Shown one piece after another: positions 1-64,000 of a DNA stretch of 64,000 nucleotides. The stretch is from Octopus vulgaris (lineage: Eukaryota). Made by a program: the position numbers and the translations under genes. The notes under the pieces were generated by a model. That model worked only from the letters and a program-made list of their open reading frames with translations, was not told the origin of the DNA and made no database searches. The DNA is taken from the NCBI GenBank assembly GCA_951406725.2, contig OX597836.1, positions 34,472,001 through 34,536,000 on the forward strand. The letters are read 5' to 3'. How positions within the stretch are numbered: the stretch's first letter is position 1; the number at the start of each line of letters is the position of its first letter.

Positions 1-413
1 GCATCCTCATGCAGCAACAAGTATCACCATCCCTTACCCAGCATCGTCAGCCATCGTCACCATCGTCTCCGCCGCCACCACCAAGCATGTTCTGCCTTAT
101 TTTTTCCCATATATCATTAACCGTCATCGACTGTCATGCGCACTCGCACTTTGCTATCATCGACGTCGGCATCGTCCTTACGCCATTTTCTTTTCGTTTT
201 TTTTTTCTTTGATTTTGTTTGCATCGTTTCGTTTCGTTTCGTTTCGTTTCGAGCTGTTCACGACAGCGACGATGATGCATACGGCAACGTGCTCGATGAT
301 GATTATGATAATGAGGAGGCGGAGGAGGAGGAGTAGGAGGAGAAAGAGAAAGAAGAATTGGAGGAAGCTGTGGAAGAAGGCAAGCTGGAGGAAGAAGAAG
401 AGTAGGAGAAGGT

Positions 414-415
<2 letters not shown>

Positions 416-445
<30 letters not shown>

Positions 446-503
446 AAGAAGAAGAAGAAGAAGAAGAAGAAGAAGAAGAAGAAGAAGAAGAAGAAGAAGA
501 AGA
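416..503 (+). repeat. (GAA)n microsatellite
   Basis: Pure AAG run; source of the poly-K and poly-S ORFs. Confidence 0.97.
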
Positions 504-504
504 A

Positions 505-725
505 TTACCCTGATGTATATATATTCCTAAACGCATTTTTTTCTCTCCTTGTTTCTCTCCTTGTTTCTCTCCTTGTTTCTTTTCTGTGTATCTTTCTGTC
601 GAAGAGCGTAGGCTCGAAACGTAAAAGACTTGTTCTATTTCTATTCCTGAGCGCCATACTAATACATTTGTTTGTTTGTACTCCACCTGCCTTCGTCTTT
701 TGTTTATTTTCGTAAACATTCCCGT

Positions 726-727
<2 letters not shown>
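505..727 (+). mobile_element. Short non-coding interspersed element with hammerhead motif (Penelope/retrozyme-like)
   Basis: Homologous to minus-strand copies at ~46374-46490 and ~59703-59790 (gaagacaggtggtgtac...tgtattagtataacgctcaggaatagaa); ends in (TA)n. Confidence 0.65.
591..628 (+). ncRNA. Minimal type I hammerhead ribozyme-like motif with variant core CUGUCGA
   Basis: tcttt-CTGTCGA-a-gagc(gtag)gctc-GAAAC-GTA-aaaga; 5-bp stem I, 4-bp stem II, ACGT palindrome; one core substitution. Confidence 0.55.
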
Positions 728-824
<97 letters not shown>

Positions 825-837
825 TATATATATAAAT

Positions 838-1135
838 ACAAAATGGGACAAGAACGCAAAACATTCAAATAGACGGTACAAAAACGGACGGGTCATTCGA
901 AGCCTCTAATCTTCAGTCAAGAACCGGATATAGATATAGTTCAGCCAAACAAGAAGCAAGAGAAAACAACAACGCGAGGACGTGGAACAAGTATTGTGTT
1001 ATTGGACGCTCAGGAAAGGAAAGAAAAGAGGATTTCACGTTTCGAGCGGAGCTCTTCATCAGAAATATAGAAAAAATCCCAAAAAGGGAAGACAGAGAAA
1101 AAATCGCCAACGATACACACGCGGTCACATATTGA
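838..1135 (-). mobile_element. Short hammerhead-bearing element, same family as 49568-49780
   Basis: Shares tgtgaccgcgtgtgta...gagctccgctcgaaacgt...ttccacgtcctcgcgttgttg with 49568-49780; its 3' part is also shared with ~10640-10745. Confidence 0.7.
1031..1067 (-). ncRNA. Minimal type I hammerhead motif, probably inactive (GUG triplet)
   Basis: Minus strand attt-CTGATGA-a-gagc(tcc)gctc-GAAAC-GTG-aaat. Confidence 0.5.
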
Positions 1136-1265
1136 AATGACCGGAAGTGAGCGCTGAAACGTTTCTGGCTTTGGGTAAAATTAAATACAGGAGGATCAGT
1201 TAATTATGATTTTATGCAACACATTCCCGTATCAGGATCATACACTTATAGCTTTTCTAAGCTCA

Positions 1266-1497
1266 GGCGACGAGCTGGCAGAAACGTTAGCACGCCGGGC
1301 GAAATGCTTAGCCGTATTTCGTCTGTCGTTACGTTGTGAGTTCAAATTCCGCTGAGGTCGACTTTGCCTTTCATCCTTTCGGGGTCGATTAAATAAGTAC
1401 CAGTTACGCACTGGGGTCGATGTAAACGACTTAATCCGTTTGTCTGTCCTCGTTTGTCCCCTCTTTGTTTAGCCCCTTGTGAGTAGTAAAGAAATAT
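1266..1497 (+). mobile_element. tRNA-derived SINE family B (Meta-domain-like centre)
   Basis: A-box-like tggcagaaacgttag, B-box gagttcaaattcc, central gtcgactttgcctttcatcctttcggggtcga; near-identical copies at 2133, 24358, 53785. Confidence 0.85.
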
Positions 1498-2132
1498 ATA
1501 TAAAAGAAGTCGGAAAGTTGGGCCTCCGAGACCTTTCGTGATACCCTTAAAGCCAGGAACTTTTCAACACCCCCGCGAGTTTTGTTTTACATTTATCCTC
1601 ATCAGTGGGAAATTGTCTAATTTTAAAATTTTGTTTAGTAAAATTATTTGCATTTACTCGAAAAGAGGAAAGAGAAAAAAGAAAAACCATGTATAATTCA
1701 CCACCTAGGAATGTAACACAGATGGAGTAAAAACGTGTATGCATGTAAAAAAAAAAAAAAAAAAAAGACAGAGAAAAGGAGAAAGACGGAGCGATGTTTA
1801 TGTCAAGCGAATGTTTTACTAGGAAGACAGCGGTGGCAAACATGGTGACAGATGACGTCGAGAGAGAAAAAAAATATCTGTGTTGTTTGTTTTGATTTTG
1901 ATAACAACAACGAGGCGAGGACGAAAATTTGGCTTGTTTCTAAAACTTGCAGTATTTGGGTTAAACATCCACTCGATCGCAAGGAAGGAAATGTTAAATT
2001 ATGAATGCGATATTACATAGTAGCTTGTGTATATGAAATTTCCAATCGCTGAGATACATTGCTCTCTGAAAAAGACAAATGTGTGAACAGAAAAGAAAGA
2101 AAATGTAACATCGCAGTATAGAAAAGTATATA

Positions 2133-2363
2133 TATTTCTTTACTACCCACAAGGGGCTAAACACAGAGGGGACAAACAAGAACATACATAAGTATTAAGT
2201 CGATTACATCGACCCCAGTGCGAAACTGGTACCTTATTTATCGACCCCGGAAGAATGAAAGGCAAAGTCGACCTCGGCGGAATTTGAACTCAGAACGTAA
2301 CGCCGGACGAAATACGGCTACGCATTTCGCCCGGCGTGCTAACGTTTCTGCCAGCTCGCCGCC
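2133..2363 (-). mobile_element. SINE family B
   Basis: Reverse-complement copy of 1266-1497. Confidence 0.85.
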
Positions 2364-2391
2364 TTCATTTTTTTTTTTTTAAGGATTAACC

Positions 2392-2650
2392 AGAGGATTG
2401 CAGTTTCGATTCCCAGACCGGGTGTTACGTGTGTTTATTGAGCGAAAACACCTAAAAGCTCCACGAGGTTCCGGCAGGAGGTGGTAGCAACCCCTGTTGT
2501 AATCTTTCGCCCCAAATTTCTCTCACGCTTTCTTCCTGTTTCTTGAGTAACGCTGCGATGGACTGGCGTCCCGTCCAGCTGGACGGAACACATAAGCCAT
2601 AGAAACCGAGAAACCGGGCCCATGAGCCTGGCTAAGCTTGAAAAGGGCGA
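2392..2650 (+). mobile_element. SINE family C, 5'-truncated, tail type 1
   Basis: gtttcgattcccagaccggg...gagcgaaaacacctaaaagctccacg core followed by gcgatggactggcgtcccgtccag tail. Confidence 0.8.
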
Positions 2651-3058
2651 AAATATAAAAAAAGCACTTATTTACTTGTATGCAAAGGTTGTTACTTTTT
2701 TTTATAATTACTGATTTATTTTTTTCATTTTTTGATCTCCTACCATCTTGGCCAAATCAGCCAAGCTGCCAAAGAGCTTAAACCGATTTTTTAATGCAAT
2801 TTCTGAAAGAAAGAGGTTTTTTGTAATCTTTACCCATTGTAATCAATATGCGATGTGAATTGGATCACTGAATATATATATATTTATTTATGTGTATATG
2901 TGTATGTTATACATGTACATATATATGTCTGTGGTTTACATATTCTGCAGTATATCACTATTTATTATGAAATACATGAATAACGAAAGGCAAAGCACTA
3001 TGTTTCAGGTAGCATGTTAGCGCAGATATGCGTGTATGTGTGCGCGTGTATGCATGTG

Positions 3059-3109
<51 letters not shown>

Positions 3110-3491
3110 GTATATATATATGATATATATATATATACACACATACACACACACCCGTTGTTTGGAAGAAGCTGCAATGAGAGAAGGGTGTAGGACGACG
3201 GGAAAGAAAAAGGCCTTGGTGCAATGATGGATATTGATAAACAGGAAAAGTGACATGAATGGATTTTACGGGGCGGTGAGAGGGTGGAGTGGTGTAGCGG
3301 AAAAAGCCGAAGTGAAATCTTCGTTCGCACACGTAATCATATAATAGAGTAAAAACACAAACACATACACATATATGAATACAAATATAGATGAAATACA
3401 TGCAGGGAAGCATATATTTATAGGCTCACTCCTACACACTAACACTCATGTATTTAGTTACCTGCCTACAAACACATAGGAATGTATGTAG

Positions 3492-3528
<37 letters not shown>

Positions 3529-4104
3529 CATGTATGTATGTATATATACTTACATAAATTTATATATATATATATATATACATTCATACATGCATACATA
3601 TATATATTCTCACATATATACATATATAAAAATACATGAATGTATACGTATGCATATATTTATATATATATATATATATATATATGCATGTATATATGTA
3701 TATATATATATAGTGATAGACAGACAGGCAGATAAACAGATAGATAGATAGATAGAGAGATAGATAATATCTGTGTATGTATGCATATATCTATCTATCA
3801 TTTGAACGTTTAAGCATATATTTATGTAAATAAAGATGTATAAAGACTAAAAAGCAACGAAACATATATATATATATATATATATACAAACACACATATA
3901 TGTAAATATATGTATATATATACATGTATATATACATATATATATGCACATATATACATATATACCTATACATATATACATATATATATATATGTATACA
4001 TACTCACACATATATAAATATATGTATATAACTCAACTTTGTTATATATATACATATATATACATATACATATATATGCATGCACACAGACACACACATG
4101 CACA

Positions 4105-4136
<32 letters not shown>

Positions 4137-4589
4137 ATTCAGAACTAAAATAGTAAGACTTAAAATTATATACACATGTTTATATGAATGTATGTATACG
4201 GATGCGAGGGAGAGAGAGACAGAGAGAGAGAGCGTATGTGTGTGTGTGTGTGTGTGTGTGCGCGTGTGCCTATGTGTGCGCGTGCGTGCGTTCGTGTGTT
4301 TATATACAAATGCATAATATCGATAGCGGACGCAAAAGATAAAAGGTACTGGAACATGAAAAGCCAGATATAGAGAGATAAAGAGAGAGAAAAAAGAATG
4401 AGAGAAAAGGCAGAAAACGGGGGCTCGAATGAAAGGGGGCAAGAATTCGAGAAAGAGAGAGAGAGTAGATGAGTGGGTGAGTCTAGAAAACCCAAATAAA
4501 CATTTGCAGAAAAAAGGAGGAAAATGGCCCCCGTATAGAAATAAACTTGTCGAAATATCAAATCAAAAATCAAAAAGAAAAAAAATTCT

Positions 4590-4970
4590 TCCACCAACAC
4601 CACCATCACCACCAACACCACCAACACCACCAACAACAACAACACCAACACCACCAAAACTACTAACCACCACCACTACCACCACCAACACCACCAACAC
4701 CACCACCACCACCACCAACACCACCAACACCAACACCACCACCACCACCACCACCAACACCACCATCACCAACACCACCACCACCATCACCACCACTACC
4801 ACCACCAACACCACCACCAACACCAACACCACCACCACCAACAACAACAACAACAACACCAACACCACCACCACCAACACCACCACCAACACCACCACCA
4901 CCACTACCACCACCAACACCACCAACACTACCACCACCAACACCACCCCCCACCCCCACCACCACCATCA
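4590..4970 (+). repeat. (ACC/AAC)n compound trinucleotide repeat
   Basis: Visible repeat; source of the poly-T/N and poly-V/G ORFs. Confidence 0.95.
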
Positions 4971-5399
4971 TCTATGTCTTAGTAAACTGAATTTGTTTGG
5001 TTACTCCTTGTTCCTCGTAGTAACTGACGGTACTGGAGGGTGTTCCCCGCTTTTATGTTATTGTTGTTGTTGCTGTTGTTGTTGTTGTTGTTGTGTTGGT
5101 GGTGGTGGTGTTGGTGTTGTTTGCTTGTTCTACCATCGGAGTTTGACTAGGAATCAAGTTAGGTTAACTAAAAATAATTCATTACATTTTCTGAAGATAT
5201 AAACATACAACAGGAAGACATAACATAATTCTGTTTTGACAAAAAAAAAAAAAACGAAAAATAAAAAAATTAAAAAATTACGAAGGAAAATAAAACAAAC
5301 AATAGATCTAAAACAAAAGGGAGAAAAAGTTAGAAGAAAAAGGGTAAAAACACCACCAAACGAAAGGAAAAGTAGTAGTAGTAGTAGTAATGATGTTAA

Positions 5400-6135
<736 letters not shown>

Positions 6136-6565
6136 TGATACAATAATAAAAAAACATGCTGCAAATATATAAATATAGTTATGCTGTTGTTTGTGTTGTT
6201 ATGGATGGTGTAGCGCTTTTTATTAGTTCCGGATCAGAATATAACGAGATATTACTTATAACTAGAATGTCCAAAGAAGTTTGCTGCTTGTAAGATTAAT
6301 TGTCAAGAGATCGCTGGCTGGCCATGGAAAAACAATCATTTTTATTTAATTAAAATTACACAATTACTAATCAGAAAAAAAATCATTATACTTGATCAAT
6401 TCTAGCCATATATTCCAGAGAAGACAATACTGAAATCTAATTGAAATTTTATATATAATTGTGAGCGAATCTGATCTTTAACAAATAAGGTAACTCTGGA
6501 CATGTTCCGGTATTATCAGGTCACATCAGTGAAATGTAGTATAATCGCTTCTGGTAGGTCTTAGT

Positions 6566-6690
6566 GGCTGCGTGGTGGAGCTTGCTTCCCAGATTCAGTC
6601 CCACTACATAGCATCTTAGGTAAGTGTCTTCTACTATAGCTCCGGGTCGACTAAAACCTTGTGAGGGGATTTGGTAGTCAGAAACCGACG
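6566..6690 (+). mobile_element. SINE family A head fragment, diverged
   Basis: tggctgcgtggt...ttcagtcccact...aagtgtcttctactatagc. Confidence 0.7.
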
Positions 6691-6818
6691 TATATATATA
6701 TATATTAATCAATCAATCTTTACTATTCAAAATTCGATAAAGAAATAACAGAGAAAAAAAGGGCATTGCCAGTCATTGACAGACAAAGTTTAATAAGGCT
6801 TTTTACTCATTTCCATCT

Positions 6819-7093
6819 AGTGGAGGCGCATGACCTGGTGGTTAGAGCAGTGGACTCGCGGTCGAGGGATCGCGGGTTCGAATCTCAGACCGAGCGATAT
6901 GTGTGTTTATGAGCGAAACACCTAAGCTCCACGCGGCTCCGGCAGAAGGTAATGGTGAACTTCTGCTCACTCTTTCACCACAACTTTTGCAGCTCACCTG
7001 CGATGGCCCGGCGTCCCGTCCAGGTGGGGAACCTATACGCCAAGAAACCGGGAAACCGGCCCTTATGAGCCAGGCATGGCTCGAGAAGGAACA
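6819..7093 (+). mobile_element. SINE family C, full length, with 14-bp target-site duplication
   Basis: tRNA-like head (tggttagagcag...ggttcgaatct); TSD actcatttccatct at 6805-6818 and 7094-7107. Confidence 0.9.
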
Positions 7094-7124
7094 ACTCATT
7101 TCCATCTGCAGCCGTTAGAAGTAT

Positions 7125-8400
7125 TTCATTGAGCGACATTCGGCAGTCTGCACGAATCGTCGGGCGGTAAGTCGTTCTTGGTCGTTTTCTCTTGCACTTT
7201 CCACCTTATAGAAGGTTAAACAGCCGGCTCTGTTGATAGCATTCATTGAGTGAGTGATACAGTTGGTAGCCAATCCATTTCAGTCGGCGTTCCTTTATCC
7301 TTGTACTCATTTACTTTTCATCAACCATTTGGTACAATGTATCATTGGAGACGTGGTCGTTATAGGATATCTGATATATTTTTCTCAGTTTCTTTAGTGT
7401 GGAAAGTGTTCATCATAGCCCTTTGCCGATTTGTATTCGATAGCCATGTCTCGCATCAATATGTTCTTCACTCCTGCTCCAGAGCATCGGCTGCGGGGTC
7501 ACTCCGAAAAGCTCTATCTGCGACGATTTCATCTCAATCGAAGGAGAGGGGCTTTCTCCGTCTGGGTTGCAGATCCGTGGAATAAGCTGCTGGACGAGAT
7601 AGTGAAAATGCCGACGACCGCTCGGTTCAAAGATTCTCTTGACCAGAAATGGCCTGAACTCTTTGCATGAACACCCACCCTGTACATAGCTCCATGTCCC
7701 CCTACATGGCCTTGCTTTTGCTTTTTGAGCCAAAAAATTAACTTAACTAACTTAACTTAACTTATATGCAAAAATCGGAAGCCATAGAAGTTTTGTTCAT
7801 TTATATTTTCGTTGTCGCGTTGATGTTAGACGACCAGAGTTGTTGAAGCTGCAACATTGCTCCACATGCCGCTCTCCTTCAGCCTATGATGTCACTGCCT
7901 GAGTTGTGAGCGAGATTAGTTACAGTGGATCCAAGGTATGTGAATTTATCAACCCTGGATAACTGTTTTCCATTTGCCTGGACGCCATTATATTAATGGT
8001 GATGTACTCTGTCTTGGATTCGTTTATTTCTAACCCCACAGACTTTGCGTCTCACGAGACACAATCCAAGTAGTCCTGCGCTTCTAAGAGACTAGGAGCA
8101 AAGAAAACAATATCATCTGCAAATACGAGATAGGCCAAATTATGTGACTCTGATATAAGATTGTTAGGTAGAGATGATGATGGTATGGGTTGCAGCATTC
8201 ATTGCATGATCCATAACCACCAAAAACAGATAAGGTGCTAAGGTATCCCTTTTTAGAATTCCGAAATAAATATACACTTTATTTTACTGACTCTGAGGAA
8301 GCTATATGATCTTGCACAAGCCCTCAACTCTGAGTGCACTGTTTTTGATAGCAGAAACAACTGTAAGGTAATGCAGTTTGATTGCTTAATTCCCGTTCCA
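7125..8400 (-). pseudogene. Degenerate RTE-type LINE reverse transcriptase fragment interrupted by a CR1 insertion
   Basis: Minus-strand motifs GILKRDTLAPYLF (~8225-8262), LVFADDIVF (~8102-8128), RVDKFTYLGS (~7926-7955); many stops and frameshifts. Confidence 0.7.
7410..7765 (+). mobile_element. CR1-clade LINE 3' end
   Basis: ORF 7431-7670 ...RLRGHSEKL...RRGAFSVWVADPWNKL...FKDSLD is a typical CR1 ORF2 C-terminus; (CTTAA)n tail. Confidence 0.85.
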
Positions 8401-8479
8401 TTGTTATTCAGTAATTAATATGACGTTCTGTACTCGCCTAACGCATTATTCCAAATCATATATATATATATATATATAT

Positions 8480-8872
8480 TAAAATTATAAATTAGGGTAT
8501 CTACGATATACCACCATGCTGAAAATGGATGTATTCGGATGTTGTATTTGTATATATATATATATGTATTTATGTTTCTTTTCTGTGTGTATTCTACTGA
8601 CGAGGCAAAGCATTCCTAAATGCAAAGTCAGAAATCCGGGATCTAGAATTATCCAGTAATTTTTTACTAGTTTCATCTTGTCTCTTTGTTTTCCCTCCGT
8701 GTTGATATATGGACAATTAAGGTGGTTTTAGAGTCAGATCATGGCTGCTATTTTCAGCATGGTGGTATCTTTATACATAATTTTAATAATTATCACCTTT
8801 GAAGGTTATTTTTTCCATGCTGGCCACCTGATAAAATCGTTATTTTATTTTAAATTAACGATCTCATCCTTG
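8480..8872 (+). mobile_element. AT-rich (TA)n-flanked interspersed repeat related to 58680-58830 and 59945-60058
   Basis: Shared ggatc...gaattatcca...gtggttttagagtcag...ctgctatt segments; degenerate CTGACGA at ~8597. Confidence 0.55.
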
Positions 8873-8913
8873 TACGTACATATATGTTTATATATATGCA
8901 TATTTTTTATTTC

Positions 8914-8970
<57 letters not shown>

Positions 8971-9787
8971 GTTCTGGTTATTAATATTGCTTTGTCTAAG
9001 CGAAATCATATTCTACAATTATAAAAGTCGGAAGGCCGCAAGTGGATATTGTAACCACAAGCCCGTCCAGCGCTTTTCTTCACGGATCTACTAGATCGAG
9101 TTGACAACAGCAACAAGTTAAGAATACCAAAACCAAATCGTCATGCTCACCTCTAAGAATAATAACAAATTCATTACTGTTAATAATTTGTCTTTCATAT
9201 TGTCTCTCTCCTCTCTCTCTCTCTTTCACTTTCTACCTGTCTATCTATTTCTCTCCCATTCTCTCTCCCTCACTCCTTTCTCTCTCTCTCATTTAGTCAG
9301 TCTGTCTCCCTCTCTTCACCCTCTCTCTCATTCTCATTTTGTCAGTCTGTCTCTCTCTCTTCCCCCTCTCTCTCTCTCTCTTTCACTTTCCACCTGTCTA
9401 TTTCTCTTTCATTCTCTCTCTCTTTCACTCCTTCTCTCTCTCTCTCTCTCATTTTGTCAGTCTGTCTCTCTCTCTCTCTCTCTCTTCCCCCCCTCTCTCT
9501 CTCTGTTTCTCTGCATGTCCTTTATACTTGATATTCACCTTCTGCCACCTCTCTTTCTCCCCCGCTCTCTCTCTTCACCCCTAACACCACCACCACCGCC
9601 ACTACTCAAAACAACATTCCCACACATGCATAATCCTCCTCCTATCCCCTACCAATTCCAGTGCTGTCCCTTTCAACTCGTTCCCTCAAAAAAAAAACTC
9701 TCCCACAAGTATACCTCATCAGAACTCCCTGCCTAAATAATTATGTATATGCATTTGTGTGTGTGTGAATGTGTGAATATGTGCTTC

Positions 9788-9838
<51 letters not shown>

Positions 9839-9992
9839 AGTGTGTACATGTATATGAAGGCAGACCTTAACCACTGCTATCAGATGGCAGGCTGGTTTTT
9901 AAAGCTAGTGATTGAAATACAGGATTCTAAACTGACACGCCCAGAAACAGGCAGACAGCCCCCACCACACACACACATACACACACACTCAC

Positions 9993-10035
<43 letters not shown>

Positions 10036-10099
10036 AGGAGACTGGCGTGGATGATGGGAATACTGCAAATTTGGGACATTTGGCTACATATGGATACAC

Positions 10100-10194
<95 letters not shown>

Positions 10195-10747
10195 TATATA
10201 CATACATATACATATATATATATATACATACATACATATATATATATACATACATATACATATATATATATATGTATATATATACATATGCACGTACATA
10301 TATATACACGTATACATATATCTGTGTGTGCAAATGGGCGTGTATTTATGTGTGTGTGTGTGTGTAAAATATTTCAATGCAAACATAGCAACACCGCTTT
10401 ACAACCGGTGCTCTTATGTTTATGTCCCCTTTAGCTAGCAGTGCAGCAAAAGAGTTTGATACAATTAATACCAGGATTAAAACATAAGTACCGAGGTCGA
10501 TTCTGTTGACTAAAGTACTACAAGCCAGCGCTCCAGGAAGACCGCAGCCTAATGAGTATATATATACATATATACATTCCTTGGGGCTGGCCGCGTTGGA
10601 GCAAATATCAGAATTAATCAGCCGAAATTTGCTATGATGATCTGGTTTCTGACTGAAGATTAAAGGCTTCGAATGACCCGTCTGTTTTCTGTGTTCTTCC
10701 CTTTGTGTATTTCACGTTCTATTTTCTTTATATATAAATTTTATATT

Positions 10748-10947
<200 letters not shown>

Positions 10948-11057
10948 CAGATACAAATATTTAGGATGTAATTTCCTCGGTAGGGACTTTTTAAAATCTG
11001 GATATCAACTAGTGTTATCAAATATATTGAAAAAAAGTTCTGCAATAAACTGTCTAA

Positions 11058-11455
11058 TCTTTATATATAAAAGTCAGGTTGTGTGCTGTCTGTCTCCTAC
11101 GATTTAGATTCCTAACTACTCCCACATTTTGCGGTGCAGTTTAACCAAAACCGGGTATCTTATAGTCGTCATTCATATCGAGCCCTTCTGGGTATTAGCG
11201 CGCGTCTACGATTAGTCTACGATTTAAAATAAAATTTACCATCAGTTTTTCCCATTTTTTAATGCATTTTTGGCATATATAAGGGAAGTAACTCTCTAAA
11301 AATGTATTATTAAATCTCAGAACGTAAAAAGCTTCAGTAACACCCCCCGCTTTTTGGTTAGCCATATTGAGATGGCTATTATACTTTACATCTCTAAAAA
11401 TGCTTATATAGTTATTTCCCTTACAAACCCGAGCAACGCCGGGCGATACTGCTAG
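11058..11455 (+). mobile_element. Non-autonomous Helitron
   Basis: 5' TC, 3' CTAG, inserted between A and T, subterminal hairpin cccgagcaacgccggg; near-identical copy at 39232-39627. Confidence 0.85.
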
Positions 11456-11747
11456 TAATGTATAAAGTTAATAACAGGAAATGGAGAAGAAATATAGTGA
11501 ATACTTTGTTAATTTTGTTTGTATCTCGATGAAAAGAATTAATACATGTAAGATTCAGGATGTAAAGGAAGCGAATCAACAAAAGAAATAAACATAAAAG
11601 AATCCTACATACGTTTCAATCCGACCATTAGGTTCCGATCATCAGCATTCGAGCGATGTTAGATGTGAAATAACCCCACATTAAGTCCGGATCTCATCGG
11701 ACAATGATGTTTACTTTTTTATTATTATTTCGTTAATCACCACCGGA

Positions 11748-11799
<52 letters not shown>

Positions 11800-11819
11800 T
11801 ACATATATATATGTATACA

Positions 11820-11981
11820 CGACGGGCTTCTTTCATTTTCCATCTACCAAATTCATTTACATGGCTTAGGTCGGCTTGATGCTATAGTAGAAGACACTTG
11901 TCTAAGATGCCACGCAACGGGACTGAAACCAGGGCCATGTGGTTGGGAAGCAAGGTTCTTACCACATAGCTACGCCTGCGC
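11820..11981 (-). mobile_element. SINE family A 5' half
   Basis: Matches the family A head on the minus strand. Confidence 0.75.
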
Positions 11982-11984
11982 TTT

Positions 11985-12031
<47 letters not shown>

Positions 12032-12058
12032 GCATGTGTATATATAAATATATATATG

Positions 12059-12103
<45 letters not shown>

Positions 12104-12231
12104 GGATGAGCTTATTGGAGTAAGCTCAACGTTACTATATATGTGTGTTTATATGTGTATGTATATATATCTATATAACTATATATACACACTTACATAT
12201 ATATATATATATACCCACTCATATTTAAGCA

Positions 12232-12293
<62 letters not shown>

Positions 12294-13110
12294 TTGTACA
12301 TATATGTGCACATCTACTTAAATGCGTATGTGTTTGTATTTCCACAAACACCCCCACATGTCAGCGTTGAAGTGTTTCTGTTAATCACATTACATTGTGG
12401 AATCCTCTTATCTTACCACCCACCCCCATTATATTACTGTTATCGCTCACGCTGGATAAGTCTACATTATGTACACTGCGATATTATATTATTATATATC
12501 GTCCTCTTCGATATCTCTGCATTACACTGGCCACGATAAATAATATATTATTACGTCTTGTCGCCTGATACCGTTTATCATTTAGTATTACTGATAATAG
12601 CAGAATGGTAGATTTTATAGAGCGTCGAACAAAAATGTATTGTGGTCGTTTGGTCCTTTATCCAGAACAAGACCTGGGGTCAATTTAAATGATTAACGCT
12701 TTCCCATCAATCCTCAGTAATGAATGATTTTGTATGGTGTTCAGTCAATGCATAAGTTTTTTTCTCCAAAAGGAAACGATCCTAGTAAATCATTCTTTCG
12801 TAAATAAAGAAAAAAATCTTAAATTTCTTTTCTATACTGAAGGCGGAGTCTCGATTTATCTATTGTTTGTTTGCTTCCATTACTGACTGCCTATTTTGGT
12901 GAACTACATCTACCAACATTATAATGGATCTCGAGCACTGAGAAACAGCTGTCGGACATGTAGCACCTCACCTGCTCACCTTAAATTTTCTTTGTTTTGC
13001 TCTGTGTAAGTTTGATCTACTAATATATATCTTCCATATTTTGCGCTTAAATATTCCTTGTCTGAAAACCCTCAGATTTTGCCTCCTTTCTGCTTGCATG
13101 TATACATATA

Positions 13111-13275
13111 GGCGCAGGAGTGGCTCTGTGGTAAGTAGCTTGCTTACCAACCACATGGTTCCGGGTTCAGTCCCACTGCATGGCACCTTGGGCAAGTGTC
13201 TTCTAGTATAGCCTCGGGCCAACCAAAGCCTTGTGGGTGGATTAGGTAGATGGAAACTGAAAGAAGCCCGTCGTA
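13111..13275 (+). mobile_element. SINE family A 5' half (CORE-like)
   Basis: ggcgcaggagtggctctgtggtaagtagc...gggttcagtccc...ccttgggcaagtgtctt. Confidence 0.85.
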
Positions 13276-13281
13276 TATATG

Positions 13282-13316
<35 letters not shown>

Positions 13317-13499
13317 ACAGTAAGAGAGAGAAGAGAAGAGGGAGAAGGGAGAAACAAATTTATTTGGGTTGTCCCTCATTGTAAAATGGAAAGTATCAAT
13401 GGATTCGTAGTTTGTGAGGATCGCTTACGTTGGTATTGTTTGGTTTTCTTCACAGGTAACTTAATTAGGCTTGGACAATGATTTGATCTTCATATCTAG

Positions 13500-13895
13500 T
13501 TTTAGAAGTTTAAAGGGCTAGTGGCAACGGAAGACGCGGAAATTAGAAAAAGAATATTATCATAGTTGAATCAAGATGTGAAACTCACTTTGCAGAATGT
13601 GGCTGAGGAATGCCAACAAATCATAAACCTTCGAGATGATACAAGAAAGATAAAAGACAAGAATAATAATCTACAAATGTGTAAATAAATTACAGAAAGA
13701 AGGAAAAAATTTCATTCAAAGCGGTGCTATGGTTGCGGAGATCGACATTTGAGGAAAGACTGCCCCTTTAGAGATAAAACCTGTTTTATTTTTATTTTTG
13801 ATAAATGTTTGACGAGTAGGAAACAGAAAATAGAAAAAATTCGGGAAGAAAAACCGAATTTTTTTAATACAGGTGACAAAGTGTATTTTAAAAGG
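13500..13895 (+). pseudogene. Degenerate Gypsy LTR-retrotransposon remnant (gag zinc knuckle)
   Basis: Translates to GLVATEDAEIRKRIL...LTLQNVAEECQQIINLRDDT...CYGCGDRHLRKDCPFRDKTCF, with a CCHC-type knuckle and stops. Confidence 0.65.
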
Positions 13896-14581
13896 CTATA
13901 GCAGAAGACACTTGCCCAAGGTGCCATGCAGTGGGACTGAACCCGAAACCAAGTGGTTGGTAAGCAAGCTACTTTATTTTATACAATTTTCCACAGGGGT
14001 ATGACATAGAGTAACTGCGGGCTGGACAATTACATTAATGGGATGAAATGAATATAAAAATATGAATAATGGAGATGAACGGCGCTCGCAGACCGCCTGT
14101 CTTCACGAAAACAAAGTTCTTTTTAAAATAAACAGAATGGGGTTTCAAACCTCTTATCATTTTACAATGACAAGACTTACCTACCTCTTATCGGTAGTCT
14201 TCTTCAGCATCTTCTTCAAATGCTTGTTTCTGATCGTTATTTTTCTTTTTTCTTTGATGTAAAATAAGCAATTTGCAACAAAAACTTATCGAGGGATTTA
14301 CACATAGCGCGCCATCTATGTGAGAGTCTCAAAAGTGACTTGTTGCTTTAGTGAAGATAGAACTGGTAATTTTCAGCCGAATTCTAAAGGCGTAATAAAA
14401 ACTGAAGTGAAATGCAGCCAGTGCGTGTGGTTTAATTGGCAACGTGACCCTCCCAAACTATAAACAAAAATTTTTCAGCACGATTTCATACGAAAAACAT
14501 ATGTGTGTGTGTATGTGTGTGCGTCATTGTTTATGTGTGTGTGTGTGTATATGTACGTATGCAAGTGTGCATGGGGGTGTG

Positions 14582-14619
<38 letters not shown>

Positions 14620-14788
14620 ACACAAACACATGCACATATATGTAAACTTATATATGAGTTTCTGTGAAAGGTCCCTGCTCTACTCACACAGTTAAGAGGC
14701 TAACATCCTTATAAATAACGCACGTGTCTCCCACACGTAACATTATTCACTCACACACACACACACACACATACACACACACACTCTT

Positions 14789-14819
<31 letters not shown>

Positions 14820-15036
14820 TGCACGCATGCACAAACACACAAACACGTGGATATACATAGATTGACATACGTAATGCTTTGCTCCCTATATATTCAATAA
14901 ATATTTTAATTTCGCTTATCTAAATCACCGCTTTTTGTTACATCGTCTTGGGTGGTCCACAAATCTGTCTCAAGATCTGTGCATGCATATATGTAGGTAT
15001 GTGTGTATATATATACATAATTATATATACACACAC

Positions 15037-15077
<41 letters not shown>

Positions 15078-15087
15078 TACATATATG

Positions 15088-15143
<56 letters not shown>

Positions 15144-15177
15144 CATATATACATATATGTAGACCCACACCTCACAC

Positions 15178-15218
<41 letters not shown>

Positions 15219-15633
15219 CGATCGCTATTTTCCAGTAAATATCGGTACTTCGTTGTACCATTTATTTACTTTGATATATATATATATATATATATATACA
15301 TACATTCACACAGGCACATGTGTGAGTACTTATGTGTATATGAATGTATGTATGTATACATTTCTAGGCTTCTGTGTATGTATATTTGATAAACTAAATG
15401 TGTTTTGAGTACATAAGTATTCGTGTATTTATGTATGTGTGTATGCAAATAGAACGTTGTTGGCAAATTTATGTTTGTGTGCGTATGTGCGCGTATCGTG
15501 GTGTACGTGGAACTCTGTATGCGGGTATACATTTGTGTGTGTACGTTTTTATATACGCCTGTGTGCATATATACGCACTGAAGACTACATATGGCTTTAT
15601 ATGTGTTTGAGCGACCTGAATAATGAATGTGTA

Positions 15634-15685
<52 letters not shown>

Positions 15686-15714
15686 ATACACAGATCTTTC
15701 TTTCTCTTTCTTTT

Positions 15715-15909
15715 TTACTTTTTTCAGTCATTTGACTGCGGCCATGCTGGAGCACCGCCTTTAGTCGAGCAAATCGACACCGGGACTTATTCTTTGTAAG
15801 CCCAGTACTTATTCTATCGATCTCTTCGCCGAACCGCTAAGTTACGGGGACGTAAACACACCAGCATCGGTTGTCAAGCAATGCTAGGGGGACAAACACA
15901 GACACGCAA

Positions 15910-15969
<60 letters not shown>

Positions 15970-16126
15970 GACAGGCTTCTTTCAGTTTCCGTCTACCAAA
16001 TCCACTCACAAGGCATTGGTCGGCCCGGGGCTATAGCAGAAGACACTTGCCCAAGATGGCACGCAGTGGGACTGAACCCGGAACCATGTGGCTGGTTAGC
16101 AAGCTACTTATCGCACGGCCACTCCT
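15715..16126 (-). mobile_element. SINE family A, full length, with internal (TA)n/(TG)n tract
   Basis: Head, CORE-like segment, microsatellite and tail ggcggtgctccagcatggccgcagtcaaatgactgaaa. Confidence 0.9.
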
Positions 16127-16227
16127 ATATATAATATATATTTTTGTGTGTGTGTGCGTGTGTGTACAAGTATGTATATTTGTTTGTATACTTATATATG
16201 TGTGTGTGTCTCAATTATTGGAACGGG

Positions 16228-16565
16228 TGTGTACTAAGAAGCTTGCTACCCAACCACATGGCTCCAGGTTCAGTTCCACTGCGTGGCACCTGGTGCAAGT
16301 GTCTTCTGTTATAGCTTCGCGCCTACCAAAGCCTTGTGAGTGGATTTAATAAGCGGAAACTGAAAGAAACCCGTCGTTTGTACGCGCGTGTGAGTGTGTG
16401 TATGTGTGTGTGCATTCGTGTGTCTGTGTTTGCCGCCACCACCATCGCTTGACAACCGATGTTGGCGTGTTCACGTCCCCGTAACTTAGCGCTTCGGCAA
16501 AAGAGACCCGATAGAAGAAATACCAGGCTTACAATCAAATGACTGAAAATAATAAAAGAATAAAA
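16228..16565 (+). mobile_element. SINE family A, diverged
   Basis: Same modules on the plus strand; lies between two minus-strand copies. Confidence 0.8.
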
Positions 16566-16619
16566 GAATATGTACAGACATATATGTCTATGTAAGCGTA
16601 TGAATATACTTACTTACTT

Positions 16620-16990
16620 GCTTGTTTCAGTCATTTGACTGCGGCCATGCTGGAGCACCGCCTTTAGTCGAGCAAATCGACCCCGGTTTTATTCTTTGTA
16701 AGCCCAGTACTTATTCTATCGGTCTCTTTTGCCGAACCGCTAAGTGACGGGGACGTAAACACACCAGCATCGGTTGTCAAGCAATGCTAGGGGGACAAAC
16801 ACACATACACAACTCACACACACACGACAGGCTTCTTTCAGTTTCCGCCTACCAAATCCACTCACAAGGCATTGGTCGGCCCTGGGCTATAGAAGAAGAC
16901 ACTTGCCCAAGGTGCCACGCAGTGGGACTGAACCCGGAACCATGTGGTTGGTTAGCAAGCTACTTACCACACAGCCACTCCTGCGCCTAT
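16620..16990 (-). mobile_element. SINE family A, full length
   Basis: Near-identical to 15715-16126 and 19378-19752. Confidence 0.9.
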
Positions 16991-18187
16991 GTAAGCGTTT
17001 GAATATGTCTGAATATTAAAAAATTTTCTTTATCATAAATCTGGTCTTAATTGAAACCTGCTTTTGCTGGTTTTATTAACTGTGTGAATTGGTTAATGTA
17101 TGTAATCCTTTACGCATATTTACAGATTTATATATGCACATAAAGAGAGCAAGATATAGATGGAAAGAGAGAGTGATAGAGAGACATTCATACAGACAGG
17201 GAGATAGACAGACAGACAGACAGAGACAGAGAGAACGAGGAAATAGGAGAGAATGAGCGCAGTGTATATGTAATTATATATTTGCGTGTGCATAGAAATG
17301 TAAGTTTATCAGTGGTTGTATATAGTTAGGTCAAGTGTGTCATATATTAACCGCTATCTAAGGTACCCTATACTATTAGGTAACGACGTGGTGATAGGAT
17401 ATTGCCTTAATATGGGATTAGCAATGATTGATTTATGAATGCACGCTTAAGTATGAGTGTGTGTATGCATGGATGGGGTGGGAGAGGGGGAGAGAAAGGG
17501 GGTGGGAGGGAGGGAGAAGAAAGGAGAGGGAGAGAGAAAATGGGGGAGAGAGAGAAAAGAGGACAGAGAGAGAGGAAAAAAGGGGACAAAGAGTCGATGT
17601 GTATATGTAGGGGGAAGTAAATGAGAAAATGAGAGTGGCTTCTATTTCATTAGATTTTGGACTTAATATCAAATTTCTTTTTGTCAGTCTACCTTCCTCT
17701 TTGTTCCTCTACTCATCTCTCCCTATATATATGTGTGTGTGGGGGGGGGTGCGTGTGCCTCTCTGGGCTTTTAGAAAGAATTAAAGATATGCATGTATGC
17801 ATTTATGTATGTATATATGTATATACGTATGTATGTATCTATTTACCCATCTACTTATCTATCTATCTACCTCATTTTCTCTTTCTCTCTCTTTCTATAT
17901 GTATATATATATATGTATATATATATATATAAAGAGAGAGAAGGGAGAGAGAGATACACAAGTTTTTCACCACCAGCCAAAAGATAGACTGTTTTTACTT
18001 CAAACTTTTCAAATTTTATATATTTTTACGAATATTCGATAAAACGAAATTAATTGAAACCGGTGTTATTAATATTTATATTTGCATAATCTTGTATTAA
18101 ACTCGCTCTTAAACTGAAATGCCTTAGACTTAATTCTGAGCTATTTCCACCTCCATCATTTATATATATATGCATGTATATGTGTGT

Positions 18188-18655
<468 letters not shown>

Positions 18656-18908
18656 GTGTGTGTGTCTTTCTCTCATATAAGTATGAATGCACTCACACAA
18701 ATAAACACACACACACACACATGCATGTGTATACATTTTTGTATATGCGCATGTGGCATTTCAGAGAGATATGAAGAGAGAGAGAGAGCTTTTTCTATTA
18801 CTGGAAAACTTGTATGTTTAATCTTATCTCATTCGAATTATTTTACGAGGTCTTATTTATTTTCCTTTATTTATAATGCCTTCTATTCTTTCAAATATTT
18901 AGCCATGT

Positions 18909-18968
<60 letters not shown>

Positions 18969-19063
18969 ATGCATGTATGTATATATACGTACATATATTT
19001 ATAATGCATATATTATATGCTCGTAGAATATGTATGTACATATATCTATCTTTGATATATGTA

Positions 19064-19140
<77 letters not shown>

Positions 19141-19377
19141 TTGGTATTTTCGTATGGATTTATCTGTGCAATATATGTGTGGGAGATAACGTTTTCTGTG
19201 TGTGTCTGTAAGTATTTAAGAAACTTAAAAACTGCAAAATTGCATTTTCAAAAAAAAAAAAAAAATAATGATAATAGTACAACACACATACTGACGCACA
19301 CCCACACACATACATAAAACACCCACATATATATAAATATTCCCCTCTCTTTTTCTCTCTCTATCTATATATATATA

Positions 19378-19541
19378 CTCTTTTACTTGTTTCAGTCATT
19401 TGACTGCGGCCATGCTGGAGCACCGCCTTTAGTCGAGCAAATCGACCCCAGGACTTATTCTTTGTAAGCCCAGTACTTATTCTATCGGTCTCTTTTGCCG
19501 AACCGCTAAGTGACGGGGACGTAAACACACCAGCATCGGTT

Positions 19542-19593
<52 letters not shown>

Positions 19594-19752
19594 TACGACG
19601 GGCTTCTTTCAGTTTCCGTCTACCAAATCCACTCACAAGGCATTGGTCGGCCCGGGGCTATAGCAGAAGACACTTGCCAAAGATTCCACGCGGTGGGACT
19701 GAACCCGGAACCATGTGGTTGGTTAGCAAGCTACTTACCACACAGCCACTCC
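19378..19752 (-). mobile_element. SINE family A
   Basis: Near-identical to other family A copies. Confidence 0.9.
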
Positions 19753-20000
19753 ATGCATGGCGAACAGGGAAATCAACACAATGATGTGCATATTCAGTCT
19801 AAAAACATTTTGAACGTGAATATGCTGATTGTTGTGGTCTATATCATCACAGTTTTCATACACACATAGACACACACGCACGCACGCGCACACGCGCGCA
19901 CACACACACACCCATACTCAACGAAATACTTCTTAAGCTCTTCGTAGATAAAAGCACCAGGCTAACAAAGTCTTGCGACCGGTATAGTACACCAGGTAAT

Positions 20001-20387
20001 GTGGAGGCGCAATGGCCCAGTGGTTAGGGCAGCGGACTCGCGGTCATAGGATCGCGGTTTCGATTCCCAGACCGGGCGTTGTGAGTGTTTATAGAGCGAA
20101 AACACCTAAAGCTCCACGTGGCTCCGGCAGGGGATGGTGGTGATCCCTGCTGTACTCTTTCACCACAACTTTCTCTCACTCTTACTTCCTGTTTCTGTTG
20201 TACCTGTATTTCAAAGGGCCGACCTTGTCACTCTCTGTGTCACGCTGAATATCCCCGAGAACTACGTTAAGGGTACACGTGTCTGTGGAGTGCTCAGCCA
20301 CTTACACGTTAATTTCACGAGCAGGCTGTTCCGTTGATCGGATCAACGGGAACCCTCATCGTCGTTACCGACGGAGTGCTTCCACAC
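20001..20387 (+). mobile_element. SINE family C, full length, tail type 2, with 12-bp TSD
   Basis: Head tggcccagtggttagg...gtttcgattcc; TSD acaccaggtaat at 19989-20000 and 20388-20399. Confidence 0.9.
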
Positions 20388-20993
20388 ACACCAGGTAATC
20401 CGAAATCAGACCGGTCAAATTTTTCATTTCCATTCTTCCGTTTCCAAGTTAAGACGATATGTTTTTTCAGAGTAATACATAAAATAGACAGAAATAACGG
20501 ATAATATACATTTATTTATTTATTTATTATAGGTGTAAAGCTATTTCGAAAATGCATCAAGGTGTGTTCATGATTGATTCAGTCTGATCAGTCGATCTGT
20601 CGATCGATTAAAAATACAGGTAACCGCCACCCTAAGATACCTTCTTCAGAGCCGCAAGAAACTATTTGAAACAGCTGTCAGCCTATATATATATATATAC
20701 ATATATAAGTATATATATGTATGTTTATTTATGTAGATATGTATATATATAGATATATATATAGATATAGGTATATATACGTATGTATATGTATACATAT
20801 ATGTATATAGATATAAATATGTATATATAGATATATAAATGTATATATATATATATATATGTATACATACATATGTCTACATATATAAACATATATATAT
20901 GCATATATACCTACATATATACATGCATATATACATACATATATATATATATATATATGTATATGTATATGTACACACATACACACTCACATA

Positions 20994-21100
<107 letters not shown>

Positions 21101-21460
21101 ATATAAACATATATTCGTTTTCGCATATACATATGCACGTTGTAACTTGTATAGAAATGACAGATAGGTATGTAGTAAAAAAAAATACACGTGTAGGTAA
21201 ATCCCAAGAGGCCTAAGTTATTAAAATATCTCATTAACCTCTAGTGTGCCTATTAACCCCCGTCATTTAAACTGGAAACCCATTCGGCTGTATCGAAAGA
21301 TCATCTGTCTTAGCTTTCAGGGTGAAGGTCCCTCATATTGCTCTAATTATTATTCACCTATCTAGTATTTTATTTCTCTGTAAACTATTAATCATTACGC
21401 TGTACCATTAAGTACACATCTAGTAAAATGGCTGCCAAATCCCTATCATAATTCAACGAC

Positions 21461-21841
21461 AGCTGAAGTTGTCTGTGTATGGCAGGTTTGGTAGCCTTCA
21501 ACTAACTCTATCTCCTCCGAGACCCTGCGGTGCAAGTTGACCGAAAAATTGAGAGTATGATAGAAGAAGGCTTGCTCCCCCTTCCGTAGTAGAAAAAATT
21601 CAAATCGGACCATGTTAACACCAAAAATTATTTACATCAAAAAGGTGCTTTTTTTTTCTATGAAAATCCCTATATTTTACGATTTTTTGTCTGCTGTGTC
21701 GCCATTTTTCGATGTATTTCAACCAGAAAAATGTTCACTTAAAGAGAATAACAAGCTACATAATGCAAAATTTTTACTTTTCAAAAATTCCAATTCTAAA
21801 GTGTCGAAACAAACCCGAGCAACGCCGGGCGATACTGCTAG
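21461..21841 (+). mobile_element. Non-autonomous Helitron with a different interior and the same 3' terminus
   Basis: Ends acaaacccgagcaacgccgggcgatactgCTAG|t, identical to the end at 11455. Confidence 0.75.
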
Positions 21842-22311
21842 TAGTAATAATAATCATTTTTTTCTAGTATAGGCACATGGCCTGAAATTTGGTAAGAAGG
21901 AATTTAGTTGATTACATCGACTCCCTGTACTTCCCTGGTACTTAATATATCGACTACGAAAGGAAGGTAATGTTGATCTCGCCAATGATGATAAAAGGTT
22001 GGATACATTGAAAAATGTGCTCCAAGATACACTGTTTACAGGAGGAAATCTGGGTAATCACATCTGGAAAGCTTTTGTTGGTATGCCTACTCTACTCTTT
22101 CTAGGTGAATATGAGGACAAAGTGCACCAGCGCATAGCTAACGACCTATCTTCTGTGTAGTAGTCCATTCTGGTATAATTAACAGCTAAATCTCCCAGAA
22201 ATCAGATTTAGTCTTAAAAAAAAAGAAGACACAGCACATTGGATTATCTCGAGGAATTACAACCGTGCTTCGTGGTCTGCTACCACAACAGCTCCTTTAT
22301 AGGATCCAGTT

Positions 22312-22388
22312 AGCTCAAGACATCATCAGGAGGAACCACGTCCGGTTTCGGCCGCTACTCCTCTACCGTTTCGGAGGTGTCTTGAGCT
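22312..22388 (-). ncRNA. Candidate type II-topology hammerhead ribozyme
   Basis: Minus: agctcaagaca-cctcc-GAAA-cg-GTA-gaggag...ttcctc-CTGATGA-tgtcttgagct; 11-bp closing helix, 6-bp stem I; weak stem III and a 5-nt insertion. Confidence 0.4.
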
Positions 22389-22939
22389 CTGGTGTTGGGT
22401 GCATGTCTTCTTTCTTCTTCTTTCTTCTGTTCCCTGGCCTCTTCGATGTATCGTCAGCGAGTGTCAGCCGGTGACTGACTGTCTTGTCAAATTTCTCCCT
22501 TTAAATACCTGCGGCAAAGGCTCCAGCAGGCAGCCCCAGCGAGTTGTCATGTGACACTGTCTCACCTTAACTGACTAGTGAAGGCGTGTAGTTTCAGCCC
22601 GCGCTTTTTCTAAACGACTGTCACCTGTCAGTCATCTAAGCTGATTCAGTCAGCTTGAATGTGCTATTGAAGGTAGTCATGGCTGGAATGCTTTTGATAA
22701 CTGGTACGATTAGAGTTGATATGGGGCTAAATAGTAACAGCGTAATCATAACTTGCATATCGCATTTTATAATTCGGTCCGAAAATTGCCCTATTCATTG
22801 CCTTACTACACGCCGTCACCTCTTATCGTACGATACTACACGCTGAGATGCTTCATATTATGTGCTGCTACCATAGACGGCGCAACGATTTGACCTGAAT
22901 CCTAAAATGCTATCGGAAGTATTGTTTGAATTTGCATAC

Positions 22940-23305
22940 AGGCACAAGACTGTGTGGTAAGAAGTTTGATTCCTAGCAACGTGGTTGGATTCAGTCTCAC
23001 GGCGTGAAATCTTGGTCAACTTTCTTTGACTATAGTCCCAGACCGACCAAAGCCGTGCGAGTGGATTTGGAAGACAGAAACTGAAAGAAGAATGTGTGTG
23101 TGCATGTGCTTGTGTATTTGTGTTTGTGTTTGTCTCCTACCACCACCGGAAAACCAGTATTGGTTTGTTTCCTTCCACGTAACATAGCAGTTCGATAGAA
23201 TAATCATCAGGTTTAAGAAAAAAACGTTGGGTTGATTCATTCCTCTAAATCTCTTTAAGATGGTACCACAGCATGTCCGCAGTCGAATAACTGAAACAAG
23301 AAAAA
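22940..23305 (+). mobile_element. SINE family A, old diverged copy
   Basis: Recognisable head, gtggatttgg...aaactgaaagaa and cagcatgtccgcagtcgaataactgaaacaag tail. Confidence 0.7.
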
Positions 23306-23374
23306 GATGACATAAAATTATTGAAACATACAGACATACGTACATACAAGCAAACTATATATCCTCGAAATATA

Positions 23375-23630
23375 TATCCTCGAAGAATTAACATGCAAGT
23401 GGCTGAGTACCCCATGGACATGCATACCCTGAGTAAAGTTCTCAGAGATATTCAGCGTGACACAGAATGTGACAATGCTGGTCCTTTAAATAACAGGGGC
23501 CACTTGTATTTGCCAGCTGAACGGACTGGAGCAACGTGAGGTAAAATGCCTTGCTCAAAGACACAAAGCGCCGCCACGAGGAATCGAACTCACGGCCTTA
23601 CGATTGTCAGCCTAATAGCCTAACCACTTT
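23375..23630 (-). mobile_element. SINE family D head joined to tail type 2
   Basis: Head like 18188-18525; tail tgtgtcacgctgaatatc...actcagccacttgcatgttaatt like 20235-20315. Confidence 0.7.
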
Positions 23631-23829
23631 GACATGCAAGCGTTTGTGCCCATATGTGTATTCACAGTTGAGTGTTGTTAATATGATACTGACGGTTTCA
23701 TGTGAATATATTTGGAAATATTCAATCTCATGGAACCATTCGTATCGTATTCACAACATCCAACTATTAAAAGAAATTATCCGTGTACCAAGGTACTGTT
23801 GATCACTCATTTTCTAGTTCGTTTCTTAT

Positions 23830-23915
<86 letters not shown>

Positions 23916-24027
23916 GTGCGTGATTTTTGTGTATATGTATGCGTCCATGTACCTATGAATATATGCGTATATATGTGTGTTATGTGTATGTGTATATATA
24001 CATACACACCCACATATAAATACATAC

Positions 24028-24063
<36 letters not shown>

Positions 24064-24249
24064 GGGGGAGATACATGAATACATACATATGTACGTGAAT
24101 GTTATGCATATGACTGTACATGTATCTAGGAATATATATGTATATATATATGTGTGTATGTATGTGAGTGTATGTGTATGTATATATATATATATATGTA
24201 TGTATATATATATAATAATATACATATATATATATATATATAGTATATG

Positions 24250-24304
<55 letters not shown>

Positions 24305-24357
24305 CACACACACACACACACAAATACAAATAAACACAAACATATTCGCGTGTGCGG

Positions 24358-24505
24358 ATGCCGGGCGAAATGCGTAGCCGTATTTCGTCTGCCGCTAAGT
24401 TCTGAGTTCAAATTCCGCCGAGGTCGACTTTCCTTTCGGGGTCAATAAATTAAGTACCAGTTACGCACTGGGGTCGATGTAATCAACTTAATCCCTTTGT
24501 CTATC
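24358..24505 (+). mobile_element. SINE family B fragment
   Basis: ccgggcgaaatgcgtagccgtatttcg...gagttcaaattccgccgaggtcgac. Confidence 0.8.
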
Positions 24506-25079
24506 CAAAAGAATTTCATGTTATATGTATGTGTGTGTGTGACTGTGTTTGTGTTTGTTCCCCATCGCCGCTTGACGACCGGTGTTGGTTTGTTTATATC
24601 CCCGTAGCTTAGCAATTCGACAAAAGCAAGCGATAGAATTTAGTAAGCACTGGCTTTAAATAAAACAAGTACTGGTGTCGTTCCTTTCGACGAAACTCGC
24701 GTGTTTGTGTCTGTATATAAATGTGTGCGTACATATGTATATATATGTGTGTGTATGTGCATGTGAGCGCGTGTGTGTGCGCGAGCGCAAAATTGTTTCT
24801 ATCAGAACGCCGAGTTTAAATACCCCCATTTTAAAATATTTGCGTTTTGACGCGCCGCTGTCACAGTTTCTGTTCTTATGAACCGATTCATTTCAAATTT
24901 CACGAATCACTGAGTTTGACCCTATTTATTTTAATATTGTCAACATCTTGGTAAGCTGACACTTGATCATATATTAATACTGTCATAAACTAGTGTCTCC
25001 GCCAACAAGCATATAACTGCTGAAAAAAATACAAAGATTGAAGTGGGACAGTTAGATGTGTTGGTATACTATTTTAATA

Positions 25080-25610
25080 CTTCTACTTGGTTCAGTCATT
25101 TGATTGTGGTCATGCTGGAGCATTGCCATTTAAGGCAAAGAAATCAACCTTTGGACTTATTCTTTGTAAGCCTGGTACTTATTCCATCGGTCTCTTTTGT
25201 CGAACCGCTAGGTAGCGAGGACGTGAACACACCAGCATCAACCACGAATCCGGACAGGGCACGACGGTCAGGCGGTAGGTAATGACCGATGTGATAAACA
25301 CATTGGCCACCTCCGCCCTCCCTTTCCGGGATAGCCACCGCCAAGACCAGGTCTTGACTACTGCAGCCACCCTGCTCATTACCTCCGTCCAGTTCTTCTC
25401 TATCTGGATGGTGGGAGGGGGACAAACAGACACAAATACACAAATACATACATACATACGATGGGCTATTTCCAGTTTCCGTCTACCAAATCCACTCACA
25501 AGGCTTTGGTCGGCTCGAGGATATAGTAGAAAAAAACCTGCGCAAGGACTGAACTCGGAACCATGTGGTTGGGAAGCAAGCTTCTTACCACACAGCCACG
25601 CCTGCGCCTA
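25080..25610 (-). mobile_element. SINE family A carrying a LINE-derived insert
   Basis: Family A modules on both sides of 25241-25410. Confidence 0.8.
25241..25410 (-). pseudogene. Tx1/L1-clade LINE ORF2 fragment (post-RT region)
   Basis: QIEKNWTEVMSRVAAVVKTWSWRWLSRKGRAEVANVFITSVITYRLTVVPCP matches the W..R.LS..GR..V.N....S...Y pattern. Confidence 0.65.
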
Positions 25611-26329
25611 TATGTACGATTCGTGATATTGTATACTGGTCTTTGGTATATCTCGTTTGATATCACACGTACTCCTATTGTTTGCATGAATATATATCGC
25701 GTCAGTCCTTGTATATAATATACTGATTCAAGTCCATTTTCTTTTATCCAGAAGTCAAGGAAAATGGACCTGATTCAGCACGTTATTTTGAGACTAATAC
25801 AAAAATGAGTACGAAACATTTACGGCCTATGTAATTCAGATAATGAAAACAAAATGAGCTAAGGGAAATAACTCAAAGTGACCAGTGGCATGTGCTTGAA
25901 TACCATAGACAAATACTCGTATGTCAAATAACATACAGCATAAATTCTAGATTTATTAAAATTATCTGTACCTATAGACGATGGGATATAATTGCCAGAT
26001 GGGAATTAAGTTTAGCTCTACTTCAGCAGGGGAGATAATCTAACGATTCAAAAATTCTCCAAAATTGACATGGCGTTAAGGAAAAGGTCTAGTTTATTGT
26101 CTGGAGATAAGGGAACAATTGTGGACATGTTTCTGGCTCCATATTCGTCATTAGCACAAAAGGAAGAGAAAACAGTAATGGCATATTTCCATAATTTAAC
26201 ACGTTTACTGCCATATGTACGTACCACCGGTGGTTCATCGTAAACTTCACACAACCGCCATATGCACTACCGGTGGTACATTTCCTTAATTGAGAGACTA
26301 TTTTATTCTGCAATTTTTAAATGGCTAAG

Positions 26330-26506
26330 AAACAGGAAGAAAGAGTGGTGAAAGAGTACAGCAGGGATCGCTACCCCCTGTCGGAGATCGTGGAGCTTTT
26401 AGGTGTTTTCACTCAATAAACACTCACAACGCCCGGTCTGGGAATCGAAACCGCGATCCTACGACCGCAAGTCCGCTGCCCTAACCACTGGTCCATTGCG
26501 CCTCCA
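26330..26506 (-). mobile_element. SINE family C, head and core only
   Basis: Reverse complement of ggaggcgcaatgg...gtttcgattcccagaccgggcgttgtgag. Confidence 0.8.
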
Positions 26507-26508
26507 CA

Positions 26509-26561
<53 letters not shown>

Positions 26562-27599
26562 CTATCTATCTTTCAATCTGTGTGTATGTGTGTGTGTGTG
26601 TGTGTGTATGTGTGTGTGTGTGTGTGTGTAAGTATGTATGTGTGCATGTATGTATATCCGTATGCTTCAGCTTGCCATGTACAATGTAACTGCATTAATT
26701 TTCTCTGATATCTGTGTGTACATATACATACGTTCGTATTATACGAACGTAGACATTTCTACAAAACAGCGTGCTAAAATTCCAGAATGGCTTGCACATT
26801 TATACAGTGCCATTAATGTCTTGTAATTATCATTTTCTAATTAGTGATTTCGTCTTTGGGTTTGCTCTGCGCAAACTGCTTCTCAACAGCGATGATGAGA
26901 TAAATTGTTACACAAAAACAAATGCCGAAATTATCTTTTTACGTACATTGTGTCATTCTTTTCTTAATTATTTGAATTCTTTCCCCAAAGAAAAAAGCTC
27001 GTCTCTAACAAAGAAACAAACCGCCATCGCTGGAATTTAGATAACAGCATCGTTGAAGAGTTAATTACATGCTGAACTTCAGAAAAAATATGTGCATACG
27101 TACGTGTATGTATATACATATATATATATATATATTATAATGTATGTATGAGTGTATGTGTGTATATATTGTGGATGTGTGTATATATGTATGTATACAT
27201 ATCTGATTCAGAAACAATGAAGGCCTTTATTTGAAGACTTGACAAATCAACATGTTACTAGGTTGTCGCTATGAGGTAACATCAGTTCACAATACACAAT
27301 GCAACTTCTTTGTCTTTGCACGCTAGCTGTGACTTGTGGAAAAGGAGAATGTATACATACATACATACATAAATATACATACATACATACAAACATACAT
27401 ACATACATACATACACACATACATACATACACACATACATACATACATACATACATACATACATACACACACACAAGTACATACAAGATATATACGTTCA
27501 TATATATATATATAGTATATATATATATATGTGTTTGTATATGTATATTTATGTATATGTATGTATAAATAAAAATATAAATATACACATACAGACATG

Positions 27600-27648
<49 letters not shown>

Positions 27649-27833
27649 GTGTGTATGTATGTATGTATGTATGTATGTGTGTATATATATATATAGGGAG
27701 AGAGAGAAAAAGGGAGACATACACACGCACATATATGTATGTTTGTGTATGCCTCTTTATATGTGTATATCCATAAGTATACAAACTTTCACACACACAC
27801 ACGCATTATATATGTATCTCTCTCTCTCTTTCG

Positions 27834-27884
<51 letters not shown>

Positions 27885-27950
27885 CATATATATATACATG
27901 TATATATGTGTGTATACATATATATATATAAATGTATATATATGTATGTC

Positions 27951-27998
<48 letters not shown>

Positions 27999-28153
27999 TG
28001 TATATACATACATATATGGTCCCATTTCTCGCCATCGTGATGATCTCTTAATTTCATTTGTTGCTCACTTGAATTTTGGAAAGGAAATAAGTAAGAAAAA
28101 AAATATGAAAATAAATATCAAGAATTTTAAAACAATTCTGTTGTGTTGTGTTG

Positions 28154-28220
<67 letters not shown>

Positions 28221-28921
28221 CATCTCTTATTTTGTTTTGCTATTGTTATTTCTTTTTTACTTTGCCTCTTTCTTTCTCGTTTTGTATCGTTTATTTTTTT
28301 TTTATTTTCTTGTATCTTTTAACCTTTTTTTTTTTTCTTGCAATTCTTTGTTCGTTGCGTCTTTTGTTGAAGAGTCTCTTAAAAAGAAATCTTGAAGGAA
28401 CGGCATCATCCAACCGCCAATGCAAAACAACAGCTGTGGTTAACATTGCTCTGCGATTGACTCCTTGACATACATATCTACGGTATTCTACCCCTGCTCT
28501 GTTTCCTATAGTAGTAGTAAGAGTAGTACATTGCTGTATGTATTTTGTGTATGTATGTGTGTGTTTTTTTTTTATTATTGGCTGTATTTTCTCGAAATGC
28601 ATCCGAAATAATTTTGCGACTGAAGAGCTTCTTAAGAAGCCCTTGTTAAAAGCTGGAATTGCCAATTTTTTCCTCCAGCGATTCCAAACTGGTGTTTTCA
28701 CATCGGTGAAATTCGAACTCCAATTCCGCTATGTTATACTTCTTTCTCAATTACTAAGATTTTTTTCAATTACCACTATTGAGTATTTACTATCCAAAAA
28801 TCCTAACATTTGTTCGTCTAATTATTAATTATAATTCACTCAGTGGCGTCATTCCTGTACGACAAGTATGACAGTGTTTAAGGATTCAGAAAATTCATAC
28901 TCGCACACATATGTATATACT

Positions 28922-28982
<61 letters not shown>

Positions 28983-29031
28983 TATATATTCACCGTCTAT
29001 CATCTACTAACTTCTCTTTCATTCACATAAG

Positions 29032-29076
<45 letters not shown>

Positions 29077-29077
29077 A

Positions 29078-29367
29078 TGGAGTCGCAATGGCCCAGTGGT
29101 TAATGCAGTGAACTCGCGGATGTAGGATTGCGGTTTCGATTCCCAGACAGGGCGTTGTGAGTGCTTATTGAACAAAAACACCTAAAGCTCCACGAGGCTC
29201 CGGCAGGAGACTCTTTCGCCACAACTTTCTCTCAATCTTTCTTCTGTTGGCCTGCCCGCTTAGCCAGCGGGGTGGCGTCATCTGAAGGCTAAAACAATGC
29301 GAAGCGCATTGTGACCAGCGATGTGTAGCAACATCTGATACCCTGGTCGGTCACGGTGATCACGGTG
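29078..29367 (+). mobile_element. SINE family C, tail type 3
   Basis: Same head and core; tail gcttagccagcggggtggcgtcat...tcacggtgatcacggtga. Confidence 0.8.
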
Positions 29368-29398
<31 letters not shown>

Positions 29399-29413
29399 AA
29401 TGTAGTATATATA

Positions 29414-29493
<80 letters not shown>

Positions 29494-29773
29494 AGAGTAG
29501 TACATGGCTGTGTTATTTTTTTAACCCCGCCATGGACGTTATGCTTCTTAAAGCATTTGAGTTAATTTTCTCTCTGTTGTCGCTTATTGTTCACCATGTA
29601 GACGGTACCATCTTTAATGTTTGTTTTCAATATGCCTGATTTTTTTTCTATCGCATCAAGCCCTTTTAAAAATCGATGGTTATCCAGTGTAATCCCTGCC
29701 CTGTTCTTTTTCGCACTGCTCCTCCTGTCCTACACGATGTCTTCTTTCCAGACATCTCGAATTGCAGATACAT

Positions 29774-29800
29774 CTAGCAGTGGTGGCGATCGACCTTTAT
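29774..29800 (-). CDS. Candidate last coding exon of an unidentified spliced minus-strand gene (IKVDRHHC*)
   Basis: Acceptor tttaactgtag|; unique sequence; in frame with the upstream candidate exons. Confidence 0.35.
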   Translation of the reverse strand: MKVDRHHC

Positions 29801-30303
29801 CTACAGTTAAATGTGTAATTCGAAAATATAGCACCAAGAAAAACTGTCATGTGAAAGCAAAATATGATCGTATTATTCCTAAGGATATAAAAATGGCAAT
29901 GTGTAAAAGAATGAAAGAATACGGAGGGGGAAAATATTGTATGATAATAGACAGTAGAAGAGTTGTCAGTTTCATGAGCATATCAACTCTTACAAATATA
30001 GCTTAAGCATAAAAACTCAACACTTTACACACACATTCATACGCGCACCGCGTTGTGTTGACATACAACATATGTAGCTGCAGACACTACTATCACGCTA
30101 ATACCATTTATTGCTGTTGATAGTGGGTTATTTAAAAGTTGGTTGAATGGGTTGTGCTGGTGGTGATATTGGTAATGGTGATGGTGTGGGGATTTAATGT
30201 TGCTGTCGTTGGTGGTTGTGCTCATTCTGGCTTTTCTAAATTGTATTGTTTTCGTTGGTGATTCTAGATATTGGTGGGGATGAAGCTTGATTTATACACA
30301 GGT

Positions 30304-30341
<38 letters not shown>

Positions 30342-30506
30342 ACACACTCATACATTCACATACATATATGTATGTAATAAGAGAATGAACAATCACAGTT
30401 CACTCCATGGCACACATGTTTCAGGAGCAATACATTCTATTGATTACACGTGTATTACGTCAAACAAAAAATTTATTCATATATATATATACAAGCATGC
30501 ATATAA

Positions 30507-30611
<105 letters not shown>

Positions 30612-30730
30612 CACAATTCTTATCTGCGCCCAGAAAGAATATACCAAACAGGAAAACGGGTTTGTGAAATTTGTTCGTAGAAGAAAACGTTATCAGTAAC
30701 ATAAAGAATGTCTTTGCATGGCAGACTTAC

Positions 30731-30786
30731 CCTCAAAGAATTCAGCATGCGTGTAAGAAATTCCTTCCTCTTTCTCTTCTTTACTA
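30731..30786 (-). CDS. Candidate internal exon (VKKRKRKEFLTRMLNSLR)
   Basis: Acceptor ttaactgttcag|, consensus donor AGG|gtaagt; 56 nt; unique sequence. Confidence 0.5.
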
Positions 30787-31476
30787 CTGAACAGTTAACG
30801 ACTCAGGATGAAAACAACACCAAAATCAAATATGCTTTTTTAAACAATAAACTGTTTTCTCCTTAAAGGAAACTTGAATGATGAATTTTGCTTAATATAT
30901 TTGTCTGAACTTAGGTAGGCCGTGCTGATGATTCTAACGTAGGATGAAACAGTACTATACATGGCTAACGAAAACTAGAAGCTTTAAGGACTTTATATTA
31001 TGCAAAAGAAGAAAACTTTAATGTGTATGCTATTTATCCTTTAACAGAAATTCCTCAACTTAGTTTAACCCCGAAGAGATGGTCATTCTTATAATAATAT
31101 CAATTCAACGGGAGTACACCACACGTGTGTGTATTCCTGTTGAGAGAGAGAGAGAGACAGAGAGAGACAGAGAGAGATGGATAGATAGATGGATAGATAG
31201 ATGGATAGACAGATAGACATTGTAACCCAACAAAATATATACAAGAAACACAATTATTGTATATTATTTATATACAATCGTATGTATATGTATGTATCGT
31301 GATTAGAGTTCTTCAAATTGCTAACAGTTAAATTTACTCATTAGGACAAAATTGCAGGCCGTATCCCAAATTTAGTTATCATAATTTTCAATATACGTAA
31401 ACACGACGAAACCACGTAAACTGAAGCAGTCGAAACGCAGGGATACATACATGCTCAGTTACATACATACATACAT

Positions 31477-31537
<61 letters not shown>

Positions 31538-31572
31538 TTTATTATATAGAAGGAGCTTCTACAGGACTAGAA

Positions 31573-31631
<59 letters not shown>

Positions 31632-31640
31632 TATAGAAGG

Positions 31641-31691
31641 AGCTTCTACAGGACTAGAACTGTTTCATTCAAGAGAAATCTTCAGGAAGCT
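31641..31691 (-). ncRNA. Type I hammerhead ribozyme (mirror of 32324-32374)
   Basis: Reverse complement of 32324-32374. Confidence 0.7.
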
Positions 31692-32323
31692 AGTTAACAA
31701 GAATTGTATTGGCATTTATACATTTAGGCAGGTTTAAAGGGGTGTTGGTGGGGGACTTTTTGGGGGTAGGCATAGCGCAAAATATCATACTTGGGGAGTG
31801 GTCAAGGAGTCAGTGTTAAATTAGATAGAAGAATAAATAAAAAATAAAAAAATAAAAAAATATTAAAAAAATATTAAAAAATATAAAAATATATATAAAA
31901 AATATATATATAAAAAAAGGGAATAGAGTTTTAGGTAAATAAGGAGATTCTCACTTATACCTATGCACATGTGTGTGTGTATGTGTATGTGTGTATGTAT
32001 ATGTATATATGTTTGTATGTGTGTGTATATATGTATACATATGTGCATAGGTATAAGTGAGAATCTCCTTATTTACCTAAAACTCTATTCCCTTTTTTTT
32101 TATATATATTTTTTTTATATATATTTTTATATTTTTTAATATTTTTTTAATATTTTTTTATTTTTTTATTTTTTTATTTATTCTTCTATCTAATTTAACA
32201 CTGACTCCTTGACCACTCCCCCAAGTATGATATTTTGCGCTATGCCTACCCCCAAAAAGTCCCCCACCAACACCCCTTTAAACCTGCCTAAATGTATAAA
32301 TGCCAATACAATTCTTGTTAACT

Positions 32324-32374
32324 AGCTTCCTGAAGATTTCTCTTGAATGAAACAGTTCTAGTCCTGTAGAAGCT
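32324..32374 (+). ncRNA. Type I hammerhead ribozyme
   Basis: agcttc-CTGAAGA-t-ttc(tctt)gaa-t-GAA-acag(ttctagtc)ctgt-A-gaagct; 6-bp stem I, 4-bp stem III, GUA site; U.U at the base of stem II. Confidence 0.7.
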
Positions 32375-32457
32375 CCTTCTATATAATAAATTAATTTTAC
32401 TCTGCTATGTATTGAGTACCTTATTTACTGTGGTTAACCCCGAATCAACCCGGGACC

Positions 32458-32497
<40 letters not shown>

Positions 32498-32528
32498 CAA
32501 AATAAGCAACAAGGATATCCAGAGGTAA

Positions 32529-32616
32529 TGCAGTACGATCGTTTCGCACAACTCCTTTTAATTGAACAATGCAATCATTACATCAATTTAAAAATGCAGA
32601 GCAATCTTCAGCTGCA
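32529..32616 (-). ncRNA. Type I hammerhead motif with long, imperfect stem II
   Basis: Minus: tgcag-CTGAAGA-...-GAA-ACGATCGT-A-ctgca; 5-bp stem I, palindromic stem III, GUA site. Confidence 0.6.
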
Positions 32617-33074
32617 CAAAGACAAGGAATTTAATTAAAGATTTTATGTATAATTATAGTAATATGTCCATCTGTTCTGATTTAATTAAATTCTATGTCA
32701 TTGTAGACGCGTGTCTATTCTCGTAGCCCCGGGTAGATCAATCCGTTGTAAGTGAAACAAGGTTATCCAAAAAAAAAAGTCATTCGGAAAATCATTCCTG
32801 TTTTTGGGTCTTCGGTTTATGGCGTGGCCCACTTTAAACACCAACATCTGGTCCTTAGTTAACTCAAGCACAGTCCACTCGGTCTCTTATTTTCTATGAT
32901 TTGTAGTCGTATCTGTGGTAAAAAGATAACTCCCTTCTCTCCCCGCATCAGTCTCAGGGATCCCTGGAAAGAATAACAATAGAATTAATACGTCACCTAC
33001 TTTAAACACCACCATCAAGCCCACAGTAAACTCAAGCGAAGTTCAGTCTGTCACCTTAATTTTGGGTTGTATTC

Positions 33075-33350
33075 CTGGTCAAATGTCGCTAGAAGCTAGG
33101 ATCACCAAGCATAGACTGGCATATTTTGATCATATTATGCGGAGAAAATCCCTGGAGAAGGACATCATGCTCGGAATGGTCAGTGGCAAGAGAGGAAGAG
33201 GCCAACCAAGAACCCGCTGGCTTGACACCATCAAGAGTGATACCGGAATGGACATAGCCAACCCGAAAGAAGCGGCCCAGGATAGAACTGACTGGAGGAC
33301 ACTGATCCATCGAGTAACCGAGAGTCGACTTCGAATGAGCGGATAGATAG
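33075..33350 (+). mobile_element. RTE (BovB-like) LINE 3' end
   Basis: SLEARITKHRLAYFDHIMRRKSLEKDIMLGMVSGKRGRGQPRTRWLDTIK...AQDRTDWR is a typical RTE C-terminus; (GATA) tail. Confidence 0.88.
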
Positions 33351-33983
33351 ATTCCTGGTTAAAAAAAAGTATAAAACTCTTTCCCGCCCCAGATCTGTCT
33401 CGGCTGCGTCCCTGGAAAGAATCACGGGCGCCGACCTTCCTCCTGCGACTATGTCATTAAAAGAAAACTCTAGTTACGCAGAATCGGCTGTAACTTTATA
33501 ATTATATTATAATTAATGACTATCTAAAGATCTAGGATAATAGAGTCAACCACAACAACAACAACAATGACAAGAACAACAATAAACAACGACGATTAGT
33601 CTCGACCTTAGCAGATTGACTTGACCTTTTACCGGAAGCTAACCAATTTCTACTGAGATAATTTCGGCTGTGACCGGAAATATCCAACGTCTAACGATAT
33701 CCAAATCCAAATCAAACAGATTCTTCTTTGTTATAGTTTAGACGGCATGTGTGTGTGTATGTATGAGTGTGTGTGTGTGTGTGAGAGAGAGTGTGTGTGT
33801 ACACGTGTGTGCATATGTGTGTGTGGGTGTATACGTGTGTGCGTTGAAATATAAGTTTATATGTATCTTTATACGTACAAACACACCCGAACTCGCACGC
33901 TCACACACATAATTGTATGTGCGTATGTATATATATACATATATATATATATATATACATATATATATACATATATATATATA

Positions 33984-34166
33984 CTCTTTTACTTATTTCA
34001 GTTATTTGACTGCGGTCATACTAGAGCACCACCTTTAGTCAAGCAAATCGACCCCAGGACTTATTCTTTGTAAGCCTAGTATATATTACGGAGACGTAAA
34101 CACACAACCATCGGTTGTCAAGAGATGTTGGGGGACAAACACAAACACATAAACACACACACATAC

Positions 34167-34222
<56 letters not shown>

Positions 34223-34425
34223 ACGTGTGTGTGTGTACATACATATACATATATATATATATATATACATATATACGACGGGCTTCTTTCAGTTTCCGTC
34301 TATCAAATCCACTCACAAGGCTTTGGTTGGCCCGAGGCTATAGTAGAAGACACTTGCCTAAGGTGCCACACTGTGGGAATGAACCCGGAACCATGTGATT
34401 GGTAAGCAAGCTACTTACCACACAG
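33984..34425 (-). mobile_element. SINE family A with expanded internal microsatellite
   Basis: Family A head and tail on the minus strand. Confidence 0.85.
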
Positions 34426-34654
34426 GGTAAATTTAATTACCCTTTTATTATTAATATTGAAATTATAATTTATTTTCTGATCGAACACTGCAGTTTCTGA
34501 GTGATTGCCTGTAACATACATGTGGGTATTAATAGTAGATACGTGTTCACATTCGGCTGTATATTTTTGGACGTGTTGGTTGGATATCACTTATGCGATG
34601 GCACTCGATCGCGTACATATTTAATCCTAGCTCTCTCAAATTTATATTTGAAAC

Positions 34655-34721
34655 GCTGCACTGAAGAGGTGAAATAAGTAGTAAATATAACTTTACTTTA
34701 ATCCCGAAACGCGTATGTAGC
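34655..34721 (+). ncRNA. Type I hammerhead ribozyme
   Basis: gctgca-CTGAAGA-gg...cc-GAA-ACGCGT-A-tgtagc; 6-bp stem I, G-C at the base of stem II, palindromic stem III, GUA at 34713-34715. Confidence 0.72.
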
Positions 34722-34732
34722 TAATTTGAGTC

Positions 34733-35058
34733 GTCGTGGATTCGTTGTTTTTTTTACCGACGTAAAAAGTGTGTTACTGTCAGGGAGATCTTTATGGTAG
34801 CAGAAAAGGAATTAAGTACCAGTTACGTACTGGGGTCGATCTAATCGACTGGCCCCCACCCCAAAAATTTCGGGCCTTGTGTCTAGATCAGAGGTCGTGG
34901 ATTCGTTGTTTTTTTTTGTGCCGACGTAAAAAAGTGTGTTACTGTCAGGGAGATCTTTATGGTAGCAGAAAAGGAATTAAGTACCAGTTGCGTACTGGGG
35001 TCGATCTAATTGACTGGCCCTCACCCCAAAAATTTCGGGCCTTGTGCCTAGATCAGAG
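34733..35058 (+). repeat. Tandem duplication, two units of ~162 bp
   Basis: tcgtggattcgttgttttt...aaatttcgggccttgtg.ctagatcagag repeated twice with few differences. Confidence 0.9.
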
Positions 35059-35349
35059 AAGAATATACATTATATGTACACCACTTCAAGCACTCTATAC
35101 ATATATACATATGTGTGTGTGTGTGTGTGTGTATACAGACATACACATGTATGTGTGTGTATGCACACGATGACGCCTGTTCATAAACATACACACACAA
35201 CACACTCCCACATACACCCATGTGCGTGCTCACAGACGCACGGACTGTTTCTGATAGCTTTTTTTTTTTTTAGGGTCTTTTTTTTTGCACTCTACATGAT
35301 ATCTTGTATATCCATTTAAGACATAAAACGATATGAAACCTAAATATAC

Positions 35350-35453
35350 CTCTGCAAGAAGCAGGTAAATATTCTGCTGCTGTTTGCAATAGGCCAACGT
35401 CCTGTGAGACATCGTTTACTATCATCAGGCTGGATTTACTAACAAATAAGAAA
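35350..35453 (-). CDS. Candidate internal exon (FLFVSKSSLMIVNDVSQDVGLLQTAAEYLPASCR)
   Basis: Long polypyrimidine tract then ttgcag|; donor GAG|gtatat; 104 nt with only one fully open frame. Confidence 0.5.
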
Positions 35454-35479
35454 CTGCAAGGAAGAAAGAGAGATAAAGA

Positions 35480-35520
<41 letters not shown>

Positions 35521-35862
35521 ATCTGGAACAAAAGGAAATAGAAAAAAAGGTAAAGCAAGAAAAAAACAGCCAGCAAGAAAGGGGTTCTAGAAAAGAAATT
35601 GTGAAGTGAAAACAGAATAAAATAATGGCTTCTAAGATTGGCACAAAGCCAAAAATTTTTTGGGGAAGCGTATTTGTCGATTAAATCAACCCAGGTGTTT
35701 GGTTGGTGCTTTATCGATCCCAGATGGACAAAACGCAAGATTGACTTTGGTTGGATACGAACGCAGAACGTAAAGAAATTGCAAAAAATTATACGAGTCA
35801 GTTTCTCCTATGGTAACGTGTTTACTGTGCATCGCCTTGAATGGATAATAATTGTAATATTA

Positions 35863-35935
<73 letters not shown>

Positions 35936-35964
35936 TGATGATGATAATAATAATAATAATAATA

Positions 35965-36415
35965 AAATATTCTGCTCAATACCACAGATTTGTTTGTCAG
36001 TTGTTTGACTTTAACCAGTTGAGCATGTCCCTTGGTGGCTGACGATATGTGCATCTCTGATCACGAGCAGAAGTAGTGGGGGAGCATCATAGCCATGTGT
36101 TGAGAGGGATTCTTTGGGGTTTGAATAATTCACCTCTGGAAACATGGGTGGTTCTTTCAACATCCTTAAACAACCCTTATTCAGGGACCTTTTGAGCGGG
36201 ATGGGCTACCCAACCTGAAGAAAATTCTAACTGGGCCCCACCTGCAAGGTCATGTGCTGTTTATCTTGATATGAGATCACCATGTCGCGCACATATGGTT
36301 GTGATGCATGTGCCTGGTGTACCCTTATCAGACGGGTAGTCATGATGGGTATATTGGGCTTCGTATATTTTAACCCCAGTGTCACTTTGATGGCATGAAC
36401 TGCTCTCTCACTCAA
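35965..36415. mobile_element. Non-coding insertion within an (AAT)n tract, possibly the 3' UTR of a microsatellite-targeting LINE
   Basis: Complex 450-bp sequence bounded on both sides by AAT repeats, next to R4/Dong fragments; family not identified. Confidence 0.4.
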
Positions 36416-36465
36416 TAATAATAATAATAATTATAATAACGATAATAACAATGATAATAATAATG

Positions 36466-36560
<95 letters not shown>

Positions 36561-36573
36561 TATAATAATAATG

Positions 36574-36630
<57 letters not shown>

Positions 36631-36632
<2 letters not shown>

Positions 36633-37390
36633 CTCTGGATGTAAAGTCTAATCTCTGGATGTAAAGTCTAATCTCTGGATGTAAAGTCTAATCTCTGGAT
36701 GTAAAGTCTTAGCACCAGTGGAGTATAAATTAAGACATGACAGAGTTGGCCAATATCTCCACTGGCTAATAAGTCGGCATTACATTATCAAAACTGCCGA
36801 CAAGTGGTATAATCACCACCCTGAGGCTGTAACTGAAGGAGAAAATGTAACCATTCTGTGGGACTTTCCAGTACATACAGACCGAACCATCAAGGCCAAT
36901 AAACCAGATATTGTTGTGAAAGACCAAAACAATAAAGTTTGCTTATTGATCGACAAGAGTATCCCCTGTGATCATAATATCTCAGCGAAAGAGTTTGACA
37001 AGCTCAGAAAATATAAAGACCTACTCATTGAAATTGAGAAAATGTGGCATCTCAAGGCGGTTACAATACCAGTGATCGTAGGAGCACTAGGAATGATCAA
37101 GAAGGGAACCGAAAATTATATGAGAATGATCCCTGGCTTACCATCCCTGCAAGAAGTGCAAAAGATTGTCTTAACTGGTACATCACACGTATTGAGAAGA
37201 GCATTGTCGATGTGAGAACTGTTGCTGCTCATGTATTTTAATTTAACTTTAAAAAAAAAAAAAAAAAAAAAATGAACGAACTACTGAGTTTGGTTTAATG
37301 GCCTACCAATGTATACTATGAGTTTCTTTGCCCTAGGAGTCGGGAAGTAACCCGGCAAGAAATGGAAGCAAATTTGAAAGAAGAAAAAAA
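36631..37390 (+). mobile_element. R4/Dong-clade LINE 3' fragment (restriction-like endonuclease domain) in (TAA)n
   Basis: ISGC...EYKLRHDRV...LWDFPVHTD...NKPDIVV...LID...KLRKYKDL...IPVIVGALG; RHD and PD-(D/E)xK-type motifs. Confidence 0.9.
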
Positions 37391-37396
37391 AAGGTA

Positions 37397-38060
<664 letters not shown>

Positions 38061-38699
38061 AATAATAATAATGTTCTTTTTCTAATATTGGCACAAAGCC
38101 AGTAAATTTGAGGGTATGTGCCTAGTCGGTTACATCGACTCCGGCATTTGACTGGTACTTTAATTTTATCTTAGCATTGTTCGTTGCTTTTTATTAAAAC
38201 CTATATTTCACTGACTCCACGTAATCGAACAAAATTGATTTGCGGTATTTCATCTGCTATTTTGTGCTCTCTGCTTATATCTGAGGTCAGCTTTGATTTT
38301 ATTTTATTATAGGTTGATAAAGTATCACTCAAGCATTTGAGTCAATTTAATCGACTAACTTCTACGAAATTTCTGATTAATTTAAGAAGCCAATATATTT
38401 TTCTCTCTGTCTTCTCTTAACCACTCTTAGCCTATATATCAATATATTTTAAGAAGCATGCTATATAACTGGCAAATGTGAACGTCACGTCTTTATATTC
38501 AACTCGCCTCCATGGAAGCGTTATGTATGCAAATCGGTTAGTTCCGTTTTATGTAAGCCCATAGCAATAACAGATATATGAAAAGCATATCTAAAAACAG
38601 TTAAAGTGAATCCCCATCACAAGACAGAAAGTAGTTTTTCTGTGCAAGATTATATTGTATATAAATGTGTGTGTGTGTTCACGTCTGAGTACATCCTTC

Positions 38700-38764
<65 letters not shown>

Positions 38765-38794
38765 TGTTGTTGTTGTTGTTGTTGTTGTTGCTGT

Positions 38795-39174
38795 TTGTTT
38801 ATTTGTTGAGCGAAGCGGTCTTCGTCCCAGTGCTCGCAGTGGGAGAAGTCCGAAACGTTTGTCCTTTGCTATTCGTAAGACCCTCAGAAGAGAAAGCAGG
38901 TCAACCCCCGACACCGAGAGCATCGGCGGATGGATGAATGCGCATCCAGGCTCAGCGGTTGCGTAGGAAGTAGGGGAGAAGAAACAGGAAGAAAGAGTGA
39001 GAGAAAGTTTGGGGGCGAAAGAGTACCACAGGGGTCGCCGTCACCACAACCTGCCGGAGCCTCGTGGAGCTTAAGGCGTTTTCGCTCAATAAACACACAC
39101 AACGTCTGGGAATTGAAACCGCGATCCTCCGACCGCGACTCCGCTGCCTTAACCACTGGGCCATTGCGCCTCCA
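38795..39174 (-). mobile_element. SINE family C, tail type 4, ending in (AAC)n
   Basis: Family C head on the minus strand from 39174; distinct tail ...cgcattcatccatccgccgatgctctcgg... Confidence 0.8.
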
Positions 39175-39231
39175 CTGTTGTTGCTGGTGTAGGACGCGGC
39201 TGAAAATCTGTAGATATCTTCTGTAGTAATA

Positions 39232-39627
39232 TCTTTATATATAAAAGTCAAGTTGTGTGTCTGTCTCCTACGATTTAGATTCCTAACTACTCCCACATTT
39301 TGCGGTGCAGTTTAACCAAAACCGGGTATCTTATAGTCGTGATTCATATCAAGCCCTTCTGGGTATTAGCGCGCGTCTACGATGAGTCTACGATTTTTAA
39401 AAATAATTAACATCATTTTTTCCCATTTTAATGCATTTTTTCCGCTATTATATAAGGGAAGTAACTCTCTAAAAATGTCTACGATGAGTCAACGATTTAA
39501 AAAAAATTACCATAATTTTTTTCCATTTTTAATGCATTCTTTTGCTATTTTTTGGCTATAACTCTCTAAAAATGCTTATATAGTTATTTCCCTTACAAAC
39601 CCGAGCAACACCGGGCGATACTGCTAG
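39232..39627 (+). mobile_element. Non-autonomous Helitron
   Basis: A|TC...CTAG|T with subterminal hairpin; homologous to 11058-11455. Confidence 0.85.
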
Positions 39628-39776
39628 TTATTTATAACACTGAAACAAGCGCATCACTCTCAGCACGTCAGTCATTTCTTAATCGAATAAGCTTGCCAAG
39701 AATGCTACTCAAGTCACACTCACTTGTGCCCGGTTATGCAGCACAGGCAGACAATTGAAACATGCTACCGAGGAGA

Positions 39777-40671
<895 letters not shown>

Positions 40672-40675
<4 letters not shown>

Positions 40676-42597
40676 AAAGACTGGAGCTGGAAAAACTTCA
40701 TCTGCAGACTAACATGAAAACCTCCATTGAAAATCAAAGAGCTGTGGAGGAACAATGGGTAATCAAAAACATCAAACAGAACCCAAAAGTGTTCTATTCA
40801 TATGCAAATAAGCATAGAACCACTGTCTCACCCATTGGACCATTGATTGATGATAACGGCATTCCCCAACACGATTCTAAAGAAATGGCAGAAATACTGC
40901 AGAAACAATACTGCTCTGTCTTCAGTGTTCCCACTGATATTGACGTGAGGGAAACGAACGAAGTTAACTCCCAACACGAAATCGCAGACATAACCTTCAC
41001 TGCCACCGACATCGTAGCAGCAATAAATGAGGTCAAACATTACTCTGCTGTAAGCCCTGATAGATTTCCCGCTAGTCTCCTGAAGGAATGTAGATATCAA
41101 CTTGCAGTCCCTCTGACCAACCTCTGGAGAAATTCGTTAGACGCAGGTTATATACCGAAACAGTTTCTATCCCAGTCGGTCATCCCGGTTTTCAAACAGG
41201 GAAACAGATCCCTCGCAGTCAACTATCGCCCAATCTCACTCACCTCCCACATCATTAAAGTGTTTGAAAGAGTGTTAAGATCAAGGATAGCTGACTTCCT
41301 GGAGACCCACAAACTCCTAAATTCAAATCAGCATGGCTTTCGCTGTGGCAGGGACTGTCTAACACAGCTCTTACACCACATTGAAGATGTACTCAAAGCC
41401 TTGGGAACAGGTTCGAACTCTGACGTCATATATCTTGACTTCAGTAAAGCGTTCGACAGGGTAGACCATAACATCCTACTCTCAAAATTGGCAATTGTTG
41501 GAATCCGTGGAAAAGTTCTACACTGGATTAAGTATTTCCTGGCGAATAGAACACAACATGTTGTAGTTGATGGAGTCCACTCAAACCCAGCAAAAGTCAC
41601 CAGCGGTGTTCCCCAGAGAACTGTTTTGGGTCCGCTACTCTTCATAATTTACGTAAACGACCTTTCCAGTGTCGTACATCACTGCAAAGTGAAAATATTC
41701 GCTGATGACACTAAGCTCCAGCAAATCGTCAATGAAGAAGCAGACCGAACTCAACTCCAGTCTGATCTATATGCTGTGAGTCAATGGGCAGACAGAAACA
41801 AAATGCAACTGAATGAGGGAAAATTTGAGCTGATGCATTTTGGAAGAAATTCCTCACTAAAACAACCATACACTCTTCCTTCAGGGGAACCGCTCACAGC
41901 CTCTAACAATATCAGAGACCTGGGTGTAATTGTTGATGACGATCTCAGTTGGAGTGCACACATCAACAAGAAGGTCGATATAGCTCGTAGGATGAGTTCC
42001 TGGATCTTAAGAACTTTCCGGTCCAGAGAACAAGGTGTCATCATACCACTTTTTTCCTCCTTTGTACGGCCACACCTTGAATACTGCTGCCCACTGTGGT
42101 CTCCTCACACAAGACAAAACATCTCCAGAATTGAGTCATCCCAGAGGGCTCTCACTAAACAAATTGAAGGCATGGCTGCTCTCGATTATTGGGAAATATA
42201 CCGCCAACTTTGCCCAAACGACCTAAACATTAGCTTCAAGGTTCATCCAAGACTTGGACCACGGGCTATACGTCCCCTGCCAAATTCAAGATCACAACAT
42301 ACATGTACACTGCAACATAATTTCTTTTCCTCAACAGGCCCTGCCCTATTTAACATTGTCCCGAGGGAGATCAAAGAGGAAAAGGATCCCATCAACTTTA
42401 AACAGAGTCTGGATAGATTCCTTCAAAGAATACCAGATAAGCCACCCATAATTGGATACAACTCACCCAACAAGAACTCACTACTTGAACAAAACTTGAC
42501 TTAAACAGTATTCGAATAATCCTATCAGGTGGTGCTATTAAGTTAGACATGGCCTGGACCAATCTCTGGTCGAAACATATCTAAGTTTATCTAAGTT

Positions 42598-42600
<3 letters not shown>
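40672..42600 (+). mobile_element. 5'-truncated CR1-clade LINE with an open RT-containing frame (to 42504), inserted in (AAT)n
   Basis: NYRPISLTS, QHGFR, YLDFSKAFDRV, SGVPQRTVLGPLLF, IFADDTK, RDLGV, VRPHLEYC; (CTAAGTTTAT)2 tail; no endonuclease domain; probable in-frame deletion near 42195. Confidence 0.93.
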
Positions 42601-42640
<40 letters not shown>

Positions 42641-42652
42641 GTAATAATAATA

Positions 42653-42807
<155 letters not shown>

Positions 42808-43132
42808 TTAGAATAATAAATCATAATTTAGAATAATAAATCATAATAATAAAGCCATATGAAAAAAGGTTCCCAGTGAGTTATGTAAACAAATTATATA
42901 TATATATGTACCATCAGAAGACGGAAGAGTAAACCTAGATTTATCAGAAAGCACCAGGCTTACTTTAGCAGGTAATTTTTCCTCGTAAAACTAGTCTTGT
43001 GTTATATTTTCCTGTCATGTTAATCTTTACTCTTTCCTGTTAAACTCGTGGCGTATCACTCATTTGTGTTATTCATAACAGCAATATGTTTGTGTGCGTG
43101 CGTATGCATGTGTGTGTGTGTGTGTGTGTGTA

Positions 43133-43181
<49 letters not shown>

Positions 43182-43278
43182 GATAGATAGATACATATAT
43201 ATATAACGAGAAATAGGGTTACTTCTCTCAATTCTCTTCTTTGGCTAATATATATATGTAATTTGTATGTACATATCT

Positions 43279-43360
<82 letters not shown>

Positions 43361-43411
43361 CTATATATACATATTTATATGTATATATATATGTGTGTGC
43401 ATATCTATCAT

Positions 43412-43448
<37 letters not shown>

Positions 43449-43593
43449 ATGTGTGTGTGTGTATTTGTATAATTTATGTATGTATATATACGTGTATACA
43501 AAATTGTATATATTGTCTTAATATTTGGGATTATTGTTTTAAATGCGTGTGTACCTGTGTGCGTGTGCGTGTGTGTATGTGTGTATGTGTATC

Positions 43594-43627
<34 letters not shown>

Positions 43628-43744
43628 ACGTGTGTGTGAATGTGTGTATTTGTATGATGCCGATCTGGTAATCCTATTAGTCTACAAGTAGGAAAGCGCA
43701 CAATGTTAAACACAGAACGTTATATAATTTTGTTTTATTCATAC

Positions 43745-43800
43745 GTTTGCGGCATGGCCACCGATGTATCAGCCAAGCGCCATGAAACTGAGCTGTGGCC
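43745..43800 (-). CDS. Candidate internal exon (GHSSVSWRLADTSVAMPQ)
   Basis: Acceptor tttttattgtaatttcag|, donor AAC|gtatga; 56 nt; GC-rich island among repeats. Confidence 0.45.
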
Positions 43801-43870
43801 CTGAAATTACAATAAAAATAAACACATTGTGTGTGTACCTGCGCGCGCGCTTGTGTGTATGTGTGTTTGA

Positions 43871-44090
43871 ATGTGCGTATGTATATATATATATATCTAT
43901 ATAGAAAATGCGTATTAAGGTTTTGTGATCTATGTGCTTGTGTACGTAGGCTAATTAAATGCGTATACTCCTGGGTAAGTATGTGCGTATGTATATATAT
44001 ATATATCTATATAGAAAATGCGTATTAAGGTTTTGTGATCTATGTGCTTGTGTACGTAGGCTAATTAAATGCGTATACTCCTGGGTAAGT
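43871..44090 (+). repeat. Perfect tandem duplication, 2 x 110 bp
   Basis: 43871-43980 equals 43981-44090. Confidence 0.9.
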
Positions 44091-44652
44091 ATGTGTGTCT
44101 TGTTTAACCCTTTATTTTTGTCTCAGTCATTGAACAGCGGCCATGCTGGGGGTGGTTATTGGTGGGGTTTGTTGTGGGAGTGGGTGGGGTCGATTTTTTT
44201 AGACACGTGATGTTTTTATTGGTAACTTTTTGCTGAAATGTTAAATTATCTGGACGTAAACAAGCTAATATCGGTTGCCAAGAGATAGTGGAGATCGAAC
44301 AAACACACACATAGATAGATTGATAGATAGATAAAACAAAAGAAACAAAAAAAGGTGGCATAGGTTTTCGATCAAAAGGGATCGTAAAAGTGAAAAAGAA
44401 CAAAAAAAAAGAAAAAGAAAAGAAAAAAAGAGAAAAGGGAAAAGGAACAAAAGAAAAGAAAATGAAAAAAGAAGAAAAAAGAGGAAAAAAGGGGAAGAGG
44501 AAAAAAAACGATCAATAGGGGTCGTGTATCAGTGTCATGATGTAAGGTATAAAGGGGAAAGCAAGTAAGGTTTATCCATGGGAAGAAAAGCCTACGAAAA
44601 AAGACCACGGTAATCTTGGTCAATATTGTTATATGTTAGATAACATATAGAC

Positions 44653-44726
<74 letters not shown>

Positions 44727-45130
44727 CTAGGTAGGTAGGTAGGTAGGTAGGTAGGTAGGTAGGTAGTAGGTAGTTTTCATCTCCGAAATCCACACACGAA
44801 GATACTTCATCAGACTGCCATGCATTGCAAGTGAACCTGGAGACATGTGGTGGGGAGGTAAAGCTCTTAGCACACCACCAAGCCTGTGCCTGTATGTACG
44901 TGAATGTAAAGGAATGCACATATTTCTGAATAACTGTAAACATACTGACGCATTAGGAAATACAAACGCTCCGTCACACATACATGCACACACTACGGAC
45001 GTTGACATGATTTGTGTGTGTGTGTGTATGTGTGTGTGTGTGTATGCGTGTGTGTGTGTGCGTGGGTGCGTATTTATGTGTGTATATAAATGTGCGGTTG
45101 TGTATACATACATATATAGCTGGTAGCTAA

Positions 45131-45182
45131 CACACGCTGAGGACCTGAGGACGGGTAACCACCCAGAAACTCGAGTCCGTAT
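45131..45182 (+). ncRNA. Type I hammerhead motif with a duplicated CTGAGGAC box
   Basis: cacacg-CTGAGGAC-CTGAGGA-c-gggt(aacc)accc-a-GAA-ACTCGAGT-C-cgtat; GUC site, palindromic stem III. Confidence 0.6.
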
Positions 45183-45279
45183 AAATCACGTAAGGTTTCA
45201 GATAGCTCGCAAATACTAACCGGACATAGAATATGTGTCGTTAGACAGCTGAGGACATGTCTACCTGGGGCTATAATAT

Positions 45280-45365
<86 letters not shown>

Positions 45366-45494
45366 ATATCCCAACCACGTTGTTCAGGGTTCAGTCCCAC
45401 TGAGAGGTACTTTGGTTAAATGTCTTCCACCAAAGCCTTGTGAATGGAGCTGGTAGACGGAAACTGAAAGAAGCCTGTCATGTGTGTGTACGAA

Positions 45495-45526
<32 letters not shown>

Positions 45527-45637
45527 ATTGTTTGTTTGCCATCTCCGCTTGAGTGTGGTGCCCCAGTAGGGCCGCGTTCTAATGAATGAAACAAGTAAAT
45601 ACACACAGACTCAAATATATATATATACATATATACA

Positions 45638-45685
<48 letters not shown>

Positions 45686-45723
45686 TATACATATATATAC
45701 ATATATATACATATATATATATG

Positions 45724-45766
<43 letters not shown>

Positions 45767-45773
45767 TGTATAA

Positions 45774-45808
<35 letters not shown>

Positions 45809-46110
45809 CAAACATATATACATATATACATGTGTGTGTATATATATATATATATATACATGTATACATATATACATATATTTTATTTTATTTTTGAAAA
45901 ATTTTTATATTTTTAAATTTTTTATTGTATTATTATTTTTTAATCTTTTTTTGTCTTTTATTTTCTATTTTTTGTTGTTATTAATTTATTTGAATTAAAT
46001 CATGCCTTGCACAGTAAGGTCCGGCGAATCTATTTACAAATACACATATTTTTCTGTTAAATTTAAAATATAGTACTTGGTATCGAACTATGATATTTAA
46101 GTTATTTAAA

Positions 46111-46204
46111 GGCCTGATGATTGGGGTTAAATTTTAAGAAAGGTTCCTGTAAAACACTGCGTGCTTAAGGACCCGTAAAAGAACCTCAAGCAACACGTGT
46201 AGCT
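46111..46204 (+). ncRNA. Type I hammerhead motif with a GAAA-to-GCAA core mutation
   Basis: ggc-CTGATGA-ttggggtt...aacctcaa-GCA-ACACGTGT-A-gct; 8-bp stem II, palindromic stem III. Confidence 0.55.
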
Positions 46205-46268
46205 GAGAAATGAGTAGAAAGTATTAAATTAAAATATATATATATACACACATACATATATCTGTATA

Positions 46269-46363
<95 letters not shown>

Positions 46364-46510
46364 ATATATATATAGGGAGAGTTTATGAAAAAATCAAAAG
46401 ACGAAGACAGGTGGTGTACCAAACATTAAATGTATTAGTATAACGCTCAGGAATAGAAAAAGGCTTTTACGTTTCGAGCCTACGCTCTACTACATAAATA
46501 TATATATAGG

Positions 46511-46542
<32 letters not shown>

Positions 46543-46954
46543 AAGATAAATATAGCTATATACATATTTGATTGCATACATATATGCTGAGTGCCTAAGT
46601 ATACATGTGTGTGTATGTGTATGTGTGTGTCTTTCTATGCACAGAAGCACGAAGGTGTCAATAGCCTTACTATGTTCAAGCATGTGTGACCCCATCTGCG
46701 TGTTTACAGTTGTAGAGAAATATGTAAATTCTTCCCATGTGTACACACGCATGCGTACCTATACACCTATACCTATGTCTGTTTTACACTGTGCGTCTCC
46801 TTTCATGTGTGTGTGTGTGTGTGTGTATGATTATGTGTATATTTAAATATGTGCATATGTAGGTATTTATGAATATGTGTAAGTAAACGTTACGGATATA
46901 AATTTGTGTTGCACGATTCCTGAAATATATAAACGTATATACACATGCATACAC

Positions 46955-47086
<132 letters not shown>

Positions 47087-47499
47087 TAATATATATACAT
47101 ATGTGTGTGTATGCAAATAGATACACATATGTATATATATATATATTATATGCAAATATATATATACATACATTCATACATATGGATAAACTGTTGTATA
47201 AAGACACACATGTATGCATGTATATATACATATATGTTATATATATATATGTTATATATATATATATATATATATACATGATATATATCTATATATATAT
47301 ATGTGATATATGATATATATTATATATACCTATATATACATGTATAACTATATACATAGACATGCACTGGCAGTTTAGAATATACAGATAAACACGCATT
47401 AATACATATACATACATATACACAGAAAAAGCACCAACAAACACAACCACCACCACCACCACCACAACAACAACAACAACAACAACAACAACATCATAC

Positions 47500-47567
47500 A
47501 TCAAGTGAACGAACACGCCATGTTCTCTAAGCTCAAGGCATTCTTTCATTCTCAGAACTAATGTCCT
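47500..47567 (-). other. Candidate exon containing in-frame TGA-GCT-TAG
   Basis: Acceptor gttttaattag|, donor GAT|gtatga; 68-nt unique island between microsatellites. Confidence 0.4.
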
Positions 47568-47613
47568 CTAATTAAAACAACAACGAAGAATGCATAAAGT
47601 AATAATAATAATT

Positions 47614-47677
<64 letters not shown>

Positions 47678-47702
47678 TAATAAAATAATAATAATAATAA
47701 TA

Positions 47703-47932
<230 letters not shown>

Positions 47933-48336
47933 TAGCAACATGAAATATATCAACACATGTAAAAATGAAAGAAGTACAGAAAGGATTGTAAAAAATTGTA
48001 AACAACTGAATTCAAAGTAGAAATGGCAAAACAATGTTGCATTGTAGAGATTGGGGGGAGTGGAAGGGAAGTGGGGGTTTTGTTTTAATTGTTGCTTTGT
48101 AAATCTGTTGAAGGTATTTCAATTTTGAAGGTCTGTGTATATGTATAAGGGTGTGTATATATGTGCGTGTATGTGTGTGTATGTGCGTGTGTGTGTGTGG
48201 GTATGTATATGTATGTATGCATGTGTATATATAAATATGTATATACGTATACACACATATATATACATGTATATTCATATATATATATATATACATATAC
48301 ATACGTAAAGATATATATATATATACATATACATAC

Positions 48337-48374
<38 letters not shown>

Positions 48375-48527
48375 GTATGTATATGTATATATGTATATAT
48401 ACATATACATACGTATATATATATATATGTATATATATACATATATATATATATACGTATACGTATGCTTAGATTTATCTAAATATGCCTAAGTTTGCAT
48501 ATATGTGTGTATATATATATCTGTATA

Positions 48528-48573
<46 letters not shown>

Positions 48574-49324
48574 TACCTACATATATATGCACACACATAT
48601 ATCCATACATATATATCTACCTATATATATGTATACATACATACGGACAGACATACATATACATACATACATGTATACACAGAGACTTGCATTTATATAT
48701 GCAAAAATACATTTATGCTTACATAAAGATGAAACTTCAATAGAATTCGTGCATAACATGCCAGACATAATGATCAGGGACACACAGAAAAAATATGCCC
48801 AGTATTTCAAGTCAGTTGCCCAAACAGATGTCAACATAATGTTAAAGATTAGTAAATAAAGAAAACACTCATGTTAAACTGATGAGGAATTTGCTGTTCT
48901 TTCATCTGGACAATAGCTTTAGATATCTACCTGTAATTACCGGCGGGCTTGGCTACGTGCCCAACTGCTTAAATATTAATCATGAGAAGTGGGTCTTCAC
49001 AAAACCAGAAAAAGAAAAAAAAATCGTCTAATCATGAGTTTACTCATATAACTTATCAAAGGCACTGTTAAAGTATGCAAAATGTTCACGGATTTTAGCA
49101 GGCAATAAGAAGCTGATATGCAATTACATCTGTGTCTGCACGCATTTTTGTTTTGTACATACATATGTATATGCATATATGTGTGAACATCCACAGTTGA
49201 GTGCATGCATATATATGTATATATGTCATATATATATATATTCATATACGAAACGTATGTATGATATATATATATATTCAATATGTGTGTGTGCGTGTAT
49301 ATATATATGTACCTTACTCTTTAA

Positions 49325-49527
49325 CTCTTTTACTTGTTTCAGTCATTTGACTGTGGCCATGCTGGAGCACCGTCTTTTCGTCAAGCAAATCTACCACAGT
49401 ACTTATTTTTTGTAAACCTAGTACTTATTCTATCGGTCTCTTTTTGCAGAACCGCTAGATTACGGGGATGTGAACACACCACCATCGGTTGTCAAGCGAT
49501 GTTGGGGGTACAAACACAGACACACAA

Positions 49528-49567
<40 letters not shown>

Positions 49568-49930
49568 GTGACCGCGTGTGTACCGTTGGCGATTTTTTTT
49601 CCTCCGTTTTCCCTTCTCTGGATCTTTCCTTTTCCTATGTTTCTGACGAAGAGCTCCGCTCGAAACGTTAACCCCTTCTTTTTCCCTTCCCTCCTGAGCG
49701 TCCAATAATACTATATTTGTTCCACGTCCTCGCGTTGTTGTGTTTTCTCTTTGTGTTTTCATGTTTCGATTAACTTTATATATATACGTCGGGCTTCTTT
49801 CAGTTTCCGTCCATCAAATCTACTCACAAGGATTAGGTATGCCCGAAGCTATTGCAGAAGACACTTTCCCAAGTTGCCACGCAACCATGTGGTTGGTAAG
49901 CAAGCTACTTACCACACAGCCACTCCTACG
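49325..49930 (-). mobile_element. SINE family A with a nested hammerhead element in its (TA)n tract
   Basis: Tail 49325-49530, head 49786-49930, insert 49568-49780. Confidence 0.8.
49638..49673 (+). ncRNA. Minimal type I hammerhead motif
   Basis: gttt-CTGACGA-a-gagc(tcc)gctc-GAAAC-GTT-aac; AACGTT palindrome; weak stem I. Confidence 0.55.
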
Positions 49931-49931
49931 C

Positions 49932-50020
<89 letters not shown>

Positions 50021-50021
<1 letters not shown>

Positions 50022-51296
50022 GAGGGACGTTCAATAAGTAATGCCTCTGACCCACTTCCAGGTGTTTGATCTAGTTGAAATTTTGCATGTGCAATTACTT
50101 ATATCGCTATAGATTAGGTGGCAAATTACAGCTCTGAACTAATTATGGTTTCTGATTTACAGGTGTTTGAACTGAGTCAAGTGTGAAATGGAGCCTGTTG
50201 AGTGTCGAGCAGTGATCCGGTTTTTGTATTTGAAAGGACGCACACCACGGGAGACTTTTGATGAAATGAAAGTAACTCATGGTGATGATGCCCCATCATA
50301 TGACCTTGTAAAACGCTGGCATCGTGAATTCAAACATGGTCAGAACTCTGTGGAAACAGCTCCCAGATCTGGTCGACCCCTCCCTGCCATTGATGAGGCA
50401 TCTGTTCGTCAAGTTGAGGCTGCCATTTTGGAAGATCGCCAAATAGCCCATGAGGTCAAGATTAGTACCGGGTCAGTGGAAACTATCATTCATAACCATT
50501 TGCATATGCAAAAGGTGTCTGCCAGATGGATTCCCAGGTTGCTCACGCCTTTCCAGAAGCAAGAACGCGTCGAGTGCTCGAGGATGAATTTGGAGACGTA
50601 CCAAGAAGATGAGTCAAACTTTTTCAAAAGACTGATTACACAGGATGAAACCTGGGTCCATCACTATGATCCAGAGACCAAAGCCCAGTCAATGCAGTGG
50701 AAGCACCGTGACTCACCTCCTCCAAAGAAGGCAATGGTGCAGCCCTCTGCTGGCAAGGTCATGCTCACAGTCTTCTGGGACCAGGACGGAGCAGTGATGA
50801 CAGATTTCCTGGCAAAGGATACCACAATTACAGGAGCCTATCATGCTTCACTTTTGAGGAAATTAAGAGAAGCTATCAAAACCAAGTGGCGGGACAAGAT
50901 CAGCAAAGGCATCCTCCTCCTGCAGGACAACGCTCCGGTCCACAACTCGCGTGTCACCAGATCAGAAGCACAGGCGTGCGGCTATGAACTCCTCCCCCAC
51001 CCCCATACTCTCCTGACCTTGCACCCTCTGATTTTCACCTCTTCCCAGCCATGAAGTTGTTTTTGAAAGGAAAGCGTTTCCCAGATGATGCAGCCTTGAT
51101 TTCTAAAGTCACGTTGTGGATGGAGGACCAAGCTGGGGTCTTTTACAAAAACGGTCTCCAGAGCTGGATCAAACGATGGGAGAAATGCGTAACTCTGAGT
51201 GGTTCCTATGTAGAAAAAGACTCATAACTGTGCCAAGTTCCGTTGCTCTACTGGTATGGGAAGTGAGTCAGGGGCATTACTTATTGAACGCCCCTC

Positions 51297-51297
<1 letters not shown>
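50021..51297 (+). mobile_element. Full-length mariner (Tc1/mariner, DD34D-type) transposon, 1277 bp, in (TA)n
   Basis: TIRs cgagggacgttcaataagtaatgcc / ggcattacttattgaacgcccctcg; TA flanks on both sides. Confidence 0.95.
50188..51227 (+). pseudogene. Mariner transposase pseudogene
   Basis: HTH region, ARWIPRLL, ITQDETW, LLQDNAP; frameshift in the C-run near 50995-51004 moves YSPDLAPSDF...RWEKC to another frame, which ends in TAA at 51227. Confidence 0.93.
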
Positions 51298-51334
<37 letters not shown>

Positions 51335-51374
51335 TAATATATATGCATACACACACACACATATATACATATAT

Positions 51375-51424
<50 letters not shown>

Positions 51425-51515
51425 AACACACATGCACACACACATTAACAAACATAGAGAAACAAACACAAGACATACACAGGACGTGAGGACATTAACA
51501 TTTAGATATACATTG

Positions 51516-51560
<45 letters not shown>

Positions 51561-51927
51561 CATGCATACATATATATATATATAAATATAGATAAACATA
51601 TGTGTATTCATATATATATACTTATCTACATATATATTTATATATATATATATCTTTGTGTCTATATGTATATATATATTTACATACATCTACACACATA
51701 TATACTGTTCCAGACACACGTATTTAAATGAATACCTACATATATACTTTTATACATACATGTATGTATATATATGTGTTCACGCACATGCGCGCGTGTG
51801 TGTGTCTGTTCATCTAAATATGTGTGGGTCTGTGCACCTTACCGTATGTGTATATATGTTCTGATCCAGACAACATCCTACACAAACATAGATATATATA
51901 TGCATGTATGTATGCATATATACATAT

Positions 51928-51985
<58 letters not shown>

Positions 51986-52039
51986 ATGTTGATTTGCCTA
52001 ATAGTGGTTTTATCTCTAATTTAATTTATATATATATCT

Positions 52040-52180
<141 letters not shown>

Positions 52181-52367
52181 TGGATAGATAGACTCAGACG
52201 CCCAGCTACACAAGCCCTCAAACACAAACACCCATACTCTTAAGAGAAAGACACTAAATGAGCCAGGAAAAACAGTTGTTTGTCGGAAAATTGCAGATGC
52301 CAAGAATGTGTAGAATTCTAATTTAGTAGGAAGTGTTCGTACTAATACATACGTAAATACATACATA

Positions 52368-52406
<39 letters not shown>

Positions 52407-52409
<3 letters not shown>

Positions 52410-53062
52410 CAATAGGGTAATAAGAAATTATTACTACCAGTGGCCTAGCACAAAAACGAATTAGTCATTAGACTATATATTATTCACATAGAAATACAAT
52501 AAGAGGCTTCCAAATAGGAAAGCCTTGTGCTGGAAAGAGCAGTAGAAAACTCAAAACCACCAAATAAGGATAAATTTTCGAAAGAAATGAAAATTAAAAA
52601 CGTTTACCACCTCGATTATTTCCCAGACCATGGTTTCTAACTATTTCCAGCAAAAAAATATTTGCTGAAGGCCAGTTTCATCAGTGGGACAGCCTTTCGA
52701 TTTCAAATACACAACACAGCCAGATCCACATGTAAAACTAACTGGTTGTATATTCTAACTTTTCAGACCACTGCGCAGACGCAGATTATACCTGGCGACA
52801 GAGAGGATGCCGGTAAAAATTTCGAACAAATTTATCGGAGAATATTTAAACATAATAAATAACAATCGGGTAATAAGAAATTATTATTACCAGTGGCCTA
52901 GCACAAAAACGAATTAGTCATTAGACTATATATTATTCACATAGAAATACAATAAAAGGCTTCCAAATAGGAAAGCCTTGTGCTAGAAAGAGCAGTAGAA
53001 AACTTAAAACCATCAAATAAGGATAAATTTTCGAAAGGAATGTAAATTAAAAACGTTTACCA
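52407..53062 (-). mobile_element. 453-bp-period partial tandem element (203-bp direct repeats) containing a hammerhead
   Basis: 52407-52609 repeats at 52860-53062; abuts (TA)n; hammerhead in the unique part. Confidence 0.8.
52621..52688 (-). ncRNA. Type I hammerhead ribozyme
   Basis: Minus: tccca-CTGATGA-aactg...tagtt-a-GAA-ACCATGGT-C-tggga; 5-bp stem I, inner cagcaaa/tttgctg hairpin, GUC site. Confidence 0.7.
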
Positions 53063-53140
53063 TCTGCATCTGCGCATTTGTCGGGTCTTCGCCGTCACAG
53101 CATATCTCCAGAGATCTCGGTCTTTCGTCATAGCCTCTAG
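53063..53140 (-). mobile_element. Short RTE-like 3' end
   Basis: Minus frame LEAMTKDRDLWRYAVTAKTR resembles an RTE C-terminus. Confidence 0.45.
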
Positions 53141-53190
53141 GAGGATATTTGTTGTTCGCTTGAAGCATTGTGTATTGGTTGTAAAATATA

Positions 53191-53773
53191 CGTCTTGAAT
53201 GGCATAACAATGCACTGTAGTAACAACAATGGAGTCTAATAACTGCTACAATTTAATCATCCATAGTCTGATATGGATGATTAATTATAACATTTATGTA
53301 TAGTTATAACATTTATGTATAGGACTTGTCCCAAACTTTGGCATCGAGAATTACACAAATACTAGAACTGGGCGCCACTGCATAGTGCCGAGGACTCCAA
53401 ATTTGCCATCAAGATGTAGGAGAAAATACTGCGATAGCCTGGGCTTCAGAGGTCCACAGCTCTTCAATATCCTCCCGAAGAACCTGAGAGACCTGCATGG
53501 GGTGGGTGCAGATGTGTTTAAAATAAAGCTGGACCTCTTCCTGTCAGGAGTCCCAGATCAACCAACTTCACGGCAGGAGGTGCAGATGAGGGCAGCTGCA
53601 TCGAACTCTCTCATGCACCAAATGGCAATTGCTAAAAAGCACTCATGAAGTAAAATCATGTAGCAACACCGAATGGCGGTACCCCAGCATGGCCACAGCT
53701 CGTGAGCTGAAACTAGATGAAATGAAATAGTCCATTGTTGTTATTATAGTGCATTGGTGTGCCATCCTAGACA
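53191..53773. mobile_element. MITE-like element (~45-bp imperfect inverted termini) enclosing a CR1 fragment
   Basis: gtcttgaatggcataacaatgcactgtagtaacaacaatgga versus tccattgttgttattatagtgcattggtgtgccatcctagac. Confidence 0.55.
53320..53728 (+). mobile_element. CR1-clade LINE 3' fragment
   Basis: GLVPNFG...SLGFRGPQLFNILPKNLR...FKIKLDLFLSGVPDQP...SNSL; (TGAAA)n tail. Confidence 0.85.
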
Positions 53774-53784
53774 CATTATTTATT

Positions 53785-54013
53785 TTTCTTTACTACCCAC
53801 AAGGGGCTAAACACAGAGGAGACAAACAAGGACAGACAAAGGGCTTAAGTCGATTACATCGACCCCAGTGCGTAACTGGTACTTAATTTATCGACCCCGG
53901 AAGGATGAAAGGCAAAGTCGACCTCAGCGGAATTTGAACTCGGAACGTAACGGCAGATGAAATACGGCTACGCATTTTGCCCGGCGTGCTAACGTTTCTG
54001 CCAGCTCGCCGCC
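53785..54013 (-). mobile_element. SINE family B, full length
   Basis: Near-identical to 2133-2363. Confidence 0.88.
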
Positions 54014-54060
54014 TTTATATATATATATTGGTTGGCCCTTTATATATATTATATATATTG

Positions 54061-54155
54061 GTTGGCCCAAAGCAATAGTAGAAGTAGAAGACACTTGCCC
54101 AAGGTGCCGCTCAGACTGAACTCGGAACCATGCGGTTGGAAAGCAAGCTTTTTAC
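54061..54155 (-). mobile_element. SINE family A head fragment abutting a candidate exon
   Basis: Minus: gtaaaaagcttgctttccaaccgcatggttccgagttcagt...ggcaccttgggcaagtgtcttc. Confidence 0.75.
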
Positions 54156-54269
54156 CGGCAGAAAGTGAAAGCTGGCCGTCTGCGTTTAACAAAAAGATGT
54201 CCTCCACTTTGCCAAGCAAAAGGATACACCATCTTGTATTCACAACCTGATGTTCTTTCATTAGACTTC
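54156..54269 (-). CDS. Candidate internal exon (SLMKEHQVVNTRWCILLLGKVEDIFLLNADGQLSLSA)
   Basis: Acceptor ttttgtgttctgacag|, donor CCG|gtaaaa; 114 nt, phase 1-1. Confidence 0.4.
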
Positions 54270-54459
54270 CTGTCAGAACACAAAATGGTTTCCGAATAAG
54301 ACAAAAAAAAAAATAAATAAAATAGAATAAGATAAAAAAATAATAAAAAAATATAAAAGATTCTGCAAGCATCAGCTTTCTTTAAGCATTTCTTGTATAA
54401 GTGATTGTTTTGTTTTTTCTTTTATTACTGTTCTTTTTGTCATTATTACTTTAATGCTG

Positions 54460-54476
54460 CAGGTAGTAGTAGTAGC

Positions 54477-54520
<44 letters not shown>

Positions 54521-54874
54521 CGGTGGTAGCAGCAGTAGTATTAGTAGCTGTAGTAGTATTAGTATTAGTAGTAATGGTGGTGGTGGTGGTGGTAGCAGCA
54601 GTATTATTATTATTAGTAGTAGTAGTAGTAGTGGTGGTGGTGGTGGTGGTGGTGGTGGTGGTGGTGGTGGTGGTGGTGTGCTGCTGCTGCTGGATGTGCT
54701 GGTGCTGGTGGTTGAGGCGATAGCAGTAGTAGTAGTAGTTGTTGTTGTACAAGAACGAGGAGGAGGAGGAAGAGTAATAGTAGTAGTAGTGGTGGTGCTG
54801 GTGCTGGTGATGGAGGTGGTAGCAGTAGTAGTTGTTGTTGTTGTACAAGGAGGAGGAGGTGGAGTAATAGTAGT

Positions 54875-54945
<71 letters not shown>

Positions 54946-54960
54946 ATGATGTTGTTGCTC
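54460..54960 (+). repeat. Compound (AGT/GGT/AGC)n trinucleotide tract
   Basis: Visible repeat; similar tracts at 55418-55756 and 56128-56705. Confidence 0.93.
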
Positions 54961-55417
54961 TTGGTGCAGTGATAGTCATTGCTCAATCCTCAGCGAGATC
55001 CAATAGAATAGAATAATGAACAAAGGCGTTCCAGTCGTGACCATTCCATCTTTCTTTTGTAAGTCAAAGATTTAACTCAATCACAGAGTGACCAACCTTC
55101 ACGTGTTAATGATGAAACATTTGTGATTTGAGGGCGGTTTGACTACTGCCTCTAGCAGATTAAACGACCACCTACCTACAAACACTTAAAGTACCAGGAC
55201 TGGCTAAAACGATAGATTTCAGAACATAATGATTTTAATTTTTTTACAGTACTTAGTTCCCTTTACGTTCTGAGTTCAAGCCCAGTCGAAGAATATCTTA
55301 CCTTTCAGCCTCCCGGGGTTTATAGATTTTATGAAATAAATTAGGATTCAAGAATGGGGCAATTGATGTGACCTCAGTCTTCTCATGACCCTTTGCCTGT
55401 GTTGCAAGCCTTTACTA

Positions 55418-55475
<58 letters not shown>

Positions 55476-55673
55476 GGTGGTGGTGGCGGTGGCGGTGGTG
55501 GTAGTAGCAGTTTTATTATTATTATTATTATTATTAATAGTAGTAGTGGTGGTGAAGGTGGCGGTGGTAGTGGTGGTAGCAGTATTATTATTATTATTAT
55601 AAATAGTAGTAGTTGTGGTGGTGGTGATGGTGGTGGTGGTGGTGGCGGCAGCAGCAGCAGCAGCAGTAGTAGT

Positions 55674-55756
<83 letters not shown>

Positions 55757-56124
55757 AAAAAGCACAAGAACAACCCACGAAAGAAAACCAGGAAAGAAAA
55801 TTAACTAGAATAGTTTTTTTGTTATTTTAATTTTTTTTATATATATCGGGCAAAAAACAAAAGTTGTTAAACCTCGTATTATTATCATCGCGCTGGGAGG
55901 AAGAAGGAAAAAAAAAAAACCGAAACTTTTTTTGGTTTTTTTAAATGACAACCAAAATACTATAAGTAACAAAAGATACAAAAAAAAATTCACTAATGGT
56001 TTTTATTCTCATCTTGAAAATTTTTTTTTGGTTAAAGTTCAAGAAAATAAAAGTTTTAATCCAAGAATATTAGCTCAGAAATGAGATGATACGACAAACA
56101 AACCAAAAGAAAAAAAAAACCAAC

Positions 56125-56204
<80 letters not shown>

Positions 56205-56227
56205 TGGTGATGATGATCATCATGGCC

Positions 56228-56320
<93 letters not shown>

Positions 56321-56377
56321 TTAATAATAATAAAAATAATGATAATGATGATCATGATCATGATAATGATGATAATA

Positions 56378-56414
<37 letters not shown>

Positions 56415-56615
56415 GTAGTAATAATAATAATAGTAGTAATAATAATAATAGTAGTAATAACAATGATGATGATGATGATGATAATGATGATCATGATAAT
56501 AATAATAATAATGATGATGATGATAATAACAATAATAATAATAATAATAATAACAATAATAATAATAATAATAATAATGATGACGAGGAAGAGTTGGAAG
56601 AGGAGGATCATGATA

Positions 56616-56647
<32 letters not shown>

Positions 56648-56894
56648 AATAATAATAATAATAATAATGATGATAATACTAATAATAATGGTAATGGTAA
56701 TAATAAAACGACAAAAAATAACAATCAGTAAAAAAAAATAAAGAAAAAGAAAGAGAAAATTGAAAGAAAAACAAATAAAGCAATTACTAGAGAGAACCAA
56801 ATCTGCCAAAATGTTCAGGTAGAAGAATTATTGTTGGCTGAAATTCAAATCGTGCCAAAAATAGGCTCGGTTAAGATTGTTTGTGTGAAGTTAC

Positions 56895-56919
56895 CAAGTT
56901 CATCCTCTATGGCTGGCAT
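56895..56919 (-). CDS. Candidate first coding segment (MPAIEDEL) of a possible exon at 56895-56963
   Basis: Donor TTG|gtaact; ATG at 56919 in phase with exon 54156-54269; weak acceptor. Confidence 0.25.
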
Positions 56920-57260
56920 CGCTTTCTCTTAACACCAGCAGCCATTTTTATTTGTCATATTTGCTGGTTTTATAAAGTGTATTTGTGTGTGTGTGTGTAA
57001 ATCTTTTAGGTGAGTTTCTGCAGATCTATGTATGTGTATGTGCGTGTGTATGTGTGCGTATGTGTGTCTATGTGTTTGTGTGTATGCGCGTGTGTATGTG
57101 CGTGCATGCATTTCTGCGTGTAGTTGTCGGTTTGCGAATTGTATATATAGGTGCATGTGCCTATATGTGAGTGAGAATATTTGTGTGTGTATGTGTGCGC
57201 TTAAGGTATTTGTATGTGTATGTTTCTGGATGTGAGTATGTGTATGTGCATGTGTGGGCG

Positions 57261-57294
<34 letters not shown>

Positions 57295-57403
57295 CGCGCG
57301 TGAGTATATAGACATATAGATATATATATATGTGTATGTGTGTGTGAGTATATAGATATATATATATGTGTGTGTGTGTGCGTGTGCGTATATATGTATC
57401 TTT

Positions 57404-57459
<56 letters not shown>

Positions 57460-57603
57460 TGTATGAATGAATGTATGTATGTGTGTGTGTGCAATAGGCG
57501 TATCTACTAATGTATCTATATACACGCACACACATACATGAAATATACAAGTATATTTGTATGTATATACACAAGCTTATATATATGATTATACGTACAT
57601 ATG

Positions 57604-57659
<56 letters not shown>

Positions 57660-57828
57660 ATCATATTTATGTATATAGATATACATATACGTCTCTACAT
57701 ATCTATACATTATATATATTTGTATCTATGTATATATGGATATGTATATATATTCATATATACATATATGTATAAATATATACATACACACATATATATA
57801 CATATCTATGTATAAATATATATACATG

Positions 57829-57866
<38 letters not shown>

Positions 57867-58827
57867 CTCACACTCACACGCATACACACACTCACACACA
57901 CACACACACACATTTATATATATAATTATATCTTTGTTGAGATACAACACGTATCCATTTAGTGTGGCCAAACAGTGAACCTTAAATAGCTCTTCGAAAT
58001 AATGAGAAAATAACTAACACAAATTATACACATATATATAGGGTGTGGCAGCACTGCAAGGTTGACGAGTGCTTCATTAACTAGCAGCAGGGACTCCGAG
58101 AGAAATTTGTAGAAGTAGAACAACAATGCTTTGGGGGCCAGTAACCAGGGGGTTTCTAAAGGAAATATTTCGTAAAGAGCTGGGGGTTTCAGTTTGATTT
58201 GGGAAGTAACCCGAAAAATAGAGACCCATCTGTGGTTTTCTAGAACCCTGGACGATGTACCGATTGAACCCTTGGTTGCAACCCTTGTTGCTCATTTTAT
58301 GATGATGTATATACTATTGCGTCAATAGTGAAACTCCTTCTCTCTCTCTCTCTTTGTCTCTCTCTCTCTCTCTCACACAAAACACACACACACACACACA
58401 TATTAATCAATGAAATTCCAACTAAGTCTGATTTCCACATTTTATTATTTGCAATTTTTACAATTTTACTATGTGAAATAAACTCGTGCTTTCATGCGTT
58501 ACACAATCATCGGGTTTATATAGAGATAGTCGTGTACCACAATTAACAACAACAACAACACACACACATGTTGTATACATATATATATTTCTTTATAAAT
58601 AAGGATAAGGTCTTTATTTTAATTAACGATCAAATCAAGTAGCAGCATGGGAAGAAAAACCTTAGAGGTAATAATTATTATTAAAATTATAAATAAGGGT
58701 ATCTAAGTGATACCACCATGCTTGAAATAGCAGTCAAAACCTGACTCTAAAACCACATCAAGTATTCAGTACAGTATAAGATGAAAAGACAAATATAGAA
58801 AGTAGTAAAATTTGGATAATTCCAGAT

Positions 58828-58879
<52 letters not shown>

Positions 58880-58885
58880 CCCTAT

Positions 58886-58919
<34 letters not shown>

Positions 58920-59081
58920 ATAAAGGGTGGAATATAATTAATTTAATAAAATCAATCAATTTCACCTAGTAGATTTATCGGTATGGAAAAGACCATATTT
59001 GGTAAGGGTTATTATAATTATAATTAATATTTTCGGTATGTGGTTTTGAGCAACTTGTTGCATTTAACCCTTAATTAATTA

Positions 59082-59117
<36 letters not shown>

Positions 59118-59123
59118 CTTCAT

Positions 59124-59693
59124 TACCCTTGTGTATATATGTACATATCTAATATTGTATGTATATATTTTATTAATTTGCCTGTATAGCTAATAATTCG
59201 CTTACCACTTGTGATGGTATTTTAATATTACCATCTCTATATTTATTTATAAATAATTTTACGCATTTCGTTTGTTCGTACGGTGCTTGGTCACTTCAAA
59301 CGAACTTTCGCAGGCATTATGGGGGAGAATGTTAGTAGTTATTTAGCTGGCAGACTTTGGCTGATGAGAAATCACGTGCCTGGGTGGCGCTAAATTTCGA
59401 AACCGGTACCGAGTTGACCAGCATTTACTTGTTCTGACCCATTTGAGGTAAGACATTGTTATTGTTCACTGATATTTTTTCCTATCTTGTCTGTAATAGA
59501 TTTGTGACTATTCGGTGGTACAGAAGTATTTTTTGACTTCTATCATTAAAGATATAGGTACTCATGTAGTACCCTTGTGTATATATGTTACATACCTAAT
59601 AGTGTATGTATATATTTTATTAATTTGCCTGTACGGCTAATAATTCGCTTACCACTTGTGATGGTATTTTAATAATACCATCCCTATATTTAT
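59124..59693 (+). mobile_element. 446-bp-period partial tandem element (123-bp direct repeats) containing a hammerhead
   Basis: 59124-59246 repeats at 59570-59693; (TA)n on both sides. Confidence 0.82.
59346..59422 (+). ncRNA. Type I hammerhead ribozyme with canonical core
   Basis: gctgg.cagactttgg-CTGATGA-gaaat...atttc-GAA-ACCGGT-A-ccgagttga.ccagc; G-C at the base of stem II, palindromic stem III, extended bulged stem I. Confidence 0.78.
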
Positions 59694-59817
59694 ATATATA
59701 TATAGGGAGAGTTTACGGAAAAAAACACAAGACGAAGACAGGTGGTGTACAAAACAAACAGATGTATTAGTATAACGCTCAGGAATAGAATATATATATA
59801 TATATATATATTTGTGT

Positions 59818-59858
<41 letters not shown>

Positions 59859-60070
59859 TTTGTGTGTGTGTGTGTGTGTGTGTAATTATGTACGATTCGT
59901 GGTATATTCTATTGACAAAGTATTTTTACACAAAGTCAGAAACCCAGGATCTGGAATTATCCAATTTTTACTAGTTTATTTATCTATTTGTTTTTCCACC
60001 TTATGCTGTATTGAATACTTGATGTGGTTTTAGAGTCAGGTTTTGACTGCTATCTCAAGTGTAGATGCCC

Positions 60071-60133
60071 AGATAACTGAAGAGATGGTGGTGTGGATTT
60101 CCACTTGGGCATCCGAAACTCAGAGTTTTATCT
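60071..60133 (+). ncRNA. Type I hammerhead ribozyme
   Basis: agataa-CTGAAGA-gatg...catc-c-GAA-ACTC(A)GAGT-T-ttatct; 6-bp stem I, GUU site. Confidence 0.68.
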
Positions 60134-60234
60134 TGGCTACCGAGTAATTGTTACATATTATTTTTACAGATAAATTCCTCTATTTACATAATATTGAGGT
60201 CTCTTTCTTTCTTTTGTTATCTTACCGTTTTTAC

Positions 60235-60333
<99 letters not shown>

Positions 60334-60344
60334 TATATACATAT

Positions 60345-60383
<39 letters not shown>

Positions 60384-60409
60384 CACACATTTATATACTT
60401 TTATTCTTT

Positions 60410-60600
60410 TATTTGTTTTAGTCATTTGACTGCGGCCATACGGGAGCACCGCCTTTAGTCGAACAAATCGACCCCAGGACATATTCTTTGTAAGCCTACT
60501 ACTTATTCGATCTCTTTTGTCGAGCTGCTAAGTTACGGGGACGAAAACACACCAATATCCGTTCTCAAGCGACGGTGGCGCAGACACACAAACGCACACA
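60410..60600 (-). mobile_element. SINE family A 3' half
   Basis: gtcatttgactgcggcca...gagcaccgcctttagtcga. Confidence 0.8.
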
Positions 60601-60642
60601 CGCACATACATACACCACATACATACATATATACAAATATAT

Positions 60643-60708
<66 letters not shown>

Positions 60709-60764
60709 GTATGTGTGCTTTTGTGTGGATGTAAATATATATGAATGTTTTTCTGTATTCTTGA

Positions 60765-60940
60765 TCGAGACGTGATTTAACTGATAAACATAATCCGTCT
60801 CCTTGCATAACACCACCAACTGGTCCTTGCTTGTAAGCATTAGGACCAGGTCTCCGGTCTCATAATAGGTCGTCCTTTTCCTGTACCAGACTCGGAAATC
60901 CTGTTTCTGCAACGGATGCTGCCCCTCTTCCGCTGACTTA
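60765..60940 (-). pseudogene. Possible Gypsy integrase C-terminal remnant
   Basis: ...WYRKRTTYYETGDLVLML...YVYQL resembles the GDLV region; highly degenerate. Confidence 0.3.
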
Positions 60941-61325
60941 ATCATAAAATATAACTTTTGCTGCTTCTTTGAAGTAAGTTACTACCAGCTCAGTAAAGCA
61001 TATAATAGGAGAGTGAGAGAGAAAGAGAGAGAGAAAGAGAAAATGCGAGAGAGGGAGAGAACAAGGTAGAGCAAGAGAGTGAGAGAGAGAGAGACAGAGC
61101 GTAGTAAGAGCGAGAGAGAGAGAGACAGAGCGTAGTAAGAGCGAGAGAGAGAGAGACAGAGCGTAGTAAGAGCGAGAGAGAGACACAGAGAGCAAGAGCG
61201 AAAGAGAGAGAGAGCGAAAGTATGAGTGAGAGAGAGAGAGAAAATGAGGGAGTGAGAGGGGAAGAGAGAGAGAGAAAAAAAGAAAGAAAGAAATAAAGAA
61301 AGAACGAAAGAAAGAAAGGAAGGAA

Positions 61326-61359
<34 letters not shown>

Positions 61360-62479
61360 ATATAGAAGAAGGACAAGGGGAAGAGAGAATGAGTAAGGGC
61401 GGAAGAATATGAGAGAGAGAACAAGAGTGAGGGGGGACGTGAGAGATTTGGAAATGAGAAAGGGGGAGAGAGAAGAAAAGAGTGAAAGAGGGGGTCAAAG
61501 AAAAAGTAAGACGAAAGGAAGAAGGAAGGGAGAGGTGAACGACGAAAGAGAGAAAAAGAGAAGAGAATAGAAGAGAGAGAGAGAGAGGAGAAGGAAAGAA
61601 ATAGAGAAAGCGAAAGAAGGAAAGAAGAAAGAAAAGGGAGGAAGGCTCGGAAGGGTTGTCGCGATAGCGTTACATAATCCTTAGTCCCAGACAACTACAC
61701 TTGATTCTGGTTTGTTTGTCAAATTAATTTAAATATTTAAATAAAAAATATAATATAGAAAAAGTGTTGTTGATTAAAATTCAGAGTGCAAAGAACACTC
61801 GAAAAACAATACAAGCGAAACGAAGGGTCCATTATGAAACGGAGATGTTTGTAAAAATATACCGAGAGTAGTTAGAAGTGTTGGTATTAATGGGTCTTAT
61901 GTAATTTCATTCGCGATTAGAGTGTCAATGTTTATGGAGTGGTTAGCACTTGAGAGTATGCAATATCTATTGACCCAACACATGAACACATGGACACATG
62001 AGCATTACTTATAAAGCTGGTGTGCGTGCATATACGTGTCGAAGGAGATGTGTGTGCGTCACCACCTCATCTCCAAAGGTTTCCGCCTCCATTTCCATCC
62101 TACTTTCCATTCTGCCTCTGCCATCCTACCCATACACTGCACCACTTCCTACCGCCTTATGTGTGCCACCATTCGTTCTAATCCCTCCAAAATGCACACC
62201 CTGGGCCGCTTTCTCCCTCTCACTTATTCCATCTTTTTTCCCCCTGCTGCCCACCATCCGTTGCACATTTCACATCACGCTTCATCCTCCATCTAAACCG
62301 CCTTTTTCACAACTTTCTCGCTCGCACTCCTTCATCCTGTACCACCTGATGCCACAACACCTCCTCCCTCCCCTCCCTCCCAGATCCCCTCCCCTTCATC
62401 CTCACTCCTACCCTTTCATTACTCCAACCCTGCCACACACCACTTTCTCCACTCTCTTCTCCCAGCTTTCCACCGCCTT

Positions 62480-62800
62480 CCTACCCCCCCTCCACACTTC
62501 AATCTGTTGTTACCATTCTTCCTGATCCCCTCTCTGAAGCGGGGCGCTCATGGACCTGATCTTCAACATAAAACCTATACACTTTTTCGTCTGGCCGAAC
62601 TTGTCCTCTCCCTCAACCGCTTTTCCTTCGCAGGGTGGTTTTACCAACAGGTCTCGGCAGTGGCTACAGGGACGAGAATGGGCCAAAACTATGCGAACCT
62701 GTTTGTCAATTACGTTGAGGCTCAAATATTCTCTCAAAATCGCTGGTCCCACTCTCGTGCAATACGGTCGTTATACCGATGACTTTATCGGTATAACAAA
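62480..62800 (+). pseudogene. Penelope-like element reverse transcriptase fragment
   Basis: LFRLAELVLSLNRFSF...FYQQVSAVATGTRMGQNYANLF and, after a frameshift, YGRYTDDFIG; these match PLE motifs G.AMG..MGP.YANLF and RYIDD. Confidence 0.82.
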
Positions 62801-63299
62801 GCCCTTGATCTTTGTACGAATTCAGACAGTGGCGTTTGTCAATGGGTGTCAACAGTTCTGTCTGCGAAACGCGTTTCTCACCATGTAAACAACGAGTGTC
62901 TGAAGCATCAATTTATTGTGCTTGAAAAACTATGTAGGCTCGCCTCATATCCAGTGCATACATTTTAGTAATGGTGAGTTTGCACCCATCTACAGATGTG
63001 TAGTGCTCGCTATTAAATGGTGTTTTACTATAAGCATTAAGCATTCCATTATAAGCACCAAGCATTGCACCTATAGAACAGCATTGCACCTATAGTAAGG
63101 TAGTCACACAATTTTGTAACAGCTGTATTTCTACGAACAGGATAATACGGTACCTCGACCCACAAATGTTCGTGAATACTAGGGTCGGCTTTTATACGGG
63201 ATCTATGGAAAATTCCCAATTTGGGGGACAAAAATAGGGAGTCGACTTTTACATGAGATCGACTATTACTGAAGTATATACGGTATATATATATAAATA

Positions 63300-63380
63300 C
63301 AGTAATGCCTCGGTTATCGCAGTTGTTACATTCCAAAACGTCCCGCGATAGGTGAAAATCCGCGAAGTAGAAACAGTACT
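63300..63380 (+). mobile_element. Tigger/pogo-like DNA transposon 5' terminus
   Basis: TA|cagtaatgcctcggttatcgc...cccgcgataggtgaaaatccgcgaa; matching right end not seen. Confidence 0.45.
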
Positions 63381-63505
63381 GTACGTTATATTTTTTTAAT
63401 CATTTTTATAATTTGTATATATTTATTTTATTGTAAATGCAAAACAACATTACAGACGAATGTACGTAAGCTTAAATCCTTAAATAATAAAACCGTTTTC
63501 GTTTG

Positions 63506-63675
63506 ATGCCTGCGTAGACTTCAAACACAAAGGATCAACGAACTGCTTTAACATATTCGCATCACTAAGTGGAGCTCAAATATTTACCTTGATTCCACTG
63601 CAGAATGGGAGTTAGTGATACGAATATGTTAAAGCAGTTGGTTGTTCCTTTGTGTTTGAATTCTACGTAGGCATC
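63506..63675. repeat. Long imperfect hairpin (~63-bp arms)
   Basis: gatgcctgcgtagacttcaaacacaaaggatcaacgaactgctttaacatattcgcatcactaa pairs with ttagtgatacgaatatgttaaagcagttggttgttcctttgtgtttgaattctacgtaggcatc. Confidence 0.88.
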
Positions 63676-63762
63676 TACATTAATGGTTTCATTAATCAAT
63701 TAAAGGAGTCGCTTGAAATGGCCGTAATGAATTGACACCTGTATATATCTGTGTCACGCATT

Positions 63763-63845
<83 letters not shown>

Positions 63846-64000
63846 TATATACATATTTGAATATATATATATATATATATACGTGTATATATATATATAA
63901 ATATATTACATATATATACATACGCAGGAGTGGCTATGTGGTAAGTAGCTTGCTAACCACACATGCGCAGTTAGTCGGTTGCTTCCTGTTGAGCTAGAGT

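Follow-up and report, generated by a model that had tools for sequence, protein, structure and literature searches.

Anatomy of the locus

The element studied here lies in a 64,000-nucleotide stretch of Octopus vulgaris DNA (contig OX597836.1, hereafter the window) and belongs, as a single copy, to a multi-copy family of 453-bp repeats that carries a hammerhead motif (Table 1). Read on the minus strand, a 206-nt truncated copy is followed by a full 453-nt unit and then by (TA)n. The direct repeats formed in this way, 52407-52612 and 52860-53065, have a period of 453 and are identical at 197 of 206 positions, seven of the nine differences being transitions. The initial annotation had recorded direct repeats of 203 bp at the same spacing, 3 bp shorter than measured here, and a repeat finder run on the same pair returned 211 nt at 95%. 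The initial annotation had also placed a (TA)n tract at one end, and this tract indeed adjoins 52407, the 3' end of this copy. The truncated copy begins, by computed offset, 13 nt downstream of the equivalent of the hammerhead cut (53078).

No ORF with a recognisable domain was found in the 453-bp unit, and the element has no ORF for a reverse transcriptase (RT) and a GIY-YIG endonuclease: six-frame translation gave short frames, with no 100-aa ORF inside. The window contains no further copy of the unit, and no target-site duplication is visible at this copy.

Table 1. Features of the 453-bp element and its immediate surroundings (positions in the window)
Feature	Position	Strand	Basis and remarks
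(TA)n/(CATA)n microsatellite	52343..52406	.	likely insertion target; repeat identity stops at 52407
Full unit, 453 bp	52407..52859	-	35% GC; 3' end at 52407; tiled by diverged contigs in four runs
Predicted 3'-terminal hairpin	52416..52438	-	fold; separated from the (TA)n end by a few bases
Possible GU-AG intron, 78 nt	52530..52607	-	sequence only; downstream of the hammerhead
Type I hammerhead motif	52621..52689	-	descriptor, shuffles and folds; predicted cut after GUC at 52626
Long predicted hairpin	52706..52754	-	upstream of the hammerhead; helices of 10 + 7 bp, pair probability > 0.9
5'-truncated upstream copy (pseudo-LTR)	52860..53065	-	equals the last 206 nt of the unit; 197/206 identity
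Internal fragment of an unrelated, very high-copy repeat, 62 bp	53076..53137	-	depth and loose ends; outside the unit

The hammerhead motif

The minus-strand GUC hammerhead, which the initial annotation had put at 52621-52688, was recovered at 52689-52621. Helix I pairs 52689-52685 with 52625-52621 (5 bp), the CUGAUGA box occupies 52684-52678, GAAA lies at 52637-52634 and GUC at 52628-52626, and helix III is formed by the palindrome ACCAUGGU (52634-52627). Helix II is long and branched, and its base is atypical: in place of the usual G10.1-C11.1 pair there is an A facing another A or, alternatively, an additional A at 52638. A strict hammerhead descriptor matched twice in the window (52689-52621 on the minus strand and 59361 on the plus strand), compared with a mean of 0.005 over 200 shuffles, and matched none of 5000 shuffled versions of the 453-bp unit. 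A loose descriptor gave five matches against 0.03 per shuffle; those at 60077 (+), 30925 (+) and 14207 (-) are without a palindromic helix III. A local Rfam scan with E values up to 10 gave no hammerhead match at this element, and for the whole window the 150 matches listed, of 272, were all microsatellite-driven miRNA matches.

The catalytic fold, with a helix III of 2 bp, is predicted at -16.7 against a minimum of -20.6, a cost of about 4 kcal/mol, and self-pairing of the palindrome is predicted to form 8 bp at -11.2. The helix III palindrome would thus be suited to cleavage of a dimer, as expected for a dimer-type hammerhead. The locus has only one hammerhead; this copy is therefore probably a dead end, which cannot release unit-length RNA by double cleavage.

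Other repeat units in the window

A second partial-tandem unit, with a period of 446 and (TA)n on both sides, is found at 59124-59698 (+). It carries a type I hammerhead at 59361 with the palindrome ACCGGU and a canonical G-C pair at the base of helix II, a 3'-terminal hairpin and, immediately following the hammerhead, a GU donor that looks strong, and its circular fold has a z score of -3.0. The initial annotation had described the two units as unrelated in sequence and nearly equal in length, and both statements hold: on the same strand the best local score is 19 against a shuffle mean of 22, on the reverse complement it is 24 against 20 (14 of 200 shuffles), and the lengths are 453 and 446.

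A third short family is represented by 8481-8800, 59902-60053 and 58674-58829, copies 70-75% alike. Its hammerhead-like core is intact at 8597 and degenerate near 59910; being flanked by (TA)n and carrying its own 3' end once more in inverted orientation, this family is PLE-like (see below). An 86-bp repeat, its start immediately adjoining (TA)n, is present in three copies, 87-90% alike (59703-59790, 46375-46458 and 639-723). The window further contains a mariner-type transposase fragment at 50176-51054 (+) (Pfam Transposase_1, E 4e-21, and HTH_48) and, at 39691-42504 (+), a long frame that resembles a LINE RT and is fused to an (AAT)n tract.

Copies of the unit in public contigs

Contigs of four public runs with three organism labels (X1, X3, X4 and X10) were aligned to 52600-53200, a reference that holds the unit once together with the right flank. 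Part of the stretch was contained in 20 of the 24 runs listed, which come from nine studies and bear four organism labels; none of the runs containing it is recorded as RNA. The aligned contigs, including those of the RTE-like piece in the flank, numbered 2184 (X1), 1874 (X3), 2834 (X4) and 338 (X10), most of them at 90-99% identity, and all 29 bins were covered in each of the four runs. Single variant sites in the unit were seen in up to 65 (X1) and 78 (X4) contigs. The head-to-tail point 52859/52860 was crossed, with no fewer than 31 letters to either side, by 8 of the 32 pieces listed (there are 7261 more); six of these come from X1 and two from X10, with 7-17 differing letters each, and the listed X3 and X4 pieces include none. 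Diverged contigs with overlaps longer than 31 nt (for example at 52639-52744, 52676-52769, 52727-52809, 52746-52859 and 52788-52892) span all of 52600-52938, which means that the whole 453-nt circle exists in copies besides this one.

Strand-changing joints account for 5 of the 11 joints listed, each in one or two contigs; one of them, close to a hairpin, is possibly an artefact. Another joint, leading from 53063 back by 453 to 52611, was rejected as evidence for a dimer since it only reflects the point at which the reference was cut. One X1 piece continues for 44 nt beyond the junction and then departs from the alignment; this copy itself has no 30-40 bp tail of the kind that some non-autonomous PLE copies carry. 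The contigs, which are too short to show a copy with two hammerheads, contain none, and a 25-nt exact pattern had no match in metagenome contigs. T variants at 52863 (10-16 contigs) and 52865 (8-14 contigs) in three DNA-like runs hint that other copies also end in an AT-rich target.

Summed depth climbs into the 3'-end repeat to the right of about 52870, several-fold in X3, X4 and X10 and about twofold in X1; its minimum falls at 52684-52767 in each of the four runs. This profile is consistent with many short, 3'-anchored and 5'-truncated copies. Summed contig depth is not a copy number; divided by 31 times the single-copy depth, it gives a rough and merely indicative bound of at least about 110-150 copies at 52921 and of 5-7 at the junction.

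These contigs also bear on the refuting case named in the initial annotation, a local duplication that occurred only once. If 206 bp had been duplicated in this way next to a hammerhead present by chance or as a relic, shared alleles would be expected, and both repeats do share family-minority alleles (52921, 52940), but a single reverse-transcription event would yield these as well, the same junction occurs in at least six differently diverged contigs of one run, and the shuffles show that the hammerhead motif is not a chance match, so that this reading is rejected as highly improbable.

The right flank

The filler 53066-53075 joins the 5' end of the element to the 62-bp piece at 53076-53137. 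In all four runs this high-copy piece has loose ends at 53075/53076 and 53137/53138, and other copies of the repeat to which it belongs continue with different sequence on both sides. Its translation resembles, by its motif, an ORF end of RTE type; Pfam gave a spurious match only, and the piece does not align to the RTE-like ORF end at 32933-33343, for which the Atlas clusters are unnamed. Since the piece lacks its own 3' end and no remainder of the element lies beyond it, it was probably not inserted into the element. A filler, a jump between templates or a remnant of the target is more likely. The initial annotation had proposed that an RTE-like tail truncates this end; the tail turns out to be an internal fragment on the 5' side of the element and is probably not the truncating agent.

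X3 and X4 contain the junction between element and flank as well, with no difference in 101 letters and with 10 differences in 157, respectively, and in each case the contig is at single-copy depth (12 and 59). This suggests an old orthologous insertion, consistent with the 4.4% divergence between the repeats. One might also see in the adjacent, same-strand RTE-like piece and its shared junction a composite SINE mobilised by an RTE element, with the recognition signal coming from the RTE-like part; this is very improbable, since the piece is internal to its repeat, is without the usual 3' part of that repeat and sits on the 5' side of the element, while a recognition signal of LINE origin would be expected as a tail at the 3' end, and the depth of both junction contigs fits an orthologous locus.

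Farther to the right, a 42-bp inverted repeat (86%; 53192-53233 and 53731-53772) encloses a palindrome at 53239-53297 and, at 53310-53648, what is presumably a CR1/L2-like ORF end. In X4, (TA)n directly borders other copies of 53149-53187, possibly another PLE-type 3' end.

Predicted folding of the unit RNA

Folded as a circle, the unit has a predicted energy of -112.5 kcal/mol (z -4.7 against 60 shuffles) with 61% of its nucleotides paired, and hammerhead helices I and II are free. Each strand of the element is predicted to be more stable than its shuffles (z -4.5 and -5.5), so that the strand cannot be chosen from folding alone. The effect of family variants on pairing was scored for 39 in-unit rows of the 40 variants listed, of 71 in total, on the structure predicted from this copy. 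Transitions at paired sites of the hammerhead strand kept the pair in 9 of 10 cases (0.58 under the null, P 0.03), and in 9 of 9 when the linear fold was used; on the opposite strand the pair was kept in 2 of 8. All four transversions at paired sites break pairs, those at 52715 and 52745 being reciprocal, so that they may restore each other. Variants within the hairpin at 52706-52754 mostly keep its pairs on the minus strand. The pairing test thus gives modest support to selection acting on the minus-strand RNA.

Both units of the window (52407 and 59124-59698) are predicted to form a hairpin just before (TA)n at their 3' ends. By analogy with the element described in PMC11167929, the hairpin at 52416-52438 is a candidate reverse-transcription initiation signal. 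The idea of an intron at 52607-52530, suggested by its GU and AG ends, is unsupported, and the 11 joints listed, including those of run X10 (for which the label RNA is a guess), contain no splice joint for it. This putative intron would lie downstream of the hammerhead, whereas the D. virilis Penelope intron is described as ending on the 5' side of helix I.

Origin of the family

The best explanation is that the 453-bp family is a non-autonomous Penelope-like element (PLE) of the non-LTR retrozyme kind, likely copied in trans by an autonomous PLE; I put the probability of this at about 0.8. Among the hallmarks of PLEs and their non-autonomous derivatives, three studies (PMC8557442, PMC4209133, bioRxiv 10.64898/2026.07.22.740005) name a pseudo-LTR, a type I hammerhead with a palindromic helix III, a (TA)n target and inverted 5' pieces. 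Here, the partial tandem forms a pseudo-LTR that other copies have in common (8 of 32 listed pieces), a type I hammerhead with a palindromic helix III, if with an atypical helix II base, lies near the repeat, inverted 5'-truncated segments occur in some copies (5 of 11 listed joints), and the 3' end of this copy lies in a microsatellite/AT-rich target.

In the mechanism envisaged, the RT and GIY-YIG endonuclease of an autonomous PLE would be supplied in trans, and an RNA longer than the unit (a tandem transcript or a circle) would be bound near its 3' hairpin. The PLE enzyme would then nick (TA)n and begin reverse transcription inside the RNA; synthesis would pass through one unit into the next and stop early, leaving a full unit and a 5'-truncated copy, the pseudo-LTR. 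Candidate templates are a tandem transcript, a circle and a linear RNA cut by the hammerhead. Internal initiation within an RNA stem-loop is reported as demonstrated for an anole element (PMC11167929).

Within the window, there is no autonomous partner with a matching pseudo-LTR. The segment 62561-62779 (+) appears, by its motif, to be a broken and degenerate PLE-RT-like fragment. Its first Atlas matches are unnamed eukaryotic clusters (0.96-0.97), the nearest named cluster being RVT_1 (14%, at 0.90); it has no Pfam match, and none of 41 candidates is a homolog at E 0.001.

From the two units of the window the initial annotation had drawn both a shared mobilisation mechanism and a shared size constraint. 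The former is well supported by the PLE hallmarks; the latter, resting on only two units (453 and 446), is not. Published retrozyme repeats are given as 150-450 bp (PMC7229834), family consensuses as 51-972 bp (bioRxiv 10.64898/2026.07.22.740005) and two axolotl families as 330 and 350 bp, and with such a spread there is nothing unusual about two units of these sizes. Their similarity would be accounted for by a minimal set of cis signals common to both, without any special constraint.

Non-LTR retrozymes of animals, as described in PMC7229834 and bioRxiv 10.64898/2026.07.22.740005, are likewise non-coding, multi-copy units of a few hundred bp with a GC content below 45%, a type I hammerhead, a predicted well-paired circle and a proposed PLE origin; the present unit is short, low in GC (453 nt, 35%) and highly self-paired as a predicted circle (z -4.7). 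It differs in the missing canonical G10.1-C11.1 pair and the long, branched helix II, and, having 1.45 units and one hammerhead, it is a 'monomer' and not 'active' by the rule of the preprint. With EN+ PLEs whose pseudo-LTRs bear hammerheads, namely Penelope/Poseidon, Neptune, Nematis and Hydra (PMC4209133, PMC8557442), the family shares a 5'-truncated copy followed by a full one, inverted 5' pieces in other copies, a minimal hammerhead with a short helix I and a palindromic helix III, and a microsatellite target with no clear target duplication; it lacks their RT and GIY-YIG ORF, and its unit measures 453 bp rather than kilobases. The Chlamys elements, such as MRC1, are also non-autonomous PLE derivatives with pseudo-LTRs and head-to-tail insertions, but are described as mostly without hammerheads and occur in green algae (PMC8557442).

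Compatible with a non-autonomous PLE, and differing in the template, is a classical circRNA-producing retrozyme, whose tandem arrays would be transcribed, cut by paired hammerheads and circularised into abundant 453-nt circles; the locus would then be a rolling-circle cDNA halted at 1.45 turns. The well-paired predicted circle (z -4.7, 61%) with its free helices I and II, the palindromic helix III, the GC content below 45%, a size at the top of the 150-450 bp given in PMC7229834, and the X10 contigs over the whole unit, if the guess that this run is RNA is right, all speak for it. Against this, X10 may be DNA or read-through, the helix II base is atypical, and the locus does not contain the two or more consecutive units, each with a complete hammerhead, that the preprint requires of an active retrozyme; according to the same source, 8 of 9 tested Xenopus dimers remained uncleaved in vitro (bioRxiv 10.64898/2026.07.22.740005). 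A ligated circle has the same GUC-junction sequence as uncleaved genomic RNA, and a read across the cleavage junction therefore cannot prove a circle. On balance, the circle-producing retrozyme is possible but doubtful.

A further, improbable reading takes the locus as what deletion or truncation left of an autonomous PLE, its pseudo-LTR joined to its 3' end with loss of the ORF, rather than as a member of a spreading 453-nt family; most other copies would then be ordinary 5'-truncated ends of the autonomous element. The depth minimum at 52684-52767 in all four runs would fit this, as would the X1 piece that exits 44 nt past the junction and three X3 contigs that exit the alignment 5' at 52736, 52760 and 52785, one with 583 unaligned letters. 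However, exits at differing positions also fit 5' truncation, and the overlaps of diverged contigs across 52600-52938 leave no single deletion point private to this copy.

Implications

The kind of element proposed here is already known, and what the finding mainly adds is one more host for non-autonomous PLEs with hammerheads. For O. vulgaris, 31 recently active Penelope-like families are reported (PMC13282606); the word 'ribozyme' is absent from the main text of that paper. No published description of such a family in cephalopods was found among the papers listed by literature searches, and repeat databases such as Repbase or Dfam may already contain the family.

What the hammerhead does in PLEs is described as unclear (PMC8557442), and in vitro the PLE hammerhead is reported as dispensable (PMC11167929). 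It is, at present, an unlikely reading that the template for reverse transcription of the non-autonomous PLE family is a linear RNA to which hammerhead cleavage in vivo gives its 5' end. The 13-nt offset of this copy fits such a template; it is a single coincidence, as the 59124 unit begins about 160 nt downstream of its own cut. If the family were copied in this way, full copies would be capped at 672 bp (453 + 219) and would never contain two hammerheads, and copies would start at or just after the cut, as this one does. This would argue against a circular template for these units. Because the family is short and high in copy number, the distribution of its 5' ends would let one assembly decide between cleaved linear and circular templates and, if the linear template is correct, hundreds of copies together with several independent families of about 450 nt would for the first time allow what the hammerhead does in PLEs to be read from genomic sequence.

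Follow-up and report, generated by a model that had tools for sequence, protein, structure and literature searches.

We identified, at positions 59124–59702 (+) of the window (the whole 64-kb stretch of DNA analysed here, a microsatellite-rich animal sequence), a non-coding repeat of 580 bases that carries a terminal duplication of 132 bases and, between the two repeats, a hammerhead ribozyme motif (Table 1). The original prediction had described a non-coding element bounded by TA repeats, the first 123 bp of which recur 446 bp further on, and both observations were reproduced: a (TA)14 tract lies on the left and a short TA run on the right, the longest stop-free stretch in a six-frame scan of the element is 52 codons, and 59124–59246 aligns with 59570–59693 with 117 identities, 6 mismatches and 1 gap. 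In a blastn search within the window, the match between the repeats extended to 59124–59255 and 59570–59702 (132/133 bp, 93.2%, E 1e-51), and weak homology leftward of the 5' repeat may reach approximately 59109–59123. The repeat period is 446 before a 1-nt insertion and 447 after it, so that one unit comprises 446/447 nt, with 36% GC. The same within-window search detected no further copy of the unit elsewhere in the 64 kb.

Table 1. Features of the element and its flanks, in window coordinates
Feature	Position	Strand	Basis
(TA)14 microsatellite on the left, likely belonging to the insertion target	59086..59113	.	
5' partial copy, pseudo-LTR-like, equal to the 3'-terminal 132 nt of the unit; ends in an internal TA-like run at ~59239-59255	59124..59255	+	Repeat alignments
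Single full 447-nt unit, 36% GC, non-coding	59256..59702	+	Sequence; junctions 59569>59124 and 59255/59256 found in other copies too
Purine-rich 5' arm of the predicted 27-bp helix around the ribozyme	59310..59336	+	25/27 pairs, -31.6 kcal/mol
Type I hammerhead motif with a weak, palindromic helix III; cut predicted after GUA 59408	59346..59422	+	Scan, fold, shuffles
Possible 52-nt intron: splice-donor-like start, pyrimidine tract, AG end	59448..59499	+	Motif match only, without control
Pyrimidine-rich 3' arm of the 27-bp helix	59468..59494	+	Pairing computation
3' repeat; the 3' end of the element blends into the TA run, likely the priming site	59570..59702	+	Alignments; X1 depth step at the equivalent place
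Right TA run, common to the element and an opposite-strand fragment of another family	59685..59704	.	
Adjoining tail-to-tail fragment, 5'-truncated, of a second family that carries a hammerhead-like motif; outside the unit	59705..59790	-	87-91% to 639-743 and 46355-46458

The element in sequencing-run contigs

Part of the element was found in 20 of the 24 listed runs, which come from 9 studies and carry 4 organism labels (best share of words, 0.50); exact-pattern scans of metagenome and viral contigs gave 0 matches each. Four runs were aligned onto one unit (59124–59569) at 80% likeness, runs with a share ≤0.2 being left out; DNA run X1 was read fully and DNA run X2 was read to 80%. Of the contigs aligned to the unit (1539 in X1 and 1257 in X2), only 261 and 289, respectively, were at least 99% alike, most falling between 80% and 99%, and the family is thus multi-copy and diverse. 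Contig depth is a rough proxy that yields no copy number and cannot rank the parts of the unit; set against the long listed X1 pieces (24–71), it would correspond to something between several hundred and roughly a thousand copies, a figure to be read as an order of magnitude. The listed runs included none marked as RNA; two presumed RNA runs contributed 11 and 14 contigs and a single 59569>59124 joint that is also present in the DNA runs, and are uninformative on expression or circles.

The head-to-tail joint 59569>59124 occurs in 13 X1 contigs and 9 X2 contigs, which indicates that the repeat is simply the 3' segment of the unit. Five of the 32 listed pieces (X1 records 1 and 2, X2 records 17 and 18, and X9 record 28) bridge 59255/59256 with 17–33 differences each, so that at other loci, too, the 3' segment leads directly into the beginning of the unit. 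Because these diverged contigs span the junction and neither of the two listed indels falls there, the junction is templated rather than produced by serial insertion. Diverged contigs from other loci also bridge the cleavage site, 59408/59409.

The two repeats of the copy at 59124–59702 differ at 7/124 columns. At 59187, 59188, 59228 and 59236, the left repeat departs from the family majority and the right repeat agrees with it; at the remaining three differences, where no variant is found among the listed rows, the right repeat is probably the changed one. The resulting decay of about 3% per repeat fits two repeats that were identical at insertion; a circle would be expected to give this result, and so would a tandem source with homogeneous units. 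Both repeats carry the same minority letter at 59192.

In X1, depth amounts to 59–80k at 59439–59543 and 39–73k at 59184–59243, falls to 7.9k at 59244–59258 and to 4.7–7.6k at 59259–59333, and climbs across the ribozyme (10, 14, 13, 16, 30, 39 and 51k). In X2, it is likewise lowest at 59259–59333 (2.7–4.0k), with the fall beginning earlier, from 59184; the 3' step at 59243–59250 is clear in X1 only. Followed in the direction of reverse transcription, the profile points to a start at the TA-like run, which is also where the copy at 59124–59702 ends, then a plateau, and then an approximately tenfold fall over the structured block, although part of this 5' fall may reflect diverged subfamilies below 80% likeness. 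A fixed internal 3' end with variable 5' truncation thus fits the X1 pattern and, in part, that of X2, depth being a rough guide. At the cut itself we observed no depth step between 59398 and 59411 (26.2k vs 30.5k in X1, 29.5k vs 25.7k in X2), and no sharp pile-up of 5' ends was seen there in contig depth.

Only 2 in 100 of the aligned DNA contigs run on into unlike sequence, and the 12 listed DNA loose ends display no long shared exit besides element-like variants; those at 59276, 59374 and 59445 resemble variants of the same region. TA-rich loose ends also lie behind 59168 (21 and 13 contigs). The loose ends at 59160–59168 may represent a second 3' end approximately 77 nt before the main one, comparable to the optional Penelope tail, or misplaced microsatellites.

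The hammerhead motif and a predicted enclosing helix

The motif between the repeats has the sequence characters of a type I hammerhead, namely, a core of the form CUGANGA / GAAA / NUH (CUGAUGA at 59361–59367, GAAA at 59399–59402, and GUA with the cut after 59408), helices I to III, and an open helix I. Helix I consists of 7 bp with a bulge, a 2x2 loop and 5 bp, helix II of 5 bp, an internal loop and 5 bp, and helix III of the palindrome ACCGGU; the G10.1-C11.1 pair is present. A strict scan of the 64-kb window recovered this motif and one poor motif (14213, minus strand) only, and the same scan found 0 motifs in each of 30 locally shuffled windows, in agreement with the earlier claim that the best-formed hammerhead of the window lies between the repeats. 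Rfam yielded no match of any kind in the window at the gathering threshold; at E up to 10, the 45 matches in 58400–60400 were all far below the gathering score, and none is a hammerhead or other ribozyme. No core variant appears among the 40 of 86 family variant rows listed, and, among those listed at paired positions of the ribozyme, the pair is kept in 5/6.

The hammerhead region folds with a z of -3.0, 2/200 shuffles being equally good. The active fold (-18.7 kcal/mol) lies 8.7 kcal/mol above the minimum-energy fold (-27.4 kcal/mol), as anticipated if the ribozyme depends on a partner copy, and inefficient cleavage is predicted for the lone ribozyme unless a second copy or a protein assists it. 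Hammerheads with a weak helix III are described as requiring dimers (PMC4209133, PMC7229834).

The ribozyme is enclosed by a predicted 27-bp helix, the arms of which pair at all but two positions (Table 1). Among 300 shuffles, the mean energy was -13.5 and the best -23.3 kcal/mol, and the minus strand reached -6.0 kcal/mol; by this computation, the helix is strand-specific, and it is a new feature here. Both mismatches are closed by letters found in the family, at 59318 in 98% and 94% of depth and at 59487 in 19% and 23%. For the ribozyme and the helix taken together, 16 variants are listed at paired positions, of which 12 preserve or newly form a pair and 4 disrupt one; the linkage between letters is unreadable, and two-sided covariation is thus not established. 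In the uncleaved RNA, the helix would frame the ribozyme, whereas in the cut monomer, it would clamp both ends together. It is, as modelled, the best hint for a circle, though compatible with a scenario without one.

The 3' arm of the helix overlaps an intron-like stretch (Table 1). No spliced joint across it occurs among the 15 of 56 family joints listed, and three contigs from presumed RNA runs cross it unspliced; the motif match makes a 52-nt intron possible.

Class of the element and nature of its template

The element is likely to be a genuine non-autonomous retroelement with a hammerhead, of the Penelope/retrozyme class, that was copied into a TA microsatellite. It shows the partial tandem typical of Penelope elements, with a 5'-truncated copy ahead of a full unit, and shares with non-LTR retrozymes a non-coding unit within 150–450 bp, low GC, one type I hammerhead and a multi-copy family. 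It works like a retrozyme and, as regards tandems and circles, is a candidate member: the locus carries one ribozyme rather than two, and the head-to-tail junctions of the family are seen in listed pieces of ≤285 nt. No ORF is present, and hence none of the RT plus GIY-YIG type of autonomous Penelope-like elements (PLEs). When nine PLE-like proteins were compared to the element by tblastn, no significant match was obtained, the best (E 0.044) being on the opposite strand and containing a stop.

The template cannot have been interrupted at the cleavage site or at the 3' end, because contigs from diverged copies span 59255/59256 as well as 59408/59409 and depth shows no step at the cut. The original prediction had regarded the copy as the footprint of a circular RNA, retrozyme-like in kind. 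The comparison with retrozymes is fair, and so is the idea of a continuous template, but the circle itself is not demonstrated by the DNA. The permuted ends that a circular template was expected to leave are not seen at the 3' side, where X1 depth drops from 39–73k to 8k at the TA-like run; nor was a coding PLE body seen attached to the copies, which had been named as the sign of the contrary. A Penelope pseudo-LTR partial tandem had been offered as the alternative, and the anatomy is indeed Penelope-like, but this is the same element class rather than a separate one. The two options overlap, given that circular templates have been proposed for PLE tandems (PMC4209133) and that animal retrozymes have been derived from Penelope pseudo-LTRs (bioRxiv 10.64898/2026.07.22.740005).

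On balance, we favor, with somewhat better than even confidence, a non-autonomous Penelope-type retroelement of the non-LTR retrozyme class, the template of which was a linear transcript, uncleaved and terminally redundant. The source locus, a tandem or partial tandem, would be transcribed on the ribozyme strand, and a Penelope RT/GIY-YIG protein made elsewhere would nick a (TA)n tract and prime inside the RNA, at the TA-like run of the unit, which would produce the preferred 3' end. As hinted by depth, most cDNAs would stop in or near the structured block formed by the ribozyme and the 27-bp helix; some copies, as the contigs show, do continue through the cut site into a second round of the 3' segment. 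The copy at 59124–59702 would have stopped 132 nt into that second round, with approximately 2–3% decay per copy since insertion. The linear template is preferred over the circle because there is one ribozyme with a weak helix III, no two-ribozyme locus can be demonstrated in pieces of ≤285 nt, and the sole PLE studied in vitro primes internally, with unprocessed RNA as the dominant template (PMC11167929). Also in its favor are, within the window, a second family with a hammerhead-like motif, all three copies of which end at the same TA junction, and a relic RT (62555–62737) that resembles RT plus GIY-YIG proteins. Against this explanation, no autonomous partner sharing the unit was found in the window, where the relic RT has no blastn-visible DNA in common with it, and the priming site of the anole PLE is not homologous to its target, whereas the end of the element here is TA-like.

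The DNA data do not separate an uncleaved linear template from a religated circle, and the second, in our judgment appreciably less probable, would belong to the same class. A double hammerhead would cut a dimer or longer transcript, the ends would be held together by helix I and the 27-bp helix, a host ligase would close the 446-nt circle, and a Penelope RT, starting from the TA-like run, would go round 1.3 times. Such a course would account for the continuity across the cut and the 3' end in the contigs and for the minority letter in both repeats. The strand-specific clamp helix, with both mismatches closed by family letters, fits a circle at least equally well, and the unit size is within the reported 150–450 bp; circles have been proven in coral, mussel and axolotl (PMC7229834). 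However, the lone ribozyme at 59124–59702 cannot excise the unit by cleavage at its own sites, no two-hammerhead locus occurs among the listed pieces (the longest, at 285 nt, is too short to show one), and 1/9 Xenopus retrozyme dimers were cleaved in vitro (bioRxiv 10.64898/2026.07.22.740005). The cut-to-cut monomer does fold better than shuffles as a circle (z -3.7, 0/60; z -3.4, 0/40), but it folds as well when linear (-114.5 vs -110.3) and with an equal z on the minus strand; whole-unit folding is therefore non-specific and was discounted as support. A circle joined at GUA would have the exact genomic sequence, so that junction reads alone cannot prove it.

In its fuller form, which we put forward tentatively, the circular hypothesis describes a dispersed SINE-like retrozyme family, in what seems to be an octopus, in which the 446-nt circle would be closed with the help of the 27-bp clamp helix; reverse transcription would start at a fixed TA primer site inside the unit and go round more than once. 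If true, hundreds of datable copies would provide a direct test of circular templates for Penelope partial tandems. The family seems to keep the priming site and truncation points readable across many copies, together with a long helix bridging the cleavage site.

It is unlikely that the unit instead belongs to an autonomous Penelope element as its pseudo-LTR region, the copy being a truncated or internally deleted piece of that element rather than a member of a self-standing family. Hammerheads of this kind are mostly single motifs from truncated PLEs (PMC4209133), the splice-like signals beside the ribozyme recall the 5' UTR intron of PLEs (PMC8557442), and the listed loose ends are only part of the total, with 353 more rows. 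Nevertheless, both unit junctions are common to many copies, the rare contigs that leave the unit have no long exit in common among the 12 listed, and the nine PLE-like proteins gave no significant match. Least probable is that the duplication came about when the RT jumped from one cleaved linear monomer to another, through a local duplication of the DNA, or through two serial insertions into one TA run: the divergence of the repeats and a region that is a pile-up of insertions in TA runs would suit it, but the same junctions recur in diverged copies at other loci, and the depth step that run-off from a cleaved 5' end would give at the cut is absent.

Relation to known elements and genomic neighborhood

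Hammerhead-bearing Penelope derivatives are already known to be common in animal genomes, and the idea of circular templates dates, in print, from 2014. In that year, type I hammerheads were reported in PLE repeats, mostly as single motifs, and circles were proposed as templates for more-than-unit copies (PMC4209133). Metazoan non-LTR retrozymes were then defined, with circles shown in coral, mussel and axolotl (PMC7229834), and a preprint traces the Xenopus retrozymes to Penelope pseudo-LTRs, with 1/9 dimers cleaved (bioRxiv 10.64898/2026.07.22.740005). Partial tandems, 5' truncation and non-autonomous PLEs, as well as (TA)n targets for Naiads, are described in PMC8557442, and internal priming with unprocessed RNA as the dominant in vitro template in PMC11167929.

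As in the metazoan non-LTR retrozymes of PMC7229834 and the preprint, the unit here is non-coding, within 150–450 bp and below 50% GC, with one type I hammerhead per unit; the RNA is self-paired, the host has Penelope elements, and the weak palindromic helix III is like that of axolotl HHR_Amex1. Unlike them, the copy at 59124–59702 is a 1.3-mer with one ribozyme and no dimer or array, and thus lacks the two ribozymes that the preprint's rule asks of an active retrozyme, and the family gives the appearance of being dispersed, with 5' truncation and a 3' end placed preferentially at TA. With pseudo-LTR hammerhead PLEs such as Poseidon and Neptune (PMC4209133, PMC11167929, PMC8557442), it shares the partial tandem with a 5'-truncated copy before a full unit, a hammerhead upstream of the internal 3' end, an AT-rich target and 5' truncation. 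It differs from them in having no ORF, in a 3' end that is TA-like and lies approximately 285 nt past the cut, with the 30–40 bp tail not established here, and in its ribozyme, which, compared to their minimal form, is canonical, with no extra nucleotide before G10.1 and with extended helices I and II.

The Chlamys non-autonomous elements, such as MRC1, are likewise non-autonomous PLEs that make pseudo-LTRs and head-to-tail insertions, but their host is a green alga and PMC8557442 reports N-terminal-endonuclease PLEs as being without canonical hammerheads. The LTR retrozymes of plants (PMC4918200) are also hammerhead-bearing and non-coding with terminal repeats, but theirs is a type III hammerhead inside each LTR, whereas here, one type I motif lies between the repeats. 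For Octopus vulgaris, 31 recently active Penelope-like families have been reported, and the main text of that 2026 repeat annotation makes no mention of ribozymes (PMC13282606); the supplement of PMC4918200 includes no octopus, cephalopod or squid. A literature search for hammerhead with Octopus and Penelope, or with cephalopod, listed only one Naiad and one twister paper, and the supplements of PMC7229834 or the preprint may list such a repeat.

Several other repeats and coding relics were observed in the window. An inverted pair of another repeat family (58721–58830 and 59946–60059, 88%) lies approximately 300 bp to each side of the element. Terminal inverted repeats and an inverted pseudo-LTR were both considered as explanations of this 110-bp pair, but neither was retained, as the pair shares no sequence with the unit and has a third copy at 8587–8751. 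At 58877–58930, short inverted repeats around a TA run could form a long hairpin, with only chance matches to microRNA models. The second short family with a hammerhead-like motif, a fragment of which adjoins the element, is present at 589–749 (+), 46351–46502 (-) and 59685–59790 (-); the first of these copies has a hammerhead-like core at 596 with one core mismatch, and all three end at the same TA junction approximately 100 nt past the predicted cut.

Additional motifs resembling type I hammerheads, with a helix I of 6–9 bp, lie at 30925 (+), 34661 (+), 60077 (+) and 32611 (-), and looser candidates at 1062 (-) and 11645 (-). A relaxed ribozyme scan returned 7 motifs in the window vs 0–6 (mean 1.4) in 30 shuffles, so that only some of them are likely to be real. 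A palindrome of approximately 770 bp (31622–32393, 94%), with a (TG)-rich center and a hammerhead-like core at each end (32330 + and 31685 -), is possibly an inverted Penelope-type insertion or an assembly fold-back; short repeats lie beside it at 31488–31663. Shortly after the 34661 motif comes a two-copy tandem (34733–35058; 165 bp, 94%), and a second such tandem lies at 43871–44095 (110 bp, 100%).

The relic RT at 62555–62737 is broken and is preceded by a C-rich stretch at approximately 62060–62530. Its identity to nine proteins is 53–75%, and a domain scan of three of these showed RVT_1 (below the cut-off) plus GIY-YIG (1/3 above the cut-off), the Penelope domain order; Pfam returned 0 families for the three frames of the relic itself, which is not linked to the element at 59124–59702. 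In addition, the window contains a LINE-type RT in a long open frame at 40702–42504 (RVT_1, E 1e-28) and a mariner-type transposase frame at 50176–51054 (E 4e-21).
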